A DNA stretch of 64,000 nucleotides from positions 96,001-160,000 of IMG/VR virus record IMGVR_UViG_3300028048_000052; one strand, given 5' to 3'. The position numbers were made by a program, and so were the translations under genes. How positions within the stretch are numbered: the first letter of the stretch is position 1; each line of letters begins with the position of its first letter. The stretch is from a virus. Taxonomy: Duplodnaviria > Caudoviricetes. Under the pieces are notes generated by a model. That model was not told where the DNA came from. It saw nothing but the letters and a program-made list of their open reading frames with translations, and ran no database searches. This document shows, piece after piece, positions 1 to 64,000 of this stretch.

Positions 1-363
1 CTTGTAATAGATCAAGAGGACACTTATGATGAACAAAACATTGAAGAAATTGACACTGACCCAACAGTTGAAGGAACTTATGATCTCTTCACCATCACTT
101 ACTATTGCGGGTGCGATATTTGTAATGGCAGTTGGGGTGCTTATGACGCCCTTGGTGAGCCCCTTGCAGTTGGCACTGTTGCTTGTAACGTGCTTCCTCT
201 CGGTACTATTGTTTATATTGATGGTAATAAATACGTGGTCAGAGATCGGCTCTCCTCTATTTATGATGGTGAAAACAGGATTGATATCTATGTTGAAAGC
301 CATGATCTCGCTAATGAGTTGGGCATTAGATATGATGTGGAGGTATTTATTGAGAACTATTAG
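1..363 (+). CDS. 3D-domain (MltA-like cell-wall) protein, 5'-partial
   Basis: Frame +1 is open from base 1 to TAG at 361 and reads TITYYCGCDIC...VACNVLPLGTIVYIDG..YVVRDR...RIDIYV, a typical 3D domain. It replaces track ORF 26..385. Confidence 0.8.
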   Translation, partial: LVIDQEDTYDEQNIEEIDTDPTVEGTYDLFTITYYCGCDICNGSWGAYDALGEPLAVGTVACNVLPLGTIVYIDGNKYVVRDRLSSIYDGENRIDIYVESHDLANELGIRYDVEVFIENY

Positions 364-377
364 AAAGATGAAAGCAG

Positions 378-1229
378 ATGAGTAATAATTTAAAAAATGA
401 TAATAGCGGAGATAGCTTAAAAATATTTTTAAACGAAATTAAAAATATTCCTCTATTAACTCAAGAAGAAGAAATTGAACTTGGGAAACAAATAAAGCAA
501 AAAAATAAAGAGGCAATTGATAAATTAATTGTCTCTAATTTGCGTTTAGTGGTTAATATAGCTAAAAAATATGTGGGAATAGGAATTCCATTAATTGATT
601 TAATTCAAGAAGGAACAATTGGGTTACAAATCGCCGCGGAGCACTATGATTATACACTTGATTTTAAATTTTCTACCTATGCAACATATTGGATAAAACA
701 GAGAATTATGAAATCAATTGTTGATAATTCTAAAACAATTCGTTTACCGGCAAATGTTATTAACGAAATGGCTCAATTAAATAAAAGAAAAGAAGAGTTT
801 ATTGAAGAATACGGTAGAGAACCTGATTTTTCAGAGCTATTAGAAATGACAAATATGAGTTCTGACAAATTGTTAGATATTATGCAAGTTCAGCAAGGCG
901 CTATATCTCTTGATGCGTTAATACCAGATAGCGATAATGATTCTACTTTTGGTGATTATATAAAAGATAATCACATAATTAGCCCAGAAGATTATAGCAG
1001 GATAATGGATAAAAAAGAGGTAATTTTAGATGTTTTAAGTACGCTTGATGAACGGGAAAAAGATATTTTAATAAAGCGTTTTGGACTTGATAATGGAGTT
1101 CAAAAGTCATTAGAACAGGTTGGCGATTTAGTTGGGTTAACGAGAGAAAGGGTACGCCAGATAGAGATTTCTGCTTTAACAAAATTAAGAAATCCAATAA
1201 GAGCAAATATACTGGCTGAGTATATGTAA
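378..1229 (+). CDS. RpoD/sigma70-family RNA polymerase sigma factor
   Basis: NLRLVVNIAKKY, DLIQEG, KFSTYATYWIKQ and LTRERVRQIE motifs (regions 1.2-4). Confidence 0.95.
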   Translation: MSNNLKNDNSGDSLKIFLNEIKNIPLLTQEEEIELGKQIKQKNKEAIDKLIVSNLRLVVNIAKKYVGIGIPLIDLIQEGTIGLQIAAEHYDYTLDFKFSTYATYWIKQRIMKSIVDNSKTIRLPANVINEMAQLNKRKEEFIEEYGREPDFSELLEMTNMSSDKLLDIMQVQQGAISLDALIPDSDNDSTFGDYIKDNHIISPEDYSRIMDKKEVILDVLSTLDEREKDILIKRFGLDNGVQKSLEQVGDLVGLTRERVRQIEISALTKLRNPIRANILAEYM

Positions 1230-1978
1230 TGAAAAATATATTTATAGATTTTGAAGCAACCCAATATACGCAAGAAATTATTTCAATTGGGGCAACAGCA
1301 AAAAGTGGAGAAGAATTTTATTCATTGGTAAAGCCAAAGCATAAAATAGGAAATTTTGTATCTGGTTTAACCGGTATTAAAGAAGAAGATTTGGAAAATG
1401 CGCCAACGGCTGATATAGTTTTTTCTAATTTTTTCTCTTGGTTACAAGAGATAAATAAAGATAATAAAAAAATAAAATTTATTTGTTATGGAAATTGCGA
1501 TTTGTTATTTGCATCAAATACGTTAAAAAATTTAGACAATTCAATGACAGCACAAATGGCATTATCATTAATTATTTCAAATATAGTTGATTATGCCGAC
1601 TATGTGAAATCATATTTTGGATTATCAAAATATGTATCATTATTAAAAGTGGCTCAATATTATTCAGGAGAAGATTTAAATCAAGATCATAACGCATTAA
1701 ACGATGCCAAATTATTAAGATTTATATATGAAAAAATTCAAAATGGAGTGCAATTAGTAGATAATCCTTTTGAAGAATATATGCAACGAATTGAAGTTTA
1801 TGACACTGAAGATAATTTAGTTGAAACTTTTTATGGAATGGCGCAAGCAACGAAATGGATAATTGAAATAAACCATATTCCACAAAATGCGTATAAGAAA
1901 AGAATAAAAAATAAAATAATTTCCGCTTCACAGCAGAAACAGACCTATTGCGGATTTAAATGGGTAATTACTGATTAA
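1229..1978 (+). CDS. DEDDh 3'-5' exonuclease with C-terminal NUMOD1-like HTH
   Basis: FIDFEAT, EIISIGA and HNALNDA motifs; ends YCGFKW. Confidence 0.8.
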   Translation: MKNIFIDFEATQYTQEIISIGATAKSGEEFYSLVKPKHKIGNFVSGLTGIKEEDLENAPTADIVFSNFFSWLQEINKDNKKIKFICYGNCDLLFASNTLKNLDNSMTAQMALSLIISNIVDYADYVKSYFGLSKYVSLLKVAQYYSGEDLNQDHNALNDAKLLRFIYEKIQNGVQLVDNPFEEYMQRIEVYDTEDNLVETFYGMAQATKWIIEINHIPQNAYKKRIKNKIISASQQKQTYCGFKWVITD

Positions 1979-2030
1979 GGGTTAGATAAAAAATCTAACC
2001 CTTTACTTTTTTTAAAAAATATGATATAAT
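1977..2030 (+). terminator. Intrinsic terminator overlapping a sigmaA-like promoter
   Basis: AAGGGTTAGAT-aaaa-ATCTAACCCTT hairpin followed by TTTACT...TGATATAAT. Confidence 0.6.
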
Positions 2031-2055
2031 ATATATAGTAAAAGGAGTAAAGAAA

Positions 2056-3384
2056 ATGTATTGTGGTTATATTGTAAAAATTGATAAGTTAAGAAAACAT
2101 ACCAATGCAGACAGATTACAAATTGCCACGGTTTTTGGTAATGACGTTTCTGTTGGGTTGGATGTTAAATTAGGAGATATTTTAATTTATTTCCCAACAG
2201 ATGGACAGTTATCTACCGAATATTGTGAATATAATAATCTTCTCCGGAAAAGAGATGCAAACGGTGATAATATTGGTGGTTATCTTGATCCAAGCAAGCG
2301 CAATGTAAAAGCAATTAAATTACGTGGTGAAAAATCTGACGGATTATTAATGCCACTTTCTTCACTTGATTATTTTGAACACGATGAATTAAATGTCGGC
2401 GATAAAATTACTGTATTAAATGGGCATGAAATTTGCACAAAATATATTCCAAGAACTAACTCATCTGGGCCAAGAAACCTTGGAAATAAAACGAGAAAAA
2501 GAAAAGCGCCAATTTCTCCATTGTTTATTGAGCACGCTGACACAGAACAACTCGCATATAATCTTAATGTATTTAAACCGGGGGATGAGATTGAGATTAC
2601 TTTAAAAATGCATGGCACATCTCAAAGAACTGGATATTTGCCTGTATTTAAAAAATTTAAACGATCATTATTAGATATTATTTTACGAAGACCGGGTAAA
2701 CCAATTTATGATTGGGGTTATGTTACGGGTACACGCAGAGTTGTCTTAGATACATATGATGGCGGATATTATGGTGGTAATCAATTTCGTGAACAACATG
2801 CAAAATTCTTTGAGGGGAAACTCTTAAAAGGCGAAGAAGTTTTTTACGAGGTAGTTGGTTATATTGATGAAAATAATCCTATTATGGGCAAGGGCAATAA
2901 TAAGAAAATTAATGATAAAGATTTTCTTAAAAAGTATGGGGACACAACTGTTTTTTCTTATGGATGTAACCCCGGAGAAAGCAAAGCCTATGTTTATCGT
3001 ATGACAATGACAAACGAAGATGGTGATATTGTAGAATATACGCCTGATTTTATGCGATATCGTTGTGAACAGATGGGAGCAAATACTGTTCCTATGTTTA
3101 CTAAATTTATTATTCCAGATATTGATTATCAAGATGCTACAACCGGAGAACAACTTTGTGTCGGAGATTATGTAAAAGATATTGCGGAAGAATACTATGA
3201 CGGGACAGATCCAATCGGCAGAACTCATATTCGAGAGGGGGTTGTTGTTAGAATTGTAAATAGACCAAAATTTTGTGCATACAAACATAAGAATTTCTTT
3301 TTTAAAGTTCTTGAAGGATTAATTAAAGAAGATGCAACTGCACCAGATGTTGAAGAAGCTCAGGAGGTATTAGATGAGAACTAA
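2056..3384 (+). CDS. RNA ligase, DRB0094/Rnl5-like (N-terminal OB fold plus nucleotidyltransferase)
   Basis: HTNADRLQ N-terminus, KLRGEKSDGLL, motif I TLKMHGTS, REGVVVR, K-x-K near the C-terminus. Confidence 0.8.
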   Translation: MYCGYIVKIDKLRKHTNADRLQIATVFGNDVSVGLDVKLGDILIYFPTDGQLSTEYCEYNNLLRKRDANGDNIGGYLDPSKRNVKAIKLRGEKSDGLLMPLSSLDYFEHDELNVGDKITVLNGHEICTKYIPRTNSSGPRNLGNKTRKRKAPISPLFIEHADTEQLAYNLNVFKPGDEIEITLKMHGTSQRTGYLPVFKKFKRSLLDIILRRPGKPIYDWGYVTGTRRVVLDTYDGGYYGGNQFREQHAKFFEGKLLKGEEVFYEVVGYIDENNPIMGKGNNKKINDKDFLKKYGDTTVFSYGCNPGESKAYVYRMTMTNEDGDIVEYTPDFMRYRCEQMGANTVPMFTKFIIPDIDYQDATTGEQLCVGDYVKDIAEEYYDGTDPIGRTHIREGVVVRIVNRPKFCAYKHKNFFFKVLEGLIKEDATAPDVEEAQEVLDEN

Positions 3385-3610
3385 GGCTGAACGGAGAAAA
3401 TCTACTTATAAACACATTAGGAAAAACTATAAAGAAAAATCAATTTATAGTAAATTTCATGGAAAAGAAGAAGAACAACCACATCGTCTTTATAAAGGAA
3501 ATAATTTCACAAAGAAGCAAGGACGTCTTACTATAAGACCTAAAACAAAAAAAGATTTAGTAGATGAAATTACAGAAAGAGAAATGCTAAACGAGGACGA
3601 AATTGATTAA
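3374..3610 (+). CDS. Basic hypothetical protein
   Basis: ORF with upstream AGGAGG, overlapping the ligase stop. Confidence 0.6.
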   Translation: MRTKAERRKSTYKHIRKNYKEKSIYSKFHGKEEEQPHRLYKGNNFTKKQGRLTIRPKTKKDLVDEITEREMLNEDEID

Positions 3611-3759
3611 ATCAAAATAACCTATTTTAATTTATAGTTAGAGTAGGGGATGCTGTCCATTGAGCGTCAGGCTTTCTTGCGCTTGATTTTGATATAAAGG
3701 GGGTAGTTTAAACCGATTAAACTGCCCCCACTTTTTTATTTTTTAGGGAGGAATTTGAT

Positions 3760-3870
3760 ATGGATCAAAAAATTGCTTTATATATCCTTGGGGGATTACT
3801 TTGCGCAATTGGCGTTGTTCGTCTTTTATTAATTTTTACTACAAAAGCAAAAGCAAAAGCAAAAAAATAG
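3760..3870 (+). CDS. 36-aa single-TM peptide
   Basis: GGAGG RBS; MDQKIALYILGGLLCAIGVVRLLLIFTTKAKAKAKK. Confidence 0.6.
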   Translation: MDQKIALYILGGLLCAIGVVRLLLIFTTKAKAKAKK

Positions 3871-3920
3871 CATTTTATAAAAATTATGAAGATAATTATT
3901 ATAGAAAGGATATAATAATT

Positions 3921-4178
3921 ATGGAAGAAAATTTAAAAATTGATGAGTTAAAAGACGAGATAAATGATATAGACATAAAAATTGTATTACTTTTAAATCA
4001 ACGAGCAGATTTTAGTACAGAATTAAACAATTTAAAAAAAGAGTTAGGAATTGATTTTTATGATAAAATGGAAGAAATTGAAATTATGGAATCATTAGAA
4101 GAAATGTCTAACTACAATAATATGATAAATACAATTTATCCATCTATATTAAAGTATTGTAGAAGCCTCTATGAATAG
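3921..4178 (+). CDS. Chorismate mutase type II (AroQ)-like protein, possibly degenerate
   Basis: IDELKDEINDIDIKIVLLLNQR...K...D..EE pattern; start reset to ATG 3921 after AAGGA. Confidence 0.6.
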   Translation: MEENLKIDELKDEINDIDIKIVLLLNQRADFSTELNNLKKELGIDFYDKMEEIEIMESLEEMSNYNNMINTIYPSILKYCRSLYE

Positions 4179-4264
4179 AGGCTTATTTTTTTTATATGGG
4201 GACAATTTATAACGATTAGATGATCGTTATTTTTATATAAAATGAGAATAAGGAGGTGCATAAT

Positions 4265-4735
4265 ATGTTAGATATGATGACAGGTTTAGCTGTATTATTA
4301 TTTACATATGGCTTCACAATCTCCTATCATGTAATGGGCTCCACTAAATTTTATATGATTAAAAAATTTCAATGGAGAAAAGCATTATTGGGTATCTATC
4401 AAGAATTAGGATATTTTTTATTTTTATTTCTAATATTTATGTTACCTGTTTTTATAGATTTAGATACTCTTGGAGTAGATTTATCTTTAGAAAAAATTGT
4501 TACAGTCGTTTTAGTTTTCCCTTTAGTTGCATCAATTAAAAATTGCTATGAAAAATCAATTGAACTTAAAAATATTGATATATCAGAACTTGATCAATTA
4601 ATTGATGGCGAAGAAGGAATTGTATTAAAAACCGATAGTAACAAAGAATTAAATGTAAATGTTACGTTGAAAGGAGATATTGACTATGGCAAGAAAGAGC
4701 AATCAACAGCCAAGCCTAAAAAGCCAAAAGGCTAA
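4265..4735 (+). CDS. Putative holin (about 3 TM segments)
   Basis: Hydrophobic helices and a charged tail; AGGAGG RBS; lies upstream of the endolysin. Confidence 0.55.
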   Translation: MLDMMTGLAVLLFTYGFTISYHVMGSTKFYMIKKFQWRKALLGIYQELGYFLFLFLIFMLPVFIDLDTLGVDLSLEKIVTVVLVFPLVASIKNCYEKSIELKNIDISELDQLIDGEEGIVLKTDSNKELNVNVTLKGDIDYGKKEQSTAKPKKPKG

Positions 4736-4871
4736 ATCCACAAAACTTACCATTGAACAAAAGAAAGAAATGGTTAATATTTTAAAAGACTTAAAAGAAG
4801 AACAAACTACTTTTAATGCTGACCCAATAAGTGAATTAGTAGCTGATGGAGAAGTTGAAAATGCAGTTTAA
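4686..4871 (+). CDS. Small lysis-cassette hypothetical protein
   Basis: AAGGAG RBS; overlaps both the holin and the lysin. Confidence 0.5.
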   Translation: MARKSNQQPSLKSQKAKSTKLTIEQKKEMVNILKDLKEEQTTFNADPISELVADGEVENAV

Positions 4872-6054
4872 TATTAGAACAACAAAACCGCAAGCTGGTA
4901 ATAAAAACTATATTAAAACAACTTATGGTGGTTGAAATACTTGTGTTATTGGGAGTCCAACAGATAAAGATTGTAATGTTTTAAGCAATTGCGTTGGATA
5001 TGCAAGTGGAAGATTTAATGAAATTTATAATGAAATTACTGGACACACTGGAAGCCATAAGTGAAATATTCTTAATTGCAATGCTGAAAACTTTATTGAA
5101 AGAGCAGAACAATTAGGATTAAAAATTTCAAAAACGCCAACTCTTGGTGGTATAATGGTATGACAAAAAGGTAGTTTAAATTGGCAAGATGGCGCTGGCC
5201 ATGTTGGTGTTGTTGAAAAAATTATTGACGATAATACCATTTATACAAGCGAAAGTGCATGAGGTGGTAGCGCATTTTATAATTCAACCAGAAGAAACAC
5301 AAATGGTAGATGGGGTATGGGCTCAGCTTATTCTTTTAGAGGCTGTATTGTAAACCCGGCTGTTAAAACCATAAAAGTTGCATCAAATGTTAAAAGAGAT
5401 GAAACAAAAGAGCAGGTTGAAGTATTGGTTCCAGATTTAAATGTTAGAATGGAACCAAGCACAAAAGCAACACGTATTGGATTTGCTAAAAAAGGATATT
5501 ACAATATTTTAAACAAAAAAGTTGCTGAAGGGTATACTTGATTAAATATTGCCGAAGATCAATATATCGCATTTAACAATGAGTGAGAAAAAATTTTGGA
5601 ACCTAAGAAAGAAGAAGAACCGGTAGTGCCAACCCCAACTCCAATTCCAGAACCAATTAAACCAACTTTAAAATTTAAAATTGGCGATCAAGTTGTTATT
5701 TCTGGTAAATTATATGCAAGTTCAAATGCAACTATTGCCACGGCTTCTGTATTAGGAAAAGTGACAAAAATTACGCGAGTCGTCGCTGGTGCAAAACATC
5801 CATATAACACCACAAATGATTTGGGTTGAATGGATGAAAGCTCAATTCAATTCTATAATAACGCAGTACCAAAAGAAACAATTAAGGTTGGAGATAAAGT
5901 AAAAGTATTAAAAAATGTAACATATGATGGTAAAAAATTCTTGGCTTTATTCTCTAAATATGATGTTATTGAAGTTAAAGGCAATAGAATTGTTATTGGT
6001 ATTGGTAAGGTTGTTACCGCGGCGGTTCATAAAGACAATTTAAAGAAGGTATAA
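4861..6054 (+). CDS. CHAP-domain endolysin with SH3-like binding domains (397 aa, TGA=Trp)
   Basis: One frame joins track ORFs 5317, 5596 and 5830 through 7 TGAs; catalytic NCVGYA and GAGHVGVVE; PT-rich linker. Confidence 0.9.
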
Positions 6055-6056
6055 TT

Positions 6057-6443
6057 ATGAAAGAATTTAAGTTTAAACCCGGAGATGAGGTACTAATTAC
6101 TGGAAAAATTTATCAATCAGCAAATGGCACTTTATATGGTAAAACTTTAAATAAATTTAAAGCAACTATTAAAAAAATTGCTGAAAAAGGAGCGCACCCA
6201 TACGCTATTGAAGGAATGTGGGGTTGATTCGATGAAAAAGAATTAAGTCCGTATGTTGCGCCACCAGAAATTTCTGTTGGCGATAAAGTGAAATTAATTA
6301 AAAATGAAACATACAATCATAAAAAAATAGTTCTTTCCCCGTATATTGATTATCAAGTAAATAATATTGAAGATAATAAAGTTTATGTATCATTCCGTGA
6401 TACAAATTTTATTGTTGATATTTATAACCTAAAAAAAATTTAG
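6057..6443 (+). CDS. Stand-alone paralog of the lysin C-terminal binding domains (1 TGA)
   Basis: FKFKPGDEVLITGKIY..GAHPY..G*FDE..ISVGDKVKLIKNETY aligns with lysin LKFKIGDQVVISGKLY..AKHPY..G*MDE..IKVGDKVKVLKNVTY. Confidence 0.8.
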
Positions 6444-6446
6444 AAA

Positions 6447-6635
6447 ATGACTGATTTACAACAAGAATATCAAGATGCTATTAAAAGGTATCATGATTTA
6501 GAAGTTTTAGTTTCGCAAAGAATTGCGGGGACATCTGGAGCAGAATCAAATTGCCCTGATGAGCTATTAAAACAGCATTTAGCTATTTTAAAAGGGTATA
6601 TAAGAACTTTAGAAGAAAGATTAAAATACGAATAG
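6447..6635 (+). CDS. Small phage protein (crAss001_48-like helical hairpin)
   Basis: CPDELLKQHLAILKGYIRTLEER pattern. Confidence 0.45.
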   Translation: MTDLQQEYQDAIKRYHDLEVLVSQRIAGTSGAESNCPDELLKQHLAILKGYIRTLEERLKYE

Positions 6636-6721
6636 GGAAAAACATATTTGCTTTTCCCTATTTTTTTTGACTTTTTCTTATAAAAATGTTATAATTTTAT
6701 TAGAAAGGGTTAAAATAACAT

Positions 6722-6946
6722 ATGAAAAGAATACAAAAATTTGCTGAATTAAGAAAAAATTTAAAACAAGATTTAAGAAATCCCGGGCAGATTGAGTTAG
6801 ACAAAGAAATTGAGGCAATGACAACCCACAAAAATATTGGAACAATTAACAAACCAGTTGTAGTTGGTGTTACTTGCATTGGAGTTTCTGCTTTTTTAGC
6901 TGGTTATACTTTTGGTAAATTAGGAGGAAATAAGCATGAAATTTAA
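6722..6946 (+). CDS. Hypothetical protein with C-terminal TM
   Basis: ORF downstream of a TTGACT-N17-TATAAT promoter. Confidence 0.6.
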   Translation: MKRIQKFAELRKNLKQDLRNPGQIELDKEIEAMTTHKNIGTINKPVVVGVTCIGVSAFLAGYTFGKLGGNKHEI

Positions 6947-7199
6947 TAATAACACAAACATTCCAAATAAAATTGTTCAAATGGCGGTTAATTCTTTAAA
7001 TAGCGAGACTGAATATGGCGAGGTAAAAAAACCAGCATTCAGTTTTACTGACGCCTATGGAGTTACAACTACAACCTATAAAGTAACACTTCAAGATTTT
7101 CCAACAATGATAATTAAAGACAACGGAAAATTTTATGATGTTACTACCGTTGGAAATGAAAAATTTTACAACATTGATAGGGATGGGAAAAAAATTTAA
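6936..7199 (+). CDS. Hypothetical protein
   Basis: GGAGG RBS; coupled to the previous ORF. Confidence 0.6.
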   Translation: MKFNNNTNIPNKIVQMAVNSLNSETEYGEVKKPAFSFTDAYGVTTTTYKVTLQDFPTMIIKDNGKFYDVTTVGNEKFYNIDRDGKKI

Positions 7200-7341
7200 A
7201 AAAAATTTGTTTTTTTTAAAAAAAAATATTATAATAATATTAGAAAGCATTGGGAAGTGCTTTCATCCCCAATTAATTCCTATATCCCTGATGTGATTGT
7301 TAGCATTTCAACACTAAAAGAAATGCTTTTTTTATTTTATA

Positions 7342-7370
7342 TTGATTTTTTAAAAAAATATGGTATAATA
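7342..7370 (+). promoter_or_regulatory. Representative sigmaA-like promoter with extended -10
   Basis: TTGATT-N17-TATAAT with TG; similar elements near 6668, 9588, 10918, 16117, 19045, 22563, 25012, 33131, 35941 and 43655. Confidence 0.7.
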
Positions 7371-7396
7371 TATATATAAAGGAGTATGAAAATTAT

Positions 7397-9025
7397 ATGT
7401 TAAGTGATATTGAAATCGCCCAGAGTGCTGAATTAAAACCGATTGAAGAAATCGCACAAAAATTAAGCATTCCGCAAGATAAACTAACAAAATATGGCGA
7501 TAATATGGCAAAAATTGATTATCGGTTAGCATATAGAGATGGAAAATTGGGAAAGTTAATTCTTGTCACAGGAACAAATCCAACCCCAGCAGGAGAAGGT
7601 AAAACAACTGTGGCTATTGGGTTAGCAGATGCCATAGCGCAGCGAGGTAAAAATGCCTGCGTTTGCCTACGTGAACCATCTCTTGGACCAGTTTTTGGCG
7701 TAAAAGGTGGTGCTGCTGGCGGAGGATACTCACAGGTCGTACCTATGGAGAATATTAACTTACATTTCACTGGTGATATTCACGCCATTGAAAGTGCTAA
7801 TAATCTCTTAGCCGCTATGATTGATAATCATATTTATCAGGGCAATGAACTTAATATCAATCCAGAAAAAATTACTTGGCGTAGATGCATGGATATGAAT
7901 GATCGCCATTTAAGAAAAATTAAGGATGGGCTTGCTGATGAAAAATCAGTTGAAAGAGAAGATGGATTTGATATTACTGTTGCAAGTGAAGTAATGGCTG
8001 TATTTTGTTTAAGTAGAACTTTATCAGAACTTAAAGATAATCTTGGAAATATTATTTTTGGCTATGATAAAGACGATAAACCACTTTATGTTAGACAACT
8101 TCACATGGAAGGCGCAATGACGGCAATCTTAAAAGATGCTTTTAATCCAAATTTAGTTCAAACTCTTGAAGGAACACCTGCTATTATTCATGGTGGACCA
8201 TTTGCAAATATTGCACATGGGTGTAATAGCATTGTCGCAACAAAACTGGGCATGAGCTTATCTAATTATGTTGTCACAGAAGCTGGATTTGGTTCTGATC
8301 TTGGAGCTGAAAAGTTTTTAGATATTAAATGTCCAAAACTTGGGTTTGCGCCTGATTGTATTGTCATAGTTACAACTACACGCGCATTAAAATACAACGG
8401 AAATGGGATTTTAAAAGATGGATTATGCAATCTTGGACAGCATATTGATAATATGAAAGGATATAATATCCCAGTAGTAGTAGCTATCAACGCTTTTGGC
8501 GATGATGTTCCCGATGATTTATCAACAATTGGCGAATACTGTGAAAGCAAAAATGTTAAATGGGAAATTACAACTGCGCATGATGATGGCTCTTTTGGAG
8601 CAAGAGCATTGGCAAACAGTGTAATTGAATTATGCAATGAATCTCATCAATCAGTTGTAACCGCGTATGGATATGATAACACAATTATTCAACGAGCAAA
8701 TGAATTAGCAACAACAATTTACCACGCGAGTGCCATGAGCTTTACAATCGAGGCAGCGCAAATGTGTAAAAAGATTGAAGAAATGGGTTTTAGTAATTTG
8801 CCTATCTGTGTCGCAAAAACGCAATATAGTTTTAGCGATAATCCTAAATTACTTGGTGCACCGAACAATTTTATAATGAATTGCAGAGAAGTAAGGCTCT
8901 GCGCTGGGGCTGGCTTTATCGTTTTAATTTGTGGGAAAATTATGACTATGCCGGGTCTCCCTAAAAATCCCGCAGCGGAAAAAATAGACGTGGATAATGA
9001 AGGTAAAATAATAGGATTATTTTAA
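7397..9025 (+). CDS. fhs: Formate--tetrahydrofolate ligase
   Basis: TPAGEGKTT, GVKGGAAGGGYSQVVPME, HGGPFANIAHGCNS, VTEAGFGSDLGAEKF. Confidence 0.97.
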   Translation: MLSDIEIAQSAELKPIEEIAQKLSIPQDKLTKYGDNMAKIDYRLAYRDGKLGKLILVTGTNPTPAGEGKTTVAIGLADAIAQRGKNACVCLREPSLGPVFGVKGGAAGGGYSQVVPMENINLHFTGDIHAIESANNLLAAMIDNHIYQGNELNINPEKITWRRCMDMNDRHLRKIKDGLADEKSVEREDGFDITVASEVMAVFCLSRTLSELKDNLGNIIFGYDKDDKPLYVRQLHMEGAMTAILKDAFNPNLVQTLEGTPAIIHGGPFANIAHGCNSIVATKLGMSLSNYVVTEAGFGSDLGAEKFLDIKCPKLGFAPDCIVIVTTTRALKYNGNGILKDGLCNLGQHIDNMKGYNIPVVVAINAFGDDVPDDLSTIGEYCESKNVKWEITTAHDDGSFGARALANSVIELCNESHQSVVTAYGYDNTIIQRANELATTIYHASAMSFTIEAAQMCKKIEEMGFSNLPICVAKTQYSFSDNPKLLGAPNNFIMNCREVRLCAGAGFIVLICGKIMTMPGLPKNPAAEKIDVDNEGKIIGLF

Positions 9026-9027
9026 AG

Positions 9028-9579
9028 ATGGAAGTATATATAACATCAGATTTGCATTTTGGACATAATCGTGATTTTCTTTATGGATCACGCGGTTTTA
9101 ATAATATTTATGAGCATGATAAAGCTATAATAGATAATTGGAATAGTATTGTAAATGAAGAAGATCTTGTCTATATATTGGGTGATATTATGCTCAATGA
9201 TAATGATTATGGATGCAAGTGTTTTAATCAGTTAAATGGCTTTAAAGAAATTATTCTTGGCAATCATGACTCAGACGCAAGAAAAGAATTATATAACAAC
9301 CTTCATGGTGTTTTAGATGTTTCTTTGGCAAAAATAATTAAATATGATAAATACCATTTCTTTTTGTGCCATTATCCAACAATTACCTCAAATCACGACT
9401 ACAAAAAACCGTTAAAAAATAGAATTATTAATCTATGCGGGCATACTCATACAAATGATAAATTTAAAGACTGGGATAAAGGTTATATTTATCATTGTGA
9501 ACTTGAAGCTCATAATATGAAACCAATCAACATGGACTCTGTCGTTAAAGATATAGAACAAAAAGCAGGGGTAGAATAA
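9028..9579 (+). CDS. Calcineurin-like metallophosphoesterase
   Basis: SDLHFGH, LGD, GNHD and GHTH motifs. Confidence 0.9.
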   Translation: MEVYITSDLHFGHNRDFLYGSRGFNNIYEHDKAIIDNWNSIVNEEDLVYILGDIMLNDNDYGCKCFNQLNGFKEIILGNHDSDARKELYNNLHGVLDVSLAKIIKYDKYHFFLCHYPTITSNHDYKKPLKNRIINLCGHTHTNDKFKDWDKGYIYHCELEAHNMKPINMDSVVKDIEQKAGVE

Positions 9580-9638
9580 TCTACCCCTTTATTTTTTTAA
9601 AAAAATATGGTATAATATATATAGAAAAGGTAAATAAT

Positions 9639-10148
9639 ATGAAAAAAACTATATATATTGCTTCTGGAGCACCGTGTTCTGGTAAAACTACTTTTATAGA
9701 CCAAAGAATTGACGCTTTAGGTGGAATTCGTATTTCAAGAGATGAAATTCGTTTTTCAATGCTTAAACCCGGTGACTATTATTTTAAAAATGAGGCAAAA
9801 GTTTTTAAAGAGTTTATAGATAAAATACAAAAAGCTATTAATAATCCAATAGGAAAAAAAGAAATTTATATTGACGCAACCCATTTAAATAAAAGGTCAA
9901 GACAAAAAGTACTTAATAGATTAAACTTAAAAAATGTTAAAGAAATTATTATTTTATGGTTTAATATCCCTCTTGAAGAATTATTAGCAAGAAATGAAAA
10001 AAGGTATGGTATTGAAAAAATACCAGTAGACGCAATAGAAAGAATGAAAAATTCTATGGATATCCCATCCAACGAAGAAAAAGACGCTCGTTTAAAATAT
10101 TATTGGGAAATTGATAGCGATGGATGGATAACAGAGCATACATTATAA
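9639..10148 (+). CDS. P-loop polynucleotide-kinase-like protein (AAA_33)
   Basis: GAPCSGKTT, ISRDEIR, DATHL, RNEKR. Confidence 0.8.
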   Translation: MKKTIYIASGAPCSGKTTFIDQRIDALGGIRISRDEIRFSMLKPGDYYFKNEAKVFKEFIDKIQKAINNPIGKKEIYIDATHLNKRSRQKVLNRLNLKNVKEIIILWFNIPLEELLARNEKRYGIEKIPVDAIERMKNSMDIPSNEEKDARLKYYWEIDSDGWITEHTL

Positions 10149-10160
10149 AAAGGAGATATA

Positions 10161-10613
10161 ATGAAACAAGAAATTTATAAAGATTTAGAATTTGATTTTG
10201 ATGAAGAGCTTGGTACAACAACATGTATAATGAAATATGACAATCATGTTTTTTATGGGCGCGCCTATTGCGCAAAAGAAGATATGGATTATCTCAGTAA
10301 AAAGACAGGACAAGAAATTGCGTTTAATAGAGCAACCGTAGAAGTTCTTCGATATGAAAAAAACCGTTTAACAAATGAATTAAATGGATTAAAATCGCTT
10401 TATTATTCAATTAAACATAGTAAAAGATATAACCCAAAATCTTATGAGGCAATTATGTTACGTCATCAAATGAATATGCGAGATAATGATATCACACAAT
10501 TAAAAATTGATATTAAAACAACTAAACAGTATCTTAAGAACTATATTGACCAAAAGGATAAAGCATATAAACTTTGGCGTAAGAACAAAAAAGAACAGGA
10601 CAATACAAATTAA
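10161..10613 (+). CDS. Hypothetical phage protein
   Basis: AGGAG RBS; G-x-A-x-C...D...G..IA..RA pattern plus coiled coil. Confidence 0.65.
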   Translation: MKQEIYKDLEFDFDEELGTTTCIMKYDNHVFYGRAYCAKEDMDYLSKKTGQEIAFNRATVEVLRYEKNRLTNELNGLKSLYYSIKHSKRYNPKSYEAIMLRHQMNMRDNDITQLKIDIKTTKQYLKNYIDQKDKAYKLWRKNKKEQDNTN

Positions 10614-10978
10614 TTGTCCTTTTTCAATGCTTATAGAAAGTAGAGAAAGCATAGCCTCGTATGGCAGATATAAAAAATAATAATTGGCTTCTCTCACTCC
10701 CGGGTAATGAGTATAAACTTACCCTTCTTTTTATGTCTATTTATTTGACTTTCATAAAAAAATTAAGTACTATTATAAAGGAAGAAATGGTTGAGGGCGT
10801 TTTCTTCCTTTATTTTTTTTATATATTAATAATATATTATTACTTATATATTATTTGAAAAAATTCTAGGCTTCGCCTAGAATTTTTTCTACAACTTTTG
10901 CTAACTATCTCATAACCTTGATTTTTTTGAAAAAAAGGTGTATAATAGTATTAGAAAAAGTTAAAAAGGGGTTTTTAT

Positions 10979-11506
10979 ATGGAATATTACATTTATACAG
11001 ATGGATCAGCTAAAAATAATGGCTCAGAATCTTCAATTGGTGGATACGGTTTTGTTGTTACTGATTCTTCTGGACGTTTAATTGATGCCTATGCAAAAAC
11101 AAATATAGAAAACACGACAAATAACAGAATGGAATTAACTGCTATTCTAGCCGCCCTTTTTATGTACGAAAAAAGAATGCGAATTAAAGACGAAAGAGCA
11201 TATATTTATTTATTTTCTGATTCAAATTATGCTTTAAACTCTTTATTTAAATGGTGTCCAGAATGGGAAAGAAATGAATGGAAAACTGCCTCTGGATCCG
11301 ATGTTAAAAATTTAGATTTAATTCAGAATTTTTATAACAAACAATGGAAGCCATATCTTGAAAACATGAGAGATGGAAAAAGAAATTCATGGTCAAGATT
11401 TAGCTATCAATATGTTCAAGGTCATGCAACATCAAAATGGAATAATATCGCAGATAAACTCGCTACTGGCCAAATAACGCCGGAGGATGTTTTAAAAAAT
11501 GAATAA
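10979..11506 (+). CDS. rnhA: Ribonuclease HI
   Basis: YTDGS, TTNNRMELTA, SDSNY, VKNLDL, GH...N..AD motifs. Confidence 0.93.
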   Translation: MEYYIYTDGSAKNNGSESSIGGYGFVVTDSSGRLIDAYAKTNIENTTNNRMELTAILAALFMYEKRMRIKDERAYIYLFSDSNYALNSLFKWCPEWERNEWKTASGSDVKNLDLIQNFYNKQWKPYLENMRDGKRNSWSRFSYQYVQGHATSKWNNIADKLATGQITPEDVLKNE

Positions 11507-11831
11507 AAAAATTATTGAAAAAATAGATAATTATGTCCAATGGGATTTTGGAATTACTCTTGATGAATTAAAAGAAGAAATAAAAAATAATGAAGCAATC
11601 CGAGTTGTTAATTATATATTAATTTCTATATCCATGATAATATTATTGGGTGTATTAACATTAGCTTTATTTCTACTGACTCTTGGGCATCCACTGCTTG
11701 TATTTATATTATTATATATTGATTTGCTTTTAGTTGTTTATGCTTATTATGTTTATAGTGATAAAATAAAAATGGGATATATTTTGAAAAATATAAAAAA
11801 ATATGTTAATATAAAATTCAGAAAAAGTTAA
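11499..11831 (+). CDS. Two-TM membrane protein
   Basis: Two hydrophobic stretches. Confidence 0.6.
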   Translation: MNKKIIEKIDNYVQWDFGITLDELKEEIKNNEAIRVVNYILISISMIILLGVLTLALFLLTLGHPLLVFILLYIDLLLVVYAYYVYSDKIKMGYILKNIKKYVNIKFRKS

Positions 11832-11847
11832 TAAGTAGGAGGTATTG

Positions 11848-13752
11848 ATGGCAAAGAAAAAAGGATTATATACAAAAGATAGCATTGAATCATTATCCCC
11901 ATTAGAGTTTACAAGATTAAGACCACAGGTTTATGCAGGAGACTGCACATACTCAACTCAGCTTTTGGTTGAAATACTTTCAAATTCTGTTGATGAATTT
12001 AGACTTGGCCATGGAAATCAAATTGATATTAGTATTAATAAAGATATAATTACGGTTTCAGACTATGGACAAGGTTTTATTCCGAATTCTTTTAGAGAAG
12101 ATGGTAAAACAATTCTTGAAGCAGCGTTCAGTGTTCTTAACACTTCTGGTAAATATAGAGAAGATGGCACATATGAAGGAACTTCTTTGGGTTCATTTGG
12201 TATAGGTAGTAAAATTACTACTTTTTTGTCTCATTGGCTTGAAGTTGAAACTGTTAGAGACAACGAAAGTGAGAGGATTGTATTTAAAGAAGGTGTATTT
12301 GAAGATAGAATTGCAGATGAAAATGTTAATTCTCATTCTGGCACAACTGTCTCTTGGCAACCATCAGAAGAATTCTTTACTCATACTGAAGTTGAAATAG
12401 GTAAAGTTAAAGATCTATTAAAAACAACCGCTGCATTATGTCAGGGTTTAACAATTAATTTAGTTTATAATGGCGAAAAAACAAGTTATTATTCAAACAA
12501 TGGTATTGATGATTTGGTCGATGAGGCCGTTAAAGATAAAGAATTAATTGATAACAGGTGTAAATTTAATTTTCAACAGGGTAAAGAAAAGATGGATTTT
12601 GTATTAACTTATACAATTAATTATTCATCAACGATTGTCCCTTATGTTAATACCGGTCTTACAGAAAAAGGCCCGCATATTATAACAATAAAAACAATTT
12701 TAACAAGAGAATTTAATAAGTTCTTTAGAGAAAAAGGTTGGATTAAAGATAAAGAAGATAACCTTTCTGGCGACGACGTCCAAGAGGGCATGTATATTGT
12801 GTTTAATATAACTGCTCCAAATGTTGGATATGACGCTCAGGTTAAATCTACAATTACTCAAATTGATATGACTAATTTTTCAACTGCTCTTGTTGAAAAT
12901 TTAAATATTTGGTTTCAAAGAAATGAAAAAGAAGTTAAATTAATTGCCGATAAAGCTTTAGCGGCGAGAAGAGCAAGAGAAGCGGCGAAAAAAGCCAGAG
13001 ATAATGCAAGAGCATTAGAAACGAAAGCAAAAACCAAATTTATTAATTTACCAACCAAACTGGTTGATGCTTGGAGTAAGAATAGAAGTGAATGTGAATT
13101 ATTCATTTCAGAGGGCGATAGCGCAGCGAATGGTTTAATTTCTGCAAGAGATGGTAAAACCCAAGCGATTTTCCCGATTCGTGGTAAAATATTATCAGTT
13201 CGTAAAGCCTCGGTGGATAAAATTTATGCAAACCAAGAGATAGCAAATATTGTTCAGGCTCTTGGACTTGAAATTGATAAAAAAACACAAAGGCTGATTT
13301 ATGATGAAAATCGTTTAAGATATGGTAAAATCATATTTGCCTGTGATGCTGATCCAGACGGTCAAGCAATTAAAAATTTATTAATTAACTGTTTCTATTG
13401 GTTATGTCCAGAACTTTTAACAAAAGGTCATATTTATGTAGCTGTACCTCCTTTGTTTAGAATTACAACAAAGAAAAATGAATATATTTATTTAAAAGAT
13501 ATGGATGCTTTAACTGAATATAGAAAGAAGCATAAGAATGATAAGTATTTAATCAATAGAATGAAAGGTCTTGGTGAACAAGACCCAGAAGAATTGGCTG
13601 AATGCCTTTTGGAACATGCGACCCGTAATGTTCAACAGTTAGTTGTTGAAGATGAAAAGAAAGTAGATGATTTACTTGAAATCGTTGAAGGACCTGCGGT
13701 TCCGCCAAGAAGAGAATATTTATTACAGCACGGAGAGGAGGTAACTGAATAA
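11848..13752 (+). CDS. Type IIA topoisomerase subunit B (GyrB/ParE-like)
   Basis: EILSNSVDE, EGDSA, PIRGKI, DADPDG, KGLGE. Confidence 0.95.
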   Translation: MAKKKGLYTKDSIESLSPLEFTRLRPQVYAGDCTYSTQLLVEILSNSVDEFRLGHGNQIDISINKDIITVSDYGQGFIPNSFREDGKTILEAAFSVLNTSGKYREDGTYEGTSLGSFGIGSKITTFLSHWLEVETVRDNESERIVFKEGVFEDRIADENVNSHSGTTVSWQPSEEFFTHTEVEIGKVKDLLKTTAALCQGLTINLVYNGEKTSYYSNNGIDDLVDEAVKDKELIDNRCKFNFQQGKEKMDFVLTYTINYSSTIVPYVNTGLTEKGPHIITIKTILTREFNKFFREKGWIKDKEDNLSGDDVQEGMYIVFNITAPNVGYDAQVKSTITQIDMTNFSTALVENLNIWFQRNEKEVKLIADKALAARRAREAAKKARDNARALETKAKTKFINLPTKLVDAWSKNRSECELFISEGDSAANGLISARDGKTQAIFPIRGKILSVRKASVDKIYANQEIANIVQALGLEIDKKTQRLIYDENRLRYGKIIFACDADPDGQAIKNLLINCFYWLCPELLTKGHIYVAVPPLFRITTKKNEYIYLKDMDALTEYRKKHKNDKYLINRMKGLGEQDPEELAECLLEHATRNVQQLVVEDEKKVDDLLEIVEGPAVPPRREYLLQHGEEVTE

Positions 13753-16100
13753 TGGGTGTAAATGTATTAGATGAATTACATGATAACTTTGTAGATTATG
13801 CGTATGAGGTTAATAGTCAGCGTGCCTTCCCTTCTGTTGTTGATGGGTTAAAACCCGGACAGAGAGCTTGTTTATGGGAGTTCTTTGTAAAAGGTTATAG
13901 TTCAAATAAACCCCATGTAAAATCGGCAAAAGCTAGTGGAGGTGTTATTGGCTCTTGGTGGCCACATGGTGATACCGCAATTTATGAAACATTTGCTCGT
14001 ATGAGCCAGCCTTGGATTAACAATATTCCAGAGATTGATTGGCACGGCGCGAATGGATCAATCAAAGGAGGGCCAGAACCAGCAAGTGCTCGTTATACAG
14101 AAGCGAGATTATCGAAGGCGAGTGAAGATGGTTTCTTTACAAATATCAAAAAAGATACAGTAAAGATGATACCAAACTTCAGTGAAGATGATGAATGGCC
14201 AGAGGTATTCCCAGCAATATTCCCAAGATTATTTGTAAATGGTAGCCAAGGTATCGGATACACTATTGCTAACTCTTGGTTGCCCGGTAATCTTAATGAG
14301 TTCTTTGAAAAAGTAAAACAGTATCTCAAAACAGGTGATATTGATTTTGAAAATATTTATCCAGATTTCCCAACAGGCGGTATAATTATCAATAAAGATG
14401 AACTCCAAGATATTTATGCTACTGGTAAGGGTAGAGTTGTTCTTCGTGCAAAAACAGACATTAAAGATAATAGTATTCTTATTACAGAATTACCTTATCA
14501 GGTTTATGTTGAGCCATTAATTAATTCTATTAAAGATCTGGTAAACAAAGAAGAAATCACTGGTATTAAAGATATTTATAATAAATGTGATAAAAATAAT
14601 TTATTAATTGAAATTGAATGCGATGGTTCTCCAAAAGTAGTGCTTAATAAATTATTTTCAATGACCGAATTACAGAAAACTTATAGCGCAAATCAATATG
14701 CGATGATTACAAAAGTTCCCGAATTATTGAATTTAAAACAATATATTGAGGCTTATATTAATCACAATATTACTTGTTTAACAAAGGCGCATGAATTTGA
14801 TCTGAAGAAAATTGAAGAACGCCTTGAAATTGTTAATGGATTATTAAAAGCATTAGAAGATATTGATAATATTATTAAACTTATTAAAGAAAGTGAAAGC
14901 GCAAGTACTGCAAAGAAAAATCTTATTAAAGTTTATGATTTTACCGAAAATCAGGCTCAAGCAATTCTTGATATGAAATTAGCAAAATTAGCTCATTTGG
15001 AAGCGGTTGAGTTAAATAAAGAAAAAGAAGATCTTGATAAAGAAGCAGAAGAACATCGTACTGCTTTAAGTAACAGTTCAATTATAAAAGAAGAATTTAA
15101 AAAGACCTTGGGAAATTTTGTAACTAAATATGGTTATTCAAGAAAAACTTTGGTAACACAAATAGACGAGCCAAAAGACGAAGAAAAAGAAATTGCCGAG
15201 GTTGAGCCAGAACAGTGTATGGTTGTAATGTCTGAAAGCGGGTATATTAAGCGTATTCCTATTACTTCATTCCATGCTCAAAAAAGAAATGGTTATGGAG
15301 TTAAAACACAAGACGATATTACAATGGCAACCATTAGGACTAATACAATTGATAATTTATTAGTATTCACAGACAAAGGACAGTTATATAAATTATTAGT
15401 AAATGATATCCCTATTGGCACTAATTCAGCAAAAGGCACTTCAATTAAAGCACTGGTTGAAATGGATGCCAACGAAAAAGTAGAAACTATTTATTCAATT
15501 TATCGTGGGACAGAAGCTCAATTTGTATTCTTTGTAACTCAAAATGGAATGATTAAAAAGACCCCATTAGATGAATATACAAATATTAGAAAGAAAAAGG
15601 GGCTCGCGGCGTTAAAGTTAAAAGATGGAGATAGCCTTGTAAATGTCCTTATTCTTAAAGACGAGGATGTGATTGTTTCTACGTATGGTGGAAAAATTAT
15701 TAGAATTAAATCAACTGACGTAGGAATTTCAAGTAGAGTATCGCAAGGATTAGTTGGTATTAAATTAGAAGAAGGAGATTATGTAACAAGTCTCGCTGCG
15801 ATTAGAGATGCAAATGATGACGTGGCTGTATTTACGTCAAAAGGATATGGTAAAAGAGTTCCACAAAAAGACATTTCATCACAAAAACGCGGGGGTAAAG
15901 GTTTAGTGATGTATAAACCAGATGAAACAAGAGGCGGTATTATTGCCCTTGCTCTTGTAAATGATAGCGACTCTTTGCTATTGGTTGGTGAAAATAATTC
16001 AATTTGTATTGACGCTTCACAAATTCCAGTAACTTCTCGTGTTGCGAAGGGTAATATACTTATAAAAGGCAATAGCATTGTAAGCGTATCAAAAGTATAA
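13752..16100 (+). CDS. Type IIA topoisomerase subunit A (GyrA/ParC-like)
   Basis: DGLKPGQR, PHGD, ARYTEARL, PDFPTGG; beta-pinwheel C-terminal repeats (QKRNGYGV, QKRGGKG). Confidence 0.95.
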   Translation: MGVNVLDELHDNFVDYAYEVNSQRAFPSVVDGLKPGQRACLWEFFVKGYSSNKPHVKSAKASGGVIGSWWPHGDTAIYETFARMSQPWINNIPEIDWHGANGSIKGGPEPASARYTEARLSKASEDGFFTNIKKDTVKMIPNFSEDDEWPEVFPAIFPRLFVNGSQGIGYTIANSWLPGNLNEFFEKVKQYLKTGDIDFENIYPDFPTGGIIINKDELQDIYATGKGRVVLRAKTDIKDNSILITELPYQVYVEPLINSIKDLVNKEEITGIKDIYNKCDKNNLLIEIECDGSPKVVLNKLFSMTELQKTYSANQYAMITKVPELLNLKQYIEAYINHNITCLTKAHEFDLKKIEERLEIVNGLLKALEDIDNIIKLIKESESASTAKKNLIKVYDFTENQAQAILDMKLAKLAHLEAVELNKEKEDLDKEAEEHRTALSNSSIIKEEFKKTLGNFVTKYGYSRKTLVTQIDEPKDEEKEIAEVEPEQCMVVMSESGYIKRIPITSFHAQKRNGYGVKTQDDITMATIRTNTIDNLLVFTDKGQLYKLLVNDIPIGTNSAKGTSIKALVEMDANEKVETIYSIYRGTEAQFVFFVTQNGMIKKTPLDEYTNIRKKKGLAALKLKDGDSLVNVLILKDEDVIVSTYGGKIIRIKSTDVGISSRVSQGLVGIKLEEGDYVTSLAAIRDANDDVAVFTSKGYGKRVPQKDISSQKRGGKGLVMYKPDETRGGIIALALVNDSDSLLLVGENNSICIDASQIPVTSRVAKGNILIKGNSIVSVSKV

Positions 16101-16168
16101 AGTAAAGGAGAAATCCTTTACTTTTTTTATTTTTTATGATATAATATAAGTATAAGGAGAAAAACGTA

Positions 16169-17299
16169 ATGTATAACCGTGAAGAAGCATTAAAAAGAAT
16201 AGAATATCTTATAGAACAATTAAATTATCATACGAAGTTATACGACGAAGGTAAGCCCATAATCTCTGACACAGAATGGGACTCTATGTATTTTGAATTA
16301 CAAGAATTAGAAATGTTATTCAATATACACTTGCCAAATTCACCAACAAGTAAGGTTATTTTTGAAGTAAAGAATGAATTAAAGAAAGTTCATCACAATC
16401 ATGATATGTTATCTCTTGGTAAAACAAAAGATATGAAAGAAGTCCATGATTTTCTTGGTTCAAAAGATTTTATAACAATGTTAAAAATGGACGGTCTAAC
16501 TTGCTCTCTTTATTATAAAGATGGCGTTTTAGTTTCCGCAGAAACTCGTGGTGATGGCTATATTGGTGAAGATGTTTTACATAATGTTTTAACCATTGAT
16601 AATGTGCCAAAGAGAATTAGTTATAAAGATGAATTAATTATTGATGGTGAGATTATTTGCACTTATCAAGATTTTGAAGAGTTTAAAGATGAATATCAAA
16701 ACCCGAGAAACTTCGCCGCCGGATCGATTAGATTACTTGATAGTAAAGAGTGCGCCAAAAGAAAATTGACATTTGTTGCTTGGGACGTTATTAAGGGTTT
16801 TGATAATCTTAAATATCTAAATCAAAAGTTTCAAGAAATTGGTAAACTTAATTTTACAGTTGTACCTTGGTTAATGGGCGATGACTGGGATGCAAAAGAA
16901 TTTTTAGTTAATCAAGCAAAAAAATTAGGCTATCCAATAGATGGTTTAGTTTTTAAATTTGATGATATTGAATATGGTAACTCACTGGGGCAAACTGATC
17001 ATCATAAAAGAAATGCCATTGCTTTTAAATTTGAAGATGAGGTTTATGAAACAAAATTAAAAACAATTGAATGGACTATTGGGCGTACTGGTGTCTTAAC
17101 CCCGGTTGCTGTTTTTGATCCAGTAGAAATAGACTTTACAAGAGTTGAAAAGGCAAGTTTACATAATGTAAGTGTTTTGCGAGATATTCTTGGAGAACAT
17201 CCATGGGTTGGACAAAAAATAAAAATTAGTAAACGTAATATGATTATTCCACAAATAGAATGGGCTGAAAAAGAAAATAATGGGGACAATTTGATATAA
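16169..17299 (+). CDS. ligA: NAD-dependent DNA ligase, N-terminal half (adenylation and OB domains)
   Basis: KMDG, TRGDGYIGEDV, NPRNFAAGS, GRTGVLTPVA, ends after IIPQI. Confidence 0.9.
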   Translation: MYNREEALKRIEYLIEQLNYHTKLYDEGKPIISDTEWDSMYFELQELEMLFNIHLPNSPTSKVIFEVKNELKKVHHNHDMLSLGKTKDMKEVHDFLGSKDFITMLKMDGLTCSLYYKDGVLVSAETRGDGYIGEDVLHNVLTIDNVPKRISYKDELIIDGEIICTYQDFEEFKDEYQNPRNFAAGSIRLLDSKECAKRKLTFVAWDVIKGFDNLKYLNQKFQEIGKLNFTVVPWLMGDDWDAKEFLVNQAKKLGYPIDGLVFKFDDIEYGNSLGQTDHHKRNAIAFKFEDEVYETKLKTIEWTIGRTGVLTPVAVFDPVEIDFTRVEKASLHNVSVLRDILGEHPWVGQKIKISKRNMIIPQIEWAEKENNGDNLI

Positions 17300-17341
17300 T
17301 CAAATTATTCCGTTTTTCTTTATAAATAGGAGGAATAAAAA

Positions 17342-17944
17342 ATGTTTACAATTTATTTACATAAAAATAAAATTAATAATAAAGTTTATATTGGACAAAC
17401 ATCGCAACCACCAATAGATAGATGAAAAAATGGTAAAGGTTATACGCAATGCTATCATTTTAATAATGCAATACAAAAATATGGGTGAGATAATTTTGAG
17501 CATATTATTTTAGAGCAAGGAGATTGAACGCAAGAAGAGGCGAATTATAAAGAACAATATTATATTAATTTATATGATAGTACAAATATAAATAAAGGTT
17601 ATAATATTACTAATGGTGGAAGTAATAATATTTCACCAAATGCTTTGCCAAATGCAATAAATTGAATGCGAGCACATCCTGATTTTGGATTAGCGAGGGC
17701 CAATGATATGTTAAAATGACAAAAAGAACATCCAGATGACGTTAAAAAGCAAAGAGAAAGAGCACAAAAAAAAATGGCAGAAGCAAGAAAAAGAAAAGTA
17801 TTATGTGTAGAAACTGGTGTTATTTATGAAAGTGCGTCAGAAGCAGCAAGACAAAACAAAGGAACAACACAAAGTAAAATTTGTATGGTGTGCAGAGGAC
17901 AAAGAAAAACGGCGGGAAGATTACATTGGAAATATGCTGAATAA
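17342..17944 (+). mobile_element. Free-standing GIY-YIG homing endonuclease (5 TGA=Trp)
   Basis: TIY..NKINNKVYIGQT, AIQKYG*DNFEH, GYN; NUMOD1-like C-terminus; AGGAGG RBS. Confidence 0.85.
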
Positions 17945-18224
17945 TATAAAACAAAAAATTTTAAAATATAAATATAAAAAAGCAAAAAATATTTATATTA
18001 TAGGTTGTTGGGCTCATTGGGGGATACTAACCGCTAAATATAGCGGTCAAATGGATAAAGATGGTAATCCATTAACAATTCATTTTACAGACCATAATGG
18101 GTTAAAAGAAGAATATTATATTGCTCCGTGGTATACAGAAACGACTGGGATTGTTATAGGATATTCTTTTAATGAAAAACAAGCAAAGAGTATTGTAGAA
18201 AGGATAATAAATAATAAATGGTAG
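17934..18224 (+). CDS. Hypothetical protein between the ligase halves
   Basis: ATG overlaps the HEG stop; the upstream part of track ORF 17817 is a shadow of the HEG. Confidence 0.55.
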   Translation: MLNNIKQKILKYKYKKAKNIYIIGCWAHWGILTAKYSGQMDKDGNPLTIHFTDHNGLKEEYYIAPWYTETTGIVIGYSFNEKQAKSIVERIINNKW

Positions 18225-19066
18225 AAAAAAAATATATAGAGCTTCCAGAGTTTTGTCCTTATTGCGGTCATGAAATAGATTATATAACTTCACCTGATGG
18301 AGTAATAATAGCAAAATGTTCTAATGATAATTGTATTGGTAAAAAAGTTTATAAAATTGATCATTTTTGTAGTAAAAAAGGCTTAGATATTAAACACATT
18401 TCTGAAAATATAATTGAAGATTTTATTGATGAAGGGTACCTTAATACTTTTAGTGATATTTTTACACTAAAAGAGCATAGAAAACAATTAATTAATATTG
18501 AGGGGTATGGCGCCAGAAGTATAGATAGAATATTGTCTATGATTGAAGAAGCTAAAAATACAACTCTTGACAAGTTTATATCTGCGCTTGGCATTGATTT
18601 AATTGGGTCTAGTGTTTCAAAAGATTTGTGTAAAATATTTAAAACATATGATGATTTTAAATCTGCGTGCGTTAATGGATATAAGTTTGAAGAGTTAGAA
18701 AATTTTGGCGAAGCTAAGGCAAATAGTTTAAGAAGTTATAATTTTGATGAGGCTGATAAGGTTTATATGTATCTCAATGTTTCTAATCCGTTGTTTGAAA
18801 CCAATGAGGAAAAACCGTTAAATGGTATTACCGTTGTTATAACAGGCTCACTTGGCATTTTTAAAAACAGAGACGCAATGAAAGAAATGATTGAAAAATA
18901 TGGCGGAAAAGTAGCCGGTTCGGTTAGTAAGAATACCACCGTGCTTGTTAATAATGATATTAATTCCACTACTGGTAAGAATAAACGGGCAAAAGAATTG
19001 AATATCCCAGTTATGAGTGAACCAGACTTTATAGCGAAATATCTTGACCCTTATTTAGAAAAATAG
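18218..19066 (+). CDS. ligA: NAD-dependent DNA ligase, C-terminal half (Zn finger, HhH, BRCT)
   Basis: CPYCG...CSNDNC, ALGIDLIG, VVITGSL..R, GSVSKNT. Confidence 0.9.
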   Translation: MVEKKYIELPEFCPYCGHEIDYITSPDGVIIAKCSNDNCIGKKVYKIDHFCSKKGLDIKHISENIIEDFIDEGYLNTFSDIFTLKEHRKQLINIEGYGARSIDRILSMIEEAKNTTLDKFISALGIDLIGSSVSKDLCKIFKTYDDFKSACVNGYKFEELENFGEAKANSLRSYNFDEADKVYMYLNVSNPLFETNEEKPLNGITVVITGSLGIFKNRDAMKEMIEKYGGKVAGSVSKNTTVLVNNDINSTTGKNKRAKELNIPVMSEPDFIAKYLDPYLEK

Positions 19067-19078
19067 TATAATAATAAT

Positions 19079-19282
19079 ATGAATAAAGAAAGAAAAAAAC
19101 AAATAATCAACTTTTGCATTCAAATGGCAAGAGACGAACTTGATGAAAAATTATCCGATACTGAAAAAATGGATAAAATGAATTCGACATTAAATGCTTT
19201 GCGTCCAAATCCGGTTGAATTTGCAATGATGACAGACCTCGTTGATGAGTTTGTAGATAAAATAAAAAAAGGAGAGATTTAA
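19079..19282 (+). CDS. Hypothetical protein
   Basis: ATG lies just after TTGACC-N17-TATAAT; possibly near-leaderless. Confidence 0.55.
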   Translation: MNKERKKQIINFCIQMARDELDEKLSDTEKMDKMNSTLNALRPNPVEFAMMTDLVDEFVDKIKKGEI

Positions 19283-19537
19283 ATGAAAGATAATACAAAG
19301 AAAGTTTTAATGTATTTAAAAAAAGCAAATGGTAAAAATTTAACATCCGCAGACGTTGCAAAGGCCATTGGTTTAACAAAGAAACAGGTAGATGGTATCT
19401 TTACAATGGCAATCCAAAAGAAAGATTTAGGAGTAAGAACCCCGGCGCAAGTTCAGGATAAAGATGGTAAATATGTAAATGTAAATTACTTATCATTAAC
19501 TGATGCTGGAATGGCTCTTAATTTAGACGCTGAATAA
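19283..19537 (+). CDS. Winged-HTH DNA-binding protein
   Basis: LTSADVAKAIGLTKKQVDG...LTDAG. Confidence 0.7.
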   Translation: MKDNTKKVLMYLKKANGKNLTSADVAKAIGLTKKQVDGIFTMAIQKKDLGVRTPAQVQDKDGKYVNVNYLSLTDAGMALNLDAE

Positions 19538-19538
19538 T

Positions 19539-20480
19539 ATATATATTAGTTGTGGCGTTGCGTTTGTTATAGGAATTTTATTTGCTTATTTAATTTTAAA
19601 ATCCAAATTAGATCATGTAGTTAAAATTAATGAAGATAATATAAAAAGAAATAAACAAATACAAAATGAGGTCATTTATTGAGAAAAGAAAAAAGAAGAA
19701 CTAAATAGCGAATATATAGATTTAAAATCATCTGCTTCATCTCTTGATGCTGAAATAAAAATAAAATCAGAAACGGCTCAAAATATTATTAATTCAAAAA
19801 TTGAATTAATGAAAGAACAAATGGATAGAAAAGCAGAAGATTTAGCAAATCAATATCAATCTGCTATTGATGATGCAAATTCTCAATATTTAGAAATATT
19901 AGCAGATTTATCCAAAACATCAATCGATACAACGGAATCAATTATTGAATTAGAAAAAAAATTAAAGGAATTAAAATCAAAGCATGATGCAGTAGTTGAA
20001 GATTATAAACGAGCGCAAGAGATGAATAATAAAAAAGATTTCTATCGTTTACAATTAACAGATATTGATTTAAAAGAAATAAAAAAATTGCGTGAGGTTG
20101 AGCCATATTTACGTGATGCGCGTCCACTTAATAAAGTCATTTGAAGTGTTTATTATGAGCACCCATATACTGATTTAACTGGGCGTATTATGGGAAGAGA
20201 AAAAAGAACGGGTATTTATAAACTAACAAATCTTACTAATAATATGGTTTATATAGGACAAGCTGTTAATATTGCAGAAAGATGAAAACAACATATTAAG
20301 TGCGCTATTGGGGCCGATAGTGCGCCTAATAATAAATTGTATCCGGTAATGCGGGCAATTGGCCCAGAAAATTTTACTTTTGAGATTATGGAAGAATGTT
20401 TGCCAGAAGAGTTAAATGAAAGAGAACAATATTGGCAAGATTTCTATAAGGCGAAAGAGTTTGGTTATAGTGTAAGATAG
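19539..20480 (+). CDS. TM plus coiled-coil plus C-terminal GIY-YIG protein (3 TGA=Trp; start uncertain)
   Basis: Frame open from 19527 to TAG 20478; N-terminal hydrophobic helix; TGIYKLTN..MVYIGQAVNIAER*KQH. Confidence 0.75.
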
Positions 20481-20488
20481 GAGAAAAT

Positions 20489-20779
20489 ATGTATAGAGTT
20501 ATCGCCGGCAATGATACCGGAAAAACTAAAAAATTACTAACTGAATGTGGAAGCAATGGTGTATTTGTTTGCGCTCATCCAGAGCGTATTAGTGAAAAAT
20601 GTAGAGCATACAATATTCCATTAGTGAAAGCGATTGGATATGATGATTTTAAATATTTACTTATCGAAGGTGATTTGTATAATGAAAATGATGATAGACC
20701 GATTTATATTGATGAGTTAGAAAAATTTGTAAATTATTGTGTTCCATATTTAGCTGGCTATACATTAACAAACGATTAA
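20489..20779 (+). CDS. Hypothetical protein with P-loop-like motifs
   Basis: AGNDTGKT and IYIDE. Confidence 0.55.
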   Translation: MYRVIAGNDTGKTKKLLTECGSNGVFVCAHPERISEKCRAYNIPLVKAIGYDDFKYLLIEGDLYNENDDRPIYIDELEKFVNYCVPYLAGYTLTND

Positions 20780-20780
20780 T

Positions 20781-22575
20781 ATGAAATTAGAAAATGTAAG
20801 AGTATATAATATTTCAACAGCGTTATTTGGAATGAGAAATCCAAAAAATTCTTGGGATAGAAGAGATACCAAGAGTGGAATTGCAACTTATGATGAAGTT
20901 GTTAAAATGGCTGAAGATAGCGAATTTGATTTAAAAGATATCCTTTTGTATCAAGATGATAATGAAATGTGCGAATATTGTGTTATCGGCCCTAACGATA
21001 TGAAGCTAGCAAAAGTATTAAAAGATGCTGGCACAGAACACCGTAAATATTTAAGACAAATCTTTGTTACAATGGATATTACTGCACCGTTATATTGGTA
21101 GACTTTCTGCCAAAAAATACTTTACCGCTTCATCAGCGGGGTCGCATTAGCGGCTAACGGGGAAGCCTAAACTGAAAAGCATGGTAATCCCGTGGGAAAT
21201 ATAAAAAATAATAAATTAAATGTGTCAAAATATATTAATTCTTATTATATGTTTCTTATATATAATAGGAGGATTAAATAATGAAACAAACAAGAAATTG
21301 TGGTCCACGAAAAGATTTAAGTGGAAAAAAATTTGGTAAATTAACTGCAATATATTATGTTCCAAAAGGAAAATGACATTGCAAATGTGATTGTGGAAAT
21401 GAATTAGATGTGGACACAAGAAATTTAAATAGTAATCATACACAAAGCTGTGGCTGCTTACAAAAAGAAAATGTAAGAAAAAATGCTATTGATATGACCG
21501 GGTATGAAAATAATGGTATTAAAGTTATATCAAAAGCCGAATCTGATAAAAATGGTTACGCTCATTGAAATTGTGAATGTAAAATATGTGGAAGAAAATT
21601 TACTTCTGCTGGTTCAGCTATTAGACAAGGTCTTGTTCAAAGTTGTGGATGCGTTCATTCATTAAACGAGCAATTAATAACAAAAATGTTATTAGAAAAT
21701 AATATAGATTTTGCTAGAGAATATACTTTTGGAGATTTAAAAGGAGTTAATGGTGGGGCATTAAGATTTGATTTTGCGATATTTAAAGATAAAAAATTAT
21801 CTCATTTAATTGAATTTAATGGAAAACAACATTACGAAAAATCAAAAGGTAGTTGAGAAAAAGAATTTGACACATTACAAAAAAATGATAAAATAAAAAA
21901 AGAATATTGTGAAAAAAATAATATTAAATTAATTATCATAAAATATGACCAACAATATTCTTTAAAAGATTTATTATAATTATAAACCTGTAGAGACTAT
22001 CCCGGGTGAGACTGGGAGTACGGCTTCTATTGATACGAAGTTGGAAATGGTATTCTCTTTAAATAAAGAGTAAAAGATAGTCCAATCTATTATGAAAATA
22101 ATAGATAATTGGGAAAGAATTTGATACCTATAAAATCGGTACAACATCCAATAGCCAAAGTACGATGCATAAGATGGCGGCTAAACCAATTACATTAGAT
22201 TGCTTTGAGATTGGTGATTATGAAAAAGATTTAGTTTTTGAAGAAAGCACAGCAGGTGAGCATTCTTGGGATTATCAGTGTAAAGTGGACCACGTTATAG
22301 GTGGAGAAAGCGAAGGCACTTATTATTGGGATAAATGCTACATTAAATTCTTGGAAATGTTGCGTTTAAAATATCTTGAAACAAAAGATATGCGCTACTG
22401 GAAAGAGTTAATTAGATGGCTTCCAGAAAGCTGGTTACAGACAAGAACAATTACTTTAGATTATGAAGTATTGAGTAGAATGTACCAACAGAGAAAAGAC
22501 CATAAATTAAGTGAGTGGCATTGGTTCTGTGACCGGATTGCTGATATGCCATATGCAAAAGACTTGATTTTATAA
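20781..22575 (+). CDS. ThyX-like (flavin-dependent thymidylate synthase-like) protein; exons 20781-21099 and 22112-22575
   Basis: Splicing restores EHRKYLRQI..TAPLYW|WKEFDTYKIGT..NSQSTMHK...LP...RKDHKLSEW. Confidence 0.75.
21100..22111 (+). ncRNA. Group I intron in the thyX-like gene
   Basis: Exon ends in U; P1 TTGGT|AG pairs with CTGCCAA (U.G); core GTAGAGACTA...AAGATAGTCC; terminal G; frame restored. Confidence 0.9.
21281..21979 (+). mobile_element. Intron-encoded endonuclease (Cys-rich repeats plus Vsr/EDxHD-like domain; 3 TGA=Trp)
   Basis: KFGKLT..K*HCKCDCG..SCGC repeats; LRFDFAI..IEFNGKQHY..D. Confidence 0.8.
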
Positions 22576-22623
22576 AAAAAATATGATATAATTATTATAG
22601 TATAGGGGGAATTTATATAGGAA

Positions 22624-22980
22624 ATGAAAAAGGATTTTTTAGAATTTTTAGACAACCTGATGGCAGCTGCGCCAGAACAGACAGCGAAGTACATGACGGA
22701 TAATGCAAAAACTTATGTAGAAGCTTTGCGTATGGCGTCAGAGGAGGAAAAGGAGAAGCCAGAAATGACTGATAACGGTAAGTTAATTCTTGGCTACATG
22801 CAGACGTCTAATATTAATGCTCTTACGGCAAAAAGAATTTCCGAAGGAATTTTGGTTAGTTCAAGAGGAGTTTCTGGGGCAATGAGAAAATTAGTAACAG
22901 ATGGCTACTGTGAAAAAGTGGGCACCAGCCCGTCCGTTTATATTTTGACAGAAAAAGGAAAAAATTATAAAATTAATTAA
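22624..22980 (+). CDS. Winged-HTH protein
   Basis: SRGVSGAMRKLVTDGY..Y.LTEKG. Confidence 0.7.
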   Translation: MKKDFLEFLDNLMAAAPEQTAKYMTDNAKTYVEALRMASEEEKEKPEMTDNGKLILGYMQTSNINALTAKRISEGILVSSRGVSGAMRKLVTDGYCEKVGTSPSVYILTEKGKNYKIN

Positions 22981-23007
22981 GTATTAAGAAAGAGGAATTT
23001 AGTAAAA

Positions 23008-23979
23008 ATGAAGAAAATGATTAATGCAACACACGTGGAAGGTTTGTTATACGACCACGCTTTAGAGGAAAAGGTGTCAGGTGCAAATTCTAAAAATCCC
23101 GGAACAAAATTTATCGCAGGAACTGTTGATGTAGCAACAGATAATGACGGTATTAATATTGTTTCAGTACATTATACCTATGTAACTCCAGTAACAGCAA
23201 CAGGAAAAGAAAATGCAACCTATACAACTTTGTTAAACATTATTAATGGAACCTATAAGACTGTTGTTAGAGACGGTTCTGATAATGCAACAAAGATTAG
23301 AATTGATTCTGCTATTGGTCTGAATGAATTTTATTCAGATAGAGATGGCACAGAAACACTTGTAAGTGTAAAGAGAAATGAGGGTGGATTTGTCCATACT
23401 AATGGAAACTTTACAGACGATGAAACATTAAGAAATACATTTGATGTTGATATTGTTATTACAGGTGTACGTCATGTTGATGGAGATGCTGATAAGGGAA
23501 CTGATGATAAGAGTATTGTTAAGGGAGCAATTTTTGATTTCAGAAACAGTTTATTACCAGTTGAATTTTCAGTAACAAATCCAGCAGCGATGAACTATTT
23601 TGAAGGATTAGATGCATCAAATAAAAATCCGATTTTCACAAGAGTAAGAGGTCGTCAGGTTTCTGAAACTATTACTCGTCAGATTACAGAAGAAGGTGCG
23701 TTTGGTGAACCGAGTGTAAGAGAAGTAAAAACCACTAGAAAAGATTTCGTTATTACTTGGGCGAAAGCTGAACCATATCTCTTTGATGATGAATCAACTT
23801 TAACAGCAGAGGAATTTAAGAAAGCGATCGCCGATAGAGAAATGGCGTTAGCTGAACTTAAGAGGAGAAACGACGAATACAAAGCAAATAGAAAAGCAGG
23901 TAATGGTATGCCATTTGGTGATACAAGTTCTACTACCACCAATGTTGCCGCGCCAGCAATGGGCTCATTTGATTTTTAG
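23008..23979 (+). CDS. Putative single-stranded DNA-binding protein
   Basis: Beta-rich body and flexible tail ending FDF; adjacent to a Sak4-like gene. Confidence 0.6.
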   Translation: MKKMINATHVEGLLYDHALEEKVSGANSKNPGTKFIAGTVDVATDNDGINIVSVHYTYVTPVTATGKENATYTTLLNIINGTYKTVVRDGSDNATKIRIDSAIGLNEFYSDRDGTETLVSVKRNEGGFVHTNGNFTDDETLRNTFDVDIVITGVRHVDGDADKGTDDKSIVKGAIFDFRNSLLPVEFSVTNPAAMNYFEGLDASNKNPIFTRVRGRQVSETITRQITEEGAFGEPSVREVKTTRKDFVITWAKAEPYLFDDESTLTAEEFKKAIADREMALAELKRRNDEYKANRKAGNGMPFGDTSSTTTNVAAPAMGSFDF

Positions 23980-23991
23980 GAGGTAAATTAA

Positions 23992-24984
23992 ATGTTAGAT
24001 ATTTTAAATTTACAACCTAATAAAGTTAGTCGTGATATGCGTGGATATTCGGTGTTGATGTATGGTACGCCAAAATCTGGTAAAACCACTACAGCATCTA
24101 AGTTTCCAAATGCATTACTTGTAGCTTTTGAAAAGGGCTATTCTGCTATTCCTAATGTATTAGCAGCGCCTGTTAACAGCTGGAATGAATTTAGACAGTT
24201 GCTTAAACAGTTAGAAAAACCAGAAGCAAAAGCAAAGTATTCTACTATTGTTGTAGATACAGCTGATATTGCTTATGATTATTGTGTTAAATATATTTGC
24301 GCCAAAGCAAGTGACGCAAAAAATGATTATGAAAATATTGGAGATATCCCCTATGGTAAGGGATATAAAATGGCTGAAACCGAATTTGATGAGTGCTTAA
24401 GAAAGATTCTTCAGATGGATTATGGTCTTGTGCTGATTAGTCATGCTACCGATAAAACTTTCACAGATACAAATGGTAATGAATATAACCAGATCGTGCC
24501 TACTCTTGACAATAGAGCAAGAAAGATTTGTGAAAGAACATGCGATATTATTGGTTATACCCATAGCGAGTACAATGCAGAGGGAGGCACTACCACTTAT
24601 ATGGAAATGCGTGGTACCCCAAGATATGTTGCCGGCTCAAGATTTAAATATACGCCAGATAGAATTGAATTAAGTTATGAAAATTTGTTAAATGCTATTA
24701 ATCATTCAATTGATGAAGAAGCAAAGAATTTAGGTGATCAAGTTTTAACAAATGAAAAATCAAATGTTCATCAGCAAGTTGAAAAAGAATATGACTTTGA
24801 TGCTATGATGGCAGAATTCCAAAACATTGTTGGTGCTTTAATGTCAAAGAACCAGAACAATGCGAAGAAGATTACTGCTATTGCTGATAAGTATCTTGGC
24901 AAGGGCAAGAAGGTTGGAGATTGCACTCCTACAAATGCCCCACAGCTTGACTTAATTCTTATGGAATTAAGAGAATTAGTATAA
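23992..24984 (+). CDS. Sak4-like AAA_24 ssDNA-annealing ATPase
   Basis: YGTPKSGKTT, VVDT, LISH, CDIIGY, AGSRF. Confidence 0.8.
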   Translation: MLDILNLQPNKVSRDMRGYSVLMYGTPKSGKTTTASKFPNALLVAFEKGYSAIPNVLAAPVNSWNEFRQLLKQLEKPEAKAKYSTIVVDTADIAYDYCVKYICAKASDAKNDYENIGDIPYGKGYKMAETEFDECLRKILQMDYGLVLISHATDKTFTDTNGNEYNQIVPTLDNRARKICERTCDIIGYTHSEYNAEGGTTTYMEMRGTPRYVAGSRFKYTPDRIELSYENLLNAINHSIDEEAKNLGDQVLTNEKSNVHQQVEKEYDFDAMMAEFQNIVGALMSKNQNNAKKITAIADKYLGKGKKVGDCTPTNAPQLDLILMELRELV

Positions 24985-25050
24985 AACAGTCAACCCTGAG
25001 GAAACTTGGGGTTGATTTTTTTTATATTTTATGGTATAATATAGGTGTAA

Positions 25051-25566
25051 ATGGCTAAGTTAATGGTTAAATGCCCCGTTTGTGGGAAAAGTTTTGATAG
25101 AAATAGTACGCCATATCATCAAGAGGGTAGAAGATATTTACACATGGAGTGTTGGGCAAGAAGAGAAGCCTCAAAAACTCAAGATGATAAGGATAGAGAG
25201 GCCCTTGAAGAATATATCAAGGAACTTTTTAAATTAACGGTCATTCCGATTAAAATTGAAAAACAAATAAATAGTTTTCATAACGAATATGGTTATACTT
25301 ATACCGGGATTAAAAAAGCATTAGTATATCAATTTGAAGTTAAAAAAGGTGATATTAAACAAGCAAATGGTGGTATAGGTATTGTGCCATATGTTTATGA
25401 ACAAGCAAGAAATTATTATTATCAAATATGGGTAGCTCAACAACAAAATAATGATAAAATAATTAATGACTATATTCCTAGTGAGGTAAAAATAAAAATT
25501 AAAAATCCTCAAAAACAACCGAAAAGAAGAAAATTGTTTGAATTTTTAGATAAGGAGGGAGAATAA
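25051..25566 (+). CDS. Zn-finger replication-associated protein
   Basis: CPVC...HMEC; GIGIVPYVY; translationally coupled to the helicase. Confidence 0.55.
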   Translation: MAKLMVKCPVCGKSFDRNSTPYHQEGRRYLHMECWARREASKTQDDKDREALEEYIKELFKLTVIPIKIEKQINSFHNEYGYTYTGIKKALVYQFEVKKGDIKQANGGIGIVPYVYEQARNYYYQIWVAQQQNNDKIINDYIPSEVKIKIKNPQKQPKRRKLFEFLDKEGE

Positions 25567-27101
25567 TGGCAACAAGTAAATATGTTGATCCGACCGCAAT
25601 AATGCAAGTAGTTGGATGTGTGTATAATAATCCCTCTTTATTAGATGCAACAGATAAATACACAATAACAGCTGACGATTTTGCAGATGAATTTCATAGA
25701 ATTGCTTTTGGCTCAATTTATAAAATTCATGAATTAGGCGCAAAGAAAATTACATTAGAAAATATTATGGATTTCTTATCAAGTCGTCCCAAGAGTGAAG
25801 CTATCTTCAAACAACAAAAAGGTGAAGAATGGTTATTAAAAGTGGCTGAAAACGCAATCCCGGCTTCATTTGATTATTATTATAATAGATTAAAAAAGTT
25901 TAGTTTATTAAGAGCTTATGATAACTATGGAATTGATGTAAAATTCATTTATGACCCAGATAATATTCTTGATACAAAGAAAAAAGAATTACAAGAAGAG
26001 CAACTCGATAATTCAACATTGAACCAACTCGCTCAAAAAGTTGATGATATGATTGAGGGTATCCGGGCACAATATGTTGATGATGTATATCAAGAAGCAG
26101 TTCAAGCAAGCGATGGGCTTGAGGATTTGATTAAAAGTTTTAAAGAACGTCCAGAAGTCGGTGTACCAATGTATGGCCAATTAATCAATACAGTAACACG
26201 TGGCGCAAGGTTAGGAAAATTCTATTTACGTTCTGCGCCTACTGGTGTTGGTAAATCAAGAACGATGATAGCAGATGCTTGTTATATTGCTTGTAATGAG
26301 ATTTATAATGATACTATTGGAATGTGGGTTAAAAATGGAATTGTTCAACCGACTGTTTATATAACAACAGAACAAGATAAAAGTGAAATTCAAACCATGA
26401 TGCTTGCATTCTTAGCAAGCGTAAATGAAGAGCATATTTTAAACGGGAGATATGAAGGAGATGAAGAAGAAAGAATTTATTATGCTTTAAAGGTATTACA
26501 AAATTCTCCTTTATATATAGTTGAACTACCAGATTTTTCTTTACAAGATATTGAAGATATAATTAAAAAGAATATAAGAGAACATGATGTTAAATTTGTG
26601 TTTCATGATTATATTCATACAAGTATTAAAATTTTAGAAGAAATTACTCGTCGTTCTGGTGGAGTAAAATTAAGAGAAGATAATATCTTATTTATGTTAT
26701 CAACAAGATTAAAAGATATTTGTAATCAGTATGGAGTATTTATTTTATCAAGTACCCAGCTAAATGCGGATTATCAAGTGTCTGAAACGCCGGATCAAAA
26801 TTTATTAAGAGGAGCAAAAGCGATTGCTGATAAAATAGATTTTGGGTGTATATTGTTACCAGTTAAACAAGAAGATATTGAATCATTAGCAAAAGTTTTA
26901 CAAAGAAGTAATTTTGAAAAACCAACTCATAAATTATCAATTTATAAAAACCGAAGAGGTAGGTATAATGGAATATATTTATGGTGTAAAGGTGATTTGG
27001 GCACTTGTAGAGTTAATCCAATTTTTGCAACAAATTGGAGTTATGAGTTAATACAAATGGAAGATTTTCAAATTGAAGTAGAAAGTGATGGTGCGTTTTA
27101 A
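25566..27101 (+). CDS. DnaB-like replicative helicase
   Basis: APTGVGKS, FHDYIH, STQLN, KNRRG. Confidence 0.9.
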   Translation: MATSKYVDPTAIMQVVGCVYNNPSLLDATDKYTITADDFADEFHRIAFGSIYKIHELGAKKITLENIMDFLSSRPKSEAIFKQQKGEEWLLKVAENAIPASFDYYYNRLKKFSLLRAYDNYGIDVKFIYDPDNILDTKKKELQEEQLDNSTLNQLAQKVDDMIEGIRAQYVDDVYQEAVQASDGLEDLIKSFKERPEVGVPMYGQLINTVTRGARLGKFYLRSAPTGVGKSRTMIADACYIACNEIYNDTIGMWVKNGIVQPTVYITTEQDKSEIQTMMLAFLASVNEEHILNGRYEGDEEERIYYALKVLQNSPLYIVELPDFSLQDIEDIIKKNIREHDVKFVFHDYIHTSIKILEEITRRSGGVKLREDNILFMLSTRLKDICNQYGVFILSSTQLNADYQVSETPDQNLLRGAKAIADKIDFGCILLPVKQEDIESLAKVLQRSNFEKPTHKLSIYKNRRGRYNGIYLWCKGDLGTCRVNPIFATNWSYELIQMEDFQIEVESDGAF

Positions 27102-27271
27102 TGGAAAATAAGATATGGATTGAAATTAATGTGTCTATTGCTGGTAACGGCGTTAGTGATGAGTATATGTTAAATAATATGGAAGATTATGGTTTGTATG
27201 ATAATATTGATGACGCTATTGGCGCATTAATAGATATACAAAATATTATGGAGGAAGAAAATGAAATATAA
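27101..27271 (+). CDS. 56-aa hypothetical protein
   Basis: ATG overlaps the helicase stop and fills the gap. Confidence 0.45.
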   Translation: MENKIWIEINVSIAGNGVSDEYMLNNMEDYGLYDNIDDAIGALIDIQNIMEEENEI

Positions 27272-27716
27272 AATTTTACAACTTGACGCAAACGGAAGAA
27301 TTAGCTTCACTAAAGAAGAATTAGAGAAGTTACTTGATGAAGTTTATAACAATGGATATGAAGATGGTAGAAAAACTTGCCAATATACGTATCCATATTG
27401 GTATTGGAAATCATATCTTACTACAACCCCAAATATTGTTTATACAGATAAAACAACAAATCCAACACTTCCAAATGACTATATTTATGTTGGTGATGAT
27501 CCAAATACGCTGGGAACAGTAACGACTGGAACGCCATTGAAAAATAATGGAAATACTGTCTGCACTGATATTCCAGATGATTCATCTCATTTTACACATG
27601 CAACTACAACAAACACAACCACAACCGCAAATACCGATTTTGCACCGCACTGGACAGCTGAAAGAGTTGTATACGGAACTAAAAATACATCAACAGATAA
27701 AAAGTATACAGGATAA
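27261..27716 (+). CDS. Thr-rich hypothetical protein
   Basis: GGAGG RBS; ORF track. Confidence 0.6.
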   Translation: MKYKILQLDANGRISFTKEELEKLLDEVYNNGYEDGRKTCQYTYPYWYWKSYLTTTPNIVYTDKTTNPTLPNDYIYVGDDPNTLGTVTTGTPLKNNGNTVCTDIPDDSSHFTHATTTNTTTTANTDFAPHWTAERVVYGTKNTSTDKKYTG

Positions 27717-27719
27717 AAT

Positions 27720-28826
27720 ATGGCAGGATATGATAAATTAGAAGTAAGAGAAAAATTAGAAATAGAAGATATTTATAGTTTACTTCTTGAGTTTGGAGGT
27801 GAACCAGAATATTCTTCTTTTGGCATTATTTCAAGAACGATTTGTCATAATCCTGCGCATGAAGGAAGTCGCAAATTATACTATTATGAAAATAGTGATT
27901 TGTTTAGGTGTTATACTGATTGTGGCGATTCGTTTGACATATTTGAATTAGTCCAAAAGGTTAGTAGAATCCAATGGCATAAAGAAACAGATTTAAATGG
28001 GGCAATATATTATGTTGCGGTTAAATTTGGAATTGCGCCGAATTTTGGAACTGATGATGATAACGTAGTTAATGCCGAAGATTGGGAAGCATTTGAAAAA
28101 TATTCTCATATTAAAGATATTGAAATAAAAGATTTAAAAGTAACTCTTGAAGAATATGATGATAGTATTTTAGATAAATTGAGATATGATTTAAAATTAA
28201 CCCCATGGTTAAAAGAGCATATGACGCAAGAGGTTCTTGACAGCGCAAGGATTGGCTATTGGCTCGGTGGAGACCAGATAACAATTCCACATTATGATAA
28301 AGATGGTAGATTTGTTGGATTGCGTGGTAGAACCATGTGTAAAGATGAAGCCATGGCTTATGGAAAATATCGTCCTATAAAAATTATGGACACTCAATAT
28401 AATCATGCATTAAGTATGAATTTATATAATCTTAATTTTAGTAAAGATAATATAAAGAAAATGGGAAAAGCAATTATCTTTGAAAGTGAGAAAAGTTGTC
28501 TTATTTATAGAAGTTATTTTGGAAAAGATGCTGATATAAGTGTAGCGTGTTGTGGTAGTAATATCTCAGCATATCAAATTCAAATGCTTTTGGATGCTGG
28601 CGCAAAAGAAATTATAGTTGCATTTGATCGTGATTTTGAGGTCAAAGGCGATAAAACATATATGGCTCAAATTAATAAATATAAGAGGATATATAATAAA
28701 TATCATATTTATTGCAATATTTCATTTATTTTTGATAAAAATAATTTATTACCAATAAAAGCGAGTCCAATAGATAATGGTAAAGAAATATTTTTACAAT
28801 TATTTAATGAAAGAATCTTTTTATAG
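27720..28826 (+). CDS. DNA primase (Zn finger plus TOPRIM)
   Basis: CHN...CYTDC, GLRGR, FESEKS, AFDRD. Confidence 0.85.
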   Translation: MAGYDKLEVREKLEIEDIYSLLLEFGGEPEYSSFGIISRTICHNPAHEGSRKLYYYENSDLFRCYTDCGDSFDIFELVQKVSRIQWHKETDLNGAIYYVAVKFGIAPNFGTDDDNVVNAEDWEAFEKYSHIKDIEIKDLKVTLEEYDDSILDKLRYDLKLTPWLKEHMTQEVLDSARIGYWLGGDQITIPHYDKDGRFVGLRGRTMCKDEAMAYGKYRPIKIMDTQYNHALSMNLYNLNFSKDNIKKMGKAIIFESEKSCLIYRSYFGKDADISVACCGSNISAYQIQMLLDAGAKEIIVAFDRDFEVKGDKTYMAQINKYKRIYNKYHIYCNISFIFDKNNLLPIKASPIDNGKEIFLQLFNERIFL

Positions 28827-28837
28827 GAGGTATCTTA

Positions 28838-29578
28838 GTGCCAAAATTAATTGATTTGACCGGGAAAAAATTTGGAAAACTTATTGTAAAAGAAAGAGCA
28901 CCAAATAAAAATAACCAAGTATGTTGATTATGTAAATGTGATTGCGGGAATGAAGTAATTGTCACAAGAAGAGAATTATTAACTGGACATACTAAATCGT
29001 GTGGGTGTTATCGTAAAGAGATTACCGCAAAAAGAAATAAAGAAATAAAACCTAAAAAATTAGATGGGTTAAGATTTGGCAAATTAACTGTTTTAAAGCC
29101 AACTGAATTACGAGATACAAATGGCGCAATAATTTGAGAGTGTGTTTGTGATTGTGGAACACATACAATGGTTCGTGGAAATTTATTAGTTAATGGAATG
29201 ATACAGAGTTGTGGATGTGTAAAATCACAAGGAGAACAAAAAATTATTGACATTTTAAAAAAATATGATATAATTTATGAAAAAGAAAAAACTTTTGAAA
29301 CATGCCGTTATCCAGAAACAAATTTCTTATGTCGTTTTGATTTTTATGTTAATAATAAATATTTAATAGAATTTGATGGTGAACAACATTTTAAAAAAAG
29401 TAAATATAATAATAGTTGAAATACAGAACAACATTTAAAAGAAACTAAAATGCATGATGAATATAAAAATAATTGGTGTAAAGAAAATAATATCCCATTA
29501 ATTAGAATTCCTTACAACCATTTAAATGAATTAAAAATAGAAGATTTAATGTTAGAAACAAGTAAATTTGTTATTTAA
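28838..29578 (+). mobile_element. Free-standing endonuclease, paralog of the thyX-intron ORF (3 TGA=Trp)
   Basis: GTG start after GGAGG; DLTGKKFGKL..C*LCKCDCG..SCGC twice; RFDFY..IEFDGEQH. Confidence 0.8.
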
Positions 29579-29596
29579 TGAAAGGGTGGTGTTATA

Positions 29597-31327
29597 ATGA
29601 AATATATAATGCGTGGAGATTGAAATGAAAATAATAAAACTGCGCTTGTACGGGTTTTATTGAATAGGGGAATGAAAGAAGAAGATATTGAGCATTATTT
29701 AAATACAACAGACGATGATTTAATTGACCCATCCTTAATTGAAAATATACAAGAAGGCACTCAAATGCTTTTAAAACATATTAATGCCAACAATGATATT
29801 TATATTCAAGTAGATTCAGACGTTGATGGTTATACAAGTTCAGCCATTTTAATTAATTACTTGTATAAAGCATATCCAGATTTTGCTAAAACGCATATTA
29901 CCTATGGTCTTCATGAAAATAAAGAACATGGTATTGATATGGATGCTATTAAAGATAATATTAAATTAGTTGTTGTCCCAGATGCTGGATCAAACGAATT
30001 TGATTTACATGCTGAACTTAAATATAATGGGATTGATGTATTAATTATAGACCACCATAACGCAGAGGGCTATTCTGATTATGCGTGCGTAATTAATAAT
30101 CAAATTGGTAACTACCCGAATAAAGATTTATCTGGGGCTGGCATGGTTTATAAATTTTGTTGCTATCTTGATAAATATTTAGGTTTTGATTTTGCAGATG
30201 ATTTTATTGATTTGGCGGTGTTTGGGATAATCGCTGATGTAATGCCACTTACCAATTTTGAAACAAGAAGAATGATTGTTAAAGCAATAGATAATTTTAG
30301 AAGTCCATTTTTAAATGTTCTTGCTTCAGCTAATAGCTTTCAAAGTGGAGTTCAAATAGTTCCAAAGACATTCTCTTGGACTATGGCGCCAGCAATAAAT
30401 GCTATTTGTAGAATGGGTAATTTAGAAGATAAAAAAATTGTATTTGAAGCAATGCTTGAAAAAAATAGCGAATTAGAAGTTCCATCAACCAAAAGAGGGC
30501 ACAAAGGTGAAACAGAGTTATTAATTGAGCAGGCGGCAAGAGTTGCTAAAAATGTTAAAGCTGGACAAGACAGAGCAAGAGATAAATTATGTGAACAGTT
30601 TGAGCAATTAATTAATGATAAAAATTTACTTGAAAATCAAATCTTGGCTCTTAAAATGCCAGATTCAACCCAAGAGGATAGAAATATAACTGGGCTTGTT
30701 GCTAATAAATTAATGAGTAAATATCAAAGACCAGTTCTTGTACTGAGTAAAAAAGTATTAGAAGATGGCTCGGTTCATTGGGCCGGCTCTGGCAGAAATG
30801 GCGGAGATGGGTTAATTAGTTTTCAAAAATTCTTAATAGATTCAAATTTAGTAGATTGGGCACAGGGGCACGACAATGCATTTGGCGTTTCTATTCCCGA
30901 TGAAAATTTCTCTGCTTTGATACAATATGGGAATAAAGAATTGGCTAACTTTGATTTTACTCCAAAATATAAAATAGATATAGTATATTATGGGACAAAT
31001 ATCGATATTGGTGATATTGCTTCTATTGCTGATAATAATGATTTATGGGGAGAGGGTCTTGAAGAACCGAAGATTCTTATAAAAGATTTACCCATCAATT
31101 CAGCGCTTGCTGATATATCACCGAGAGGTTATTTTAAAATATCACTTGGATCTGAGTTAGATATTGTTAAAATGCGAATGGATTTTGATGAGTTTGATAA
31201 AATTATAAAAGGACCAAATAGTAAATTAGATATTATTGGAACTTGTTTCCGTAATGTTGGGTTTGGCGATGGTTTACAAATTAGAATTGAAGATTATGAA
31301 TTAAAAACACAGCAATGGTATTTTTAA
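29597..31327 (+). CDS. recJ: RecJ-like DHH ssDNA exonuclease (TGA at codon 9)
   Basis: DSDVDG, IIDHH, ADVM, GSGR, QGHDNAFG; ATG 29597 after GGTGGT is in frame through TGA 29621. Confidence 0.88.
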
Positions 31328-31408
31328 ACCGTCGGCTATGTCTATTGGACATAACCAGTTGATTTACATTTATGTTTTTTATATAATATATAAAGGAGAA
31401 AGATATAT

Positions 31409-31924
31409 ATGATTATAAAATGTAAATGTACTGTTTGCGGGAAAGAATTTGACGCATTAAAAAGTACTGCAAAATATTGTAGTAAAGAGTGTATGAATAA
31501 AGCGCGCAGAATTAGGGTGGCAGAAGAAAAAAATAATCCTAAAAAAAGAAATGAAAACGGGATGACAGAAAAAACATGCTTGCTTTGTGGGAAACCGTTT
31601 TCTCCTAAAACCGCTGCGGCGAATAATAGAAGCTGTTGCTATGAATGTATGCCAGATGGAGTTCAATTGAGACGTGGAGATTTTTTAGCAAAAATTAAAA
31701 AAATACGCGGAGGGCAATGTGAGCGATGCGGTTATCATACTTCTATAAAAGCGCTTGAATTTCACCATTTAGATCCAAACAAAAAAGATTTTACTATTAG
31801 TAATGATCATTTTAAATTAGAAGAGGCTTTAGAAGAAAGTAAAAAATGCGTATTGTTATGCGCAAATTGCCATAGAGAACTTCATGATGATGTTTGGAAA
31901 ATTGAAGAATTAGGATATAAATAA
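31409..31924 (+). mobile_element. HNH endonuclease with N-terminal Zn fingers
   Basis: CERCGY..LEFHHLDP...KCVLLCANCHRELH. Confidence 0.8.
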
Positions 31925-31940
31925 GAAAGGGGGCGATATA

Positions 31941-33112
31941 ATGGAACTTACAGTAAAACAACAGGAAGCTCTTACGCTTGCTGTTTCTCGCTATGTCAAT
32001 GGAGAAGCATACACATGTATTAGCGGGTATGCTGGAGTTGGTTAGGTAAAACAACATTGATTAGTTTCATTATTTCCGCTCTTGGATTACAACCATGGGA
32101 AGTTTGCTATATTGCCTATACCGGTAAGGCAGCGCTGGTATTAAAAAGCAAGGGATGCGAAAATGCCATGACAGCACATAGATTGTTATATATTTCTCAT
32201 CCAAAAGCAGATGGAACTTTCTTTCATATGCCACGAAGACCTTTACCACCTTATAAAATAATTGTATGTGATGAGATATCAATGTTACCAAAAGATATGT
32301 GGGAGCTTCTTTTATCTCATCATATTCATGTTATTGCGCTTGGAGATCCGGCCCAATTACCTCCTATCACAGAAGATAATGGGGTATTGGCAAATCCGCA
32401 TATATTTTTGGATGAAATCGTACGTCAAGCCCAAGATAATGAAATCATTAAATTGAGCATGGATATTCGTGAAGGAAAACCTTTACAATTATTCAATGGT
32501 AACCAAGTTAAAGTAATTGATAAAAAAGATTTAAAATCGGGAATGTATACTTGGGCTGATCAAATTATTTGTGCTAAAAATGAAACACGACGCCAAATAA
32601 ATGAGTATATGCGTGAAATGACATTGGGTATGAAAACACCCGACCCAGTGGAAGGTGATAAAGTCATCTGTTTAAAAAACGATTGGGATAGTATGAACGC
32701 TTATGGAGATATGTTAGTTAATGGCACCATTGGAACTATTTCTTATATTCGATATGATGATAATAATAAATATTTAAAACCCCATGTTGAATGGGATTTA
32801 TTACCAGATGGTTATATCCCATCTGAGTGTGCTGAAGATCCATATTTTAGAGATTTGAATATTGACTATAAATTATTAACAACTGGTGAACCAACAGTTA
32901 CACAAAAAAATTTTAGAAAATTTCCTCAAATTTGGAAACCAAAAGAATTTGATTATGGTTATTGTATTACCTGTTGGAAAGCGCAGGGTGATCAGTATAA
33001 TAAAGTATTATTATTTGAAGAGGGATTCCCTTTTGAGCCAGAAGAGCATAGAAGATATCTCTATACTGGTATTACAAGAGCAGTTGAAAAATTGGTAGTC
33101 GTAAGGAAATAA
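31941..33112 (+). CDS. RecD/Dda-like SF1B helicase interrupted by a 5-nt insertion in Walker A
   Basis: MELTVKQQEA..ISGYAGVG[TAGGT]KTTLI; DEISM, GDPAQLPP, RQ, KAQG, YTGITRA downstream. Confidence 0.85.
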
Positions 33113-33187
33113 CTTTGGGCATTTTAAGATTGACTATTTTATAAAAAAATGGTATAATAAATAGAGTAAGAAAGAGTAGAAAAACAT

Positions 33188-34552
33188 ATGAAAAATGAAT
33201 ATGGTTATCTTCCAAATGAGACGCCATCGTTAGGTAAATTACTTTTATATGCTTTACAGCAGGTAATTGTAATGTTTCCAGCGACAGTTACCGTAGCATT
33301 GATTACTGGTTTCCAAGTATCAACAACGATATTCGCGTCAGGTTTGGCGACTTTGTGTTTTATTTTAATTACACAAAAGAAAATTCCTTTGTACTACGGC
33401 TCAAGTTTTGCTTATTTATCTGCTGTTAGCGCAATGGTTATGGCAGAAGGAACTGCTGATCAAATTGCAAGTTGGCAGGCAACAGGAATTTTACCGACTG
33501 AATTAATTTCAAAAGCACAATTTGGAATTATTATGTCTGGATTTGTATCAATTGCGGCTGGATTGCTTGTAAAGAAATTTGGTAAAGACTCTGTTGAAAA
33601 AGTTCTCCCGGCTTCAATTACTGGTCCAGTATCTATGGTCATTGGTCTTACGTTAGCTGGAAACGCTTTAAGTGATGCTATTTCAGCTGGTAATACCGCA
33701 TGGTGCATTGTCGCATTAATTACTTTAATTTCTACTATGATTTATTCAAGATATTTAAAAGGATTATTGGGACAATTACCATTATTATTGGGTGCAGTTA
33801 CTGGTTGTATTGTAGCTGGATTATTCGCATTATTTGGAATTAATTTATTTAGAAGTATTCCAACAGAAGCACTTAATTCACTTTGGTCTTTTGGCCCATT
33901 TGCAATTCCAGCTTTCAGTTTACCGAAATATAGTTGGGCGGCTTTAATTGGAATTATGCCAATTGCTATTGCCACTATTCCAGAGTCAACTGCGCATGTT
34001 TATCAGTTAGATCTTTATGTGCAAGATATTGCAAAAAAGAAAGGTGTTGAAGCTGATAGAATTGAAAATCTATTAGATAAAAATTTAATTGGAGATGGTT
34101 TGTGCGACATGATTTCTGGACTTATCGGTGGTCCAGCTGGAACAAATTATGGCGAAAATATTTCCACAATGGCGATTACGAGAGTATTTAGTATTCCTGT
34201 GTTAATTGCCGCTAGTATTATTGCAATGATAATTTCTTGTTTTACGCCTTTAATTCAAGGAATTTATGCTATTCCGTTAGCTGTAATTGGTGGTTTAGAG
34301 ATTTATCTCTTTGGAGCAATCGCAGCGCAAGGTATGGCAATTATGATAGATAAAAAAGTAGATATGTTTGATAGTAAAAATATTGCTGTTATTGCCACAA
34401 TTGTTATTGTTGGTATTGGTGGACAATATGCATTTGGTGGAAATATTCCATTGTTTGGAATGAATATTCCTTGCGTTGCTGGGGCAGCGATTGCTGGTAT
34501 TCTAATTAATGCTTTATTATCGATAAAGAAAAAAGGAGTAATGAATGAATAA
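33188..34552 (+). CDS. NCS2 uracil/xanthine permease (UraA/PyrP-like)
   Basis: YYGSSFAY, ESTAH, GDG, TNYGEN signature; multiple TM segments. Confidence 0.9.
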   Translation: MKNEYGYLPNETPSLGKLLLYALQQVIVMFPATVTVALITGFQVSTTIFASGLATLCFILITQKKIPLYYGSSFAYLSAVSAMVMAEGTADQIASWQATGILPTELISKAQFGIIMSGFVSIAAGLLVKKFGKDSVEKVLPASITGPVSMVIGLTLAGNALSDAISAGNTAWCIVALITLISTMIYSRYLKGLLGQLPLLLGAVTGCIVAGLFALFGINLFRSIPTEALNSLWSFGPFAIPAFSLPKYSWAALIGIMPIAIATIPESTAHVYQLDLYVQDIAKKKGVEADRIENLLDKNLIGDGLCDMISGLIGGPAGTNYGENISTMAITRVFSIPVLIAASIIAMIISCFTPLIQGIYAIPLAVIGGLEIYLFGAIAAQGMAIMIDKKVDMFDSKNIAVIATIVIVGIGGQYAFGGNIPLFGMNIPCVAGAAIAGILINALLSIKKKGVMNE

Positions 34553-35909
34553 TCTTTTAGAGAAATGGTTTCATTTGAAAGAGAATGGCACTACATTAAC
34601 AACCGAGTTAATTGCTGGTCTCACTACTTTTGCGGCAATGGCATATATTATTGTCGTAAATCCTGCTACATTGGCTGGGTTTGGAGAACCCGGAGCGATG
34701 TTTATTGCTACAATCTTTGCATCTGCGCTTAGTACGGCTCTGCTTGGTTTAATCGCTAATATCCCATACGCCGCGGCGCCGGGACTTGGGTTAAACAACA
34801 CCGCCGCCAACATCCTTGCTGGCTATACAGCTTACCTCGTAGGACTTAGCCCAGAAGGCATTATCGCAGTTGTCTTGCTCTCTGGTTTAATTAATGTATT
34901 AATTACAGTTACAAATATTCGTAAGCATATTATTAAAGCAATTCCAGAGTCATTACAGAATGCAATTAGTGCGGGTATTGGTATGTTTATTATCTATATC
35001 GCATTATGCAATGTTGGTTTGGTTCATTTCACTTTCGGTATTCCTGCTATTAGCACGACAATTGATTTTAAAGTATTATTAGTATTCATTGTTGGCTTAT
35101 GTTTAACGGTTTATCTCTTATTAAAAAATGTCAATGGCGCAATCTTAATCGGTATTGTTGTTGCTACTCTCTTAGGTATTCCTCTTGGAGTAACTAATTT
35201 CAGCACTGGTTATAGTATTGGTGAAGCATTTACTGCTTATGGCCATTGGTTTGGAACTCCTATTACAAAGGGTCTGCCAGAATTATTTAGTGATTTAAGA
35301 AATATCATTCCTATCTTGATTGGTATTTTATCCTTCTCGTTGTCTGATATTTTTGATACAATTGGTACATTCATTGGTACTGGTAAAGTTAGTGGTATCT
35401 TTAATGACGCTGATTTAGAAGATATGGAAAGCGGTTCTGGTTTTGATTCAAAAATGGATAAAGCATTATTCGCAGATGCAATTGCTACTCCTATTGGTGC
35501 TTTACTCGGCACATCTTCAACTACTACTTATGTTGAATCTGCGGCTGGTATCGGCGCTGGCGGTCGTACAGGATTAACCTCTATCGTTGTAGCATTATGC
35601 TTCTTATTATCATTACCATTCGCTGGTTTCGTTAGTGGTATCCCATCAGCGGCAACAGCTCCTGCATTAATCGTAGTTGGTGTTATGATGATGGCATCAT
35701 TAAGAGAGATTAATTGGAATGATTTAGAAGAAGCAATCCCTGCAATGTGTGCAAGCGTGCCTATGGCATTAACCTATGGTATTACAAATGGTATTATGTT
35801 AGGTTTCTGGGCATACACGTTTGTAAAACTTTGTAAAGGAAAGATAAAAGAAGTCCATCCAATCATTTTGGTAAGTGATATCTTGTTTATCTTAAACTAC
35901 CTAATGTAA
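34545..35909 (+). CDS. NCS2 AzgA/PbuG-like guanine/hypoxanthine permease
   Basis: TELIAGLTTF.AMAYII.VNP, APGLGLN, DIFDTIGT, TTYVESAAG..GGRTGL. Confidence 0.92.
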   Translation: MNNLLEKWFHLKENGTTLTTELIAGLTTFAAMAYIIVVNPATLAGFGEPGAMFIATIFASALSTALLGLIANIPYAAAPGLGLNNTAANILAGYTAYLVGLSPEGIIAVVLLSGLINVLITVTNIRKHIIKAIPESLQNAISAGIGMFIIYIALCNVGLVHFTFGIPAISTTIDFKVLLVFIVGLCLTVYLLLKNVNGAILIGIVVATLLGIPLGVTNFSTGYSIGEAFTAYGHWFGTPITKGLPELFSDLRNIIPILIGILSFSLSDIFDTIGTFIGTGKVSGIFNDADLEDMESGSGFDSKMDKALFADAIATPIGALLGTSSTTTYVESAAGIGAGGRTGLTSIVVALCFLLSLPFAGFVSGIPSAATAPALIVVGVMMMASLREINWNDLEEAIPAMCASVPMALTYGITNGIMLGFWAYTFVKLCKGKIKEVHPIILVSDILFILNYLM

Positions 35910-35913
35910 AAAG

Positions 35914-35970
35914 AATGGGTGGGGCTTAGGGCTCCACCCATTGATTTTTTTTATAAAATATGATATAATA
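35914..35970 (+). terminator. Terminator overlapping the dnaE sigmaA-like promoter
   Basis: AATGGGTGGGGC-ttagg-GCTCCACCCATT hairpin, then TTGATT-N17-TATAAT. Confidence 0.65.
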
Positions 35971-36010
35971 TAAATGTAAAAATAGGAAGAAAGTGAGGTG
36001 ATATAGAATA

Positions 36011-39000
36011 ATGAGAACATATTTTGGAGCACATAACCATACTCATTATTCCTAGGTAAGTCCAATTTGCGACTAATTGATTGTATCAATAAACCAAAGG
36101 ATTTAATTAATAAAGCAATAGAGTTGGGGTTATCTGGTATCGCTATAACTGATCATGAAAGTTTATCCGCAGGGATGGAAGTTAATCAATATGCAAAAAA
36201 GATTCACGAAAAAAATCCTAATTTTGTTATTGCATTAGGTAATGAAATTTATTTAACAGATGATAGAAGTAGTGGGCAGAAATATTATCATTTTATTATA
36301 ACAGCAAAAAATAAAAGAGGTTATAGAGCATTAAAAGAATTAAGTTCAATCGCTTGGTATAATATGTATAGTGATAGAGGTATGGAAAGAGTTCCAACTT
36401 TAAAAAGCGAATTGAAAGAGGTAATGAAAAATTATAAAGGTGATGTAATAGCACAAACTGCTTGTATTGGTGGTGAATTATCTCAATTAATTCTTGAAAT
36501 GGAACATGCGAGAGAAATTAATGATAAAGAGAATGCGAATACATCTTATTTAAAGATTAGAGAATTTATTGATTTTTGTATTGATGTATTCGGCAAAGAT
36601 GATTTTTTTATTGAGTGTGCGCCAGCGAATAATCCCGACCAGATTAAAGTAAACAAGAAATTAATTCAAATAGCGAAAGTTTATGGATTAAGAATGATAT
36701 TTGCGACAGACGCACATTATTTAAGACCAGAAGATAGAAGTGTTCATAAAGCATTTTTAAATTCAAAAGATGGCGAAAGAGAAGTTGATGAATTTTATCA
36801 ATATTCATATTTAATGAATAGTGATGAAGTTGAGGAATTATTAAGTTATAGTTTTGAAAAGAAAGATATAGATTGGTTATTTGAAAATACTTTATATTTA
36901 CAAAATAAGATAGAAAATTATAGTTTAGAAAAACATCAAGATATTCCAGAAGTAAAAGTTAAAGATTATCCAAAAGTAAACAAGAAAGAAGAATATGCGG
37001 TTTTATCAAGTTTATATAACTCTGATAATATTCAAGAAAGATATTGGATTAATCAATGTGAAGAAGCATTAATTCAAAAAGGTTTAGATAAAGATAAAAG
37101 GTATTGGGATAGATTAGAAGAAGAAGCAACAACAAAAAGAATTGTTGGTGAGAAACTTCAAACTTGTATGTTTAGTTATCCAAATACTTTACAACACTAT
37201 ATTGATTTGTTTTGGCGTTGTGGTTCAACGGTTGGCGCAGGAAGAGGTTCTGCGTGTAGTGGATTAAATCATTATCTGTTGGGTATAACTCAGTTGGATC
37301 CGATTAAATGGAATTTGCCGTTTTGGAGATATTTGAATCCAGAACGAGTTGAATTAGGTGATATTGATTTGGATTTGGCGCCAAGTAGATTACAAACAAT
37401 ATTTGAAGAAATTAGAAAAGAAAGGGGAGAACTTGGTTTAGTTCAAGTTTGTACTTTTGGAACAGAAGGTACAAAATCAGCAATTCAAACAGCTTGTAGA
37501 GGTTATAGAAGTGTTGATTATCCCGATGGTATAGATGTAGATGAAGCACAATATTTATCATCGTTAATTCCAGTAGAAAGAGGATTTCAGTGGAGTATTA
37601 ATGATGTTATAAATGGAGATGCGGAAAAAGGCAGAGTGCCTGTAACTCAATTTATAAATGAGATTGAACAGTATCCGGGATTATTAGATATTGTCAAAGG
37701 CATTGAAGGATTAGTAAGTAGAAGAGGAAGTCATGCGTCGGGTGTAATTTTATTTGATGAAAATATTTATGATGATGCAGCGATTATGAGGACTCCATCT
37801 GGGGCGATTGTAACTCAGTGGGATTTACATATGCAAGAAGCCGCAGGTTCAGTTAAATATGATTTCTTATTAACATCAGTTCAAGATATTATTATTGAAA
37901 CGATTAATCTTTTACAGAAAGATGGTAAGATTGAAAAAGATTTAACTTTAAGAGAAATATATAATAAGTATTTACATCCAGAAGTATTACCGCAAGATGA
38001 TAATAAAATGTGGGATGCATTAGCAAATGGAACTGTTATAAATTGTTTCCAATTTGATAGTGCAGTTGGTTCTCAGGCAGCGAAAAAGATTAGACCTCAT
38101 ACGCCAATGGAAATGGCGGATGCTAATGGTTTAATGAGATTAATGGCAGCCGAGAAAGGCGCAGAAACTCCATTAGATAAATATGTAAGATTTAAAAATA
38201 ATATTAATTTATGGTATCAAGAGATGAAGAAATGGGGATTAACCGAAGAAGAAATGAAAACGGTTGAACCATATTTTAAATCATCTTATGGGGTACCACC
38301 ATCACAAGAACAATTGATGATGATGTTAATGGATAAAAATATTTGCGGATTTGATTTAAAAGAAGCAAACGCGGCGAGAAAAATCGTTGGTAAAAAACAG
38401 ATGGATAAGATTCCAGAGCTTCATCAAAAAGTATTAGACCAAGCCAAGAGTAAAGCGTTAGGTAAATATATTTGGGCACAAGGTGTTGGCCCGCAGATGG
38501 GTTATTCATTTAGTATTATTCATGCATTAGCATATTCATTTGTTGGTATGCAAACTTTATATTTAGCGACTCATTTTAATCCAATTTATTGGAATACGGC
38601 GTGTTTGATTGTTGACAGTGGGTCGTTAGAAGAAAGTAGTGATAGCACAAATTATAGAAAGATAGCGATAGCGATTGGTAAAATGAGAAAAGCTGGTATT
38701 AATATTAGTTTAGTTGATATTAATAAGTCAGGTTTTGGATTTGAACCAGATGCAGAAAATAATAGAGTGTTATTTGGATTAAAAGCGGTAATGGGTGTTG
38801 GCGATGAAGTCACGAATAAAATTATTGAGAATAGACCTTATAGTTCAGTAAATGATTTTATTGAAAAAGTTAATCCAAATAGGACAGCGATGGTTGCATT
38901 AATAAAAGGTGGAGCGTTTGATGTATTAGAGCCAGATAGAATCAAATGTATGAAAGATTATATTTGGGAAACTTGTGATAAGAAAAAGAGATTAACGATG

Positions 39001-39870
39001 CAGAATTTAGCGGCGTTAATGAAATATAATTTGTTCCCAAAGAATAAATATAAACAAGAAAAAAGAGTTTATGAATTTACAAGATATTTAAAAGCAATGT
39101 GTAAGTTAGATAAAGAAACTTACAAACTTGATGACAGATGTATTAAATTCTTAACTGAAATTGAAAGTGATGATTTAATAGAACAGAATGATAAGAATGA
39201 GTTTATATTAAAAGCGAAAGATTGGGATAAGGTTTATCAATTTAATATAGATAGTTTTAGAGATTATATTAATAGCCATAAAGATGAATTATTAGATAAG
39301 TTAAATAATATTATCTTCAATGAAGATATGGAAAAATATGCGAAAGGAAATATTTCATCTTGGGAAATGGAAACATTATGTTTCTATTATCACGATCATG
39401 AATTAATAAATGTTAATAATGATAAATATGGTTTAGTTGATTTCTTTGATTTAGATACAGAACCAGAAGTGGAAAGAACTTATACAACAAAAACTGGGCA
39501 TAAAGGAAATATATTTAAGTTATCAAAGATTGCGGGAACCTGTATCGCGAAAGATAAAATAAGGTCAACTGTATCATTATTAACGGTTAATGGTGTTGTT
39601 GATGTTAAATTTAGAAAAGAATATTTTAGTTTATTTGACAAACAAATATCTGAAAGAATGCCAGATGGGACGAAACATGTGGTTGAAAAATCTTGGTTTA
39701 ATAGAGGCCAGATGATTATAGTTCAAGGATTTAGAAGTGAAGATAATTTTATTCCAAGAAAATATGGAAATCAAGGTCATCAGTTATACAGAATAACAAA
39801 TATTGATAAAGATAATAATTTAATGATTCAAACAGAAAGATATAATGGCGGTTTTGATGAAGAAAATTAA
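36011..39870 (+). CDS. dnaE: DNA polymerase III alpha (DnaE-type) interrupted by an 11-nt insertion after codon 14
   Basis: MRTYFGAHNHTHYS[TAGGTAAGTCC]NLRLIDCI; AITDHE, GRGS, DIDLD, HASGV, KYDFL, YSFSIIHA. Confidence 0.93.
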
Positions 39871-39952
39871 AGGACATTTTAAGATAAAGTATTTTAAAGA
39901 TTTCTTAATTAATTATGAAACCTAGAAATAATTTAACTACTTAGGAGGAATA

Positions 39953-42900
39953 ATGATGAAATATGTGATTAAACGAGATGGGCGAAGAAAGGATTTCAAT
40001 GAGGCAAAAATTGAAGCGGCTATTTTAAAAGCATTTATTGCGGTTGACGGTGAAGCAACAGATTACGCAAAAGAGAAAGCAAAAAATATAGCTGATTATA
40101 TTAATAATTTAGAACAAGAAGAATTAACAGTTGAGGAAATCCAAGATTTAGTAGAAAAAGGATTAATGAGCTGTAAAAGAAAAGATGTTGCAAAAGCCTA
40201 TATTCTTTATAGAGAAGAAAGAAGCAAAGAAAGACAAAGAAAAACAAGATTAATGGGCGTTATTAAAGAAAAATTAGATGCCTCTAATGTTGTTAATCAA
40301 AATGCTAATGTAGATGAGCACTCTTTCGGCGGAAGAAAAGGTGAAGCAACAAACGAACTGATGAAGCAGTACGCCCTTGATTATTGCGTATCTGAATTAT
40401 CAAGAAATAATCATTTAAATAATGAAATCTATATTCATGATTTAGATAGTTATGCTGTTGGTATGCATAATTGTCTTACAATCCCATTTGATAAATTATT
40501 AGCAGAAGGATTTAATACAAGACAAACTGATGTGCGCCCTGCTAGCAGCGTAAATACTGCGTTTCAATTGGTAGCTGTAATTTTTCAATTACAATCATTA
40601 CAACAATTTGGCGGTGTTAGTGCTAGTCATTTAGATTGGACTATGGTTCCATATGTCAGAAAGAGTTTCTTTAAACATTGGCGAGATGGGCATAAATTTT
40701 TATTAAATGATAATGATGCAGATAACTTAATATTTTTTGCAGATAAGTCAATTGATGATGAATATTATAAAGATGGTGCTTATGAATATGCTATGGCTAT
40801 GACACAAAGAGAGTTAGACCAAGCTGTTGAAGGCATGTATCATAATCTTAATACCCTTCAATCAAGAAGTGGTAATCAATTACCTTTTACCTCAATTAAC
40901 TATGGTACTTGCACATTGCCAGAAGGAAGAATGGTTATTAAATCATTATTAGATAAATCTATTGAAGGCGTTGGCAAAGTTAGAAAAACTCCAATTTTCC
41001 CTTGTGGAATTTTCCAATGCATGAAAGGCGTTAATAGGAAACCGGGAGATCCTAACTACGATTTATTCCAGTTAGCCTTAAAATCAACTGCTAAGAGATT
41101 ATATCCAAATTATGCCAATATTGATTGGAGCAATAACGCTGGATATGATATAAATGATCCAAAAACTTATTTTAGCACGATGGGTAAGCGAAACTTAGCT
41201 CATCTAAAATCTTTTGAACCACGCTCGTGGGTGTTCGCTTAAAGCGAGCTAACGGTTAGGCCCCTCTGGGGTGAGACCGTGCTAAGATTTATCATAATAC
41301 TCATATTGGAGAAAATATGTGAGTATATAAAATTACAAATATTCAAAATAATAAAGTTTATATTGGTCAAACAATAAGACCAATAGAGCAAAGATTTAAT
41401 CGTCATATAAATGATGCATTAAACAATATATTAGATACTCATTTTGCAAGAGCGATTAGAAAATATGGCAAAAACAATTTCAAAATTGAAATTATTGACA
41501 TGGCTCAAACGCAAGATGAATTAAATAAAAAAGAACAATATTGAATTAAATATTATAATTCTACTATTGATGGTTATAATGAAACGGATGCTATTTCTAA
41601 ATGCGGTGGTAATACTTATAAAAGTAAAACTTTAAAAGAAATGGCAGATATAGAAGAAAAAATACGAAAAACAAAAATAGGAAAATTAAATCCTATGGCT
41701 CGTAAAATTAAAAGAATAGATGTTAATACCAATGAATTTGAAATTTATGATACGATAATTGCTTGTGCAAAAGCTTGTGGTATAAAAAATGGGAAAACAT
41801 CTATTTCGCAAAGATTAAATGGGAATATAAAAACACCCTATAAAGATAAATGAATATTTGAGTATTATGATAAATAAAGTGTACAGACTATCCCTGATGA
41901 ATGTAAGGGAGTAGGGGTGGAGATAAGCACCACTCCGAAGCGGAAGACTACTTAATAGTAGAAGATATAGTCGGTACCAATGGTAACATTGGAAAAATAC
42001 GTGCAGAACGGCAAATGGCGCTGATATTAATGCAGAACCGGGCACAAACCCACAAACAAAAGATGGTAGGGGAAATATATGCCCTGTTACCATTATTTTA
42101 CCAACATTAGCAATGGAAGCAAAAGAAATTTCCGGAGATACTGTTGATAATTTCTTTGATATTTTAGAAAGAAAACTTGTTGAAGCAAAAGATATGCTTA
42201 TCGAAAGGTATGAATATATCTGTTCTCAAAGTCCAGAAAGTGCAAAGTTTATGTATGAAAATGGTACAATGTTAGGATACCACCCAGAAGAAGGAATTCG
42301 AAGTGCATTAAAGCACGGTACTCTTGCTCTTGGTCAATTGGGCTTGGCTGAAACTTTACAAATTTTAATTGGTAAAGATCATACAACAAAAGAAGGCATG
42401 GATTTAGCAAAAGAAATTGAGGAATTGTTCCAAAAGAGATGTGCAGAATTTAAACAAAAATATCATTTAAATATTGGTGTTTATTATACTCCTGCTGAAA
42501 ACTTATGCTATACAGCAATGAAAAAGTTTAAAGCAAAATATGGGGAGATTCCAAATGTAAGTGATAGGGAATATTTTACAAATTCAATTCATGTTCCTGT
42601 TTGGGTAAAGATTGACCCATTTACTAAAATTGATATTGAAAGTCAATTAACTGGCTATTCAAATGCTGGTTGTATCACTTATGTTGAATTAGAAGGCACG
42701 GCTGGTAATAACCTTGACGCATTAGAACAGTTAGTTAATTATGCCATGGATAAAGATATCCCTTATTTCGCAATCAATGTTCCAAATGATACTTGTCTTG
42801 ACTGTGGTTATACCGGCGAATTTAATGATAAGTGTCCTGTTTGCGGAAGCACCCATATCCAACAGTTAAGAAGGGTTACAGGGTACTTAACTGGTAATTA

Positions 42901-42985
42901 TACAACGGCATTTAATCTTGGAAAACAAGCCGAGGTTCATGATAGAGTAAAACACTCAGAGCAACTCTCAGATTGGAGACGATAA
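39953..42985 (+). CDS. nrdD: Anaerobic ribonucleotide reductase; exons 39953-41185 and 42002-42985
   Basis: ATP cone; splicing restores FSTMG|CRT; TPAENLC; CxxC..CxxC; RRVTGYL glycyl-radical motif. Confidence 0.95.
41186..42001 (+). ncRNA. Group I intron in nrdD
   Basis: Exon ends GGT; GTACAGACTA...AAGATATAGTC core; terminal G at 42001; frame restored. Confidence 0.9.
41317..41877 (+). mobile_element. Intron-encoded GIY-YIG endonuclease (3 TGA, including codon 2)
   Basis: M*VYKITNIQNNKVYIGQT...AIRKYG..EQY*IKYY..GYN; NUMOD3-like tail. Confidence 0.85.
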
Positions 42986-43524
42986 TGAGAATTGCGGGGT
43001 TAATGAAAAATGATATGGTTGATGGGCAAGGCTTCTGCGTTTCTTTATGGATGCAGGGATGTCCCCACCATTGTAAAGGTTGCCAAAATCCCGAAACGTG
43101 GGATTTTAATGGCGGTACTGAAATTGGACTTATCCCCCTTTGAGATGAAATAGACAATGCGCTTAACGCTAACAACGTTAAGCGCAATTTCTCTATTTTA
43201 GGGGGTGAGCCACTGTGCCCAGAGAATATATTAAATACAAACCCAATTGGTTTGTATGTAAAAAATAATTATCCAGATAGAAAAATATTTTTATGGACTG
43301 GATATACAATTGAAGAAATAATAAAAATGGGAGAACCATATAACCATTGTTTTGTATGGGCCGATGTAATTATAGATGGTAAATATATAGAAGAACAAAG
43401 AGATATAACTTTAAAATTAAGGGGAAGTAAAAATCAAAGAATTATAACAATAGACCATTATGAAAATGGGCAGAATGTTTTAATGAATAAAGGAGATATA
43501 ATTTATGTTTATGATCCTAACTAA
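42985..43524 (+). CDS. nrdG: Anaerobic RNR activase (radical SAM; 1 TGA)
   Basis: GCPHHCKGCQNPETWDF, GGEP, WTGY, RGSKNQR; TGA at 43141 in frame. Confidence 0.92.
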
Positions 43525-43666
43525 CATCTTAAAAATAATCCTTACATTTTTATCATTATATTTAAGTAATTTACAATTTAAAAATGATAATAATAGAATG
43601 GGCGTATACTGAATCCTCGTGTCTTTTTATTGGCTTTTTAACTTTCTTTCTAGTTTGAATTTATAA
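43511..43666 (+). CDS. Small membrane protein (1 TGA)
   Basis: Hydrophobic 51-aa frame overlapping the nrdG end. Confidence 0.35.
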
Positions 43667-43689
43667 TAAAAATATGGTATAATATTAAT

Positions 43690-44196
43690 ATGATAAAAGT
43701 AAAAGATTTAAAAACATTATTGGCTTTGCCAAATCATTCACCAGAAGAATTAGCATTAGTAGAAGATGAAAATAAAGTTTATGTCTATAAAGATGAGTGG
43801 GTTGAATATAACCCAGAAGACGGAGGACTAACTTTAACTTTATATGATGTAAATAAATTAACTATGCCAAATCTTCCAGATTTAACCGATGAGCAAATTA
43901 AGGATGCGAAAAAGAAAATTGCTCAATTTATTCCTTCCAAGAGCAGATATTGGATGTTATTAAATAATGAAAAGAGATATTATACAGTATTTCATCTGGT
44001 TGACAATAAATCAATTTGTCTTGTTCCTAAAATTGAAGATGAAATTATTGAATGTTTAAAGGAACTTGGGACTATCAAAAGTATTGAAAAAGTTGATGAC
44101 GATGCAATTGAAGCTTGGGTAATTGACAAAAACGATGAAACTCCTTATGTATATTATCTATTTAATTATGATAAGGGGGTAATAGAATGCAAGTAA
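43690..44196 (+). CDS. Hypothetical protein
   Basis: ORF after a TG-TATAAT promoter. Confidence 0.65.
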   Translation: MIKVKDLKTLLALPNHSPEELALVEDENKVYVYKDEWVEYNPEDGGLTLTLYDVNKLTMPNLPDLTDEQIKDAKKKIAQFIPSKSRYWMLLNNEKRYYTVFHLVDNKSICLVPKIEDEIIECLKELGTIKSIEKVDDDAIEAWVIDKNDETPYVYYLFNYDKGVIECK

Positions 44197-44450
44197 TTTA
44201 TTGTAATATTAATATTTTTGATTATGAACAACAAGTTTATCTTGTTCGTGAAGGAGATTCAAAATTAATCGCTAAAATTCCTTTTGTTGAATTAGGAAAA
44301 GCTATGCCAGAGCTTTGTAATCAAAAAGAAATTTATACAGTTCATTTGTTCTGTAATGTGCCGGGTATGGCCGAACAGGCAGCCGACGCAATTGTTGAAC
44401 AAGAAATAAAGAAATATGGAAAGTCTAAAATTGAGGTTAAAGTAAATTAA
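44187..44450 (+). CDS. Hypothetical protein
   Basis: Coupled ORF. Confidence 0.6.
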   Translation: MQVIYCNINIFDYEQQVYLVREGDSKLIAKIPFVELGKAMPELCNQKEIYTVHLFCNVPGMAEQAADAIVEQEIKKYGKSKIEVKVN

Positions 44451-44451
44451 A

Positions 44452-44688
44452 ATGAAATATTTATTAAAGACAACGGATACTTACAGAGTTGATACCCTTG
44501 AAGAGGTTGAAAGATTAAGAGACGAAATGGAGCAGAGCGCTTGGTTTAATGTTAGCTCATTCTCCTATACTTATAAGTATAAGCCAAAACTTGATGAAGA
44601 ATATTATGTAGTAACGGTAAAGAAAAATATTACCGCAGAAGATATGCCAGATAGACAAGTTAAGGTTTCTTATGAGGTAGATGTATAA
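44452..44688 (+). CDS. Hypothetical protein
   Basis: GAGG RBS; coupled ORF. Confidence 0.6.
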   Translation: MKYLLKTTDTYRVDTLEEVERLRDEMEQSAWFNVSSFSYTYKYKPKLDEEYYVVTVKKNITAEDMPDRQVKVSYEVDV

Positions 44689-45287
44689 TGATTAAATTTG
44701 AAAAAGTCTCTAGGCTAGCTGATGTAGATTTTAATTTACCAGTTAGGAAAACAGCCAACAGCGCAGGATATGATTTTGAAGTCGCTGAAGATATTGTTAT
44801 ACCGCCGTATATGGAATTAATGAAATTTTTGGCAGAAAGAATTGCACAGATTGCAATGCTTGATAAAGAAAATCAAATCAAAGACGAAGAAGGCAATGTG
44901 ACTTCAGTAAGAGTAACGCCGATGGATTTAAAAGAGCTTGGCGATATTGTAAAAACATATAACGTAAAACCAACTCTTGTCTCTACTGGGGTTAAGTGCT
45001 ATCTTGATCCCGGAACTTGTCTTGAATTATCTGTAAGAAGTTCTACCCCATTAAAATACTGGTTAGTTCTTGCCAATAGTGTAGGAATTATTGATGCTGA
45101 TTATGCCGATAATCCTGATAATGAAGGCGAGATTTTCTTGCAATTAATTAACTTTGGGCCAGCGCCGATTTATCTTCACAAAGGAGATGTTATTGGTCAA
45201 GGAATTATTAAAAAATTTGAAATAACTGATGATGACACTGCCAAAGGTGAAAGACTTGGTGGCTTTGGATCAACGACGAAAGAATAA
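44688..45287 (+). CDS. dut: Trimeric dUTPase
   Basis: SAGYD, RSS, GIIDADY, QG and RLGGFGST motifs. Confidence 0.93.
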   Translation: MIKFEKVSRLADVDFNLPVRKTANSAGYDFEVAEDIVIPPYMELMKFLAERIAQIAMLDKENQIKDEEGNVTSVRVTPMDLKELGDIVKTYNVKPTLVSTGVKCYLDPGTCLELSVRSSTPLKYWLVLANSVGIIDADYADNPDNEGEIFLQLINFGPAPIYLHKGDVIGQGIIKKFEITDDDTAKGERLGGFGSTTKE

Positions 45288-45347
45288 ACTAGACAATTTG
45301 CTTGTCTAGTTTTTTTTATGTAAAATTTAATATAAGGAGATTATAAT

Positions 45348-45836
45348 ATGGAAAAATTATTAGCATTGGATCAAGCTTCAGTTATTACTGGCTATGCTAT
45401 TTTTGAAAATGATAAATTAGTCACCTATGGAAAAATTAAATTAGAAGATGAAGAAATTGGTCCAAGATTAGTTACTTTAAGAAATGAAATAAAAAAATTA
45501 ATAAATGAAAATAATATAACAACAATTGCATTTGAAGATATTCAAATGCAAGCCTCTGTTGGCAATAATGTTAAAACTTTTAAGGTTTTAGCTAATGTTT
45601 ATGGAGTTATATTAGAATTATGTGAAGAATTACAGTTAAAATATAAAATTGTATCTTCTAACACTTGAAAATCTACTTTAAAAATAAAAGGAAAAAGTAG
45701 ATCAGAACAAAAAAAGAATGCACAAAACTATGTCCAAGAGACATATGGCGTTAATTGCACGCAAGATGAGGCCGACGCTATTTGCATTGGATCCCATATG
45801 TGTATTGCGGAAGCCGGTATAAGTTGGGCAGATTAG
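45348..45836 (+). CDS. RuvC-like Holliday junction resolvase (1 TGA)
   Basis: LALDQAS..TGYA, FEDI, SNT*KS, QDEADAICIG; the last catalytic motif lies beyond the TGA. Confidence 0.85.
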
Positions 45837-45896
45837 TTAGAATAATACTCCTCGTTTTTTAATAATAATGATAGGCAAAAGGGGAGGAATAAACCA

Positions 45897-46499
45897 ATGA
45901 ATATTAATGCAGATGCAATGTTATCATATATTTTGGTTGCTGTTGGGGGATTTTTAATTAAATATCTTTGAGATAAAATGGTTGAAAATGGCAAAGAAAA
46001 ATCAGAAAAAGCTGAAGCGTATGATAAAAAAGTTTTAAGAGAGGTTGTAGAAGACATTGTAAAAGAGTCTTGTATGCAATTTAAAGGCGGATTAGAAGAA
46101 TCAATTAATGAATTTAAAGCTCATGCCGAAAATGAATTTAAAAGATATAGCGAAATGTATTGGAAAGCTGTTGGTAATTTAGAAGATGTTGAAAAGAACT
46201 TCAAACATTTAAGAGAACAAGATTTAGCATTTTATAAATACCAATTAATTAATAGCTGTAAAAAATATATTTCACAAGGTTTTATTACACAATATCAATT
46301 TGATAGATTAAGTGAATTACATAAGATTTATCATGATTTAGGCGGTAATAGCCAAGGTGATATGTATTATGAAAAAGCAACTCAATTAAAAATTATTAGC
46401 GATAATTCTTATAAAGCAATTGATCAAATGGATGATGAATTATATGTTACGGAGGCCGATATGAAAGACCTGCACGTAAAAAAAGAGGAAGAACAATAA
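45897..46499 (+). CDS. TM plus coiled-coil protein with YHDLGGN motif (holin-associated type; 1 TGA)
   Basis: GGAGG RBS; ATG 45897 is in frame with track ORF 45978 through a TGA. Confidence 0.65.
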
Positions 46500-46518
46500 A
46501 GTTCTTCCTCTTTTTTTA
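46480..46518. terminator. Bidirectional terminator at the strand convergence
   Basis: AAAAGAGGAAGAAC-aataaa-GTTCTTCCTCTTTT. Confidence 0.7.
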
Positions 46519-46563
46519 TTTATCTGGACCTTCTACATAGGCAGCCAGTTAGCCTCATGTTTA

Positions 46564-46869
46564 TGGCAGGGGGCGAAGGACTCGAACCCTCATAGCCGAG
46601 GTTGGAGCTCGGTTCGCGGTTTTGCGTACCACTGCAATTTTCATTGCCCTTGCGGTTTGTGGTCTGGACTATATCTTCACCATATATCTCTACTTAGGTG
46701 GCTGATTATCTAGTCTCTACGGGCCAAATTACTCTGTTCCCTCGGTGTTACCAGTTAAGGATTCACCGATATCATCAGCTCCACTATTACTGTTTCCAGT
46801 AATAGGCTCCAATTGAGTAAAATTACTCTTTTTAAAGACCGATTCCGTTCCCAACGGTGAAAACCCCCT
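46564..46869 (-). tRNA. Atypical tRNA, anticodon UCA after splicing (putative Trp opal decoder); exons 46869-46835 and 46624-46564
   Basis: Acceptor AGGGGGT/GCCCCCT-G-CCA; T arm GAGGG-TTCGAGT-CCTTC; spliced anticodon arm CGGT-CTT|CAAA-ACCG; extra CCGAG-CTCCAAC-CTCGG arm. Confidence 0.85.
46625..46834 (-). ncRNA. 210-nt group I intron (IC3-like) inside the tRNA anticodon
   Basis: P1 CTT|T-AAAA-AGAG with U.G pair; CTATTACTG-GAAA-CAGTAATAG; GCTGAT/ATCAGC P3; GTAGAGACTA and AAGATATAGTCC core; terminal G. Confidence 0.9.
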
Positions 46870-46871
46870 AT

Positions 46872-47060
46872 TTATTCTCCTAATGCATCTTCATCAGTAA
46901 CTAACATCCATTTATTACGAAATAAAATCGTTTTATATGGATATAAAGTTTCTGTTTCTTTTATATAAATATATAATTTTATTTCTTCTGGAAATTCTTG
47001 CCCAAAAAGCCAAGTTTCTACTTTCTGGAATTGTTCCATGTTATCAACAGTTAATATCAT
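46872..47060 (-). CDS. Hypothetical protein directly upstream of the tRNA
   Basis: Follows TTGGTA-N17-TATAAT; stop codon 2 nt before the tRNA 5' end. Confidence 0.55.
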   Translation of the reverse strand: MILTVDNMEQFQKVETWLFGQEFPEEIKLYIYIKETETLYPYKTILFRNKWMLVTDEDALGE

Positions 47061-47149
47061 ATTCTTATTCCTTTTCTATTTATATTATACTATATTTTTT
47101 TTATTTTTACCAATAAAAAAATGGGGAGCAAACGCTCCCCTTATTTTTT

Positions 47150-47599
47150 TTACTCTTCAATTGTAGACAATTCCGGTGCTACTTCAGGTGTAGGGACAAT
47201 AACCGGAATGTATTTGTTTGCATTAACAGCAGCCTCAATTTGTTGCTTAATATATAACTCTAAATCACCAACAATATTAGTAAGATAAACCTGCGCCTCA
47301 TCTGTTAAAATCGCTAATACGGCATCATATGTCTTTTTAAAAGCTTCTTTTTGCGCTTCGGCATCAAAAGCATTTTTATCTTTTAAAGCATCGACATAAG
47401 TTTGATTTGTAGCAATAACACAAGTTTCAATGGTATTCATTAACAAATCCATATATTTTCTTGCTAATTCATTATCTGTAGAAGCAGCGGCCTCTGCCTT
47501 TTTAATCTTTAAATATTCAATTAAAAAATTACAGAGAATACCCAAAAGTGGAATAATGCAAACCTGAAAAATCTTTTCTAATAATTCTACGTAGTTCAT
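47150..47599 (-). CDS. LL-H-type holin-like protein
   Basis: N-terminal TM; CVIATNQTYVDALK...IEAAV pattern. Confidence 0.65.
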   Translation of the reverse strand: MNYVELLEKIFQVCIIPLLGILCNFLIEYLKIKKAEAAASTDNELARKYMDLLMNTIETCVIATNQTYVDALKDKNAFDAEAQKEAFKKTYDAVLAILTDEAQVYLTNIVGDLELYIKQQIEAAVNANKYIPVIVPTPEVAPELSTIEE

Positions 47600-47710
47600 T
47601 ATAAAAATCCTCCTTATATACTATATTATATAAAAAAAATATAGATAAAACATATTGATTTTGCTTATTTTTTATGATATAATATAAATATAAAAGGAGA
47701 AAAAATATTT

Positions 47711-47908
47711 ATGAAATTTATAAACGATTTAAAAGAAAAAGGTTATTTATGGATTATTATGCCGAAAAGAAACAGAAAAAGATTTTATGCAACAAAAGAA
47801 GATATTGGCCCAGATGGAAAATTTAAAGACGATGATAAATTTGATGAGTATTCTTTAGAAAAAGACGAAATTTGGGATTTAGAAAAAGGCCAATGGTTCA
47901 GAATATAA
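47711..47908 (+). CDS. Hypothetical protein, solo transcription unit
   Basis: Own TG-TATAAT promoter, AGGAG RBS and downstream terminator. Confidence 0.55.
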   Translation: MKFINDLKEKGYLWIIMPKRNRKRFYATKEDIGPDGKFKDDDKFDEYSLEKDEIWDLEKGQWFRI

Positions 47909-47944
47909 AAAAATAGGGAGAACATAAAGTTCTCCCCTTTTTTA

Positions 47945-48580
47945 TTATAAAATCGTTCAATATAATTTTAATTCATGGTTTTCATCTTCAATAATACGTC
48001 TTAATTCTGTAAAAATTTCTTCCCATACAGATGGGGCAGCAATTTCTTCAAGAGGATTTTCCGCATCATTAAGATATGTATCGCCCATGCCTTTTAAAAT
48101 TTTACTTTGAGCTACTTGGGTATTGATGATATAATCAAAATCATATTCATTTTCCCCATTTAATCTTTCAGTTTTATTTAAATGATAAAAACGAACGGCA
48201 TATTTAATATTGCCAGCGGCGGCAGTCGCATTTCCTTGAATAACCCAAGGAATAAGCATTTTGCCCTCGCTCGCATATGTTTCTAAATCATAAACAGGAA
48301 CAAGATATATATACGGTTCATCTTTTGCATTAATAAACTCAATAATGCAAGTAGATTGGGCCAAATCATACGTTTCATAATATCTATCCACAATAAAGAA
48401 TACTGTTTCAGCGGTATGATCGGTTTCTGTGCTTAAATATACTGGAGCATCAACGGTTCTTGAATTAAGATCAATCGCATATATTAATTCATCAGATGGT
48501 ATATTTAATGCCTCCGTGCGCAAATGCTCGTTTCTAATTTCCTGTAAATGGCTTAAATATTCTTGTGCGGATGTAATCAT
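47945..48580 (-). CDS. BppU-like baseplate protein (C-terminal TGA)
   Basis: IDLNSRT...FIVDRYYE..DL...W.I...T..AG.I.YAVRF; ends KLY*TIL. Confidence 0.6.
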
Positions 48581-48599
48581 AACGATTTACCTCCTTATA

Positions 48600-50501
48600 T
48601 TATAAAGCAAATTTAATGACGTTAGAAGGCTTTGAATCCTCAGTATTTTCTACTTTATTAATAGCTTTGAAATAGAAATAACCATCATCATCTGGCACAT
48701 AAACATCTGAATTTGCTCCTTCAATTAACAAGTCGTCGCTGGCTTCTGCCGGATTTGGGTCCTGCTCATCAACAACTTTATACCATTGAATTTGTAATTC
48801 ATCGCTTAAACCATTAATAACAATATTTGCTTTAATCTTATTTTCTCTTGCGACAGAACCATCTTCAGCATCTAAAGGTTGGTTATCAGCTGTTAATAAT
48901 GTCGCATTAACTTCATCAACTTTTGCTGGCTTAACAACTCTACAAATAACACTAGAAAGTGTATCTTCATGGTCACCATTTAATTTATTAATAATAGTAA
49001 TCTTATAATATCCTTCTTCTGCTTTATGCATATCAATGCTAATTGTATTCTCATTAACATCAAAGCTAATAGGTGGCTCATATCCTTCAACTGCTTCAAC
49101 AGCAGGAACTTTAATATCGCCCTCAACAAAAGCAGGCTCTTCTCCAGCAGCAGTAGCTCTTTCAAGTTCAGCGGCTGCTTCTTCAGCAGTATAAAGAACT
49201 GCCTCTTGTGCTTCAACACCTTCAACAGGAACTAAGTCAACAGCTACAAATTCAGCTGAATCTAAATCTAAATCCTTTTCAGCGCTACTGGTCTTTTCAA
49301 TTATTAAATCAATATCACCAACAATAGCATCATTAATCTTTTGTCTATTTACAACAATAACAAGATTAGCGCCATCTTCAATAACCAATTTTTCTGCCAT
49401 ATCTTCAGTAATTTCAAGTTTAATTGGAGCAGGAATTTCACAAACCGTACTCTTTGAACTTGCAACAGAAGTATGATATTTAAATTTTACTGGTTCTTCG
49501 CTTACATTTTCGCCATCAAAAATGTACTCTTCATTATCAACAATTTCCTTCATGCCAAATACGACAACATAATATTGGCCAGAAGAGGTAACTGTCAATG
49601 CCGGAGAATATTCGCCATCAATCTGCGCGAAATCTGGGTCATTGGCACCTTTCTTGTACCACTTATAAGCCATTGCGTCATAAGAATCGCCCTCTGGCGC
49701 AGCCGCATTAACAGATAAAATTGCAGATGCTGGTGTGCCTTCTGGAGCGCCAGCCGGAACTTCTAAATCAATAACGTATGCAGGTAAGTCACCATCTTCT
49801 GCAAAAACAGGGCAATAAGCAATTTGTCCGCCCATTAATCTGCTAGCGATTTTATCTGCAACATTTTCAAATTCAACATTTTCATCAGTTAAATCAAAGT
49901 CTAAACTTGCTTTGACAGCAACAGCGGCAGCCTGAGTAGCAAAGCTATACGCAATCTTGCCACCTTCATCATATTGCATAATACGAACTGCAAATCTAAT
50001 ATTACCGGCTTTTGCTGTTAAATGATCGGCGGTTAATGCCCAACCAAAATAAATATATTCTGGGTCTGTATCAGCGTCAATAGCGTAAGCCCAAGAAGCG
50101 CCCTTAGCGCCATCTGGTGCTTCCCATTGAATTAAGATATGTAAATTACCATCTTTTAATTCTTCACCGACAACACCAGCTGCCTTACCGAAATCCTTAA
50201 TATCAAAGTAACGGTTAATTCTGAACCAAACTGTTTCTGCTAATTCATCACTAACAACGCCAACGCCATTTTTACTGAAAGAAGATGGAATTTTAATAGT
50301 TCTTTCATTCGCATCAATTAAAAAGATTTCTTCGTCTTCATGGCCTTCTTCATATAAAGGTAAGCGTACATACTTAGGACTAATAGCTTTTAATTGCGCG
50401 AGACTATTTAAATATTGATCAATATCTAAACTTTCTACGCCTAAATCGGCCGCAGCCAATTCAAAAAGTTTAGCTTCCTTACTATTTACATAAGTAATCA
50501 C
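48600..50501 (-). CDS. BppU-like domain plus Ig-like repeats, virion protein
   Basis: N-terminus paralogous to the previous gene (IDANERT..FRINRYFD..AGNIRFAVR); YKWYK and IQWYK..GYFY Ig-like motifs. Confidence 0.6.
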   Translation of the reverse strand: MITYVNSKEAKLFELAAADLGVESLDIDQYLNSLAQLKAISPKYVRLPLYEEGHEDEEIFLIDANERTIKIPSSFSKNGVGVVSDELAETVWFRINRYFDIKDFGKAAGVVGEELKDGNLHILIQWEAPDGAKGASWAYAIDADTDPEYIYFGWALTADHLTAKAGNIRFAVRIMQYDEGGKIAYSFATQAAAVAVKASLDFDLTDENVEFENVADKIASRLMGGQIAYCPVFAEDGDLPAYVIDLEVPAGAPEGTPASAILSVNAAAPEGDSYDAMAYKWYKKGANDPDFAQIDGEYSPALTVTSSGQYYVVVFGMKEIVDNEEYIFDGENVSEEPVKFKYHTSVASSKSTVCEIPAPIKLEITEDMAEKLVIEDGANLVIVVNRQKINDAIVGDIDLIIEKTSSAEKDLDLDSAEFVAVDLVPVEGVEAQEAVLYTAEEAAAELERATAAGEEPAFVEGDIKVPAVEAVEGYEPPISFDVNENTISIDMHKAEEGYYKITIINKLNGDHEDTLSSVICRVVKPAKVDEVNATLLTADNQPLDAEDGSVARENKIKANIVINGLSDELQIQWYKVVDEQDPNPAEASDDLLIEGANSDVYVPDDDGYFYFKAINKVENTEDSKPSNVIKFAL

Positions 50502-50601
50502 TCTTATTTCCTCCCTTTTTCATTAATATAGGTTGGTTAGAGAGCTTTCGCTCTCTAACCGTATTTTTTATCTATTATATTTTAGTTTTTCAAGGTGCTA
50601 A

Positions 50602-50817
50602 TTAGATGGATTTGCCCTTGACTTCCTTCCACTTAGATGCTTCTTCTTCGTCAGCGACTCTAACGGAATTAACAAAGGTTTTATTATCTTTTGTTAAGAC
50701 TTTTCCTTCATCAGCAACTAAACTAATGGTTTTTACTGAATAAATTCCTTCAAGATGGACAGGAGAATCAATAACTCCATTAGTTCCTAAATAACGATAC
50801 ATTATAGTTTGTCTCAT
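50602..50817 (-). CDS. Small tail-fibre-associated protein
   Basis: LVADEGKVLT...W.EV pattern; GGAGG RBS. Confidence 0.5.
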   Translation of the reverse strand: MRQTIMYRYLGTNGVIDSPVHLEGIYSVKTISLVADEGKVLTKDNKTFVNSVRVADEEEASKWKEVKGKSI

Positions 50818-50835
50818 TTTGTTTTTAATCCTCCT

Positions 50836-53800
50836 TTATGGTTCACACCAAGTTATTTGGTTATCCCCAACTATTTCTATAAATCTTGCTCATGGAGCAT
50901 CTTCTTTGCCCTTATTTGTATAAATTATATAAGAATAAGGAACAGACGTTGTACGGAATGGATTACCGCTACCATCTGGCAAAGTGGCTAAATTACTAGG
51001 ATCATTAATATCACCAATTTGGAATGTTGTAATTGCGGTAGCACCACCAACAGTGTCATTATAGCTAAAGCTATTTGTGCCCAAGGCTTTTACACAACCC
51101 GGAATTATAAAGGTTGTATTAGTTGTAGGCTTTAAAGCGTGGTTAAATGCATTAGCGTCAATTGATATTAAATGAATACATTGAGCCAACGATCTATTTT
51201 CCAAACTTTCACATCTTCTAAATGCATTTTCTCTAATAACAGAAAGAGATGCCGGGAATTCTACATAAGCAAGGCTTGTGCAGTTTGCTAAACAATATTT
51301 GTCATAAACCTCAGGAACAGCTCCAGTTTCCCAGAAGATATGAGTAATTTCTGTATTGTGGGAGAATCCGTTTAATGATTCATTTGAAGAGCTTATTGAT
51401 AATCCACCAACTTTTACTCCACCAACTGTCTTCGGTAAAGTGACTTTTCCTCTTACGCTATAACCTTCTTTTAATTTGATATAAACGCAAGGTTCACCTA
51501 AAGAGTAAGCGCCTCTAACATCATTGGTATAAGTATAGTCTTCTGTTTCAAAGAATTCTTCGCTTATTGGATTATTGTGAACATCGCCAATTTCAAAAAT
51601 TGGATAGTATGATAAATTAGAAGTAACTTTCTTTTGAGCGATATTTGCAAGATCTCCGTCTGGAGTTGTGGACCAGCCTCGTAAGATATAAGTATCTTCT
51701 AATGGTAAACTAAGGTCATTCTTATAAGGAGTTCTCTTTGGCGTTGGCACATATTGTCCATAAGGTACGAGGACAGTAACTTGTTCTTGCTGATTAAGGC
51801 CAGTAATCAAATAAACAGGATTATTAGCATCTTCAACAAGTAAATTTCCATCACCATCATAGAACTTAATACCAAATTTTTGTAATTCAAAAATTGCGTA
51901 TAAAGTAATGACACTATTTGTTTCGCTAAATTTACATTCATCAGTAGAAAGGGCTTGACCATCTGTAAATGTTTGGGTAAGAAGATCATAATTCCAAACC
52001 ATCTTATTTCCTTCTGGATCTAATGCCCATCCTTTAAATGTATAATTAGTTTTTGAAGGGATCTTTGTTGTTCTCGTCGGATTTTGATTTTCATACTGAC
52101 TTGGCGCAAAACGAATTACATCAATTTCGTTTTCTTTACCACTATCAATAATTTGTACATACTTAGCAATGTATGATTCACTAATATTTTCAGCTCTAAT
52201 TATTAAATTAGGCCAGTATTTACCGTATTTATTAGTTAATTCATCTTCTGCAATAGCAGTACCATCTGCGTTAGCAACAAATAAGCTACCGGTAATTGTT
52301 GGAACAGTAGCCCTACTTGCCATTGAATCATTGTTATTTGTAAATTGATTAATAGCACCTCTACTAAGGCCATCTTCATAATCATCAATAAATTTATCTA
52401 ATAATTCAAGACTTGTAATTGTTGATTTCGGTGCGCTTTCATCAAAGGTATAAACTCTACCATTTAAGGTATCGTTTTCCCAAGTTGTTCTTGTGTATGG
52501 TTCATAAGTGCTATGGTCAGTTACATAATAGTAATTAACTCCGTCTTGTTTTGTTTCACCATACTCAACTTGCGTATATGGAGACCAATCAATTTCATCC
52601 ATTCTGATCTTCAAACGACCACCAGCATTTTCTTTGATTTCAACGGCATTTCTTAATATTGTATAAGAATCATAACCAAGAGCATCGCCTTCAAATTCAA
52701 TTATACCCAAATCACTAGCTACGATAGGAGCACCACTGACATAATCGGTTAATCCTTCGACATATAAACCAGCATATTCTGATTCTGGTCTATAAACTAA
52801 TTTATTATCAACCACATCGGCAACAACTGGTGCAGTTTTTAAAATTCTTGTTAAATTCTTATTTTGAATAAATTTTAATATTGTAACAGTTGATGGTAAA
52901 TGTACAATTGTTAATGGAGCACCATCAGCAAATAACGCATATTTTAATTTAGTATCTAATGCTCTAAATTCACGCAACTTCTTTGGATTTGTTATATCAA
53001 GGAATGTATCAAAGTTACGTAAGTGCGTTAAATTAATTTTTTGTAATAATGGTTTTTCATTGCTATTTGCACCAGTACCTAAGTCAAAGTTAGCAACCTT
53101 TAATTTATTGTTGTAATAATTAGGAGCATCACTACCAAGTGTAATATCTAATAACTTAGCGCCTTGCGGCCAAGCAACTTCGGTAGCATACTTTGTACTT
53201 AAGTCACCGAAACTTGAAATATAATCAGCACCAGAGAAGTAGTTTAACTGCTCATCAACGGTGCCGGACTTAAAGCTCTCTAAAACACCAGTAGAAACGA
53301 TTGTATCCATTCCATCTGGGTATTTAATTGCGCTATAAGCTTCAGAGTTAGCAAATGTATTTTCATCTGTAAACCAAGTAATATAGAAGTTCAAGTATGG
53401 AGTAATCTTATATACCGGATTTGCATCATAGAATGGTACTGGATAAGTTGCTTGAATTTGATTTTCAGCGTGATTAACGTTATCCAAGTATTTATCTGAG
53501 GTATTGGCAGGGTCATTACCAGAAACACGGAATGCAACCGCATTCATTGTTTGTTGGACTGTAAATGAGCCACTATGCCATTTTGAATCCATGTATAACA
53601 GACGGTTATTGATTAATAATTCTCTTGAAAGAATTCTATCACCTTGGCAAGCATATAAGTAATTAGCTGTACCATAAGTACCATCTTGCATCTTCCATTT
53701 TTCAGTAACAGGTAATACGTATTTATAATATTCATCTAATCCAATAGCAACGATTGGTCTAACACCTCTCATAGCATATGAATTTGTGAATACATCTGGA

Positions 53801-56800
53801 TTAAATGTATAAGCACCTTCAATTGTATTGTAAGTGATTTTTGTATTTCTTAATGCTTTATAAGTAGCAATAATTTCACTTTGGAACATATCATAGAAAT
53901 TAGTCCATAAAACACTATCGCCAGTTGAGAATGTCTTATTTTCAGTTGAATCTTCATCATAATCCCATAATAAAGCACCAACGTTATTTAAACCTAACTG
54001 AGTATCAATATCATAGAAAATTGGATACCAAATGTAATCTCCACCTTGCTCATGTGGACCGAACGATGCAATCATCATATTTTTACCACGTGAGTCGTAG
54101 CAGAGTAATAATTCAGTCATGATGAAGTAAATAGTGCAGTAATGCCTATCTAAGTGCTTATTAAATTCATTTCTGAATTTTTGTCTTCTATATTCAACGG
54201 TATCATTGTGGAATGTACCGAATAATTTTTCTGAACCGCCAACCATTTCTGTCGTATAAGTAACAGTTGGATCATCAGAACGAGCAGTAACGCTCATCTT
54301 AATTGGCGTATCAAATACGAAATCTGGGCGAGCATGGGTTGTATCTGTGCTGTCTAACCAGTCAAATAAAACTTTAAGGTTGGCCATCTTTCTATTCATA
54401 TAAGCACAAATATCTGCGTTAGATGTACCACCAATAACTTCAGACCAGTCATCGCCACCATCATCAATTGTTTTATAGCTCTGCGCAGTTTTGAATGCGT
54501 CTGCTTCGGCGTTATATCTTGCTTCAAAGTGTTGAGCGACTTCAATCTTTGGATTTTCATTCGTTGAGTCAGCGGTTGGAGTCATAAAGCCTAATTCTCT
54601 CGCCGCGTCGTTTGGATAACGGAATGAACACCAAGTACCTTGGTTATCTCTTAATTCCCAGCATTCTGAAATATCAGCTACTGTTTCGCCATTCATGTAT
54701 GGCTGTTCATAATCTTCTTTAAAGCCATAATATTCATTAGAACCCTTGTCTAAGTTCCAATTATAACGGCCAATATAGGTAATAGAACCATCAGCACGTT
54801 TGTGGAAACACAAGTATGGGAAACCATAAACAGAAGTTCTATAATTCTTTTGAGAAGCATCAAAGCCGATATCGTCCAATGGGTGTTTATTGTAAATACC
54901 ACTACCCATTAAATTAGCAAAACCAGAGTTATATGAGCCAGAAGATTCCATATAGTCAATCTTCCAAGTAAATACGTTTGTTGCTAAATCGACATTATCC
55001 ATATGCCAATTTTTAGCTAATTTATTACCATCAGCGAGGGTAAAATCTTTATATTTAATTTTGCCATCTGGTTGTTCTTGCGGAACACCCATAACTGATT
55101 GACCAGCCAATTCACCTTTTGTATAATTCCAATTTTTAGCTTTTTTGAACTTAGTTTTGAAATTACGTCTTGGGTATTTCTGTGAAGAAGTACCTTGAAC
55201 ATTGATATCTACATTGTCAGCCGTAAAGCTTGGGCAATGAGTATAATACTCATAATCACTAATTAAGCCATCTTCTAATAATTTATCAGCAGTTGGGTTA
55301 ACAAATGTAATTGAAACTTTTTTATTACCGCCTTTAAAGTGAGGTAATTCATCATCATTCGGTGTGCCAGAAGAGTCAATCAATACATAAGGCATTGTTA
55401 AGTTATCTGGGTGGTCAATGTTATGTTGAACCAATTTAGCATATGATAATTTTGTTGCGTCATTAACATCTGTTAACTGGTTTTCATCATATAAATTAAT
55501 ATCTTTAATATCTGCGAGATAGTTATGAATAACTTCTGGCATTGTTAAAGCGATTGTGTAAATTCTAAATTTGTATAAATCAAAATCACAATAATTGGAA
55601 TTAATCTTAAATGGAATATTTTCCATCGTGATCGCAGCGATACCAGTTAAATTAACTGCGCCAGATAAGATACCATTTAAGTAAATTGATAATGTGTCTT
55701 TTGCTTTATCAACAACAAAAGTAATATTGATAATTTCGCCTTCTTTATATCTAACATTAACTGTTTTACCAGCAGTGTTAAAGTAAGCTTCTTGAGTACC
55801 AATACAGAAACCTTCATTGTTGGAATTTAAATATTTAAATACAACATTGTTTTCAGTTTCAACAATTTTACGAGTTGTATTAGACTCTTCCATTTCCATG
55901 TTACCATCGCTATCAAGTTTTACTTCATAACCATTTTGTCTAATCCAATCAATTGTTTGTTCTTCACCAATATTGTTTAATGTACCGGCAATTGCTCTAC
56001 CATTTGCGTCCCTTTCGGTAACAGAAGTCCAATATTTATATAATGGAATTTCAGTAACCAACGTAGCATATTTTTGAGCATTTTTAATTCTAAAACGAAT
56101 TTCAAAAGTATACTGGGTTGAACCGGTATTCATTGTAATTGTCTTATATGGAATTTGAACACTCGCGCCATTCGCAATAGACAAATATGAACCTAAGCCA
56201 TCTTTATCATCTTTCCAACCGTTATTATACCAATTGAAATTATTAAGAACAGCAGAGTAATCTTTTACTTTTGATTTCCAAATGCCTCTAGTCGCAGCGA
56301 TTTCTGTGCTAGAACGACCCATAGAATCAAAGTTAATATCTAATGCAGACTGGTTGACTAAAGACAAGTCTCTCGAACCTTCTGTCGTTACAGAGAAATT
56401 AATTCTTTTGCTTGTTGCGCCAGAACTAATCATAAATTCATTTTCACCAACGTCATACAAGGTCGTAACATCCCAGTATAACCAACCATCCGCAGAATAT
56501 CTAACCAATTCTGAACTAACCTGACTTCCATTTTTATAAAAATCAACGGTTGTAGGAGCGCCATTTCTTTCATTTACGGAGTCATAGACCATATAAGGAA
56601 TAATAGCAGATTCATATTGAATTACTACTGGAGTAATATCACCAACCCAAATTAAAGGTGTATCTTCTTCATCATCAGCCCAAGAGGCTTCAAAAGAAAT
56701 TGGGTCAGATGATAATGTTACTCTATTAACATCTGCGCTTAACCATAAATCAATGGTATGTTGACCATGAGATTGTCGAGGAATAGCCACGGTTTGCGCA

Positions 56801-57723
56801 TTTTCCATATTATCATCAATTAATTTGACATTGTTATCAAACTCTTCTCCGTCAACTGCTGTATGAAGTTTTACATTTAAGCCTTTGCCATAAGGAATAT
56901 AACGGAGTTGTAAATCTCCACTTTGAACAGCAATATAATTTGTACCAGATTGCTTATCAATATGCATGTCTACAACTTTAATATTTCTTTTCCTTGTGGA
57001 AGGTAAAACGGCCATACCGGCGTTATCAGAATCGACACTTACTGTCATTGTAATATTTGAATTAATAGGTAAGAAATTTAAATTTAATTTATAAGGTTCA
57101 CCAGAACGAATACCACTTTGAGTAAAAGCTTCTGAATAACCATCGTTTCCTGTAAATTCAAAGTTTAAAGAAACATATCTATCGGTATTTCCATTAATTG
57201 CTTCACCAGTTACGGAAACATAATAATTTTGTCCTTGTACTAATGTAGCATTTGAATCAAGCGTTGATGAATCAATGGTAACTTTTAATGTCGGTTCAAC
57301 GATGCCTCCACCGCCTCCTCCGCCACCACCAGAACCACTGATGGCCATACGAGTACAGAAGTAATTTCCTTCTGCGTTAACCTTTACAAAGCGATAAAAA
57401 GCTCCATCTGTGCCAATAATTAAATCATCAACTTTAATTTCAGCTTCGCCTGTATCAACGTAAGCCGAATCAAGTACATAATAATTAGTACCATCATCGT
57501 CATCCATCGTACCAATCGGCATTTCTTCGCTTGTTGGTTGTGAGCTATAAAATAAGGAAGCTCCCGCGCTTGAACTACCAACTTTAACTCTTTCGTCTTT
57601 TGTATCTAAAAAGATTTCTCCAGAGTCCGTCGAAAAATAAATAAATCCCGGCGATATATTGGTTTGATCAATTTTTTGCCTTGTACCATACGCAGGTTTA
57701 AAAGCTATTTTCTGTTCGCTCAT
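50836..57723 (-). CDS. 2295-aa virion surface or fibre protein (lectin-like, CotH-like, LRR and B-repeat regions)
   Basis: VQGTSS..YPRRNFK, DSRGKNMM, YDIDT (CotH-like); YTFKGW B-repeats; IRENAF..C.SL LRR; TGA 17 codons before the true stop. Confidence 0.7.
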
Positions 57724-57857
57724 TATTATCTCCTTTCCTCTATCAAAAAAAAGAGGAAGAAAGTTTATAAAAAAGCTTTCTTCCTCAAAGTTTTTATTAT
57801 TTCTTTCTAATACATATTAAAAAGATAAAAGATTGATTAATAGGGTTTGCCCGTTAA

Positions 57858-59405
57858 TTAAAATTGACCCCAAACGATATCAATTGTTGTGGTATCGCCA
57901 GAACCAGAAATTGCAATGCTACCAGTAGAAGCTAACTTCAAACTGATCGTGCCTAAATCTCCATCATTGGTATGAGTAATTGTAGCAACATTGTTTGCAA
58001 CAGATGAAGTTGTCGTCCAAGCACCAGCATCAAGCTGTGTATCAACAACAGTAACTGTCTTAGTAGCAACAGCAGTAACATGCCCTTGTGCATTAGTGGT
58101 AACACCAGTAACAACATCAAAGACTAAGTTAGTACTAGGAGACTGAGTTTCAGCACCCTTTGTTGGATCAGTACGAGTAACATTAGCATGCTTAACTTCA
58201 ATACTATTACCATTAGTTGATGTAGTATCTGTTAATTCAATACTCGTTCCAGCAGTAAGAGCGATCTGTGCAACAGGATCATCATCACTATTGTTAATTA
58301 CAATACCATGAGTAGTTGCGCTTCCAGCATAAGTGGTATCAGTATCATTGCCCTTAACTACATCAAAAGTTGCACTAGCAGAAGGAATTACACCATCTGT
58401 TTCAGTGCCCTGAACAATGACTAAATAACCCGGCTTAACTGCTTTTCCACCAATTGTGAATTCTTGATCAGCTAACCATACATCACCATTGTGAAGTGTA
58501 GAACCAGTGATCGTAGCAGCGGAAGAAGCAACGCCTCTATAAGTCATTGCATTGATTGTCTTTTCAAGATTATCAATAGCATTAGTTAATTCAGCACTTG
58601 TCGGTACACTTAAAGTAGCAACGCCATTTACAAAATGAACTGTCTGATTTGCGCTATTACCATAGACAATAGTTGGATCTAATGTTACTGGGAAGTCAGT
58701 TCCACCACCAGTGCTAATTTCCCATTTAAAGCCAGTAGCTTCGTTTGAAGCAGTAAAATCATCAATACCACTAACGCCATCTTCCTTAACTTGGAACTTA
58801 ATGCTACCATCTGCTTCACGAGAAACGTTAATACTAGTACTATCAACTAATTTAACAAAGCTATCGCCACTAGCAAGAGCAGTACCATTCTGAGAAGGTG
58901 TTAAATTAATTCTAACATCATTATTATCCGCAGCTGTACTAACAGCATAAGTTGTATCAGGAGCAACGCCAATAGTTAACTCGCCATTTGCGCCCTGACC
59001 AATCGTTACATTGTTTGTCGCAGCGGCGACAGTGAAACTACCATTGACCTCATTACCATGAGTATCTTCTGCATGGAAAGAAACTACACCATTATTTACA
59101 GATAAAGCATCATTTGCAGCTTCTAATTGAGTATCAACATTTGTTTGTAACCAAGTAGTACCATTGCTCCAAGCTAAAATATTGCCATCTGTTACATAAT
59201 AGAATTCGCCCTGATGTTGAGCAGCGGCTGGTAATACACTTACGCTTGTAACAGTTGTAATACCTTCGGCAATTGGTAATAACTCGTTGCCATTACCCAA
59301 GAATAAACGCTTGCTATCGGTTGTGATATATAACGCACCATCTTGAATACTACTACCAGAAGGTAAATTAGCTTGTAAGCCACGTAAAAACTTTACATTT
59401 GCCAT
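57858..59405 (-). CDS. Thr/Ala-rich tail fibre or spike-like protein
   Basis: MANVKFLRG..LP..DGALYITTD..LFLG N-terminus; repeated DTTY motifs. Confidence 0.6.
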   Translation of the reverse strand: MANVKFLRGLQANLPSGSSIQDGALYITTDSKRLFLGNGNELLPIAEGITTVTSVSVLPAAAQHQGEFYYVTDGNILAWSNGTTWLQTNVDTQLEAANDALSVNNGVVSFHAEDTHGNEVNGSFTVAAATNNVTIGQGANGELTIGVAPDTTYAVSTAADNNDVRINLTPSQNGTALASGDSFVKLVDSTSINVSREADGSIKFQVKEDGVSGIDDFTASNEATGFKWEISTGGGTDFPVTLDPTIVYGNSANQTVHFVNGVATLSVPTSAELTNAIDNLEKTINAMTYRGVASSAATITGSTLHNGDVWLADQEFTIGGKAVKPGYLVIVQGTETDGVIPSASATFDVVKGNDTDTTYAGSATTHGIVINNSDDDPVAQIALTAGTSIELTDTTSTNGNSIEVKHANVTRTDPTKGAETQSPSTNLVFDVVTGVTTNAQGHVTAVATKTVTVVDTQLDAGAWTTTSSVANNVATITHTNDGDLGTISLKLASTGSIAISGSGDTTTIDIVWGQF

Positions 59406-59430
59406 ATATTATTTTTTCCTCCGTTATTTA

Positions 59431-60207
59431 TTATTCTTCTTCTGACCCATCGATTCTCATTCATCTTAAACGACTATCTAGGTCATCAATCTGATCTTGT
59501 AAATCAGTATCTTTTGCCTTTAAGGCATTGATTTCATCTTCTAAATTGCCAACACTTGTTTCAACAACAGTTAATCTTGAATTGATTTCTGATGCACTAT
59601 CTGGGTGGTCAGCAATTCAATCTGCGATTTCTTTGAGAGTATCGAAATCTTCGCTTGCGCCAGCCACAATCTTTGCAACTTCTTCAGCGGCGACTTCTCT
59701 CATTGATAAGGCAGAGTCTTCACCCCTAATAGTATTAACATCTGTCCTCAGTTGGACAAGCTCTTGCGCCTGTATCTCTGATAACCCAGCGACCTCTGCC
59801 CAAGTGCCATCTCCACGCAAGAATTTTTCTTGATCTCCAGCGCGTGGGGCAGGAACAATACCAGCAACACCGTCAACAGTTGCAGTAGCTCCAACCATTT
59901 GGACCAAACTGCCGGTAATATCATCAAAGACTTCACTAAATGGTTTATTTACCCATTTTTGCTGTTCCCCATCATATACCAAAATAGAATTTGGTGATAT
60001 ATTACCACTTAACAGTATATCTTCTAAATCAGATAACGAAATATTAGAAGTTAAACTTCCGCTAATTAATTTGTCACCTAAATATAGAAGGCCAGTAATC
60101 GCATTATTTTCAGAAATAAAATACAAGCAATCAGCATCTTTTGTGGCTAATGCCTGAAACTGTGCAGGAGTGCCACGTCTAAATTTTACATAATTTGCTA
60201 ATGCCAA
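59431..60207 (-). CDS. Fibre-like structural protein (2 TGA=Trp)
   Basis: G.VPAP.AG..KFLRGDGTW and FDTLKEIAD*I motifs; reads through to TAA 59431. Confidence 0.75.
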
Positions 60208-60309
60208 GGTAATATTCCTCCTTCATTTTATCTCTTTCACTCTTATTTAATAAATATAAACAAAAAAATAAACTGGCTTGCCCAAAGGACAAGCCAGTTC
60301 AATATTTTT

Positions 60310-63300
60310 TTATTGCCATGCATTGAGTAATTCTCAATAATTACGGTCTATATTATCGGTAAAACTTCCTGTTTTTACGCCATTCTTTGTTTTGATATAA
60401 ATGTAATTCTTTTCTGGTTGTGGAGCAACATAATTTGACTCACCTTGAGTTCCAGATTCTGCGACTGCGTCTGAATGACATACCCAAATCCATCCAGATT
60501 TTACATCAGGAACAGACATTTCATTACTACCTAAACCTGTTGTTAAATTCGTAGGGATATGGTCTGGATCAGAACGAATAATACCGCAATAGTTATTAAT
60601 AATACCGCTTTCATTACCACTGCCTTCAATAGTCTGATTATTAATATTATTAATCTGCGCTTGAAGTTTATTCAAACCTTGCCCTAAAGTATCTGTCGCC
60701 GCGATTGGCGTATTAGATCCTCTATTGCTAGGACTATCTAAATCAGTTAATGGTCTATTGGCGATATGATCTAATTGCCATTGCAATTTAGCAATTGCTT
60801 CGGTAAGATTATCGTTGTCATCAACGTTATCGCCCATCGATTCATTAATGTCATTAATATAATAATTATCATAATCATTTAACGTTATGTTGTTAGCACC
60901 GGCGTTAATATGAGTAATTAATTTATTAAATGCATCACGCACAGTATCAGCAGAAGTAATTGAAACATTTCCAGAAGGAGAAGTTAAAGTACCAATTGTT
61001 GCACTACCATTTGTTTCTAATAAAATATCAGCAACTTTAACAGTGGTTTCTTTTTCTCCAATCACGTGTCCTGCGTTATCAATAACAGGGCTATGAAGAA
61101 CTATCCTATTGCCAGTAGCATCATCTGGGACAAAACCAAATGGATCATGGGCTCTATCATTATTGGCTTCATCAGCCTCTAATGTATCTTTTAAAGCATC
61201 TACGTAACCACTTAATTCATCATTACGATCTGCGTCTTCGCTTAATGGCAAATGGGTTGAATTTTCTCCATCAAAATCATTAACATTGTCATGCACAATA
61301 TCTAATATCATTTGACCAGTTTCTTCATCAAAACTAGGAGTAAGACTAACTCAAGATTCGCCATTATCATTTTCAGAATTTAAAGCGACTGGCCCAAGTT
61401 TACCATATTCATTAACTCCATATAATTGGCCCGGAATTAATGGTTGTTCAAATCCATCAATAATATCGTGCAATTGGTTAAGGCAACCCTGAACGGTATT
61501 ATTATCACGAGTTCTTGTATTACCAGATTGCAAAACCTCATTTATTCTTAATAATAAGCCATGTAAAGTATTAATATTTCTAGCAAAATCATTTAATTCT
61601 TTAAAGACTTTTGAATCTTGTTTAATGCCAATCTTTAATTTTGGATTTTCTCCGCCAAAATATTTTTCGATATCAGAATCTTCTAAAATAATTTGTGTAT
61701 TTAACTTTTGATATTTTGTAAAATCATCTTCTACTGATTCATCAACATCTATAATATAATACTCATTACCAGCGACATATAAATTCATTGGCAATTGCCC
61801 AGTAGAGAAATCAGGCCTATCAGCTGGCATATACTTATTACCATCTTTGTAATAAAGAGTAAATTCTGTATAATATCCATTTTTTCCTGCGGTGATATAC
61901 TCATTATCTACATCAAAGTTACTCGTTAATCCGAAGCCTACAAAACTTTCATCTTCAAGTTTTCCTCAATTTGGTTGATCTTTAATTTGCCAATAAGTAT
62001 ATTCTTCACTAACTCCATTGAAATCTAAATCTTCTTCTCTTAAAGAAACTCTATTAAATGAAATAATTGGATTATTTTGTTCATCTATAGTACTTAAATT
62101 AAATTCTTCACTTACATCTTCACCAGCCTCAATTGCCAATGCCCTTGCTTTTAATGGATCGTCTTCAGGGTGCCTAAAGTCAGCATAATAACATCCAGTA
62201 GTTGGTAAAGTTACCTTTTTCTTTGTGGCTGTTGCATAATGACTCTCACTTGGATCATGATTATAATATAACGGCCAGCCTAATTCTATTTTTCCTTCAG
62301 TACCATAATCTTTGTAATAACTTCTATTATTAAATAATATCCTATTTAAATCAATATGGCCAAATTCAGAAGTAACGGTTTCTCCTTCTGGGGATAGCTC
62401 TGGTGCGTGTTCATAATAATAGTGGACTTGAATTGGCTCGTTTAAATTAATTTCTGAGCTATTGGTTGCATTTCGCAATGCTTCCTTAAATTCATCAGCA
62501 CTCTTTATATCACCGTTGCTATATTTTACTCATAGATTATCTGTACCAATTTTAACTTCTGATAATTTTATATAGTTATTTCTATTAGGATCTGCGTTTT
62601 TATCTGCTTTAAGGACATACCAACGTTCATTGTCTAACATGTATCCACTAACTTCATGGAAATCTAATAACTCATACCATTTATCTGCTATTTGAGCCCC
62701 TTGTTTTCATTGATTTATTAAATATTCTCCATTATGTGCTTCATAAAAATGCTTTGGTGCACTTGGTTCTTGCGCGTCAGTGTAACCAGTAGGAATTTCT
62801 GTTTTTTCTAAATAATAAATTTCATTTTTATTAATTTTACTAGCACTTCCGACGTATTTTAATGTACTTGGTAATGTGTAGTATTTCCAACCTTCAGAAG
62901 CAATACCACTTCCATTAACACGTTTATAAATATTGCCGTTAATTTCATTACTATAAACATTGTCTGGCATCTTATTTGCCATAACTTCAAAGTAATTATC
63001 ATTACCGGTCTCATAATTTTCTTTAAATTGTTCAGCTGTTAAAGTTTCAAGCTCAGTATAAGGTATTTCTTTAAAGCCAACACTTTTTGAAACATAGTAG
63101 TAATGACCTTGCTGAATATTTTTATCTGCTGGTTCGCCGTCTTCATTTAAAGCGTTATAATCTTTTGTTGCATAATAAATTTGCCAAGTATGCGCTTTTT
63201 GAGGATCGGCATAATCATCAGTAGTTGGAATATCCTCGTTTGTAATAATCATACCCATTAAATCATGAGCACTATTAATTGTTCCAACTAAAGAATCGCC

Positions 63301-64000
63301 CTCTTCTGGAACGTATTCTGTATAGTCATCTTCTCTTGTATAATGTACTAAGTGCTGTTTTTCATTATGAGCTGTTAAAATATCATTTGCATCTTCCCAC
63401 GCATGAAGAGTTTTTCTTTTATTGGTTTGCTTATAAAGTCCAGATTTAAATTCTTCACCTTTATATTCAATATATTTTTCTTCATTTGGGTCAAGTTTTT
63501 CATAATAAGATTCATTCGCGTCAAAATCTTCTTCTAAAATCGGCTCATAACCACTCACGCCATAAATTATATCCCACATTTCTGCGACAGTATCGCCAAG
63601 AGCAGGCAAAATAACGCTTAAACCTTTCATATCATCATAAGGTTTGTTTTCAAAGTTTGTTGTAGAATCTTCATCTTGATTTGCATATTTTGTGCCAGAT
63701 TGATAATTGTCTATTTGAATAACGTTTTTGTCTTTGCCAACTCCAGAATAAACACTATTATCTCTGCTGAAGCCTATTTTATTAAAATATATAGCTCCAT
63801 TATAACTCTTTATAGTAGACTCATTTATTTTATGTTGTGTATCTAATTCAGTTCTTTTTAACTCTAATAAGCCAACATCTGTTTTTCCATCCAAATGAGG
63901 AATATCTTCTTTTAATTCATCAACATCTGCAATCATAAAACCCCAAGGAGTTTGCATATGTAAATTATAATAAACATTTGTACTATCTTTATCAAAATGC
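60310..64000 (-). CDS. Large acidic virion protein, 5'-partial (5 TGA=Trp)
   Basis: Track ORFs ending at 62707, 61966, 61351 and 60334 share one frame separated only by TGAs; true stop is TAA at 60310. Confidence 0.8.

Follow-up and report, generated by a model that had tools for sequence, protein, structure and literature searches.

The locus

The window, i.e., the whole stretch of 64,000 nucleotides analysed here, is the replication module of an uncultured phage with a genome of 175 kb, the completeness of which is rated 100% by CheckV. A gene for a RecJ-like exonuclease, a free-standing HNH endonuclease gene and a helicase gene lie there side by side, and a dnaE gene is found further downstream (Table 1). 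The subject of this article is the helicase gene, which is interrupted within its Walker A motif.

The 5′ open reading frame of the helicase extends from 31941 to 32045 (34 amino acids) and ends in GYAGVG*. The 3′ open reading frame covers 32057 to 33112 (351 amino acids), has TTG as its first codon and lies in a frame that is free of stops from 32024 on. In direct reading, the letters run from ATG (31941) to GCT GGA GTT GGT (the latter at 32040-42), TAG (32043-45), GT (32046-47), AAA (32048-50), ACA ACA and TTG (32057). If TAGGT is skipped, GYAGVGKTT emerges; the exact counterpart, G[YF]AGVGKTT, is present in two relatives, L103 and L104, and the invariant G[YFW]AGxGK[ST]T of the helicase family is regained. 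A profile search of the second part of the gene yielded the Pfam domains AAA_30 (from profile position 47), AAA_19 and UvrD_C_2, and in PHROG it matches the Dda-like helicase phrog_325 with an E of 3.6e-76. By its sequence, the interrupted gene is a Dda/RecD-like SF1 (SF1B) helicase, whose Walker A motif GxxGxGK[ST] would be complete only with the gap skipped. It is the sole copy of its family in the genome.

A preliminary description of this DNA had claimed a stop-first insert of 5 nt with an exact landing codon GGT, the restoration of GYAGVGKTT by skipping it and an otherwise intact gene. The letters are as claimed, and the relatives and the domain matches bear out the rest. It had further pointed to a GGAG 7 nt ahead of the landing codon, which is indeed present; as a Shine-Dalgarno-like signal, GGAG was dropped, since related gapped alleles do not conserve it.

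A TAG at 32021-23 closes the frame downstream of the gap, in which none of ATG, GTG or TTG occurs 5′ of the Lys codon. A ribosome can therefore arrive at the catalytic Lys solely by way of the upstream frame, within 32024-32047. TAG serves as a genuine stop in this phage, since three long ORFs end in it. As had also been stated, a restart at TTG 32057 would forfeit the catalytic Lys, the AAA codon of which lies 5′ of that TTG. The gene might nevertheless be split into a peptide of 34 amino acids and a protein restarted at this TTG, which would act together or separately. AGGT, 9 nt ahead of TTG, does resemble a weak ribosome-binding site with a start, and dnaE likewise has TAGGTAA-N7-TTG. However, the K, T and T codons (32048-56) would end up in neither product, yet they are conserved; the TTG is a conserved Leu codon in helicase and dnaE alike, and a start codon after the gap is missing in most related gapped alleles. 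Of all explanations to be discussed, we consider this one the least probable.

Table 1. Features of the window and gap alleles of related helicase genes (gap in square brackets)
Feature	Position	Strand	Basis or remark
RecJ-like ssDNA exonuclease gene, left neighbour	29660-31327	+	phrog_2484, E 8.6e-136; Pfam DHH/DHHA1
613-nt insertion relative to L001	31328-31940	+	holds HNH gene; alignment with L001
Free-standing HNH endonuclease gene, 171 aa	31409-31924	+	CxxC...HH...N...CxxCH motifs intact; phrog_2255, E 2.9e-25
Helicase part 1, 34 codons (MELTV...GYAGVG)	31941-32042	+	divergent; 68% identity to L001 versus 84-90% in the flanks
GGAG	32034-32037	+	7 nt 5′ of landing GGT; made by Gly-Val codons; not kept in related gapped alleles
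Take-off codon GGT (Gly)	32040-32042	+	direct reading
5-nt gap TAGGT	32043-32047	+	in-frame TAG 32043-45 overlaps landing GGT 32045-47
Helicase part 2	32048-33112	+	resumes at AAA (Walker A Lys); TAA 33110-12 ends ORF; SF1 core
dnaE sister site	36050-36063	+	take-off TCC 36050; gap TAGGTAAGTCC (11 nt; TAG GTAAG first); landing TCC 36061-63
L021 gap			GCT[TAAAAGTT]GGA
L024 gap			GCT[TAAAGCT]GGA
L028 gap			GCC[TAACC]GGA
L037 gap			GCT[TAGGCT]GGT; in frame
L038 gap			GCT[TAAGCT]GGC; in frame
L039 gap			GCC[TGAACT]GGA
L051 gap			GCC[TAAAGGCA]GGT
L063 gap			GCT[TGACT]
L064 gap			GCT[TAACT]
L128 gap			GCC[TAACGACC]GGC
L141 gap			GCC[TAAGGTA]GGT; 7 nt
L144 gap			GCC[TAAATGCA]GGA; 8 nt
L153 gap			GCT[TAAGGCA]GGT

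Mosaic structure and close relatives

The HNH gene was already placed directly upstream of the helicase in the preliminary description, and its profile match confirms it. It has its own promoter-like sequence (TTGATT-17-TATAAT, 31359-31387) and an AAGGAG ribosome-binding site. With Pfam HNH its ORF scores 20.9 bits, slightly below the cut-off of 21.4.

The closest relative, L001, has a helicase that is 96% identical in amino acids; it lacks the insert and the HNH gene, and in its ORF map the helicase starts 12 nt past the recJ-like gene. Altogether, seven close relatives (L001 with 96% amino acid identity; L100, L101 and L136 with about 90%; L102 with 82%; L103 and L104 with 76%) show an uninterrupted G[YF]AG[AV]GKTT and no HNH gene. 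The DNA identity between the window and L001 is 84% in recJ, 68% in the 102 nt from the helicase start to the gap and about 90% beyond the gap, and the drop sits exactly at the insert. Judged from these identities, the window looks like a product of recombination with the gap as the right-hand junction, as homing with co-conversion would leave it; helicase part 1 is probably the co-converted segment. On the window branch, with L100 and L101 as outgroups, 47 synonymous versus 4 non-synonymous codon changes were counted in the helicase, which gives no sign of decay. Among GenBank phages, helicase identity does not exceed 38% and the HNH gene has distant relatives only; a cultured relative to serve as a model is not among them.

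A scan of IMG/VR for the exact junction, TAYGCNGGNGTNGGTTAGGTAARAC, revealed no other contig. The preliminary description had also considered that relatives might show no conserved insert. In part this came true, as the exact insert at its exact position occurs in none of the relatives and is a singleton; the class of insert, however, is conserved two codons upstream (see below). The singleton status could point to an assembly or sequencing artefact in a metagenomic contig. Yet the 613-nt HNH insertion and the mosaic boundary coincide with the gap, and similar gaps are present in dozens of independent assemblies. Moreover, the insertion of 5 nt outside a homopolymer is an unusual sequencing or assembly error. 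An artefact is very unlikely.

The sister site in dnaE

The dnaE gene of the window contains a site that has the same codon-stop-codon design as the helicase gap. When its gap is skipped, HNHTHYS-NLRLIDC is restored. The gap is missing in the nearest relative, the dnaE of which is 98% identical downstream. When the entire window was scanned for codon-stop-codon sites in ORF context, only the helicase and dnaE sites survived. The candidate at 19567 (+) turned out to be an ordinary gene start, the one at 60248 (-) a terminator/promoter region. TAGGTAA-N7-TTG as an element common to helicase and dnaE was also rejected: AA and TTG are coding (Lys and Leu codons), and little beyond TAGGT is shared.

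Gap alleles across the helicase family

From IMG/VR and metagenome contigs 138 helicase loci were gathered by searches that used either the HNH gene or the helicase sequence 3′ of the P-loop as anchor. Of the 138, 31 have their Walker A motif broken by a short insert; they comprise 16 lineages and 19 gap alleles (Table 1 lists examples). The gaps measure 5, 6, 7 or 8 nt. Of the 19 gap alleles, 18 open with a stop codon of the upstream frame; the exception is L047 with CGGTG, CGG being a rare codon in AT-rich genomes. The insert follows directly 3′ of the Ala codon of GYA in every lineage but the window. There it is found after GVG, i.e., two codons 3′ of all other gaps, with Gly instead of Ala at take-off.

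The landing triplet, which is made up of the last three bases of the gap, matches the take-off codon in 27 of 39 positions across 13 independent lineages (simulated P<1e-5). In four further gap alleles, 7 of 12 positions match. The length of the gap, in turn, is not fixed: L141 has 7 nt and L144 has 8 nt, in cassettes that are 95% identical. Because gap length drifts so freely, a fixed +1 or -1 frameshift is ruled out; as far as sequences can tell, the drift fits bypassing or excision.

For the window as such, a -1 frameshift at GGT-T leading to GYAGVG-L-GKTT, or a 1-nt deletion from GGT TTA GGT, might be considered. AGVGLGKT formally matches [AG]xxxxGK[ST], and the two frames overlap from 32024 to 32047. 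Two extra residues in the P-loop, however, are seen in 0 of 138 relatives. A slippery heptamer is missing in 32024-32047, tRNA-Gly cannot re-pair on UGG, and no such shift would explain gaps of 6 and 7 nt as found in relatives, all of which makes it highly improbable.

The codons that immediately flank the gap, for GYA on its 5′ side and for GxGK[ST]T on its 3′ side, are preserved throughout the lineages, and most gapped alleles have no start codon 3′ of the gap. Between the gapped genes of L063 and L064 there are 113 substitutions, with a dN/dS of 0.078 and a dS of 0.51; for L037 and L038, also both gapped, dN/dS is 0.051. The sole change within these gaps is from stop to stop, TGA/TAA in the first pair and TAG/TAA in the second. 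Since the genes are under purifying selection, the flanking codons are intact and a start after the gap is mostly lacking, selection acts on the polypeptide that spans the gap. Six gapped phages have in-frame TAG in replication genes, i.e., TAG is recoded, and in 6/6 the stop of the gap is TAA or TGA. Together with the TAG of the window, this choice is consistent with the need for a real stop, but it is not significant (about 0.4 by our own estimate).

Linkage of the HNH gene with the gap

The search anchored on HNH yielded 13 loci in 8 lineages with HNH genes that are 60-69% identical, and each of these genes lies directly upstream of a gapped helicase. Among them are L021, L047, the L051 group, L141-145, L146/147 and L153, with Walker A gaps of 5-8 nt. 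Within 2.5-3 kb of gap-free helicase loci, this HNH gene was found in 0 of about 110. The association of HNH and gap has a Fisher P of 1.4e-4 in the first locus set. With a base rate of gapped alleles of 23/106 representatives, eight out of eight would be obtained by chance with a probability of about 5e-6 by our own arithmetic.

In addition to the window and L001, there is a second filled/empty pair, L141 and L061, with 96.7% identity on both sides. L141 differs from L061 by an HNH insertion of 641 nt, a gap of 7 nt and a visibly more divergent 5′ helicase segment (roughly 78% by our own count). Both pairs are recent, and in both an HNH insertion of about 0.6 kb goes along with a divergent 5′ segment that ends at the gap. 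The 84 nt 5′ of the gap in gapped alleles have other gapped alleles as nearest neighbours, with up to 88% DNA identity, and such segments join phages whose helicase cores are just 45-50% identical as proteins. The 3′ parts of gapped alleles, in contrast, are nearest to gap-free genes, and in a tree of the 3′ parts the gapped rows appear in at least 12 separate places. From the 8/8 linkage, the filled/empty pairs and the incongruent nearest neighbours of 5′ and 3′ parts it follows that HNH, 5′ segment and gap travel together.

The 5′ helicase segment of the window departs from the clustering of gapped with gapped alleles. It stands apart from the other cassettes and is closest, with 79% identity, to the segment of L102, which has no gap.

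Eight lineages have the gap without HNH. Some MobA elements, too, have lost the endonuclease and kept the bypass (Manning and Atkins, bioRxiv 10.1101/2022.08.31.505936), and the pattern of the gap-only lineages is the same.

This is the place to weigh whether a lesion has recently inactivated the gene. In that case the insert would be a scar, e.g., of imprecise repair after HNH cleavage; the helicase would be dead in a single lineage and the gap never read across. That the insert is absent from seven close relatives and from all other contigs, and that the window gap has no hairpin (see below), speaks in favour of a scar. The design of the site does not, since a random pentamer would begin with a stop and at the same time repeat the preceding codon exactly in only 1/1024 of cases, and a second site of similar design is found in dnaE of the same genome. 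Neither do the completeness of a genome that has no other copy of this helicase, the ratio of 47 synonymous to 4 non-synonymous changes on its branch, the selection on gapped genes in all other HNH-bearing lineages, or the link with HNH and the mosaic junction at the gap. A lesion is unlikely.

RNA structure around the gap

Gapped alleles of the GYA type are more strongly folded than gap-free ones, the mean MFE being -22.8 versus -11.9 kcal/mol (Mann-Whitney P 2e-8). The 3′ arm of their hairpin ends at the take-off codon. Its pairs are mostly invariant, and just 2 are compensatory; in L037 and L047, a different sequence gives an equivalent stem.

The strong take-off hairpin is absent in the window, where just a 7-bp remnant can be paired by eye (CUCGCUA with UAGCGGG). 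The fold of the window site has -15.6 kcal/mol with a z of -1.0, and a z of -0.3 over 32000-32110, which is no better than shuffles. A 14-bp helix across the gap was discarded as well; half of its pairs are G-U, and the structure around the site is not above shuffles.

A probable short ribosomal hop

Taken together, 31328-32047 is a homing-endonuclease cassette, composed of HNH, a replaced 5′ segment and the 5-nt gap, and the full explanation, in which the gap is hopped, is probable. TAGGT interrupts the highly constrained DNA of the P-loop. This DNA is the likely target of HNH, and the gap would make its carrier immune to its own nuclease, a protection that we infer from T4 mobA/gene 60. An active helicase can be made only if the gap is skipped, for which a +5 stop-hop is the likeliest means. 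While UAG occupies the A site, peptidyl-tRNA-Gly would detach from GGU 32040 in the P site, the mRNA would slide by 5 nt, and the tRNA would re-pair on GGU 32045. Decoding would restart at AAA 32048 to yield ...GYAGVGKTTL..., and the junction peptide would be YVNGEAYTCISGYAGVGK.

The same scheme can be applied to all gap alleles: a peptidyl-tRNA would sit on the take-off codon with a stop or hungry codon in the A site and would re-pair a few bases downstream. A short ribosomal hop is most likely the best single explanation for all of them. Removal of the gap before translation, be it by micro-excision or editing of the RNA or by polymerase bypass, would also comply with conserved codons on both sides and with the tolerance of any length, which fit removal at any level. 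No mechanism, however, is known to excise 5-8 nt from a bacterial mRNA, and we regard such removal as improbable.

For the window itself, the following counts against the proposed explanation: the gap occurs just once, is displaced by two codons from the others and has no hairpin, and the 5′ segment differs from that of the cassettes.

In the synthetic constructs of Weiss et al. in 1987, the hop efficiency of a bare codon-stop-codon was reportedly low, about 1%. It is rather doubtful that a bare GGU UAG GU without hairpin suffices for efficient natural hopping, that two replication genes, helicase and dnaE, depend on hopping, and that their output is tied to release-factor activity and perhaps to stop-codon recoding of the phage (TGA read as Trp), which would time the expression of replication genes.

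Comparison with known systems

To our knowledge, translational bypassing in bacteria and phages is essentially known from one element, T4 gene 60 with its homologues in topoisomerase genes. The preliminary description drew its parallel with T4 gene 60/mobA by inference alone; the parallel has now gained comparative support from the co-occurrence of HNH and gap, the filled/empty pairs and purifying selection. The MobA/gene 60 cassette of T4 has a stop or hungry codon at take-off and matched codons, and its bypass outlives the endonuclease (bioRxiv 10.1101/2022.08.31.505936).

As in T4 gene 39/mobA/gene 60 with its 50-nt bypass, an HNH gene and a coding gap in a neighbouring replication gene form one mobile unit. 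As in T4 gene 60, take-off and landing are matching Gly codons, the codon next to take-off is a stop or a hungry one, and the gap lies within invariant residues. Homologues of MobA/gene 60 share further traits with the helicase family: the take-off shifts by a codon or two between clades, gaps without endonuclease occur, and most insertions look recent. Unlike T4 gene 60, the window has its gap in the P-loop of a Dda/RecD-like helicase and not in a Topo II; the gap measures 5 nt (5-8 in relatives) instead of 50, the helicase gene is not divided between two subunits bearing extra tails, and a take-off stem-loop is lacking. A comparison of HNH with T4 gp60.1 and mobA remnants gave a BLASTP E of 1.8 or no alignment, but it is a weak one, as the T4 copy is defective. 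The cassette of the window would work like that of T4 gene 39/mobA/gene 60, but it is not a member of that element.

Synthetic stop-hops are known, a natural in-frame stop-hop is not, and shorter counterparts of gene 60 have long been presumed (Atkins et al. 2016, PMC5009743). The synthetic ones share with the helicase sites the codon-stop-codon geometry and a short forward re-pairing of the peptidyl-tRNA. L037 (GCT TAG GCT) and L038 (GCT TAA GCT) even have their exact 9-nt layout and would be natural in-frame stop-hops. However, synthetic stop-hops are engineered and inefficient, whereas the helicase-family sites occur naturally in replication genes, where selection acts on them.

The window is atypical among the members of its helicase family. 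With the hairpin-Ala-stop cassette of related helicases (L010-L153) it shares a homologous HNH gene (60-69%) in the same place, a stop-first gap of 5-8 nt and the mosaic boundary. To the HNH of L021, L141-L153 and others, that of the window shows 60-66% identity. It differs in having the gap after GVG, not GYA, Gly instead of Ala, no hairpin and a 5′ segment that is not of this type.

The mitochondrial byps of Magnusiomyces capitatus are said to measure 27-55 nt in the original report. They are many short inserts made harmless by bypassing, and take-off/landing matches of two out of three are tolerated (PMC5009743). The helicase gaps differ from them: byps are mitochondrial, have an unused codon in the A site and show no link with a homing endonuclease.

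Significance

A full-text search of the literature revealed no description of such gaps in helicase genes. The window is the shortest and cleanest case, with a gap of 5 nt, an exact landing codon, no hairpin and a second site in the same genome. If the gaps are hopped, the family would offer a large and diverse natural series of minimal bypass sites, which vary in length, type of stop, landing match and presence or absence of the hairpin, and this would help to dissect ribosome sliding. Replication genes of uncultured phages that look "frameshifted" or split may then be intact, of which annotators should be warned. Homing endonucleases, finally, would colonise the most constrained coding DNA by means of a micro-gap and not of an intron or intein.

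Turnover of the gap

The interruption in the Walker A motif of the phage helicase changes quickly compared with its surroundings. The cassettes of two related loci, L141 (3114-3141) and L144 (1183-1211), are 95% identical, yet their gaps are unlike in both length and sequence: TAAGGTA, 7 nt, in the former and TAAATGCA, 8 nt, in the latter. Comparison of the two indicates that the coding flanks evolve much more slowly than the gap.

The second gap of the window, in dnaE, is missing from the contig of the nearest relative (L222), which reads MREYFGAHNHTMYSNIRLIDC unbroken. Downstream of this gap the two proteins are 98% identical over the next 378 amino acids; the 14 codons on its 5' side seem more divergent (about 81%, counted by hand). 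No endonuclease gene adjoins dnaE in the window.

Gap and HNH gene may also be lost. The closest match to the helicase 5' segment of the window is found in locus L102 (2915-2980), which has neither gap nor HNH gene. Folding of this stretch yields a cassette-like hairpin of -18.4 kcal/mol with its 3' limit at an Ala codon, and L102 may be a former cassette. Four gapped helicase loci likewise lack HNH; each has a GIY-YIG-like ORF (see table), which may be a replacement endonuclease of the kind described in MobA elements.

The top GenBank match to the helicase is KT895374.1 (49683-51075) of Bacillus phage vB_BpuM-BpSp, a cultured phage. It falls into two pieces over about 1.4 kb, where the annotation lists two hypothetical proteins, and may represent an interrupted helicase.

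Features of the window and of related phage loci
Feature	Locus	Position	Remark
Gap TCC[TAGGTAAGTCC] in dnaE	window	36011-36069	compared with L222
Two tandem xanthine/uracil-family permease genes	window	33188-35909	between helicase and dnaE; Pfam Xan_ur_permease, first gene, E 1e-57
GIY-YIG-like ORF	L024	4223-4456	between helicase and dnaE
GIY-YIG-like ORF	L063	5028-5381	between helicase and dnaE
GIY-YIG-like ORF	L064	5215-5592	between helicase and dnaE
GIY-YIG-like ORF	L070	5783-6055	between helicase and dnaE
6-nt in-frame gap GCT TAG GCT	L037	2968-2985	in helicase Walker A
6-nt in-frame gap GCT TAA GCT	L038	2968-2985	in helicase Walker A
Long insertion at helicase P-loop	L044	about 2818-3000	apparently an intein
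Long insertion at helicase P-loop	L096	about 2776-2985	apparently an intein

Unusual occupants and genetic codes

The two in-frame gaps (L037, L038) have the layout of a textbook "stop-hop", in which 9 nt stand for one Ala; no natural stop-hop of this layout is known (PMC5009743). The only gap without a stop is that of L047, GCC[CGGTG]GGT (480-500), with CGG as its first codon. The HNH gene upstream of it (22-411) contains in-frame stop codons and is, therefore, either decaying or recoded.

The long insertions of L044 and L096 close with ...IVTHN, the next residue being T; at this place (GK|T) the motif resembles the C-terminus of an intein. Since they sit at the same P-loop, these few codons are home to micro-gaps and, apparently, also to inteins. 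The tandem permease genes, both of which recur in L001, the closest helicase relative, are an unusual cargo for a phage replication module.

In-frame TAG, a recoded stop, is met in recJ, helicase and dnaE of many relatives (L024, L028, L039, L063, L064, L070 and many gap-free loci); in the helicase N-terminus it stands at Gln positions. A few relatives have in-frame TGA instead, and serial in-frame TGA also marks minus-strand genes of the window. In this phage group, several genetic codes exist side by side.

Follow-up and report, generated by a model that had tools for sequence, protein, structure and literature searches.

Short stop-initiated coding gaps in the helicase and dnaE genes of a phage, probably acquired with homing-endonuclease cassettes and crossed by translational bypassing

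Two interrupted replication genes

Two replication genes of a 175-kb phage, encoding a Dda-like helicase and the DnaE polymerase, are each interrupted by a short insert that opens with an in-frame TAG. Taking the comparative evidence together, we consider both inserts to be inherited coding gaps that probably came from homing-endonuclease cassettes and are probably crossed by programmed translational bypassing. The window (the whole stretch of 64,000 nt that was analysed) holds the following features, all on the + strand.

28838..29578, + strand: second free-standing HNH-type endonuclease gene; needs TGA read as Trp; phrog_374/559
31409..31924, + strand: HNH homing-endonuclease gene (free-standing; 171 aa), immediately upstream of the helicase gene; Pfam HNH, phrog_2255/1271
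31941..32042, + strand: helicase 5' segment, 34 codons from the ATG at 31941, encoding MELTVKQQEALTLAVSRYVNGEAYTCISGYAGVG; take-off codon GGT (32040-32042) last
32043..32047, + strand: helicase 5-nt coding gap TAGGT; stop TAG 32043-32045, landing GGT 32045-32047
32048..33112, + strand: helicase 3' segment, Dda/RecD-like, from the Walker A Lys onward, stop codon included; phrog_325 (2e-80), AAA_30, UvrD_C_2
35975..36175, + strand: dnaE gene-conversion patch around the gap, ~200 nt of ~70–83% identity with flanks of 98–100% (alignment and sliding identity against relative contig L021)
36006..36051, + strand: perfect 10-bp dnaE hairpin, GAATAATGAG / CTCATTATTC, arms 36006-36015 and 36042-36051 (repeat search)
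36011..36052, + strand: dnaE 5' segment, 14 codons (MRTYFGAHNHTHYS) from the ATG at 36011; take-off codon TCC (36050-36052) last
36053..36063, + strand: dnaE 11-nt coding gap TAGGTAAGTCC; stop TAG 36053-36055, landing TCC 36061-36063
36064..39870, + strand: dnaE 3' segment, 1268 codons plus stop; Pfam DNA_pol3_alpha, PHP, finger and HHH_6; phrog_405

The helicase TAG follows its ATG by 34 codons at a junction that reads GGT-TAG-GT-AAA, with GGT recurring at +5. Pfam and PHROG matches place the break inside Walker A (GYAGVG/KTT), and deleting the 5 nt gives GYAGVGKTT and a length equal to that of 81 uninterrupted homologues. The dnaE TAG follows its ATG by 14 codons, the junction reads TCC-TAGGTAAG-TCC-AAT, and TCC recurs at +11; here the matches place the break inside the PHP motif (HNHTHYS/NLRLID), and deleting the 11 nt gives HTHYSNLRLID, collinear with 85 uninterrupted homologues. 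At both sites the take-off and landing codons are identical (GGT/GGT at 5 nt, TCC/TCC at 11 nt) and the stop codon, TAG, is immediately 3' of the take-off codon. The original prediction had noted the in-frame TAG, the repeat of the preceding codon, the insert lengths of 2 mod 3, the placement within the first 35 codons and the broken catalytic motif in each gene, as well as a match at 12 of 17 positions between the helicase and dnaE sites; all of these were borne out.

The inserts are inherited and lie on gene-conversion tracts

A close relative (contig L001/L021, proteins 96–98% identical) is without both inserts and without the HNH gene upstream of the helicase, and divergence from it steps at the helicase gap and rises in a patch centred on the dnaE gap, so we take the inserts as genuine. 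Where the HNH gene is missing, positions 2888/2899 of the 96%-identical L001 correspond to 31326/31938 of the window. The helicase gap is a recombination breakpoint: identity to L001 is ~65% before it and ~93% after it, and synonymous divergence of the 5' part is saturated as far as the gap. With pS of 0.83 and pN of 0.18, the 5' segment is foreign as DNA and conserved as peptide; the 3' segment has a dN/dS of 0.03. In dnaE, the interior of the patch has pS of 0.56–0.90 and pN of 0.12–0.14, and the remainder of the gene has a dN/dS of 0.057. These values show purifying selection on both sides of the gaps. It is thus confirmed that both inserts are real and inherited, each at a gene-conversion breakpoint or patch. 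Two traits of homing-endonuclease cassettes are present, an HNH gene variably present at one position between close relatives and a foreign co-conversion tract (the helicase 5' part and the ~200-nt dnaE patch).

Among related phages, homologues of the window's HNH gene (48–67% aa identity) were found upstream of the helicase only where the P-loop is interrupted, at 8 of 24 interrupted loci vs 0 of 81 intact ones (p = 3e-6). Where an interrupted helicase has no HNH gene, the ORFs upstream of it mostly had no Pfam match. Locus L048 has kept its helicase gap although its HNH gene is reduced to the final 18 codons. For dnaE, an HNH gene lies directly upstream of 7/16 recoded loci vs 6/85 intact loci. 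The second HNH-type gene of the window is also missing in the close relative; it is homologous to homing-endonuclease genes beside dnaE in L026 and L043, and its family occurs directly upstream of recoded dnaE in relatives, from which we infer that it could be linked to the window's dnaE gap.

These comparisons bear on one alternative, that the genes are broken or truncated and that TAGGTAA-N7-TTG provides a Shine-Dalgarno-like AGGT and a TTG start 9 nt on, for termination-reinitiation. AGGT does lie 9–10 nt ahead of a TTG at both sites, and the ORF listing begins both long ORFs at these TTGs, but a helicase started at TTG 32057 would be without the Walker A GKT and inactive, and the TTG is not conserved, cassette-bearing relatives having TTA, TTT, CTA, CTT or ATA in its place at their dnaE gaps. 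Broken genes are also at odds with the purifying selection on the upstream peptides, with the persistence of gaps ahead of intact downstream frames across roughly one in four members of a diverse phage family, and with the standing of DnaE as the sole DNA polymerase of the phage, present in one copy, with no PolA or PolB in a genome rated 100% complete. We regard this alternative as unlikely.

Homologous gaps in related phages

Interruption of the P-loop was found at 24 of 105 distinct related helicase loci, with gaps of 5, 6, 7 or 8 nt, and stop-initiated inserts at the motif were found at 16 of ~113 related dnaE loci; together the helicase and dnaE inserts span 1–11 nt. In every gap of the helicase family the first triplet, which adjoins the last aligned codon, is TAA, TAG or TGA. 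All 23 distinct gap types of 5–11 nt start with an in-frame stop; 11 of them end in a triplet cognate to the take-off codon, 12 in a near-cognate one (having one of the first two bases in common with it) and none in an unrelated one. About 0.8 cognate landing triplets would be expected by chance, though the loci and gap types are linked by phylogeny and their counts are not independent. The near-cognate cases, about half of the gap types, include GCU to ACU. That so many related phages have counterparts at both motifs bears out the earlier argument that two independent random errors were unlikely.

In L022, L185 and L046 the dnaE gap measures 7 nt and TCT serves as both take-off and landing codon; the window's dnaE gap looks like an L022-type TAGG gap with four extra bases. 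L185 was the one new locus found when more dnaE hop cassettes were sought with a degenerate DNA pattern. Recoded helicase and recoded dnaE genes co-occur above chance, both being present in 10 genomes (odds ratio ~9 after six loci were reclassified by hand). In relatives that read TAG as Gln or TGA as Trp, we also compared the gap-start stop with the reassigned codon, using counts that overran gene ends; L024, a TAG-sense phage whose dnaE gap nonetheless starts with TAG, is at least one apparent exception to avoidance of the reassigned stop.

The survey weighs on two further alternatives. The extra bases might be removed from the mRNA, as a micro-intron or by editing or cleavage-ligation, and the continuous frame then translated. 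The setting is suggestive, since the genome is rich in group I introns, encodes RNA-processing functions, and has its ligase, thyX and nrdD genes split by endonuclease-bearing inserts. Removal needs neither a leading in-frame stop nor a cognate or near-cognate final triplet, however, and 23/23 gap types have both; a search of the window for Rfam families gave no match, and we know of no system that excises 4–11 nt. We hold mRNA removal to be improbable. Conventional frameshifting by -1 (or +2) close to the stop, adding a few residues to the protein, would fit the two window gaps, which are both 2 mod 3 and have a downstream frame that is open for 7–9 codons upstream of the stop. Neither site has an X XXY YYZ heptamer or downstream structure, and the product would carry its extra residues inside GxxGxGK or HxHTxYS. 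In relatives the gap lengths at the same positions are 0, 1 and 2 mod 3, including the in-frame 6 nt, so that one direction cannot serve all and a shift of fixed direction is excluded; we think frameshifting quite improbable for the window as well.

The shared 17-mer is mostly coding sequence

The original prediction took TAGGTAA-N7-TTG as a dedicated cis signal through which, possibly with a phage trans factor, synthesis of polymerase and helicase is throttled or timed. The 17-mers TAGGTAAAACAACATTG (32043-32059, helicase) and TAGGTAAGTCCAATTTG (36053-36069, dnaE), both on the + strand, are the pair that match at 12/17 positions, with the 7-mer TAGGTAA in common. The degenerate pattern occurs twice in the window vs 0.33 expected, and 3 of 100 shuffles reach two, a significance that is only modest and post hoc. 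TAGGTAA itself is not enriched, with 15 and 7 copies on the two strands of the genome against an expectation, calculated from base composition, of ~20 per strand. Most of the 17-mer is accounted for by the protein: its helicase copy supplies the landing Gly (GGT), the first two bases of the Lys codon (AA) and the Leu of GKTTL (TTG), and in dnaE the TTG encodes the Leu of SNLRL. Nor is it conserved, the homologous dnaE gaps reading TAGGTCT, TAGTTCT, TAACTCT, TAGTGCT and TAAATTT.

No trans factor emerged as a candidate; the phage encodes neither tRNA-Gly nor tRNA-Ser(UCN). The co-occurrence of both recoded genes in 10 genomes speaks for such control, but the near-identical relative manages without both inserts. 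We rate the cis element and trans factor as very improbable. The timing role found no support, and the comparative data point to immunity scars of selfish elements over a timing device; the gaps may have an incidental throttling effect. As to the further suggestion of a second recoding layer at UAG, beside UGA reassignment, TAG is an ordinary terminator that ends 31 of 146 long ORFs, so that no second reassignment is involved. What survives is a single type of recoding element, consisting of take-off codon, in-frame stop, short gap and matching landing codon; the shared sequence signal does not.

The proposed scan of this genome and relatives yielded inserts in relatives but neither conservation of the motif nor a third convincing site in this genome. 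Of all the TAGGT sites that the 175-kb genome contains, just the two described here link a started upstream frame with a long downstream frame (one without upstream extension). Searches with TAGGT, TAGGTAA and any stop joining two frames gave no third convincing split gene in that genome, the last of these being too noisy to count as exhaustive. Two candidates were rejected: GCC TAG GCT at genome position 32512 marks the normal end of a gene, with a terminator behind it, and TGA 29626 in a DHH gene falls at a position of conserved Trp in a relative, indicating TGA=Trp.

RNA structure around the gaps

The 5' arm of the dnaE hairpin covers the ATG and its 3' arm ends within the take-off codon. 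In dnaE cassettes of the hop type the hairpin arms covary; their sequences differ by lineage, and the hairpin abuts the take-off codon from its 5' side. It is these cassettes that have the longest stems at this position (Mann-Whitney p = 8e-5). Most helicase cassettes also have a 5' hairpin, with z of -2 to -5 vs about -1 in intact genes. The window's helicase gap has a 5' hairpin z of -0.06; the only stem there spans 7 bp and finishes 9 nt short of the stop. Overall, neither window site has significant local RNA structure (fold z-scores -0.75 and +0.25). There is no take-off stem-loop of the gene 60 kind at the start of either window gap, and none could fit inside gaps of 5 and 11 nt. The peptides encoded before the gaps, of 14 residues in dnaE and 34 in the helicase, have no common motif, and with so few codons a nascent-peptide signal like that of gene 60 is doubtful. 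Unprogrammed short hops were inefficient, about 1%, in classic E. coli work. An essential polymerase would seem to need more than that, unless the hop has stimulators beyond those known.

Proposed mechanism and significance

In the bypassing that we favour, gene conversion would have brought in the 5-nt and 11-nt gaps as parts of homing-endonuclease cassettes. An indel in the DNA of a conserved catalytic motif plausibly destroys the endonuclease target, making its carrier immune. During translation the ribosome would stall with its peptidyl-tRNA paired to the GGU or UCC take-off codon and the UAG stop in the A site. It would then slide forward until the same tRNA re-pairs with a landing codon of identical sequence, 5 nt downstream in the helicase and 11 nt in dnaE. 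Decoding would resume at AAA or AAU, giving full-length helicase or polymerase with the motif intact. The 10-bp hairpin of dnaE may help by re-forming behind the ribosome. We infer the hop itself, its efficiency and the endonuclease immunity from this comparative picture.

A broader reading, which we find somewhat more plausible than not, is that uncultured Firmicutes-type phages widely use stop-hops of 4–11 nt, in-frame ones included, as a natural part of decoding. Carriers of homing-endonuclease genes would repeatedly have been protected by a stop-initiated micro-indel in catalytic-motif DNA (helicase P-loop, DnaE PHP HxH...YS), and a minimal cassette of 5' hairpin, take-off codon, stop, tiny gap and cognate landing codon would rescue the gene; the window would have two such cassettes, the helicase one working without a hairpin. 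To our knowledge, natural cases of efficient bypassing come down essentially to yeast mitochondria and a single phage cassette, that of T4 gene 60 with its homologues. If the reading is true, hopping is a recurrent solution to endonuclease self-immunity, with 4–11-nt gaps in essential replication genes, and there are dozens of natural variants in length, cognate or near-cognate landing and presence or absence of the hairpin with which minimal hopping requirements could be dissected. Gene callers will label such polymerases and helicases pseudogenes or misplace their starts, for example to TTG 32057 and 36067 here.

Comparison with known systems

The programmed +1 frameshift site of RF2 (prfB) is CUU UGA C. 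The same string, as CTT TGA C, stands in ten related dnaE loci at a point six codons past the position of the window's gap, and 5/10 of these loci have an HNH gene directly upstream. Unlike RF2, this is a 1-nt shifty stop without an upstream Shine-Dalgarno sequence; it is absent from the window.

The byp elements of Magnusiomyces capitatus mitochondria are likewise short mobile non-coding inserts in essential genes, bypassed between matched codons, but they are 27–55 nt long, GC-rich and not linked to homing endonucleases (PMC5009743), whereas the gaps here are shorter, phage-borne and associated with HNH genes. Stop-hops built synthetically are functional in E. coli (Weiss et al. 1987, as summarised in PMC5009743). 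Hops of +5 and +6 are common to those constructs and to the gaps here (6 nt in relatives); the synthetic hops are artificial and of low efficiency, and the present gaps are natural and in essential genes. No natural in-frame stop-hops were known to a 2016 review (PMC5009743).

The bypass of T4 gene 60 features a matching codon pair, a stop or hungry codon and structure on the 5' side, and its gap is part of the MobA HNH element, protecting against self-cleavage (bioRxiv 10.1101/2022.08.31.505936); a 2022 survey called the cassette unique (Manning & Atkins, bioRxiv 10.1101/2022.08.31.505936). The gaps described here differ from it in length (5–11 nt vs 50 nt, with no room for a take-off stem-loop), in having only 14 or 34 codons ahead of them, and in their host genes, which are interrupted at the P-loop of a Dda-like helicase and the PHP motif of DnaE and are not split in two. 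As in gene 60/MobA, an HNH homing-endonuclease gene lies upstream of an essential DNA-metabolism gene (Atkins et al. 2016, PMC5009743), with a non-coding insert near the 5' end, a stop directly after the take-off codon, a matched landing codon and, in dnaE at least, a 5' stem-loop, and the insert spreads by gene conversion and outlasts loss of the endonuclease gene.

Two interrupted replication genes

Two genes of the replication module are broken close to their starts by a stop codon and a few extra bases (coordinates are those of the window, + strand; the gap runs from the stop to the landing codon, and the codon before the stop is the take-off codon). The helicase gene runs for 34 codons to ...GGG TAT GCT GGA GTT GGT TAG GT AAA ACA ACA TTG, where a 5-nt skip regains GYAGVGKTT. 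The dnaE gene runs for 14 codons to ...CAT ACT CAT TAT TCC TAG GTAAG TCC AAT TTG, its gap after the Ser codon being TAGGTAAGTCC, and an 11-nt skip regains HTHYSNLRLID. The original prediction had described both sites correctly: 17-mers identical at 12 of 17 positions, an in-frame TAG, and a break within a catalytic motif. The module comprises:

DnaB
primase
28838-29578, +, HNH-type endonuclease gene
DHH/RecJ-like gene
31409-31924, +, 171-aa HNH gene
31941-33112, +, Dda/RecD-like helicase, ATG at 31941
33188-35909, two xanthine/uracil-family permease genes
36011-39870, +, DnaE-type polymerase, ATG at 36011
split NrdD

Further GIY-YIG and HNH endonuclease genes, each dependent on TGA as Trp, interrupt or flank the ligase, thyX-region and nrdD genes:

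17342-17944
19809-20480
21281-21979
41317-41877

The replication module is heavily colonised by selfish elements. The record, of which the window covers positions 96001-160000, is 175,154 bp long with 33% G+C and a CheckV completeness of 100%. Its only DNA polymerase is dnaE, with nearest cultured relatives in Enterococcus and SPbeta-like phages at ∼40% identity.

TGA as Trp is required by a subset of the phage genes, namely an endolysin and several homing endonucleases. Within 29597-29660, the DHH/RecJ-like gene has its ATG at 29597 and a TGA at codon 10, and the relative has TGA at that position too, so at least one early replication gene uses this reading. In this phage TAG serves as a normal terminator: it closes 31 of the 146 long ORFs, in 12 cases as TAGG. 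In many relatives (L023-L029, L033, L045, L048, L074 and others; L-numbers are related phage loci from IMG/VR) it is instead read as sense, with TAG at conserved Gln positions such as those in WAD*II and GDPG*L; a single phage family therefore contains both reassignments. Among the TAG-sense phages is L024, whose dnaE gap nevertheless begins with TAG.

Recombination origin of the inserts

Both inserts are absent from a close relative, IMGVR_UViG_3300021387_002356 (L001 and L021), whose helicase and DnaE have 96% and 98% protein identity to those of the window. Nor does it carry the HNH gene at 31409-31924 or the endonuclease gene at 28838-29578. This near-identical relative delimits both conversion tracts. 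Between the ATG and the gap, helicase nucleotide identity to L001 is ∼65%, and beyond the gap it is ∼93%; in dnaE, a patch of ∼200 nt (35975-36175) centred on the gap has ∼70–83% identity to L021, with flanks at 98–100%. Synonymous sites are saturated in the tracts (pS 0.56–0.90) while pN is only 0.12–0.18, and omega is 0.03–0.06 in the remainder of both genes. Each gap is therefore surrounded by imported foreign DNA, and the peptides on both sides are still under selection. The inserts are real and were acquired by recombination; one genome carries two such cassettes, in the helicase gene and in dnaE.

The permease genes between helicase and dnaE, which have their own promoter-like and terminator-like sequences, are also present in the close relative. 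Their identity to it steps from 78–88% up to ∼34800 to 96–100% thereafter, indicating a further recombination boundary there.

The shared motif

The two sites had been proposed to share a dedicated cis signal, TAGGTAA-N7-TTG. The degenerate pattern occurs twice in the window against 0.33 expected, and at least twice in 3 of 100 shuffles, a modest and post-hoc excess; genome-wide, TAGGTAA is not enriched. The helicase TAGGTAA is made up of TA, the landing Gly codon and the AA that opens the Lys codon. TTG encodes Leu in both genes, that of GKTTL in the helicase and that of SNLRL in dnaE. Neither GTAA nor TTG is common to the homologous gaps of relatives. L022 shares its upstream sequence with the window dnaE but reads TCT TAGG TCT, so the window dnaE gap looks like TAGG plus TAAG. 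Since the motif is mostly codons and is absent from homologous gaps, the likeness of the two 17-mers is best explained by coding constraint and coincidence. What survives of the proposal is a family of recoding elements; the conserved signal does not.

The motif can also be read as an AGGT Shine-Dalgarno sequence, 9 nt and a TTG start, giving termination-reinitiation. We rejected this because the helicase product would lose the Walker A Lys, the TTG start is not kept among relatives, and the upstream peptides are under selection.

No evidence supported the suggested trans factor or timing role, and among the tRNAs encoded by the phage itself there is none for Gly or Ser(UCN). A full-length tmRNA lies ∼31 kb before the window (genome C1:64817-65162; L187 518-863; Rfam RF00023, 81.6 bits, E = 1e-31), beside tRNAs and a group I intron-like element (L187 245-436; 45.4 bits, slightly below the gathering threshold).

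A family of gaps in related phages

From IMG/VR we compared distinct loci of the helicase (105) and of dnaE (∼113). The helicase is interrupted within G-Y-A-G-x-G-K in 24 of the 105, in nearly all directly after the Ala codon; the window break is two codons further on.

Gaps in helicase and dnaE loci
Helicase, 5 nt: TAACT, TAACC, TGACT, TGACC; TAGGT (window)
Helicase, 6 nt, in frame: TGAACT (L162/L163, GCC TGA ACT GGA), TAAGCT (L166, GCT TAA GCT GGC), TAAGTT (L175, GCT TAA GTT GGA)
Helicase, 7 nt: TAAAGCT, TAACGCC, TAACGCG
Helicase, 8 nt: TGAAAGCA, TAAAGGCA, TAAGAGTA
dnaE, after the same Ser codon: TAGGTCT (L022), TAGTTCT (L185), TAACTCT (L046), TAGTGCT (L024), TAAATTT (L026/27)
dnaE, HxH motif, 4 nt: CAT AAT [TAAC] CAT, landing AAT to AAC (L137, L140, L143)
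dnaE, HxH motif, 5 nt: CAT [TAAAT] ACT (L010/L159)
dnaE, CTT TGA C: L043, L044, L045, L047, L049, L050, L051, L053, L054, L089

The last row holds ten dnaE loci with an exact CTT TGA C, the RF2-type +1 shifty stop, near codon 20 between the Leu and Asp codons of RLLD. The genomes with HxH gaps have interrupted helicases as well. In all, recoded helicase and recoded dnaE occur together in ten genomes (table 10/12/6/63, odds ratio ∼9, after by-hand reclassification of six script-miscalled loci).

Every gap opens with a stop codon, immediately after the last codon alignable to intact homologues. Gap lengths cover all three residue classes modulo 3, so the mechanism must work whatever the length; this favours bypassing over a −1 or +1 shift. 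Among 23 distinct gap types, 11 end in a triplet from the codon box of the take-off codon and 12 in a triplet that shares one of its first two bases; none is unrelated. The 11 cognate landing triplets compare with ∼0.8 expected from base composition, although the 23 types are not phylogenetically independent. From these sequence patterns, a translational hop is the best-supported mechanism and probably the correct one. It would yield the junctions ...YTCISGYAGVGK in the helicase and ...TYFGAHNHTHYSNLR in DnaE.

Link to homing endonucleases

At 8 of 24 interrupted helicase loci, but at 0 of 81 intact ones, a homologue of the window HNH protein (48–67% aa) is encoded no more than 700 nt upstream of the helicase (Fisher p = 2.6e-6). 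Directly upstream of dnaE, HNH genes (phrog_374/559/1035) were found at 7 of 16 recoded loci (L024, L026/27, L043, L047, L050, L051, L053) versus 6 of 85 intact ones; five of the seven are among the ten CTT TGA C loci. No endonuclease gene adjoins dnaE in the window; a member of the dnaE-associated family is present at 28838-29578.

RNA features

Overall local folding was not significant at the window helicase and dnaE sites. Most helicase cassettes have a strong covarying hairpin, with a z-score of −2 to −5 compared with about −1 for intact genes; its 3' arm extends to GGC TAC, immediately ahead of the take-off Ala codon. The window helicase is a variant with a Gly take-off codon and without the strong hairpin; the only stem there is one of 7 bp, ending 9 nt short of the stop.

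The window dnaE has a perfect 10-bp hairpin, pairing 36006-36015 with 36042-36051, its 5' arm over the ATG and its 3' arm ending inside the take-off codon. A comparable stem is found in all six hop-type dnaE cassettes with differing arm sequences (GAATAATGAG/CTCATTATTC, ATAATGAGT/ACTCATTAT, AATACTCAG/CTGAGTATT, AATCAGTAT/ATACTGATT), and these stems rank top among 58 distinct loci (p = 8e-5); the +1-type loci lack it. Forward bypassing in T4 gene 60 is proposed, in a 2024 preprint (10.1101/2024.12.09.627546), to be driven by mRNA pairing on ribosome exit, an idea that the position of the dnaE hairpin would fit.

Comparison with known systems

The nearest known counterpart is gene 60 of T4, part of the MobA HNH element. 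There a stop follows the take-off codon, the codons are matched, a 5' structure is present, self-cleavage is prevented, and the insert persists once the endonuclease gene is lost (bioRxiv 10.1101/2022.08.31.505936). L048, where the gap is kept and the HNH gene is reduced to its last 18 codons, resembles the MobA "hit and run" pattern. Our literature searches turned up no description of micro-gaps in a helicase or DnaE. Unlike gene 60, the gaps here are only 5–11 nt, so there is no internal stem-loop; the host genes differ (helicase and dnaE), the peptide before the gap is very short, and the family includes in-frame gaps. No natural in-frame stop-hops are known according to a 2016 review (PMC5009743). 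If bypassed, the 6-nt helicase gaps of L162/L163, L166 and L175 would be natural in-frame stop-hops; if read through, they would lengthen the P-loop by two residues.

Follow-up and report, generated by a model that had tools for sequence, protein, structure and literature searches.

Very few cases of natural translational bypassing are known, these being T4 gene 60 and its homologs, phage Hau3, and the byps of yeast mitochondria. The T4 gene 60 bypass is associated with the MobA HNH element, and neither polymerase nor helicase is mentioned in the account of this system (Manning and Atkins, bioRxiv 10.1101/2022.08.31.505936). Another example is the terminase of the Streptomyces phage Hau3, for which a 10-nt bypass has partial experimental support (PMC10732093). 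Synthetic stop-hops in E. coli and the byps of Magnusiomyces mitochondria have been reviewed together, with no natural in-frame stop-hop known to that review of 2016, and with shorter counterparts of bypassing long presumed to exist (PMC5009743). Our own literature search, in which few subscription journals were covered, found no paper on bypass in dnaE or in a helicase gene. As to recoding by frameshift, prfB (RF2) carries a +1 frameshift at CUU-UGA-C.

The locus described here belongs to a phage (Caudoviricetes) and lies in a stretch of 64,000 nt, the window, to whose first letter the positions refer (Table 1). The gene for the DNA polymerase DnaE opens with 14 codons, ending in HNHTHYS, and then meets a stop; AAT TTG CGA follow the second of two TCC codons, and from there the frame is free of stops until TAA 39868-70. 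The ATG at 36011, the ribosome-binding site, the HxH motif and the order TCC-TAG-GTAAG-TCC are all as they were read in the initial annotation, and removal of the 11 nt does restore DnaE: the product of 14+1268 = 1282 aa possesses the PHP, Pol3-alpha, finger and HHH domains. The gap, which shifts the frame by +2, interrupts the first PHP metal motif, its HxH aligning with PHP metal ligands of Taq DnaE. This dnaE is the only copy in the 175-kb phage record and the only DNA polymerase gene. As to the promoter of its own attributed to dnaE earlier, a promoter-like site is present, but the match is by itself no better than chance expectation. The region between the helicase gene and dnaE (33188-35909) is occupied by two tandem NCS2 nucleobase permeases, as in the closest relative.

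Table 1. Features of the helicase and dnaE loci (window positions)
Feature	Position	Strand	Remark
HNH-type endonuclease gene, 171 aa	31409..31924	+	weak Pfam HNH, E 4e-4
RecD/Dda-like helicase codons 1-34, take-off GGT 32040-42 in Walker A	31941..32042	+	
5-nt coding gap: stop TAG 32043-45, landing GGT 32045-47	32043..32047	+	GGT-TA-GGT
helicase body, intact	32048..33112	+	
terminator-like hairpin	35914..35942	+	3' of upstream permease gene
promoter-like TTGATT-17-TATAAT ahead of dnaE	35941..35969	+	also in insert-free relative
foreign replacement patch, leader and codons 1-51; putative HNH cassette remnant	35974..36174	+	~73% identical to closest relative
extended ribosome-binding site GAGGTGAT of dnaE	35995..36002	+	
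dnaE codons 1-14, PHP HxH metal-ligand motif; take-off TCC 36050-52	36011..36052	+	
11-nt coding gap: stop TAG 36053-55, GTAAG, landing TCC 36061-63	36053..36063	+	
intact dnaE body, 1268 codons and stop	36064..39870	+	dN/dS 0.057 vs closest relative

With a probability of about 0.75, judged from sequence, we read this gap as a short translational bypass, a stop-hop, that arrived within a homing-endonuclease cassette. As in T4 gene 60/MobA, the take-off and landing codons match (TCC/TCC), the Ser codon being repeated in 14 of the 16 insert types detailed below, a stop (TAG) directly follows the take-off, and the site lies in a replacement patch, here of 201 bp, with an HNH gene adjacent in relatives, though not at this dnaE. 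There are also dissimilarities. MobA splits the topoisomerase large-subunit gene; the targets here are dnaE, affected at its start and left unsplit, and a RecD/Dda-like helicase, and in these cassettes the nuclease lies upstream of the gene. The gaps measure 5-11 nt, as opposed to 20-50 nt in T4 gene 60-type bypass (Manning and Atkins). The 11-nt allele has no stable take-off stem-loop (z +0.75), and its take-off is preceded by 14 codons only, versus 46 in T4 gene 60, too short for a peptide signal of the T4 type (25-30 residues before take-off). T4 gene 60 has a mini Shine-Dalgarno 6 nt before the landing; here an AGGT ends 3 nt upstream of the landing TCC, and it is not conserved across gap types. 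Since target gene, hairpin and peptide signal all fail to agree, the dnaE gap is not a member of the T4 gene 60/MobA group; it is a new short-range variant that would work like it without being homologous.

The other precedents are matched in part. Hau3 and dnaE would have in common that translation passes over a few inserted nucleotides within an essential phage gene, but Hau3 involves a hungry sense codon, UUA, and is proposed to be regulatory, whereas dnaE involves a stop codon and a link to homing endonucleases. Matched codons flanking a stop are also the design of the synthetic stop-hops and of byps, the latter tolerating two-of-three landing (PMC5009743). Byps depend on an unassigned codon and on mitochondrial ribosomes, unlike the dnaE gap. 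The CUU-UGA-C core of prfB breaks dnaE six codons later in sister cassettes; unlike prfB, the gap described here has 11 nt, a +2 frame change and UAG, a single extra base being found only in those sister alleles.

A codon, a stop, a gap and the same codon again are frequent by chance, with 52 loose matches genome-wide, mostly of that nature; the dnaE gap is judged real because a conserved motif is interrupted and because the same codon is hit in many phages. A protein search for dnaE gave 50 assessable loci, of which 39 are intact, two have an insert of 7 nt at this Ser codon, and nine carry an extra base at CTT-TGA, six codons past the Ser site. Pattern searches extended the Ser-site series, bearing out the earlier suggestion to inspect this site in related phages, to 16 insert types of 5, 6, 7, 8, 9, 10 and 11 nt at one Ser codon, although most variants were found by patterns in which TCN had to be followed by a stop, and alleles that are related do not count as independent. 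The inserts occupy all three frames, and every one opens with an in-frame TAG or TAA; a stop directly after the take-off also characterizes every break found by the protein-based searches. The landing is an exact repeat of the codon in 10 types, a synonymous TCN in four and ACC in two, with the 5-nt class lacking a full codon match. When the search was repeated with no constraint on the landing, it returned 26 dnaE matches, 19 with TCN and seven, from one clade, with ACC. Some alleles (L080/L130 and L147) hop at a Thr codon instead (ACT-TA-ACT), and the last base of every take-off codon seen is a pyrimidine. The 11-nt gap is the longest in the series and is represented by one sequence type, its exact insert having no second match in IMG/VR. 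An ENA assembly (L267), possibly of the same sample, shows no difference over 13.8 kb, a span that contains the dnaE and the helicase insert.

The genomic surroundings point to how the gap was acquired, an aspect absent from the initial annotation. The closest relative (L001/L087) has no insert and differs only in the 201-bp patch, the flanks of which are 98-100% identical, with the dnaE body at 97.8%; the closest alleles to the patch itself are 77% identical, and the donor is not resolved by the tree. In one relative (L153), the GGAGGTGAT in the leader of a gap-bearing dnaE, at the place of the ribosome-binding site, encodes the end of an HNH gene. A search with this HNH protein alone yielded 12 full-length homologs, each encoded immediately 5' of dnaE, and the dnaE start is broken in 10 of the 12 (CTT-TGA-C in eight, an 8-nt Ser gap in two) and intact in two. 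A leader motif, GGTG[AC]T, is present in 17/25 gap alleles, including the one studied here, and in 0/31 intact ones, these alleles not being independent. Most gap alleles, this dnaE locus among them, have no adjacent nuclease. We infer that the dnaE gap came in a cassette whose nuclease was later lost, as described for MobA elements. The alleles with an extra base at CTT-TGA-C (L009, L014, L024-L026, L030-L032, L045, L268-L274, L279), linked to the same HNH family, have the prfB frameshift core and no obvious internal Shine-Dalgarno; their mis-called start recurs in at least five more 50%-identity clusters.

A second gap is found 4 kb upstream of dnaE, in the helicase gene, where skipping 5 nt restores the Walker A motif GYAGVGKTT. 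The HNH-type gene is directly upstream of this helicase and is missing from the closest relative, relative to which helicase codons 1-34 have been replaced. The helicase gaps of relatives are GCY-TAA-CY (landing ACY, 27 loci), GCC-TAG-TT and two 8-nt types; wherever an HNH gene was found linked to the helicase, the Walker A behind it is broken, and no intact helicase is accompanied by one. The helicase HNH is not alignable with the dnaE HNH of L153. For the genes covered by the fetched loci, the helicase gap is the only further one in this genome that homology confirms. The helicase of L085 has its Walker A broken in another manner, by an intein-like sequence (…THN before TTLVKF) and not by a short gap.

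Both sides of the gap appear to be maintained as protein. The relaxed selection on dnaE that had been considered earlier was not found, dN/dS being 0.057 here, and 0.06-0.2 between pairs of gap-bearing dnaE genes (dS 0.65-2). The seven codons ahead of the stop have a pS of 0.74 and a pN of 0.10 in gap-bearing genes, and such synonymous variation, along with the low dN/dS, suggests that, across the family, the stretches before and after the gap are both translated. Purifying selection thus appears established for the family of gap-bearing dnaE genes rather than for this allele by itself, the evidence being at the family level for the 11-nt allele because it is a single sequence type.

A hop from TCC 36050 to TCC 36061, as originally proposed, remains the best explanation, the repeated Ser codon, the occurrence of gaps in all frames and the in-frame stop being what re-pairing of a peptidyl-tRNA predicts; such re-pairing would account for the series as a whole. 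A ribosome would stall with UAG in its A site and peptidyl-tRNA-Ser paired to UCC; in some of the ribosomes this tRNA would detach, slide 11 nt and re-pair at the next UCC, translation would restart at AAU to give normal DnaE, and the remaining ribosomes would release a 14-aa peptide. Attack of the nuclease on the DNA may be prevented by the insert, as the gene 60 insert guards against MobA, and the helicase would follow the identical design, with its HNH retained. The Ser tRNA for the hop must be the host's, since the sole Ser tRNA of the phage reads AGY, and with no release factor gene and no UCN-reading tRNA encoded by the phage genome, host components would carry out the hop. As to structure, 8-bp hairpins are restricted to the 10-nt class, L063/L134 and L253; a conserved hairpin is not general across gap alleles (Wilcoxon P 0.60 downstream, 0.27 upstream), and hairpin z-scores of gap versus intact alleles give P 0.10. 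With no stable hairpin and a short leader, the 11-nt allele may hop inefficiently, and its bypass efficiency is probably low.

The strongest competitor, though an unlikely one, is a single-step frameshift or readthrough, in which a -1 slip at the stop would add LGKS here, and a +1 shift or readthrough in other alleles would add 2-4 residues to a surface loop. The -1 frame is indeed open through the gap, the CTT-TGA-C site of the same HNH family is best read as a +1 shift, and the 5-nt class falls short of a full codon match. The loop, which runs from HxH to the Asp ligand, is also already three residues longer in this family than in Taq DnaE and has one or two additional residues in 18 of 129 distant homologs. 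However, two extra residues are the maximum among these 129 intact homologs, and thus none has the +3 or +4 to set beside the four residues added by a -1 slip, nor is an in-frame insertion present in any of the approximately 45 intact close alleles. There is no slippery run, and, as the gaps fall in all three frames, one simple frameshift is excluded: three distinct mechanisms would be required at one site, with the Ser repeat left unexplained.

Removal of the 11 nt from the mRNA by a phage or host nuclease and a ligase, in the manner of a micro-intron, seems very improbable, even if a cut can be drawn after a U and with a terminal G, as in group I introns, and even if the genome does contain several intron-like elements. 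Eleven nucleotides are too short for a ribozyme core and have no Rfam match, for five of the 14 TCN-landing types no register allows a terminal G, and no structure is common to the alleles. Splicing would need neither a stop in frame at the first position nor wobble-compatible repeats; as far as sequence can tell, these are features of translation and not of splicing, and the imperfect repeats would be easier to reconcile with tRNA wobble or two-of-three pairing than with a precise excision.

Reinitiation at TTG 36067, one of the alternatives raised initially, would produce a DnaE devoid of its first strand, with the 14-aa peptide wasted or complementing in trans, and is slightly less credible still: AGGT does lie 9 nt ahead of the TTG, and gene callers do pick this start, but TTG follows the gap in 1/22 gap alleles, so that the explanation is not general, two PHP metal ligands would be missing from the product (and the Walker A lysine from that of the helicase), and the codons before the stop are conserved as protein. 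Least likely of all is a dead or mis-assembled allele (assembly error had been mentioned at the outset), for although the second assembly may be from the same sample and the low dN/dS may be older than the patch, the assemblies do not differ at a single base, 15 further natural types show a matching design, and the 1268-codon body has no other lesion.

In this phage TGA is read as Trp, with coding density rising from 0.68 to 0.84; in-frame TGA is frequent in genes presumed to be late, is present in nuclease genes and is not found in dnaE, a pattern matching that of Borges et al. (bioRxiv 10.1101/2021.08.26.457843). The dnaE and helicase gaps both use TAG, which is not recoded. Stop suppression was considered and rejected, dnaE being free of TGA and TAG=Q barely lifting coding density. 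The host is inferred to belong to Bacillota, two related contigs having been binned with Bacilli and the nearest cultured phages being 46% identical; among cultured relatives the best DnaE match is at 46%, and none spans the gap. A candidate decoder of TGA in the recoded phage is a tRNA with a UCA anticodon (46564-46869, minus strand), recognized only after removing 210 nt (46625-46834); this insert has a U before it and a terminal G, is group I-like and has no Rfam match, and in the spliced tRNA of 96 nt the variable arm is long and carries a second, anticodon-like CCA loop. A tmRNA is encoded at 64817-65162 of the phage record and could matter for ribosomes stalled at gaps. Elsewhere in the window, nrdD (39953-42985) is interrupted by an intron-like element bearing a GIY-YIG gene (41317-41877) that contains three in-frame TGA; a further three nuclease-like genes, of the GIY-YIG or another type, lie in 17281-21979 and have in-frame TGA, at least one of them in an intron-like context; and an endonuclease-like gene with three TGA (28838-29578), located between the primase and the DHH gene, is missing from the closest relative, the ends of its flanking genes being diverged, with no coding gap seen.

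A link between the gaps and the code switch is possible. That the gaps are now regulatory, with competition between release factor and hop setting the output of DnaE and helicase, is a doubtful proposition; if true, rewiring of termination during infection would tie replisome synthesis to the code switch, and the RF2-type CUU-UGA-C sister alleles would represent a UGA-sensing version.

If the bypass is confirmed, these phages would present a graded natural series of minimal stop-hops in essential replication genes, with gaps of 5-11 nt, hops at Ser, Thr, Ala and Gly codons and hairpins in some members only, and the minimal requirements for bypass would become testable with short reporters. This genome is well suited for such tests, having two gaps that are separated by 4 kb and are both missing from a close relative. 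It would also follow that the DnaE and helicase predicted by gene callers are too short in a considerable proportion of these phages (11/50 dnaE loci in the protein search). Finally, it would be suggested that free-standing homing endonucleases generally rely on tiny untranslated inserts for immunity.

Follow-up and report, generated by a model that had tools for sequence, protein, structure and literature searches.

A predicted phage opal suppressor tRNA with a conserved tryptophan-type anticodon arm in its variable region

Suppressor tRNAs with a UCA anticodon are known from gut phages of the Agate, Jade and other clades, in which TGA is reassigned to Trp (Borges et al., bioRxiv 10.1101/2021.08.26.457843). 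They were detected in only 35% of the code-4 genomes of that study, non-canonical structures were suspected, and the question of their charging in phages that encode no synthetase was left open (Borges et al., bioRxiv 10.1101/2021.08.26.457843). Enrichment of TGA in virion genes is the pattern of recoded phages with standard-code hosts (bioRxiv 10.1101/2021.08.26.457843). The phage described here resembles those phages: it is a large gut phage with TGA meaning Trp concentrated in structural and lysis genes, it encodes a UCA suppressor and it has relatives with mixed codes. Its suppressor differs by a second anticodon-type arm, a feature not described in the preprint (bioRxiv 10.1101/2021.08.26.457843). 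While Jade phages carry TrpRS and RF1, this phage has neither, and a likeness to the Agate and Sapphire clades was seen only in the mixed-code pattern among its terminase relatives.

With bacterial tRNA-Trp(CCA) the RNA shares G73, the pairs A1-U72 and G2-C71 to G5-C68, the sequence of the anticodon arm (PMC9976931; PMC12135181) and a CCA loop whose spacing from the T arm is canonical. In contrast to tRNA-Trp it is 96 nt long, its CCA loop belongs to the variable region and a UCA arm stands next to the D arm, so that it is not a canonical tRNA-Trp (single CCA arm, short variable loop). A long extra arm is found as well in class II tRNAs (Ser, Leu, Tyr), tRNA-Sec and the allo- and selC* tRNAs (PMC5389517); the UCA anticodon is common to this RNA, tRNA-Sec and selC*, and G73 to this RNA, tRNA-Ser and tRNA-Sec. 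Nevertheless, its acceptor and T stems have 7 and 5 bp, unlike the 8/5, 8/4 or 9/3 bp of tRNA-Sec, selC* and allo-tRNA (Mukai et al., PMC5389517), its extra arm has an invariant anticodon-type loop with long unpaired links on both sides, and the amino acid inserted would be Trp. The Rfam model for tRNA-Sec (RF01852) gave 19 bits against a gathering score of 47. An anticodon mimic outside the normal position is known from the E. coli thrS operator, which presents two anticodon-like domains to the synthetase (PMC9976931). The operator, which is readable by a synthetase, is a regulatory element of an mRNA, neither charged nor decoding, and in this it differs from a suppressor tRNA. In Blastocrithidia and Zinderia a tRNA-Trp(CCA) whose anticodon stem has 4 bp reads UGA, and such a tRNA reads through UGA in E. 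coli (PMC13092985). UGA-to-Trp reassignment is common to these organisms and our phage, and positions 27 and 43 are unpaired in the UCA arm of the suppressor as well as in the phage's own tRNA-Trp(CCA). Their tRNA has a single, near-cognate CCA arm, whereas the UCA arm here is cognate, and its stem has 4 bp in only 16 of the 90 family members among the matches listed (see below).

The window, a stretch of 64,000 nt, belongs to a phage contig of 175 kb that has a terminal repeat, and sequence near-identical to this phage was found in bovine gut sequencing runs. A CHAP endolysin points to a Gram-positive member of the Bacillota as host. The tRNA(UCA) gene is located on the minus strand at 46869-46564 and consists of two exons and a group I intron. 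The 5′ exon (46869-46835, 35 nt) holds the 5′ strand of the acceptor (46869-46863), a 5-nt connector, a shifted D hairpin (46857-46845) shared with a subgroup of the family, the 5′ side of arm 1 and C32-U33-U34. The intron (46834-46625, 210 nt, terminal G, no ORF) is inserted between U34 and C35 and is followed by the 3′ exon (46624-46564, 61 nt). After splicing arm 1 (between 46616 and 46842) has the loop C32-U33-U34-C35-A36-A37-A38 with the anticodon UCA, presumably decoding UGA, on a stem of 4 bp with a U27/C43 mismatch. Arm 2 (46596..46612), a copy of the tRNA-Trp anticodon arm and the presumed identity element for TrpRS, has a perfect 5-bp stem and a 7-nt loop CU-CCA-AC (46607-46601). A 4-nt link (46592..46595), as long as the variable loop of a class I tRNA, leads to the T arm, the 3′ strand of the acceptor, G73 (46567) and an encoded CCA end (46564..46591, all on the minus strand).

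A previous sequence-only reading of this DNA had proposed a spliced RNA of 96 nt with a UCA and a CCA anticodon arm and a Trp-type acceptor. Removal of 46834-46625 reproduced that RNA exactly, both arms were found, the second one being conserved in a family of tRNAs, and A1-U72, the G-C pairs at positions 2 to 5 and G73 are all present. ARAGORN folded the joined exons into a cloverleaf with the anticodon UCA and labelled it tRNA-SeC; by RNAfold alone the cloverleaf lies within 1 kcal/mol of the minimum but is not singled out. In a search of the whole window the unspliced gene was missed by ARAGORN with default settings and by Rfam at the gathering score. Since such programs overlook the gene or label it tRNA-Sec, tRNAs of this kind may help to explain why suppressors were missed in most recoded phages.

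Group I introns are found in anticodon loops of bacterial tRNAs, as in cyanobacterial tRNA-Leu(UAA), where the insertion follows U34. The intron described here has the same insertion point, and its predicted self-splicing would likewise be needed to form the anticodon, but it interrupts a suppressor tRNA and occurs sporadically. It matches the group I model of Rfam (RF00028) over the model length with an E value of 4.5e-5 (28 bits, gathering score 50) and has a P1 helix with a U-G pair at the 5′ splice site, the terminal G and the conserved core. By direct reading the junction CUU|CAA of the joined exons is matched without a mispair by the guide sequence UUGGAG of the intron. Moreover, three syntenic orthologues (L033, L046, L126), which share the holin gene, a 62-aa ORF, the tRNA and a 200-aa gene with neighbours at 70-89% identity, have an intronless tRNA with the identical junction. 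Thus, neither the splice site nor the UCA anticodon is a guess; an 8-nt loop and a Leu(CAA) register were ruled out by the guide pairing and the intronless orthologues. Among the matches listed 15 of 118 family records have the intron, without exception at one and the same position, and in several of them it contains an ORF of 130-160 aa. According to this sporadic occurrence the intron is a mobile passenger outside the design of the tRNA. The ORFs, located in the 5′ part of introns of about 600 nt in L005, L006, L013, L019 and L101, belong to at least two unrelated types and probably encode homing endonucleases. A single contig from a bovine rumen metatranscriptome spans 46554-46954 with zero differences and with the intron; as it may derive from DNA, it does not indicate expression. 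Contigs from RNA runs, which can show presence but not absence, contained the unspliced form and no spliced joint. A second split tRNA of this phage (G000:C1:64519-64811), Leu-type with a long arm and A73 and mislabelled as Lys by ARAGORN, has a group I-like intron, about 210 nt long, in its anticodon loop and is followed by a tmRNA with an unusual tag (G000:C1:64817-65162).

The 62-aa ORF (46872..47060, minus strand), which contains no TGA, ends 2 nt before the tRNA. It had no match in PHROG; it lies upstream of the orthologous tRNAs in L033, L046 and L126 as well (70-80% identity) and was seen beside only four tRNA homologues. Upstream of the ORF-tRNA unit a sigma-70-type promoter-like site (47084..47113, minus strand) matches the consensus at 10 of 12 positions, a consensus match that gave four sites where 2.6 are expected by chance. 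The ORF probably shares this promoter with the tRNA. The promoter-like site lies behind a bidirectional terminator-like hairpin (47123-47140) following the holin gene. Just downstream of the tRNA, where the plus- and minus-strand gene blocks converge, an A/U-flanked hairpin (46479..46520) was recognised by direct reading and by hairpin-type Rfam matches. It was missed by the promoter/terminator scan and is likely a terminator.

The coding density of the phage genome is 0.84 with code 4 and 0.65 with code 11. TGA is enriched in virion genes, which have 68 TGA to 130 TGG codons, compared to the replication block with 16 TGA to 114 TGG (p 5e-6). The plus-strand block is otherwise poor in TGA; the codon is concentrated there in small endonuclease-like ORFs and in the endolysin, where it accounts for 7 of 9 Trp codons (TGA-rich ORFs at window positions 4846-6054, 17342-17944, 21281-21979, 28838-29578 and 41317-41877). 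In an alignment of the terminase, the column of TGA-37 (W37) is TGG in all 80 homologues and that of TGA-247 is W in 55 of the 80, while another column is TGG in this phage and TGA in its two nearest relatives. In the lysin the W106 column is W in 104 of 104 homologues, and four TGA columns are W or Y/F across these homologues; the two lysin homologues that were checked at the DNA level have no TGA. Ser was found in 2 of 80 sequences at one TGA column of the two alignments and at none of the others. As judged from these alignments, UGA means Trp and not Ser in this genome, in line with the sequence-only reading. By its UCA cloverleaf and the meaning of TGA in the genome, the RNA is predicted to work like a phage opal suppressor tRNA-Trp in both suppression and charging. 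The terminase family of this phage (L268-L347) comprises three codes, TGA as Trp (this phage, L268 and L269), TAG as Gln (many members) and the standard code.

G73 and a long extra arm are determinants for SerRS (PMC9976931), ARAGORN labels the RNA as tRNA-SeC, and its 3′ half weakly matches the Rfam tRNA-Sec model (E 0.51). Charging by SerRS, as in a class II suppressor of the Ser/Sec type, is nevertheless hardly credible. Besides the Trp or aromatic residues in the TGA columns, where Ser is almost absent, the acceptor is of the Trp type with 7 bp and A1-U72, the T stem has 5 bp, and SerRS reads the size of the arm and not its sequence, yet the loop is invariant. No TrpRS or TyrRS, class II synthetase core or release factor was found in the phage genome, which agrees with the earlier proposal that UGA is recoded without an own synthetase. 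The phage also encodes a tRNA-Trp(CCA) of ordinary length (G000:C1:68094-68168, corresponding to L264:8095-8169). This tRNA has a 4-bp anticodon stem (C27/U43), and its loop CU-CCA-AC with C38 is the same as that of arm 2 of the suppressor.

Homologues were collected by three pattern scans, which fixed arm 1 and the T arm and left the variable region free with the second loop unspecified; the acceptor was imposed in two scans and left free in the third. At least 109 distinct UCA tRNAs were obtained, comprising at least 92 G73 tRNAs whose variable region is long, at least 13 plain ones and at least four Sec-like ones. Among the matches listed, 90 of the 92 long-variable G73 tRNAs contain U-C-C-A in the variable region, which is found in 8.4% of shuffles. 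In these 90 members U33, C34, C35 and A36 of the arm-2 loop are invariant and A37 is conserved in 88, while all four pairs 27-30 of the stem are kept in 79. Two-sided changes occur at all five stem pairs, the mutual information at four of them amounts to 1.0-1.6 bits, and the covariation score of the whole structure is 0.667 compared to 0.168 after shuffling and ≤0.13 after sliding. An arm-2-type loop was present in none of 20 tRNA-Trp(CCA) with a long variable arm listed from the same scans. Such long arms (about 20 tRNAs, in L027, L029, L034, L043, L050, L055, L064, L123 and others) are themselves unusual for tRNA-Trp. Four further members, each carrying A37-A38-A39, came from a scan that fixed only the first five bases of arm 1. 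The counts overstate independence, since much of the family is closely related. The turnover of the stems around U33-A36, invariant in 90 of 90 members among the matches listed and accompanied by varied acceptor and D arms, implies selection on the loop sequence. Thus, the second arm is a genuine feature, which is both conserved and subject to selection. Non-conservation of the CCA loop among homologues, which would have spoken against the two-arm proposal, was not observed.

The 4-bp stem of arm 1 and the atypical D arm pointed out by the earlier reading are present in this copy but are not family traits: arm 1 has five pairs in 74 of 90 and four pairs in 16 of 90 members among the matches listed, and the odd D arm is limited to a subgroup of eight sequences. 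The 4-bp stem, the shifted D hairpin and the intron are features of this lineage.

Could arm 2 be left over from a duplication, or be a generic structural arm, so that its sequence has no role of its own? It resembles arm 1 in many members, and a tRNA-Trp on a metagenome contig (L025:740-835) shows an exact tandem duplication of the CCA anticodon arm (CCA+CCA), possibly an evolutionary intermediate or an assembly artefact. In addition, CCA is missing from the long arm of two members. We consider this explanation very improbable and largely refuted by the complete turnover of the stems around the invariant U33-A36. As to its origin, arm 2 probably did arise by tandem duplication of an anticodon arm. 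The two exceptions, L017:2905-2999 (plus strand) and L019 (minus strand), are the only long-armed G73 UCA tRNAs lacking the CCA loop among the matches listed; both have Trp-type acceptors, and L019, which has the group I intron, lies in TGA-recoded DNA.

TGA recoding is clearly supported by the coding density of sampled stretches for the near-complete two-arm genomes G035, G048 and G042, and weakly supported for G033 and G046. Outside these records, an exact search with the arm-2 sequence of this copy gave two chance matches only, and a collection of cultured phages contained no two-arm tRNA, the matches being 3′ halves or attachment sites. L018 and L020 were rejected as family members, since they are attachment-site halves of ordinary tRNA-Trp. 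Three matches were obtained in the GTDB species genomes, two of them tRNA-Sec-like and one a two-arm tRNA, whose 3-kb contig was binned as Treponema but is probably phage DNA; accordingly, the design looks restricted to phages. The opal two-arm form was found in none of 27 terminase relatives, most of which have the standard code or are TAG-recoded.

The distance from the end of the arm-2 loop to the T stem is 9 nt in 68 and 8-10 nt in all of the 90 members among the matches listed, which confirms for the whole family the geometry of a normal tRNA-Trp(CCA) arm that had been noticed in this copy. The link following arm 2 often has the class I-like sequence RGGU. Among the matches listed, the 15-48 pairing is kept as A15-U48 or G15-C48 in 55 of 65 members, and a purine-purine 26′/44′ pair tops arm 2 in 35 of 90. 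Arm 1 of typical members begins one base after the D stem, and the linker between the arms is variable (2-7 nt in 88 of 90 among the matches listed). Each arm is thus canonical on one side, which suggests two stackings of one secondary structure: with arm 2 under the D stem the molecule would have the normal shape of tRNA-Trp, with arm 1 under the D stem that of a UCA decoder with an extra arm. A switch of secondary structure by cross-pairing of the arms was rejected, as cross pairs average 3.2 and 2.8 of 5 compared to 4.8 and 4.5 for the own pairs and are not conserved. Both hairpins coexist, so any switch would be tertiary and concern which arm stacks under the D stem. The idea of two folds therefore fails for two secondary structures and is retained here in this reformulated sense.

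The canonical T-arm distance of arm 2 would also fit a two-state decoder, in which arm 2 reads UGG by default until, late in infection, a factor of the phage or some condition flips the tRNA to UCA and turns on late genes. The enrichment of TGA in virion genes and the conserved 62-aa ORF abutting the tRNA in this lineage are in agreement with such a timing switch. We regard it as quite unlikely. G32 and an unpaired 31-39 are rare in working anticodon arms, while among the matches listed arm 2 has G32 in 39 of 90 members and an unpaired 31-39 in 24 of 90. The ordinary tRNA-Trp(CCA) that many two-arm carriers also encode, sometimes directly adjacent, means that arm 2 is not needed for UGG, and the presence of the 62-aa ORF beside only four homologues likewise speaks against a general timing factor. 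Arm 2 has drifted at positions constrained by decoding, yet it keeps the bases read by TrpRS (PMC12135181; PMC9976931).

We therefore favour, with reasonable though not high confidence, the reading that arm 1 decodes UGA and arm 2 serves as an identity element for the TrpRS of the host; of the explanations weighed it is the most likely. The gene would be transcribed from its own host-type promoter, and self-splicing of the group I intron would generate the UCA loop. The host TrpRS would then read G73 and the G-C acceptor stem and bind the CCA loop of arm 2. For this step arm 2 would be stacked under the D stem, as its canonical distance from the T arm permits, with arm 1 looped out, giving the ordinary shape of tRNA-Trp. 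On EF-Tu and the ribosome arm 1 would take the place on the D stem, arm 2 would project like a long variable arm, and UGA would be read as Trp. Charging and decoding are probably linked by this swap of the arm stacked on the D stem. As outcome, the phage would recode a stop codon with one RNA and an unmodified host synthetase.

TrpRS was found in none of 24 two-arm records (23 virus records and this genome), whereas three of the 13 records with a plain UCA tRNA encode it (p 0.037 by Fisher's test); for near-complete records only, the ratio is 0 of 9 to 2 of 4 (p 0.077), both contrasts coming from small, related samples. The three matches, in L188, L206 and L169 (G057, G060, G055), were confirmed as TrpRS by their motifs. 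Two of the three plain UCA tRNAs linked to them have A73, as expected for a private pair, which suggests that these are private tRNA-synthetase pairs. There is evidence against the handle as well, namely plain UCA tRNAs in recoded records, the two long-armed tRNAs without CCA loop and the phage's own tRNA-Trp(CCA) with its 4-bp stem. Plain UCA tRNAs in records where no TrpRS was seen come, for example, from G061 and G056, which are only 11-19% complete.

The sequence-only reading had started from the premise that a plain UCA tRNA is a poor substrate of TrpRS. This premise is weakened by the structure of the E. coli TrpRS-tRNA complex, in which only O2 and N3 of C34 are contacted and N4 is not (PMC12135181). 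TrpRS reads C35 and A36 above all, and according to the authors the enzyme need not discriminate between C34 and U34 (PMC12135181), so a charging handle may not be needed. Nevertheless, as N3 is protonated in U and N3 is the atom contacted in C34, by our own reasoning some penalty for U34 is plausible.

If TrpRS tolerates U34, charging may proceed directly via the UCA arm, and arm 2 may have a different partner that recognises a Trp-type anticodon loop. It could act as a decoy or shield for an anticodon nuclease, as a dock for a modifying enzyme or as a ligand of a T-box riboswitch of host trp or trpS genes. Anticodon nucleases and T-boxes are established players, and an invariant loop on a variable stem fits any anticodon-specific protein or RNA. 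We consider such a partner unlikely. A decoy would need neither a position in cis nor a fixed distance from the T arm; among the matches listed the loop is found only on suppressors and never on long-armed CCA tRNAs; and its carriers lack TrpRS, while some plain-UCA phages have the enzyme. Furthermore, the second triplet follows the assigned amino acid in two systems, CCA with Trp and CUG with Gln.

The second of these systems consists of amber tRNAs in which a CUA arm precedes another arm bearing a CU-CUG (Gln) loop, for example at L543:8308-8406 (plus strand). Three distinct forms, L543/L592, L585/L591 and L601, have a Gln-type acceptor and a clean 5-bp second stem; L654/L655 is a looser form. 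Three of the records with amber forms are related to this phage by their terminase and contain in-frame TAG; across this terminase family TAG is mostly located at Gln columns. The second arm was part of the amber search pattern, so that these counts show existence and not frequency; the patterns mostly caught ordinary tRNA-Gln via its D arm. In both combinations, CCA/Trp and CUG/Gln, the second triplet thus agrees with the residue to which the stop codon is reassigned. This is a prediction of a synthetase handle and not of a generic decoy. Whether both forms represent one modular class of two-headed tRNAs (UCA+CCA for Trp, CUA+CUG for Gln), with one arm for the synthetase, one for the ribosome and a stacking swap between them, and hence a general RNA-only route of codon reassignment with unchanged synthetases, we judge to be evenly balanced.

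The role of a phage stop-codon suppressor is already known; the architecture, in its opal/Trp and amber/Gln forms, we rate as a new kind of tRNA. A full-text search of the published literature, covering few subscription journals, found no tRNA with two anticodon arms, in accordance with the earlier statement that no described tRNA of this design was known; one match for 'double anticodon' concerned an engineered six-base loop and not two arms. The design provides a testable answer to the question of Borges et al. how suppressors are charged without a phage synthetase. If arm 2 is indeed a handle for the synthetase, nature would break the rule by which identity and decoding depend on one and the same anticodon, and the tRNA would be a template for engineered suppressors in cases where the synthetase reads the anticodon, with uses in genetic code expansion and nonsense suppression.

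Among the amber tRNAs with a CUG loop is also L604. In several amber two-arm tRNAs the stem and loop of arm 1 are of the tRNA-Trp type except for the middle base of the anticodon.

Follow-up and report, generated by a model that had tools for sequence, protein, structure and literature searches.

A group I intron in the anticodon of a probable opal-suppressor tRNA gene from a gut phage

The split tRNA gene and its visibility to RNA finders

The window analysed here is a 64,000-nt stretch of DNA, bases 96001-160000 of a 175,154-bp IMG/VR virus record that is rated complete (gut phage; 33% G+C). On its minus strand, at 46869-46564, lies a tRNA gene whose anticodon loop, as read from the sequence, is interrupted between U34 and C35 (Table 1). 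The intron and exon coordinates that an earlier note had assigned to this DNA match the sequence exactly, and to these we add the strand, which that note left unstated. The gene sits at the 3' end of a minus-strand block that contains tail genes and a holin gene, the latter being its nearest annotated neighbour upstream. The terminator-like hairpin that follows, 44 nt 3' of the tRNA end, is matched on both strands by several Rfam hairpin models and is common to the converging plus-strand gene block. On the upstream side, the promoter-like site comes from a scan whose yield was not above that expected from shuffled sequence (9 sites vs 8.9 expected), and it is thus not informative on the host-type promoter assumed in the earlier note. 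Neither the locus nor the 20 kb around it had a BLAST match among 50,697 GenBank phage records.

Table 1. Features of the split tRNA gene, its intron and its immediate surroundings (window coordinates).
Feature	Position	Strand	Basis
Holin gene, nearest annotated neighbour upstream of the tRNA	47150..47599	minus	phrog_13712, E 1.9e-29
Terminator-like hairpin 3' of the holin gene	47140-47123	minus	terminator scan
Promoter-like site TTGGTA-18-TATAAT	47113-47084	minus	promoter scan
62-aa ORF of unknown function, stops 2 nt 5' of the tRNA	47060-46872	minus	ORF scan
tRNA exon 1, 35 nt, ends ...GGUCUU	46835..46869	minus	sequence
Exon 1 acceptor 5' strand	46869-46863	minus	sequence
Exon 1 D region, atypical: 3-bp CCG/CGG stem, GG-containing loop, 5-nt linker	within 46835..46869	minus	sequence
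Exon 1 anticodon-stem 5' strand	46842-46838	minus	sequence
C32 U33 U34	46837-46835	minus	sequence
Group I intron, 210 nt, ORF-less	46834-46625	minus	Rfam RF00028 match, mapped helices, covariation
P1	46837-46832 / 46812-46807	minus	helix mapping
P2	46804-46797 / 46792-46785	minus	helix mapping
P3	46779-46774 / 46706-46701	minus	helix mapping
P4	46769-46764 / 46747-46742	minus	helix mapping
P5	46760-46759 / 46752-46751	minus	helix mapping
P6	46741-46739 / 46723-46721	minus	helix mapping
P7	46715-46711 / 46671-46667	minus	helix mapping
P8	46700-46697 / 46681-46678	minus	helix mapping
P9.0	46662-46659 / 46632-46629	minus	helix mapping
P9a	46647-46643 / 46638-46634	minus	helix mapping
Terminal (omega) G	46625	minus	invariant column in alignment
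tRNA exon 2, 61 nt, starts CAAAACCG, CCA encoded	46564..46624	minus	sequence
C35 A36 A37 A38	46624-46621	minus	sequence
Exon 2 anticodon-stem 3' strand	46620-46616	minus	sequence
Extra arm B: 5-bp stem, 7-nt loop CUCCAAC	46612-46596	minus	sequence; five-arm fold covariation in relatives
T arm	46591-46575	minus	sequence
Acceptor 3' strand, 7 nt	46574-46568	minus	sequence
Discriminator G73	46567	minus	sequence
Encoded CCA	46566-46564	minus	sequence
Bidirectional terminator-like hairpin, 16 pairs in Rfam alignment, A-/T-rich flanks	46479..46520	both	Rfam hairpin models

Standard tools pass over this gene. ARAGORN reported zero tRNAs in the window with default settings, with its intron options or with a relaxed threshold, and called the in-silico spliced product a tca tRNA at the relaxed threshold only. 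Rfam at gathering thresholds gave no match in the whole window, and a permissive local search with its Intron_gpI model (RF00028) matched 46844-46643 on the minus strand with 28.1 bits (E 4.5e-5), which leaves the intron under the model's gathering score of 50. We read this sub-threshold score as a limit of the model's sensitivity, because the textbook-type intron in the same phage's tRNA-Leu(UAA) gene also falls under the RF00028 threshold (45.4 bits) and because, according to a survey of such introns, the Rfam group I seed holds no bacterial intron and cut-offs of 18-20 bits were used there (Williams 2020, bioRxiv 10.1101/2020.01.27.920355). The suppressor gene escapes tRNA finders because the group I intron splits its anticodon, and the suggestion in the earlier note that standard annotation would miss it agrees with the blanks returned by ARAGORN (default and intron option) and by Rfam at curated thresholds.

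Intron fold, splice sites and predicted anticodon

In the window's copy, every mapped helix from P1 to P9a is perfectly paired, including those of the P3/P7 pseudoknot. We examined covariation in a MAFFT alignment (A1) of 19 tRNA introns, comprising seven from suppressor (Sup), seven from Leu and five from Arg tRNA genes. Standard pairs occupy 94.6% of the cells in this alignment, as against 35-40% when the partners are slid by 1-3 columns, and compensatory two-sided changes occur in 29 of 49 pairs; none of 500 shuffles reached the observed pairing values. Covariation is seen across the core helices, at all six pairs of P3 and in P2, P5, P6, P7, P8 and P9a as well, and the window's intron carries every column that is invariant across the 19. 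The minimum free energy structure from RNAfold alone recovers P2-P6, P8 and P9 (z = -4.0); P7 is missing from this output because it is a pseudoknot. We assign the intron, from these sequence features, to the small bacterial type that occupies tRNA anticodon loops, IC3-like and of the 'position 3' U/g type of tRNA-Leu(UAA). The IC3-like label is used because the intron agrees in position, size and core words with those of Leu and Arg tRNAs, which are reported as IC3 (Williams 2020).

The splice sites can be placed from both ends of the intron. At the 5' end, the exon pairs of P1 are C-G in 19 of 19 introns and U.G in 19 of 19, with the intervening U-A in 17 of 19, so that exon 1 always ends in CUU. 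The splice-site wobble is the U.G formed by the exon-final U at 46835 and position 46808, and it is this pair that is kept in all 19. The window's P1 has a second, adjacent U.G at 46834, a formal alternative for the 5' splice site. We rejected it: its use would yield a loop of 8 nt, whereas that of the intron-less allele has 7 nt, and in the Leu introns only one U.G is present, at the position homologous to 46835, which identifies 46835 as the last exon base.

At the 3' end, the intron-final G is invariant in the 19-intron alignment and corresponds here to 46625. The first P10 pair is G-C in all 12 introns that are followed by a C at the start of exon 2 (Sup UCA and Arg UCU) and U-A in six of the seven that are followed by an A (Leu UAA). 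The guide base next to the splice-site G thus matches the first base of exon 2, which suggests that the ribozyme's guide followed the change of anticodon. The junction can also be compared with an allele that has no intron, found on contig IMGVR_UViG_3300026549_000075 (a single locus, labelled L200 and also L419), whose tRNA is the closest homologue of the window's. This allele reads ...GGTCTTCAAAACCG... uninterrupted across the predicted junction, and by BLAST the two exons of the window align to directly abutting stretches of it. Given the invariant U.G of P1, the terminal G, the covarying P10 and this intron-less allele, the predicted spliced loop is CUUCAAA, with the anticodon UCA, U33 present and a purine at 37. 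The same four lines of evidence support the U34/C35 junction and the UCA anticodon proposed in the earlier note. That note also drew a comparison with the introns of cyanobacterial tRNA-Leu(UAA); insertion position and P1 design match those of the phage and bacterial tRNA-Leu(UAA) introns compared here, this phage's own included.

Maturation of the tRNA would then proceed as follows. The precursor would be transcribed from the minus strand and its intron would fold into P1-P9; an external guanosine would cut 3' of the U in the invariant U.G pair (46835); a 3-bp P10 (C35-G, A36-U, A37-U) would align the 3' exon; and release of the terminal G at 46625 would accompany joining of the exons into the loop CUUCAAA.

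tRNA identity and the reading of TGA

Outside the interrupted loop, the acceptor, anticodon and T arms are regular, with an acceptor stem of 7 bp and an anticodon stem of four pairs plus a U-C mismatch. The tRNA has A1-U72 and G73, which are marks of bacterial tRNA-Trp and determinants for TrpRS. G73 is kept in the parsed intron-containing relatives and in all 22 aligned intron-less relatives, the latter having been selected on G73; the first acceptor pair in these 22 is A-U in 19 and G.U in three. Compared with the intron-less allele L200, the exon 1 region is 91% identical over 46 nt and exon 2 is 87% identical. The two tRNAs have the odd D region in common, and their acceptor stems covary (G6-C67 in the window vs A6-U67 in L200), as do the stems of arm B, which also carry compensatory changes. 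Shared D region and compensatory changes together suggest a tRNA subtype under purifying selection. A search for closer relatives with a 17-mer from the odd D region returned this one contig as its sole real match, the other 73 metagenome matches being due to chance.

The most unusual element is arm B, whose loop, CUCCAAC, copies the anticodon loop of tRNA-Trp(CCA), and which sits at the position of a class II variable arm. Among the long-arm intron-containing relatives, which were not selected on UCCA, all but one (L107) keep UCCA in this loop. In the 22 intron-less relatives the five-arm fold has 93.8% of its cells paired and all five arm-B stem pairs covary; the invariance of the arm-B loop in this set is partly due to how the set was selected. 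Which of the two arms is the one that decodes? In form, arm B comes close to a perfect anticodon stem-loop of tRNA-Trp (5 bp, CUCCAAC), and it is followed by a 4-nt linker of the size of a class I variable loop, and both the conservation of its loop and the covariation of its stem would fit a tRNA in which arm B reads UGG and the UCA arm is an accessory insert, or in which either arm can be used. We consider this very unlikely. The helices follow one another as in a class II tRNA (acceptor, D, arm A, arm B, T), which puts the UCA arm at the anticodon position and arm B at that of the variable arm; class I relatives with the same intron (L025, L035 and L096) have the UCA arm only, with a 4-nt variable loop; and the phage has a separate tRNA-Trp(CCA) and needs a decoder for UGA. 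On the strength of the helix order and of the class I relatives, we take the anticodon arm to be the one with UCA. The CCA-loop arm would be an added element, possibly a decoy that keeps recognition by TrpRS.

Other identities were considered and rejected. A tRNA-Sec, which the UCA anticodon, G73 and the long extra arm might suggest, is contradicted by the acceptor stem (7 bp, not 8 bp), by the score against RF01852 (19.3 bits vs 47) and by the aligned TGA columns, which are aromatic and never Cys; the true Sec-like tRNAs among the matches to the spliced-junction pattern look different from the window's tRNA. The tRNA-Ser and tRNA-Leu readings that a long extra arm might invite were set aside given TGA columns of W, Y or F, the 7-bp acceptor stem and the Trp-like A1-U72 and G73 end.

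The coding sequences of the phage bear on the same question, since many long frames are open only when TGA is taken as sense. A CHAP endolysin gene (window 4843-6054) has seven in-frame TGAs, and in 120 homologues the corresponding columns hold W (up to 112 of 120), Y or F; S, L, G and C never occur there. Three GIY-YIG nuclease genes contain 3-5 in-frame TGAs each, and tail genes, including the tape measure gene, 4-15 each. The lysis and nuclease genes with TGA codons to which the earlier note had pointed are accordingly present, as the endolysin and the three GIY-YIG genes. In the DNA polymerase gene (1277 aa), TGG occurs 18 times and TGA not at all; the remaining ORFs of the plus-strand block mostly stay intact when translated with table 11, and the holin gene has no in-frame TGA. 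We also observed a 2277-aa gene with 32 TGG codons, zero in-frame TGA codons and a TGA stop. TGA is, judging from the sequence, tryptophan in this phage. Its genome encodes a separate, ordinary tRNA-Trp(CCA), and no other UCA tRNA was found in the 175 kb, even at relaxed thresholds. The mature tRNA, with A1-U72, G73 and UCA, would be charged with Trp and would read the in-frame UGAs of the tail, lysis, radical-SAM and homing-nuclease genes.

Could the gene instead be a decaying relic, its intron or its tRNA inactive, with UGA read by a host tRNA or by the near-cognate phage tRNA-Trp(CCA)? The odd D region, the failure of ARAGORN at default settings, the low Rfam score and the lack of a nuclease ORF in the intron would all fit decay. 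Set against these are the perfect pairing of all intron helices, the presence of every family-invariant column, the sharing of the D region with L200, the compensatory changes in acceptor and arm B, and the existence of genes with up to 15 in-frame TGAs, which need efficient decoding. We regard a relic as extremely improbable; on a narrower point, this particular copy could be impaired, given its atypical D region and its acceptance by ARAGORN at the relaxed threshold only.

Intron distribution, the timing question and related systems

The intron has many relatives. An 18-nt core word matches 50 IMG/VR contigs, and many of these matches lie in tRNA genes whose anticodon loop is interrupted, with Leu UAA, Arg UCU and UCA all represented. 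A pattern joining the intron's 3' end to exon 2 found 70 IMG/VR loci, of which at least 47 (with 33 distinct introns) are split tRNA(UCA) genes. The introns at these 47 loci range from 192 to 707 nt, and the long ones hold an ORF in the P1 loop, some of these ORFs having in-frame TGAs themselves. Four of the five P1-loop ORFs tested (L039, L075, L076 and L103) are of the PD-(D/E)XK type (PF11645, E 1e-12 to 1e-18), and the fifth, in L078, is an HNH endonuclease. We take PF11645 to be the family of I-Ssp6803I (PD-(D/E)XK type). The 210-nt intron of the window has no homing endonuclease ORF, and the PF11645 and HNH ORFs in the P1 loops of its relatives suggest that it is an ORF-less derivative.

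The family extends beyond suppressors. The same phage's tRNA-Leu(UAA) gene has a sister intron (genome 64519-64811; ARAGORN miscalls the gene as Lys), and bacteria from many phyla have the same intron core in genes for tRNA-Arg, tRNA-Leu and tRNA-Ile/Met. An exon 2 of the CAAA type was absent from all 45 bacterial matches that we parsed.

Many tRNA(UCA) genes lack the intron altogether, as judged by matches to the spliced-junction pattern. The exons of L200 are identical to those of the window at 83 of 93 positions. Other pairs are closer: L154, which is intron-less, and L094, with an intron of 605 nt, have identical exons (94/94) and collinear flanks at 85-97%, and the exons of intron-less L246 match those of L074 at 93 of 94 positions. 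Presence or absence of the intron at an otherwise identical or near-identical site is the polymorphism by which a mobile intron is recognized. Both intron-less loci that we checked for coding are also TGA-recoded. With TGA as sense, ORF cover of the 14-kb locus rises from 0.50 to 0.75 for L419 and from 0.54 to 0.72 for L154, and some frames at these loci have 7-11 TGAs.

We are fairly confident, on comparative grounds, that the locus encodes a phage opal-suppressor tRNA of Trp identity whose UCA is split by a group I intron, and that the intron is most probably a selfish passenger, once mobile, whose nuclease gene has been lost, and not a timer of the code switch. Three facts favour a selfish but tolerated intron: other recoded phages with the same tRNA do without it, its kind also interrupts tRNAs that are not suppressors, and its family includes members with homing-type nucleases; since it splices itself out, it should cost its carrier little.

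The earlier note had proposed a different role, namely that splicing acts as a delay or checkpoint that holds the TGA-containing lysis and nuclease genes off early. In the fuller form considered here, slow or regulated splicing would postpone the mature tRNA(UCA), and the tail, lysis and nuclease genes with TGA would stay untranslated early in infection. Several observations lend this some appeal, as the anticodon does not exist before splicing, TGA is concentrated in genes for the tail, the endolysin and homing nucleases and is missing from the replication genes examined, and theta ribozymes, another RNA-processing step located beside suppressor tRNAs, have been proposed as part of such a switch (PMC10879173). 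Our comparisons nonetheless argue against it, and we think a splicing-gated switch very unlikely. Other phages have intron-less alleles with identical or near-identical exons, at loci that are TGA-recoded where checked (L154, L419); the same intron family interrupts non-suppressor tRNAs, this phage's own tRNA-Leu(UAA) among them; relatives carry homing-type nuclease genes; and the minus-strand tail/holin block has the tRNA gene at its 3' end. Transcription alone could set the timing of the tRNA, given this location, after the holin gene, a terminator-like hairpin, a promoter-like site and the 62-aa ORF, and with a bidirectional terminator 3' of the tRNA. Even though other phages do without the intron, it could still influence timing in this one. 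It might, for example, be a passenger in origin that was co-opted here, such that splicing efficiency (through GTP/Mg2+ levels, co-transcriptional folding or a phage protein) fixes the moment at which there is sufficient tRNA(UCA) for the tail and endolysin genes; we consider this, too, very unlikely, and if it were true a ribozyme would gate a change of genetic code during infection.

The split gene has practical consequences. A scan for group I cores between tRNA halves would recover suppressors that now count as 'missing', and with these the prediction of genetic codes and the calling of genes in large gut phages would become more accurate. The known range of anticodon group I introns now includes tRNA genes of phages, among them one for a tRNA whose sole role is to alter the genetic code; a 2014 review had stated that all phage group I introns then known were confined to protein genes, despite the many tRNA genes of phages (Hausner et al. 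2014, PMC3984707). The guide sequence of the intron has adapted to the changed anticodon base, and the CCA-loop arm raises the separate question of how a UCA tRNA keeps its tryptophan identity. A literature search of incomplete coverage, which does not prove absence, brought up no description of a group I intron within a suppressor tRNA of a phage.

How does the intron compare with known systems? Its nearest counterparts are the group I introns (IC3) of bacterial and plastid tRNA anticodon loops, for which the literature lists tRNA-Leu(UAA) ('Leu.3Ug'), Arg, fMet and Ile2 types (Williams 2020; Hausner et al. 2014) and 21 bacterial tRNA intron settings, with Leu.3Ug the classical one (Williams 2020). 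Like the window's intron, these are inserted after U34 (exon 1 ending CUU, intron ending g, exon 2 beginning NAAA), are small, and have the same helices, the invariant U.G and the terminal G; the core words of the window's intron recur in introns of Leu and Arg tRNAs across many bacterial phyla. They differ in their host gene, which in the window is a phage stop-codon suppressor tRNA(UCA), and the Leu-type introns differ further in having a guide U where the window's intron has G, matching C35. The tRNA-fMet intron of cyanobacteria is associated with a homing endonuclease of the I-Ssp6803I type (Bonocora and Shub 2001, via PMC3984707). That system resembles the relatives L039, L075, L076 and L103, with a nuclease ORF inside a tRNA anticodon-loop intron (in the relatives, in the P1 loop), whereas the window's copy is ORF-less.

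Among phages, those that have recoded TGA to Trp (code 4) and encode a suppressor tRNA(UCA) offer the closest parallel (Borges et al., bioRxiv 10.1101/2021.08.26.457843; Yutin et al. 2021, PMC7886860). Like the phage described here, they have their own UCA tRNA, TGA stands for Trp mostly in their genes for tail, lysis and homing-nuclease proteins, and they carry standard-code genes alongside. Their suppressor tRNAs differ from that of the window, which is interrupted, has an extra CCA-loop arm and is missed by the tRNA finders used in such surveys; genomes in which TGA or TAG is clearly reassigned, yet without a detectable suppressor tRNA, have been noted (Yutin et al. 2021). Introns in phage tRNAs have been described for Lak megaphages, where 'enigmatic' introns occur in Phe, Gly, Thr and Tyr tRNAs (Devoto et al., bioRxiv 10.1101/356790). 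In the portion of that preprint available to us, these were tested against Rfam with no class reported and no link to a suppressor, and they resemble the window's intron in being phage tRNA introns with presence/absence polymorphism between related phages.

Finally, theta (HDV-like) ribozymes cut the 3' trailer of phage tRNAs, and nearly all of them are associated with suppressors of UAG and with code 15 (Kienbeck et al. 2024, PMC10879173). As with the window's intron, a self-processing RNA is joined to a phage suppressor tRNA whose maturation depends on the ribozyme, and both have been proposed as part of a code switch. The two differ in what is removed: theta ribozymes cut a 3' trailer, whereas here a group I intron would be excised from the anticodon of a UGA suppressor.

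Suppressor tRNA, its extra arm and intron nucleases in relatives

Three relatives (L076, L096 and L098) carry a PD-(D/E)XK nuclease ORF inside the intron of their suppressor tRNA, and each of these ORFs has an in-frame TGA close to its N-terminal end, so that translating it would depend on the very suppressor tRNA that it interrupts. Another relative, L094, contains a degraded, tRNA-like duplicate of exon 1 some 490 nt upstream of its intron-split tRNA(UCA). This copy continues into a CUUUAAA loop, lacks a proper 3' half and may have been left behind by a duplication or homing event. Across dozens of tRNA(UCA) genes from phages, the suppressor's extra arm has a conserved loop and a covarying stem; this arm may act as a decoy for tryptophanyl-tRNA synthetase.

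Features of the phage and its relatives (G000:C1, the phage's whole genome; L002, second numbering for its tRNA and tmRNA sites)
Feature	Position	Strand	Remark
2277-aa gene	window 50836-57723	-	standard code
1518-codon frame with 6 TGAs	window 60310-64000, on to genome 160866	-	
Extra arm of suppressor tRNA	window 46596-46612	-	copy of tRNA-Trp(CCA) anticodon stem-loop
Degenerate tRNA-like copy of exon 1	L094:5686-5760	+	
Intron PD-(D/E)XK ORF	L076:3005-3508	-	in suppressor tRNA
Intron PD-(D/E)XK ORF	L096:3216-3716	-	in suppressor tRNA
Intron PD-(D/E)XK ORF	L098:8211-8693	-	in suppressor tRNA
Intron-split tRNA-Leu(UAA)	G000:C1:64519-64811 = L002:1361-1653	+	same phage, outside window
tmRNA, phage-encoded	G000:C1:64817-65162 = L002:1659-2004	+	Rfam RF00023
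tRNA-His(GUG)	G000:C1:64442-64515; L002:1284-1354	+	Rfam, relaxed ARAGORN

TGA usage on the minus strand

The 2277-aa gene has 32 TGG codons, lacks in-frame TGA and ends on a TGA stop, at which read-through would append 18 residues were the suppressor active. It shares its strand with the recoded tail genes, which are located farther along the minus-strand block. The table-11 ORFs at 60334-61350, 61351-61965, 61966-62529 and from 62707 onward form a single TGA-separated frame, together 1518 codons long, that matched no Pfam or PHROG family.

A second split tRNA and the spread of its intron family

Besides the suppressor, the same phage has a second intron-split tRNA, a canonical tRNA-Leu(UAA), whose group I intron (~205 nt; Rfam, 45.4 bits) is inserted after U34; ARAGORN with its intron option gave the wrong identity here, tRNA-Lys(ttt), and an intron of 212 nt. 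Immediately past the tRNA cluster lies the tmRNA, which scores above the gathering score (81.6 bits) and has the ARAGORN-predicted tag peptide AKFIKNIIANIKSLFATPTMAYTFA. The tRNA-His(GUG), whose T loop is unusual, was detected by Rfam (45.6 bits) and relaxed ARAGORN, and was not called by ARAGORN at default settings.

Bacteria from many phyla, more than 120 species in all, share the intron core 17-mer (genome contigs L252-L371), the parsed sites falling in tRNA-Arg (16), tRNA-Leu(UAA) (14) and CAU-anticodon tRNAs (six). The intron family is spread far beyond the classical cyanobacterial and proteobacterial examples.
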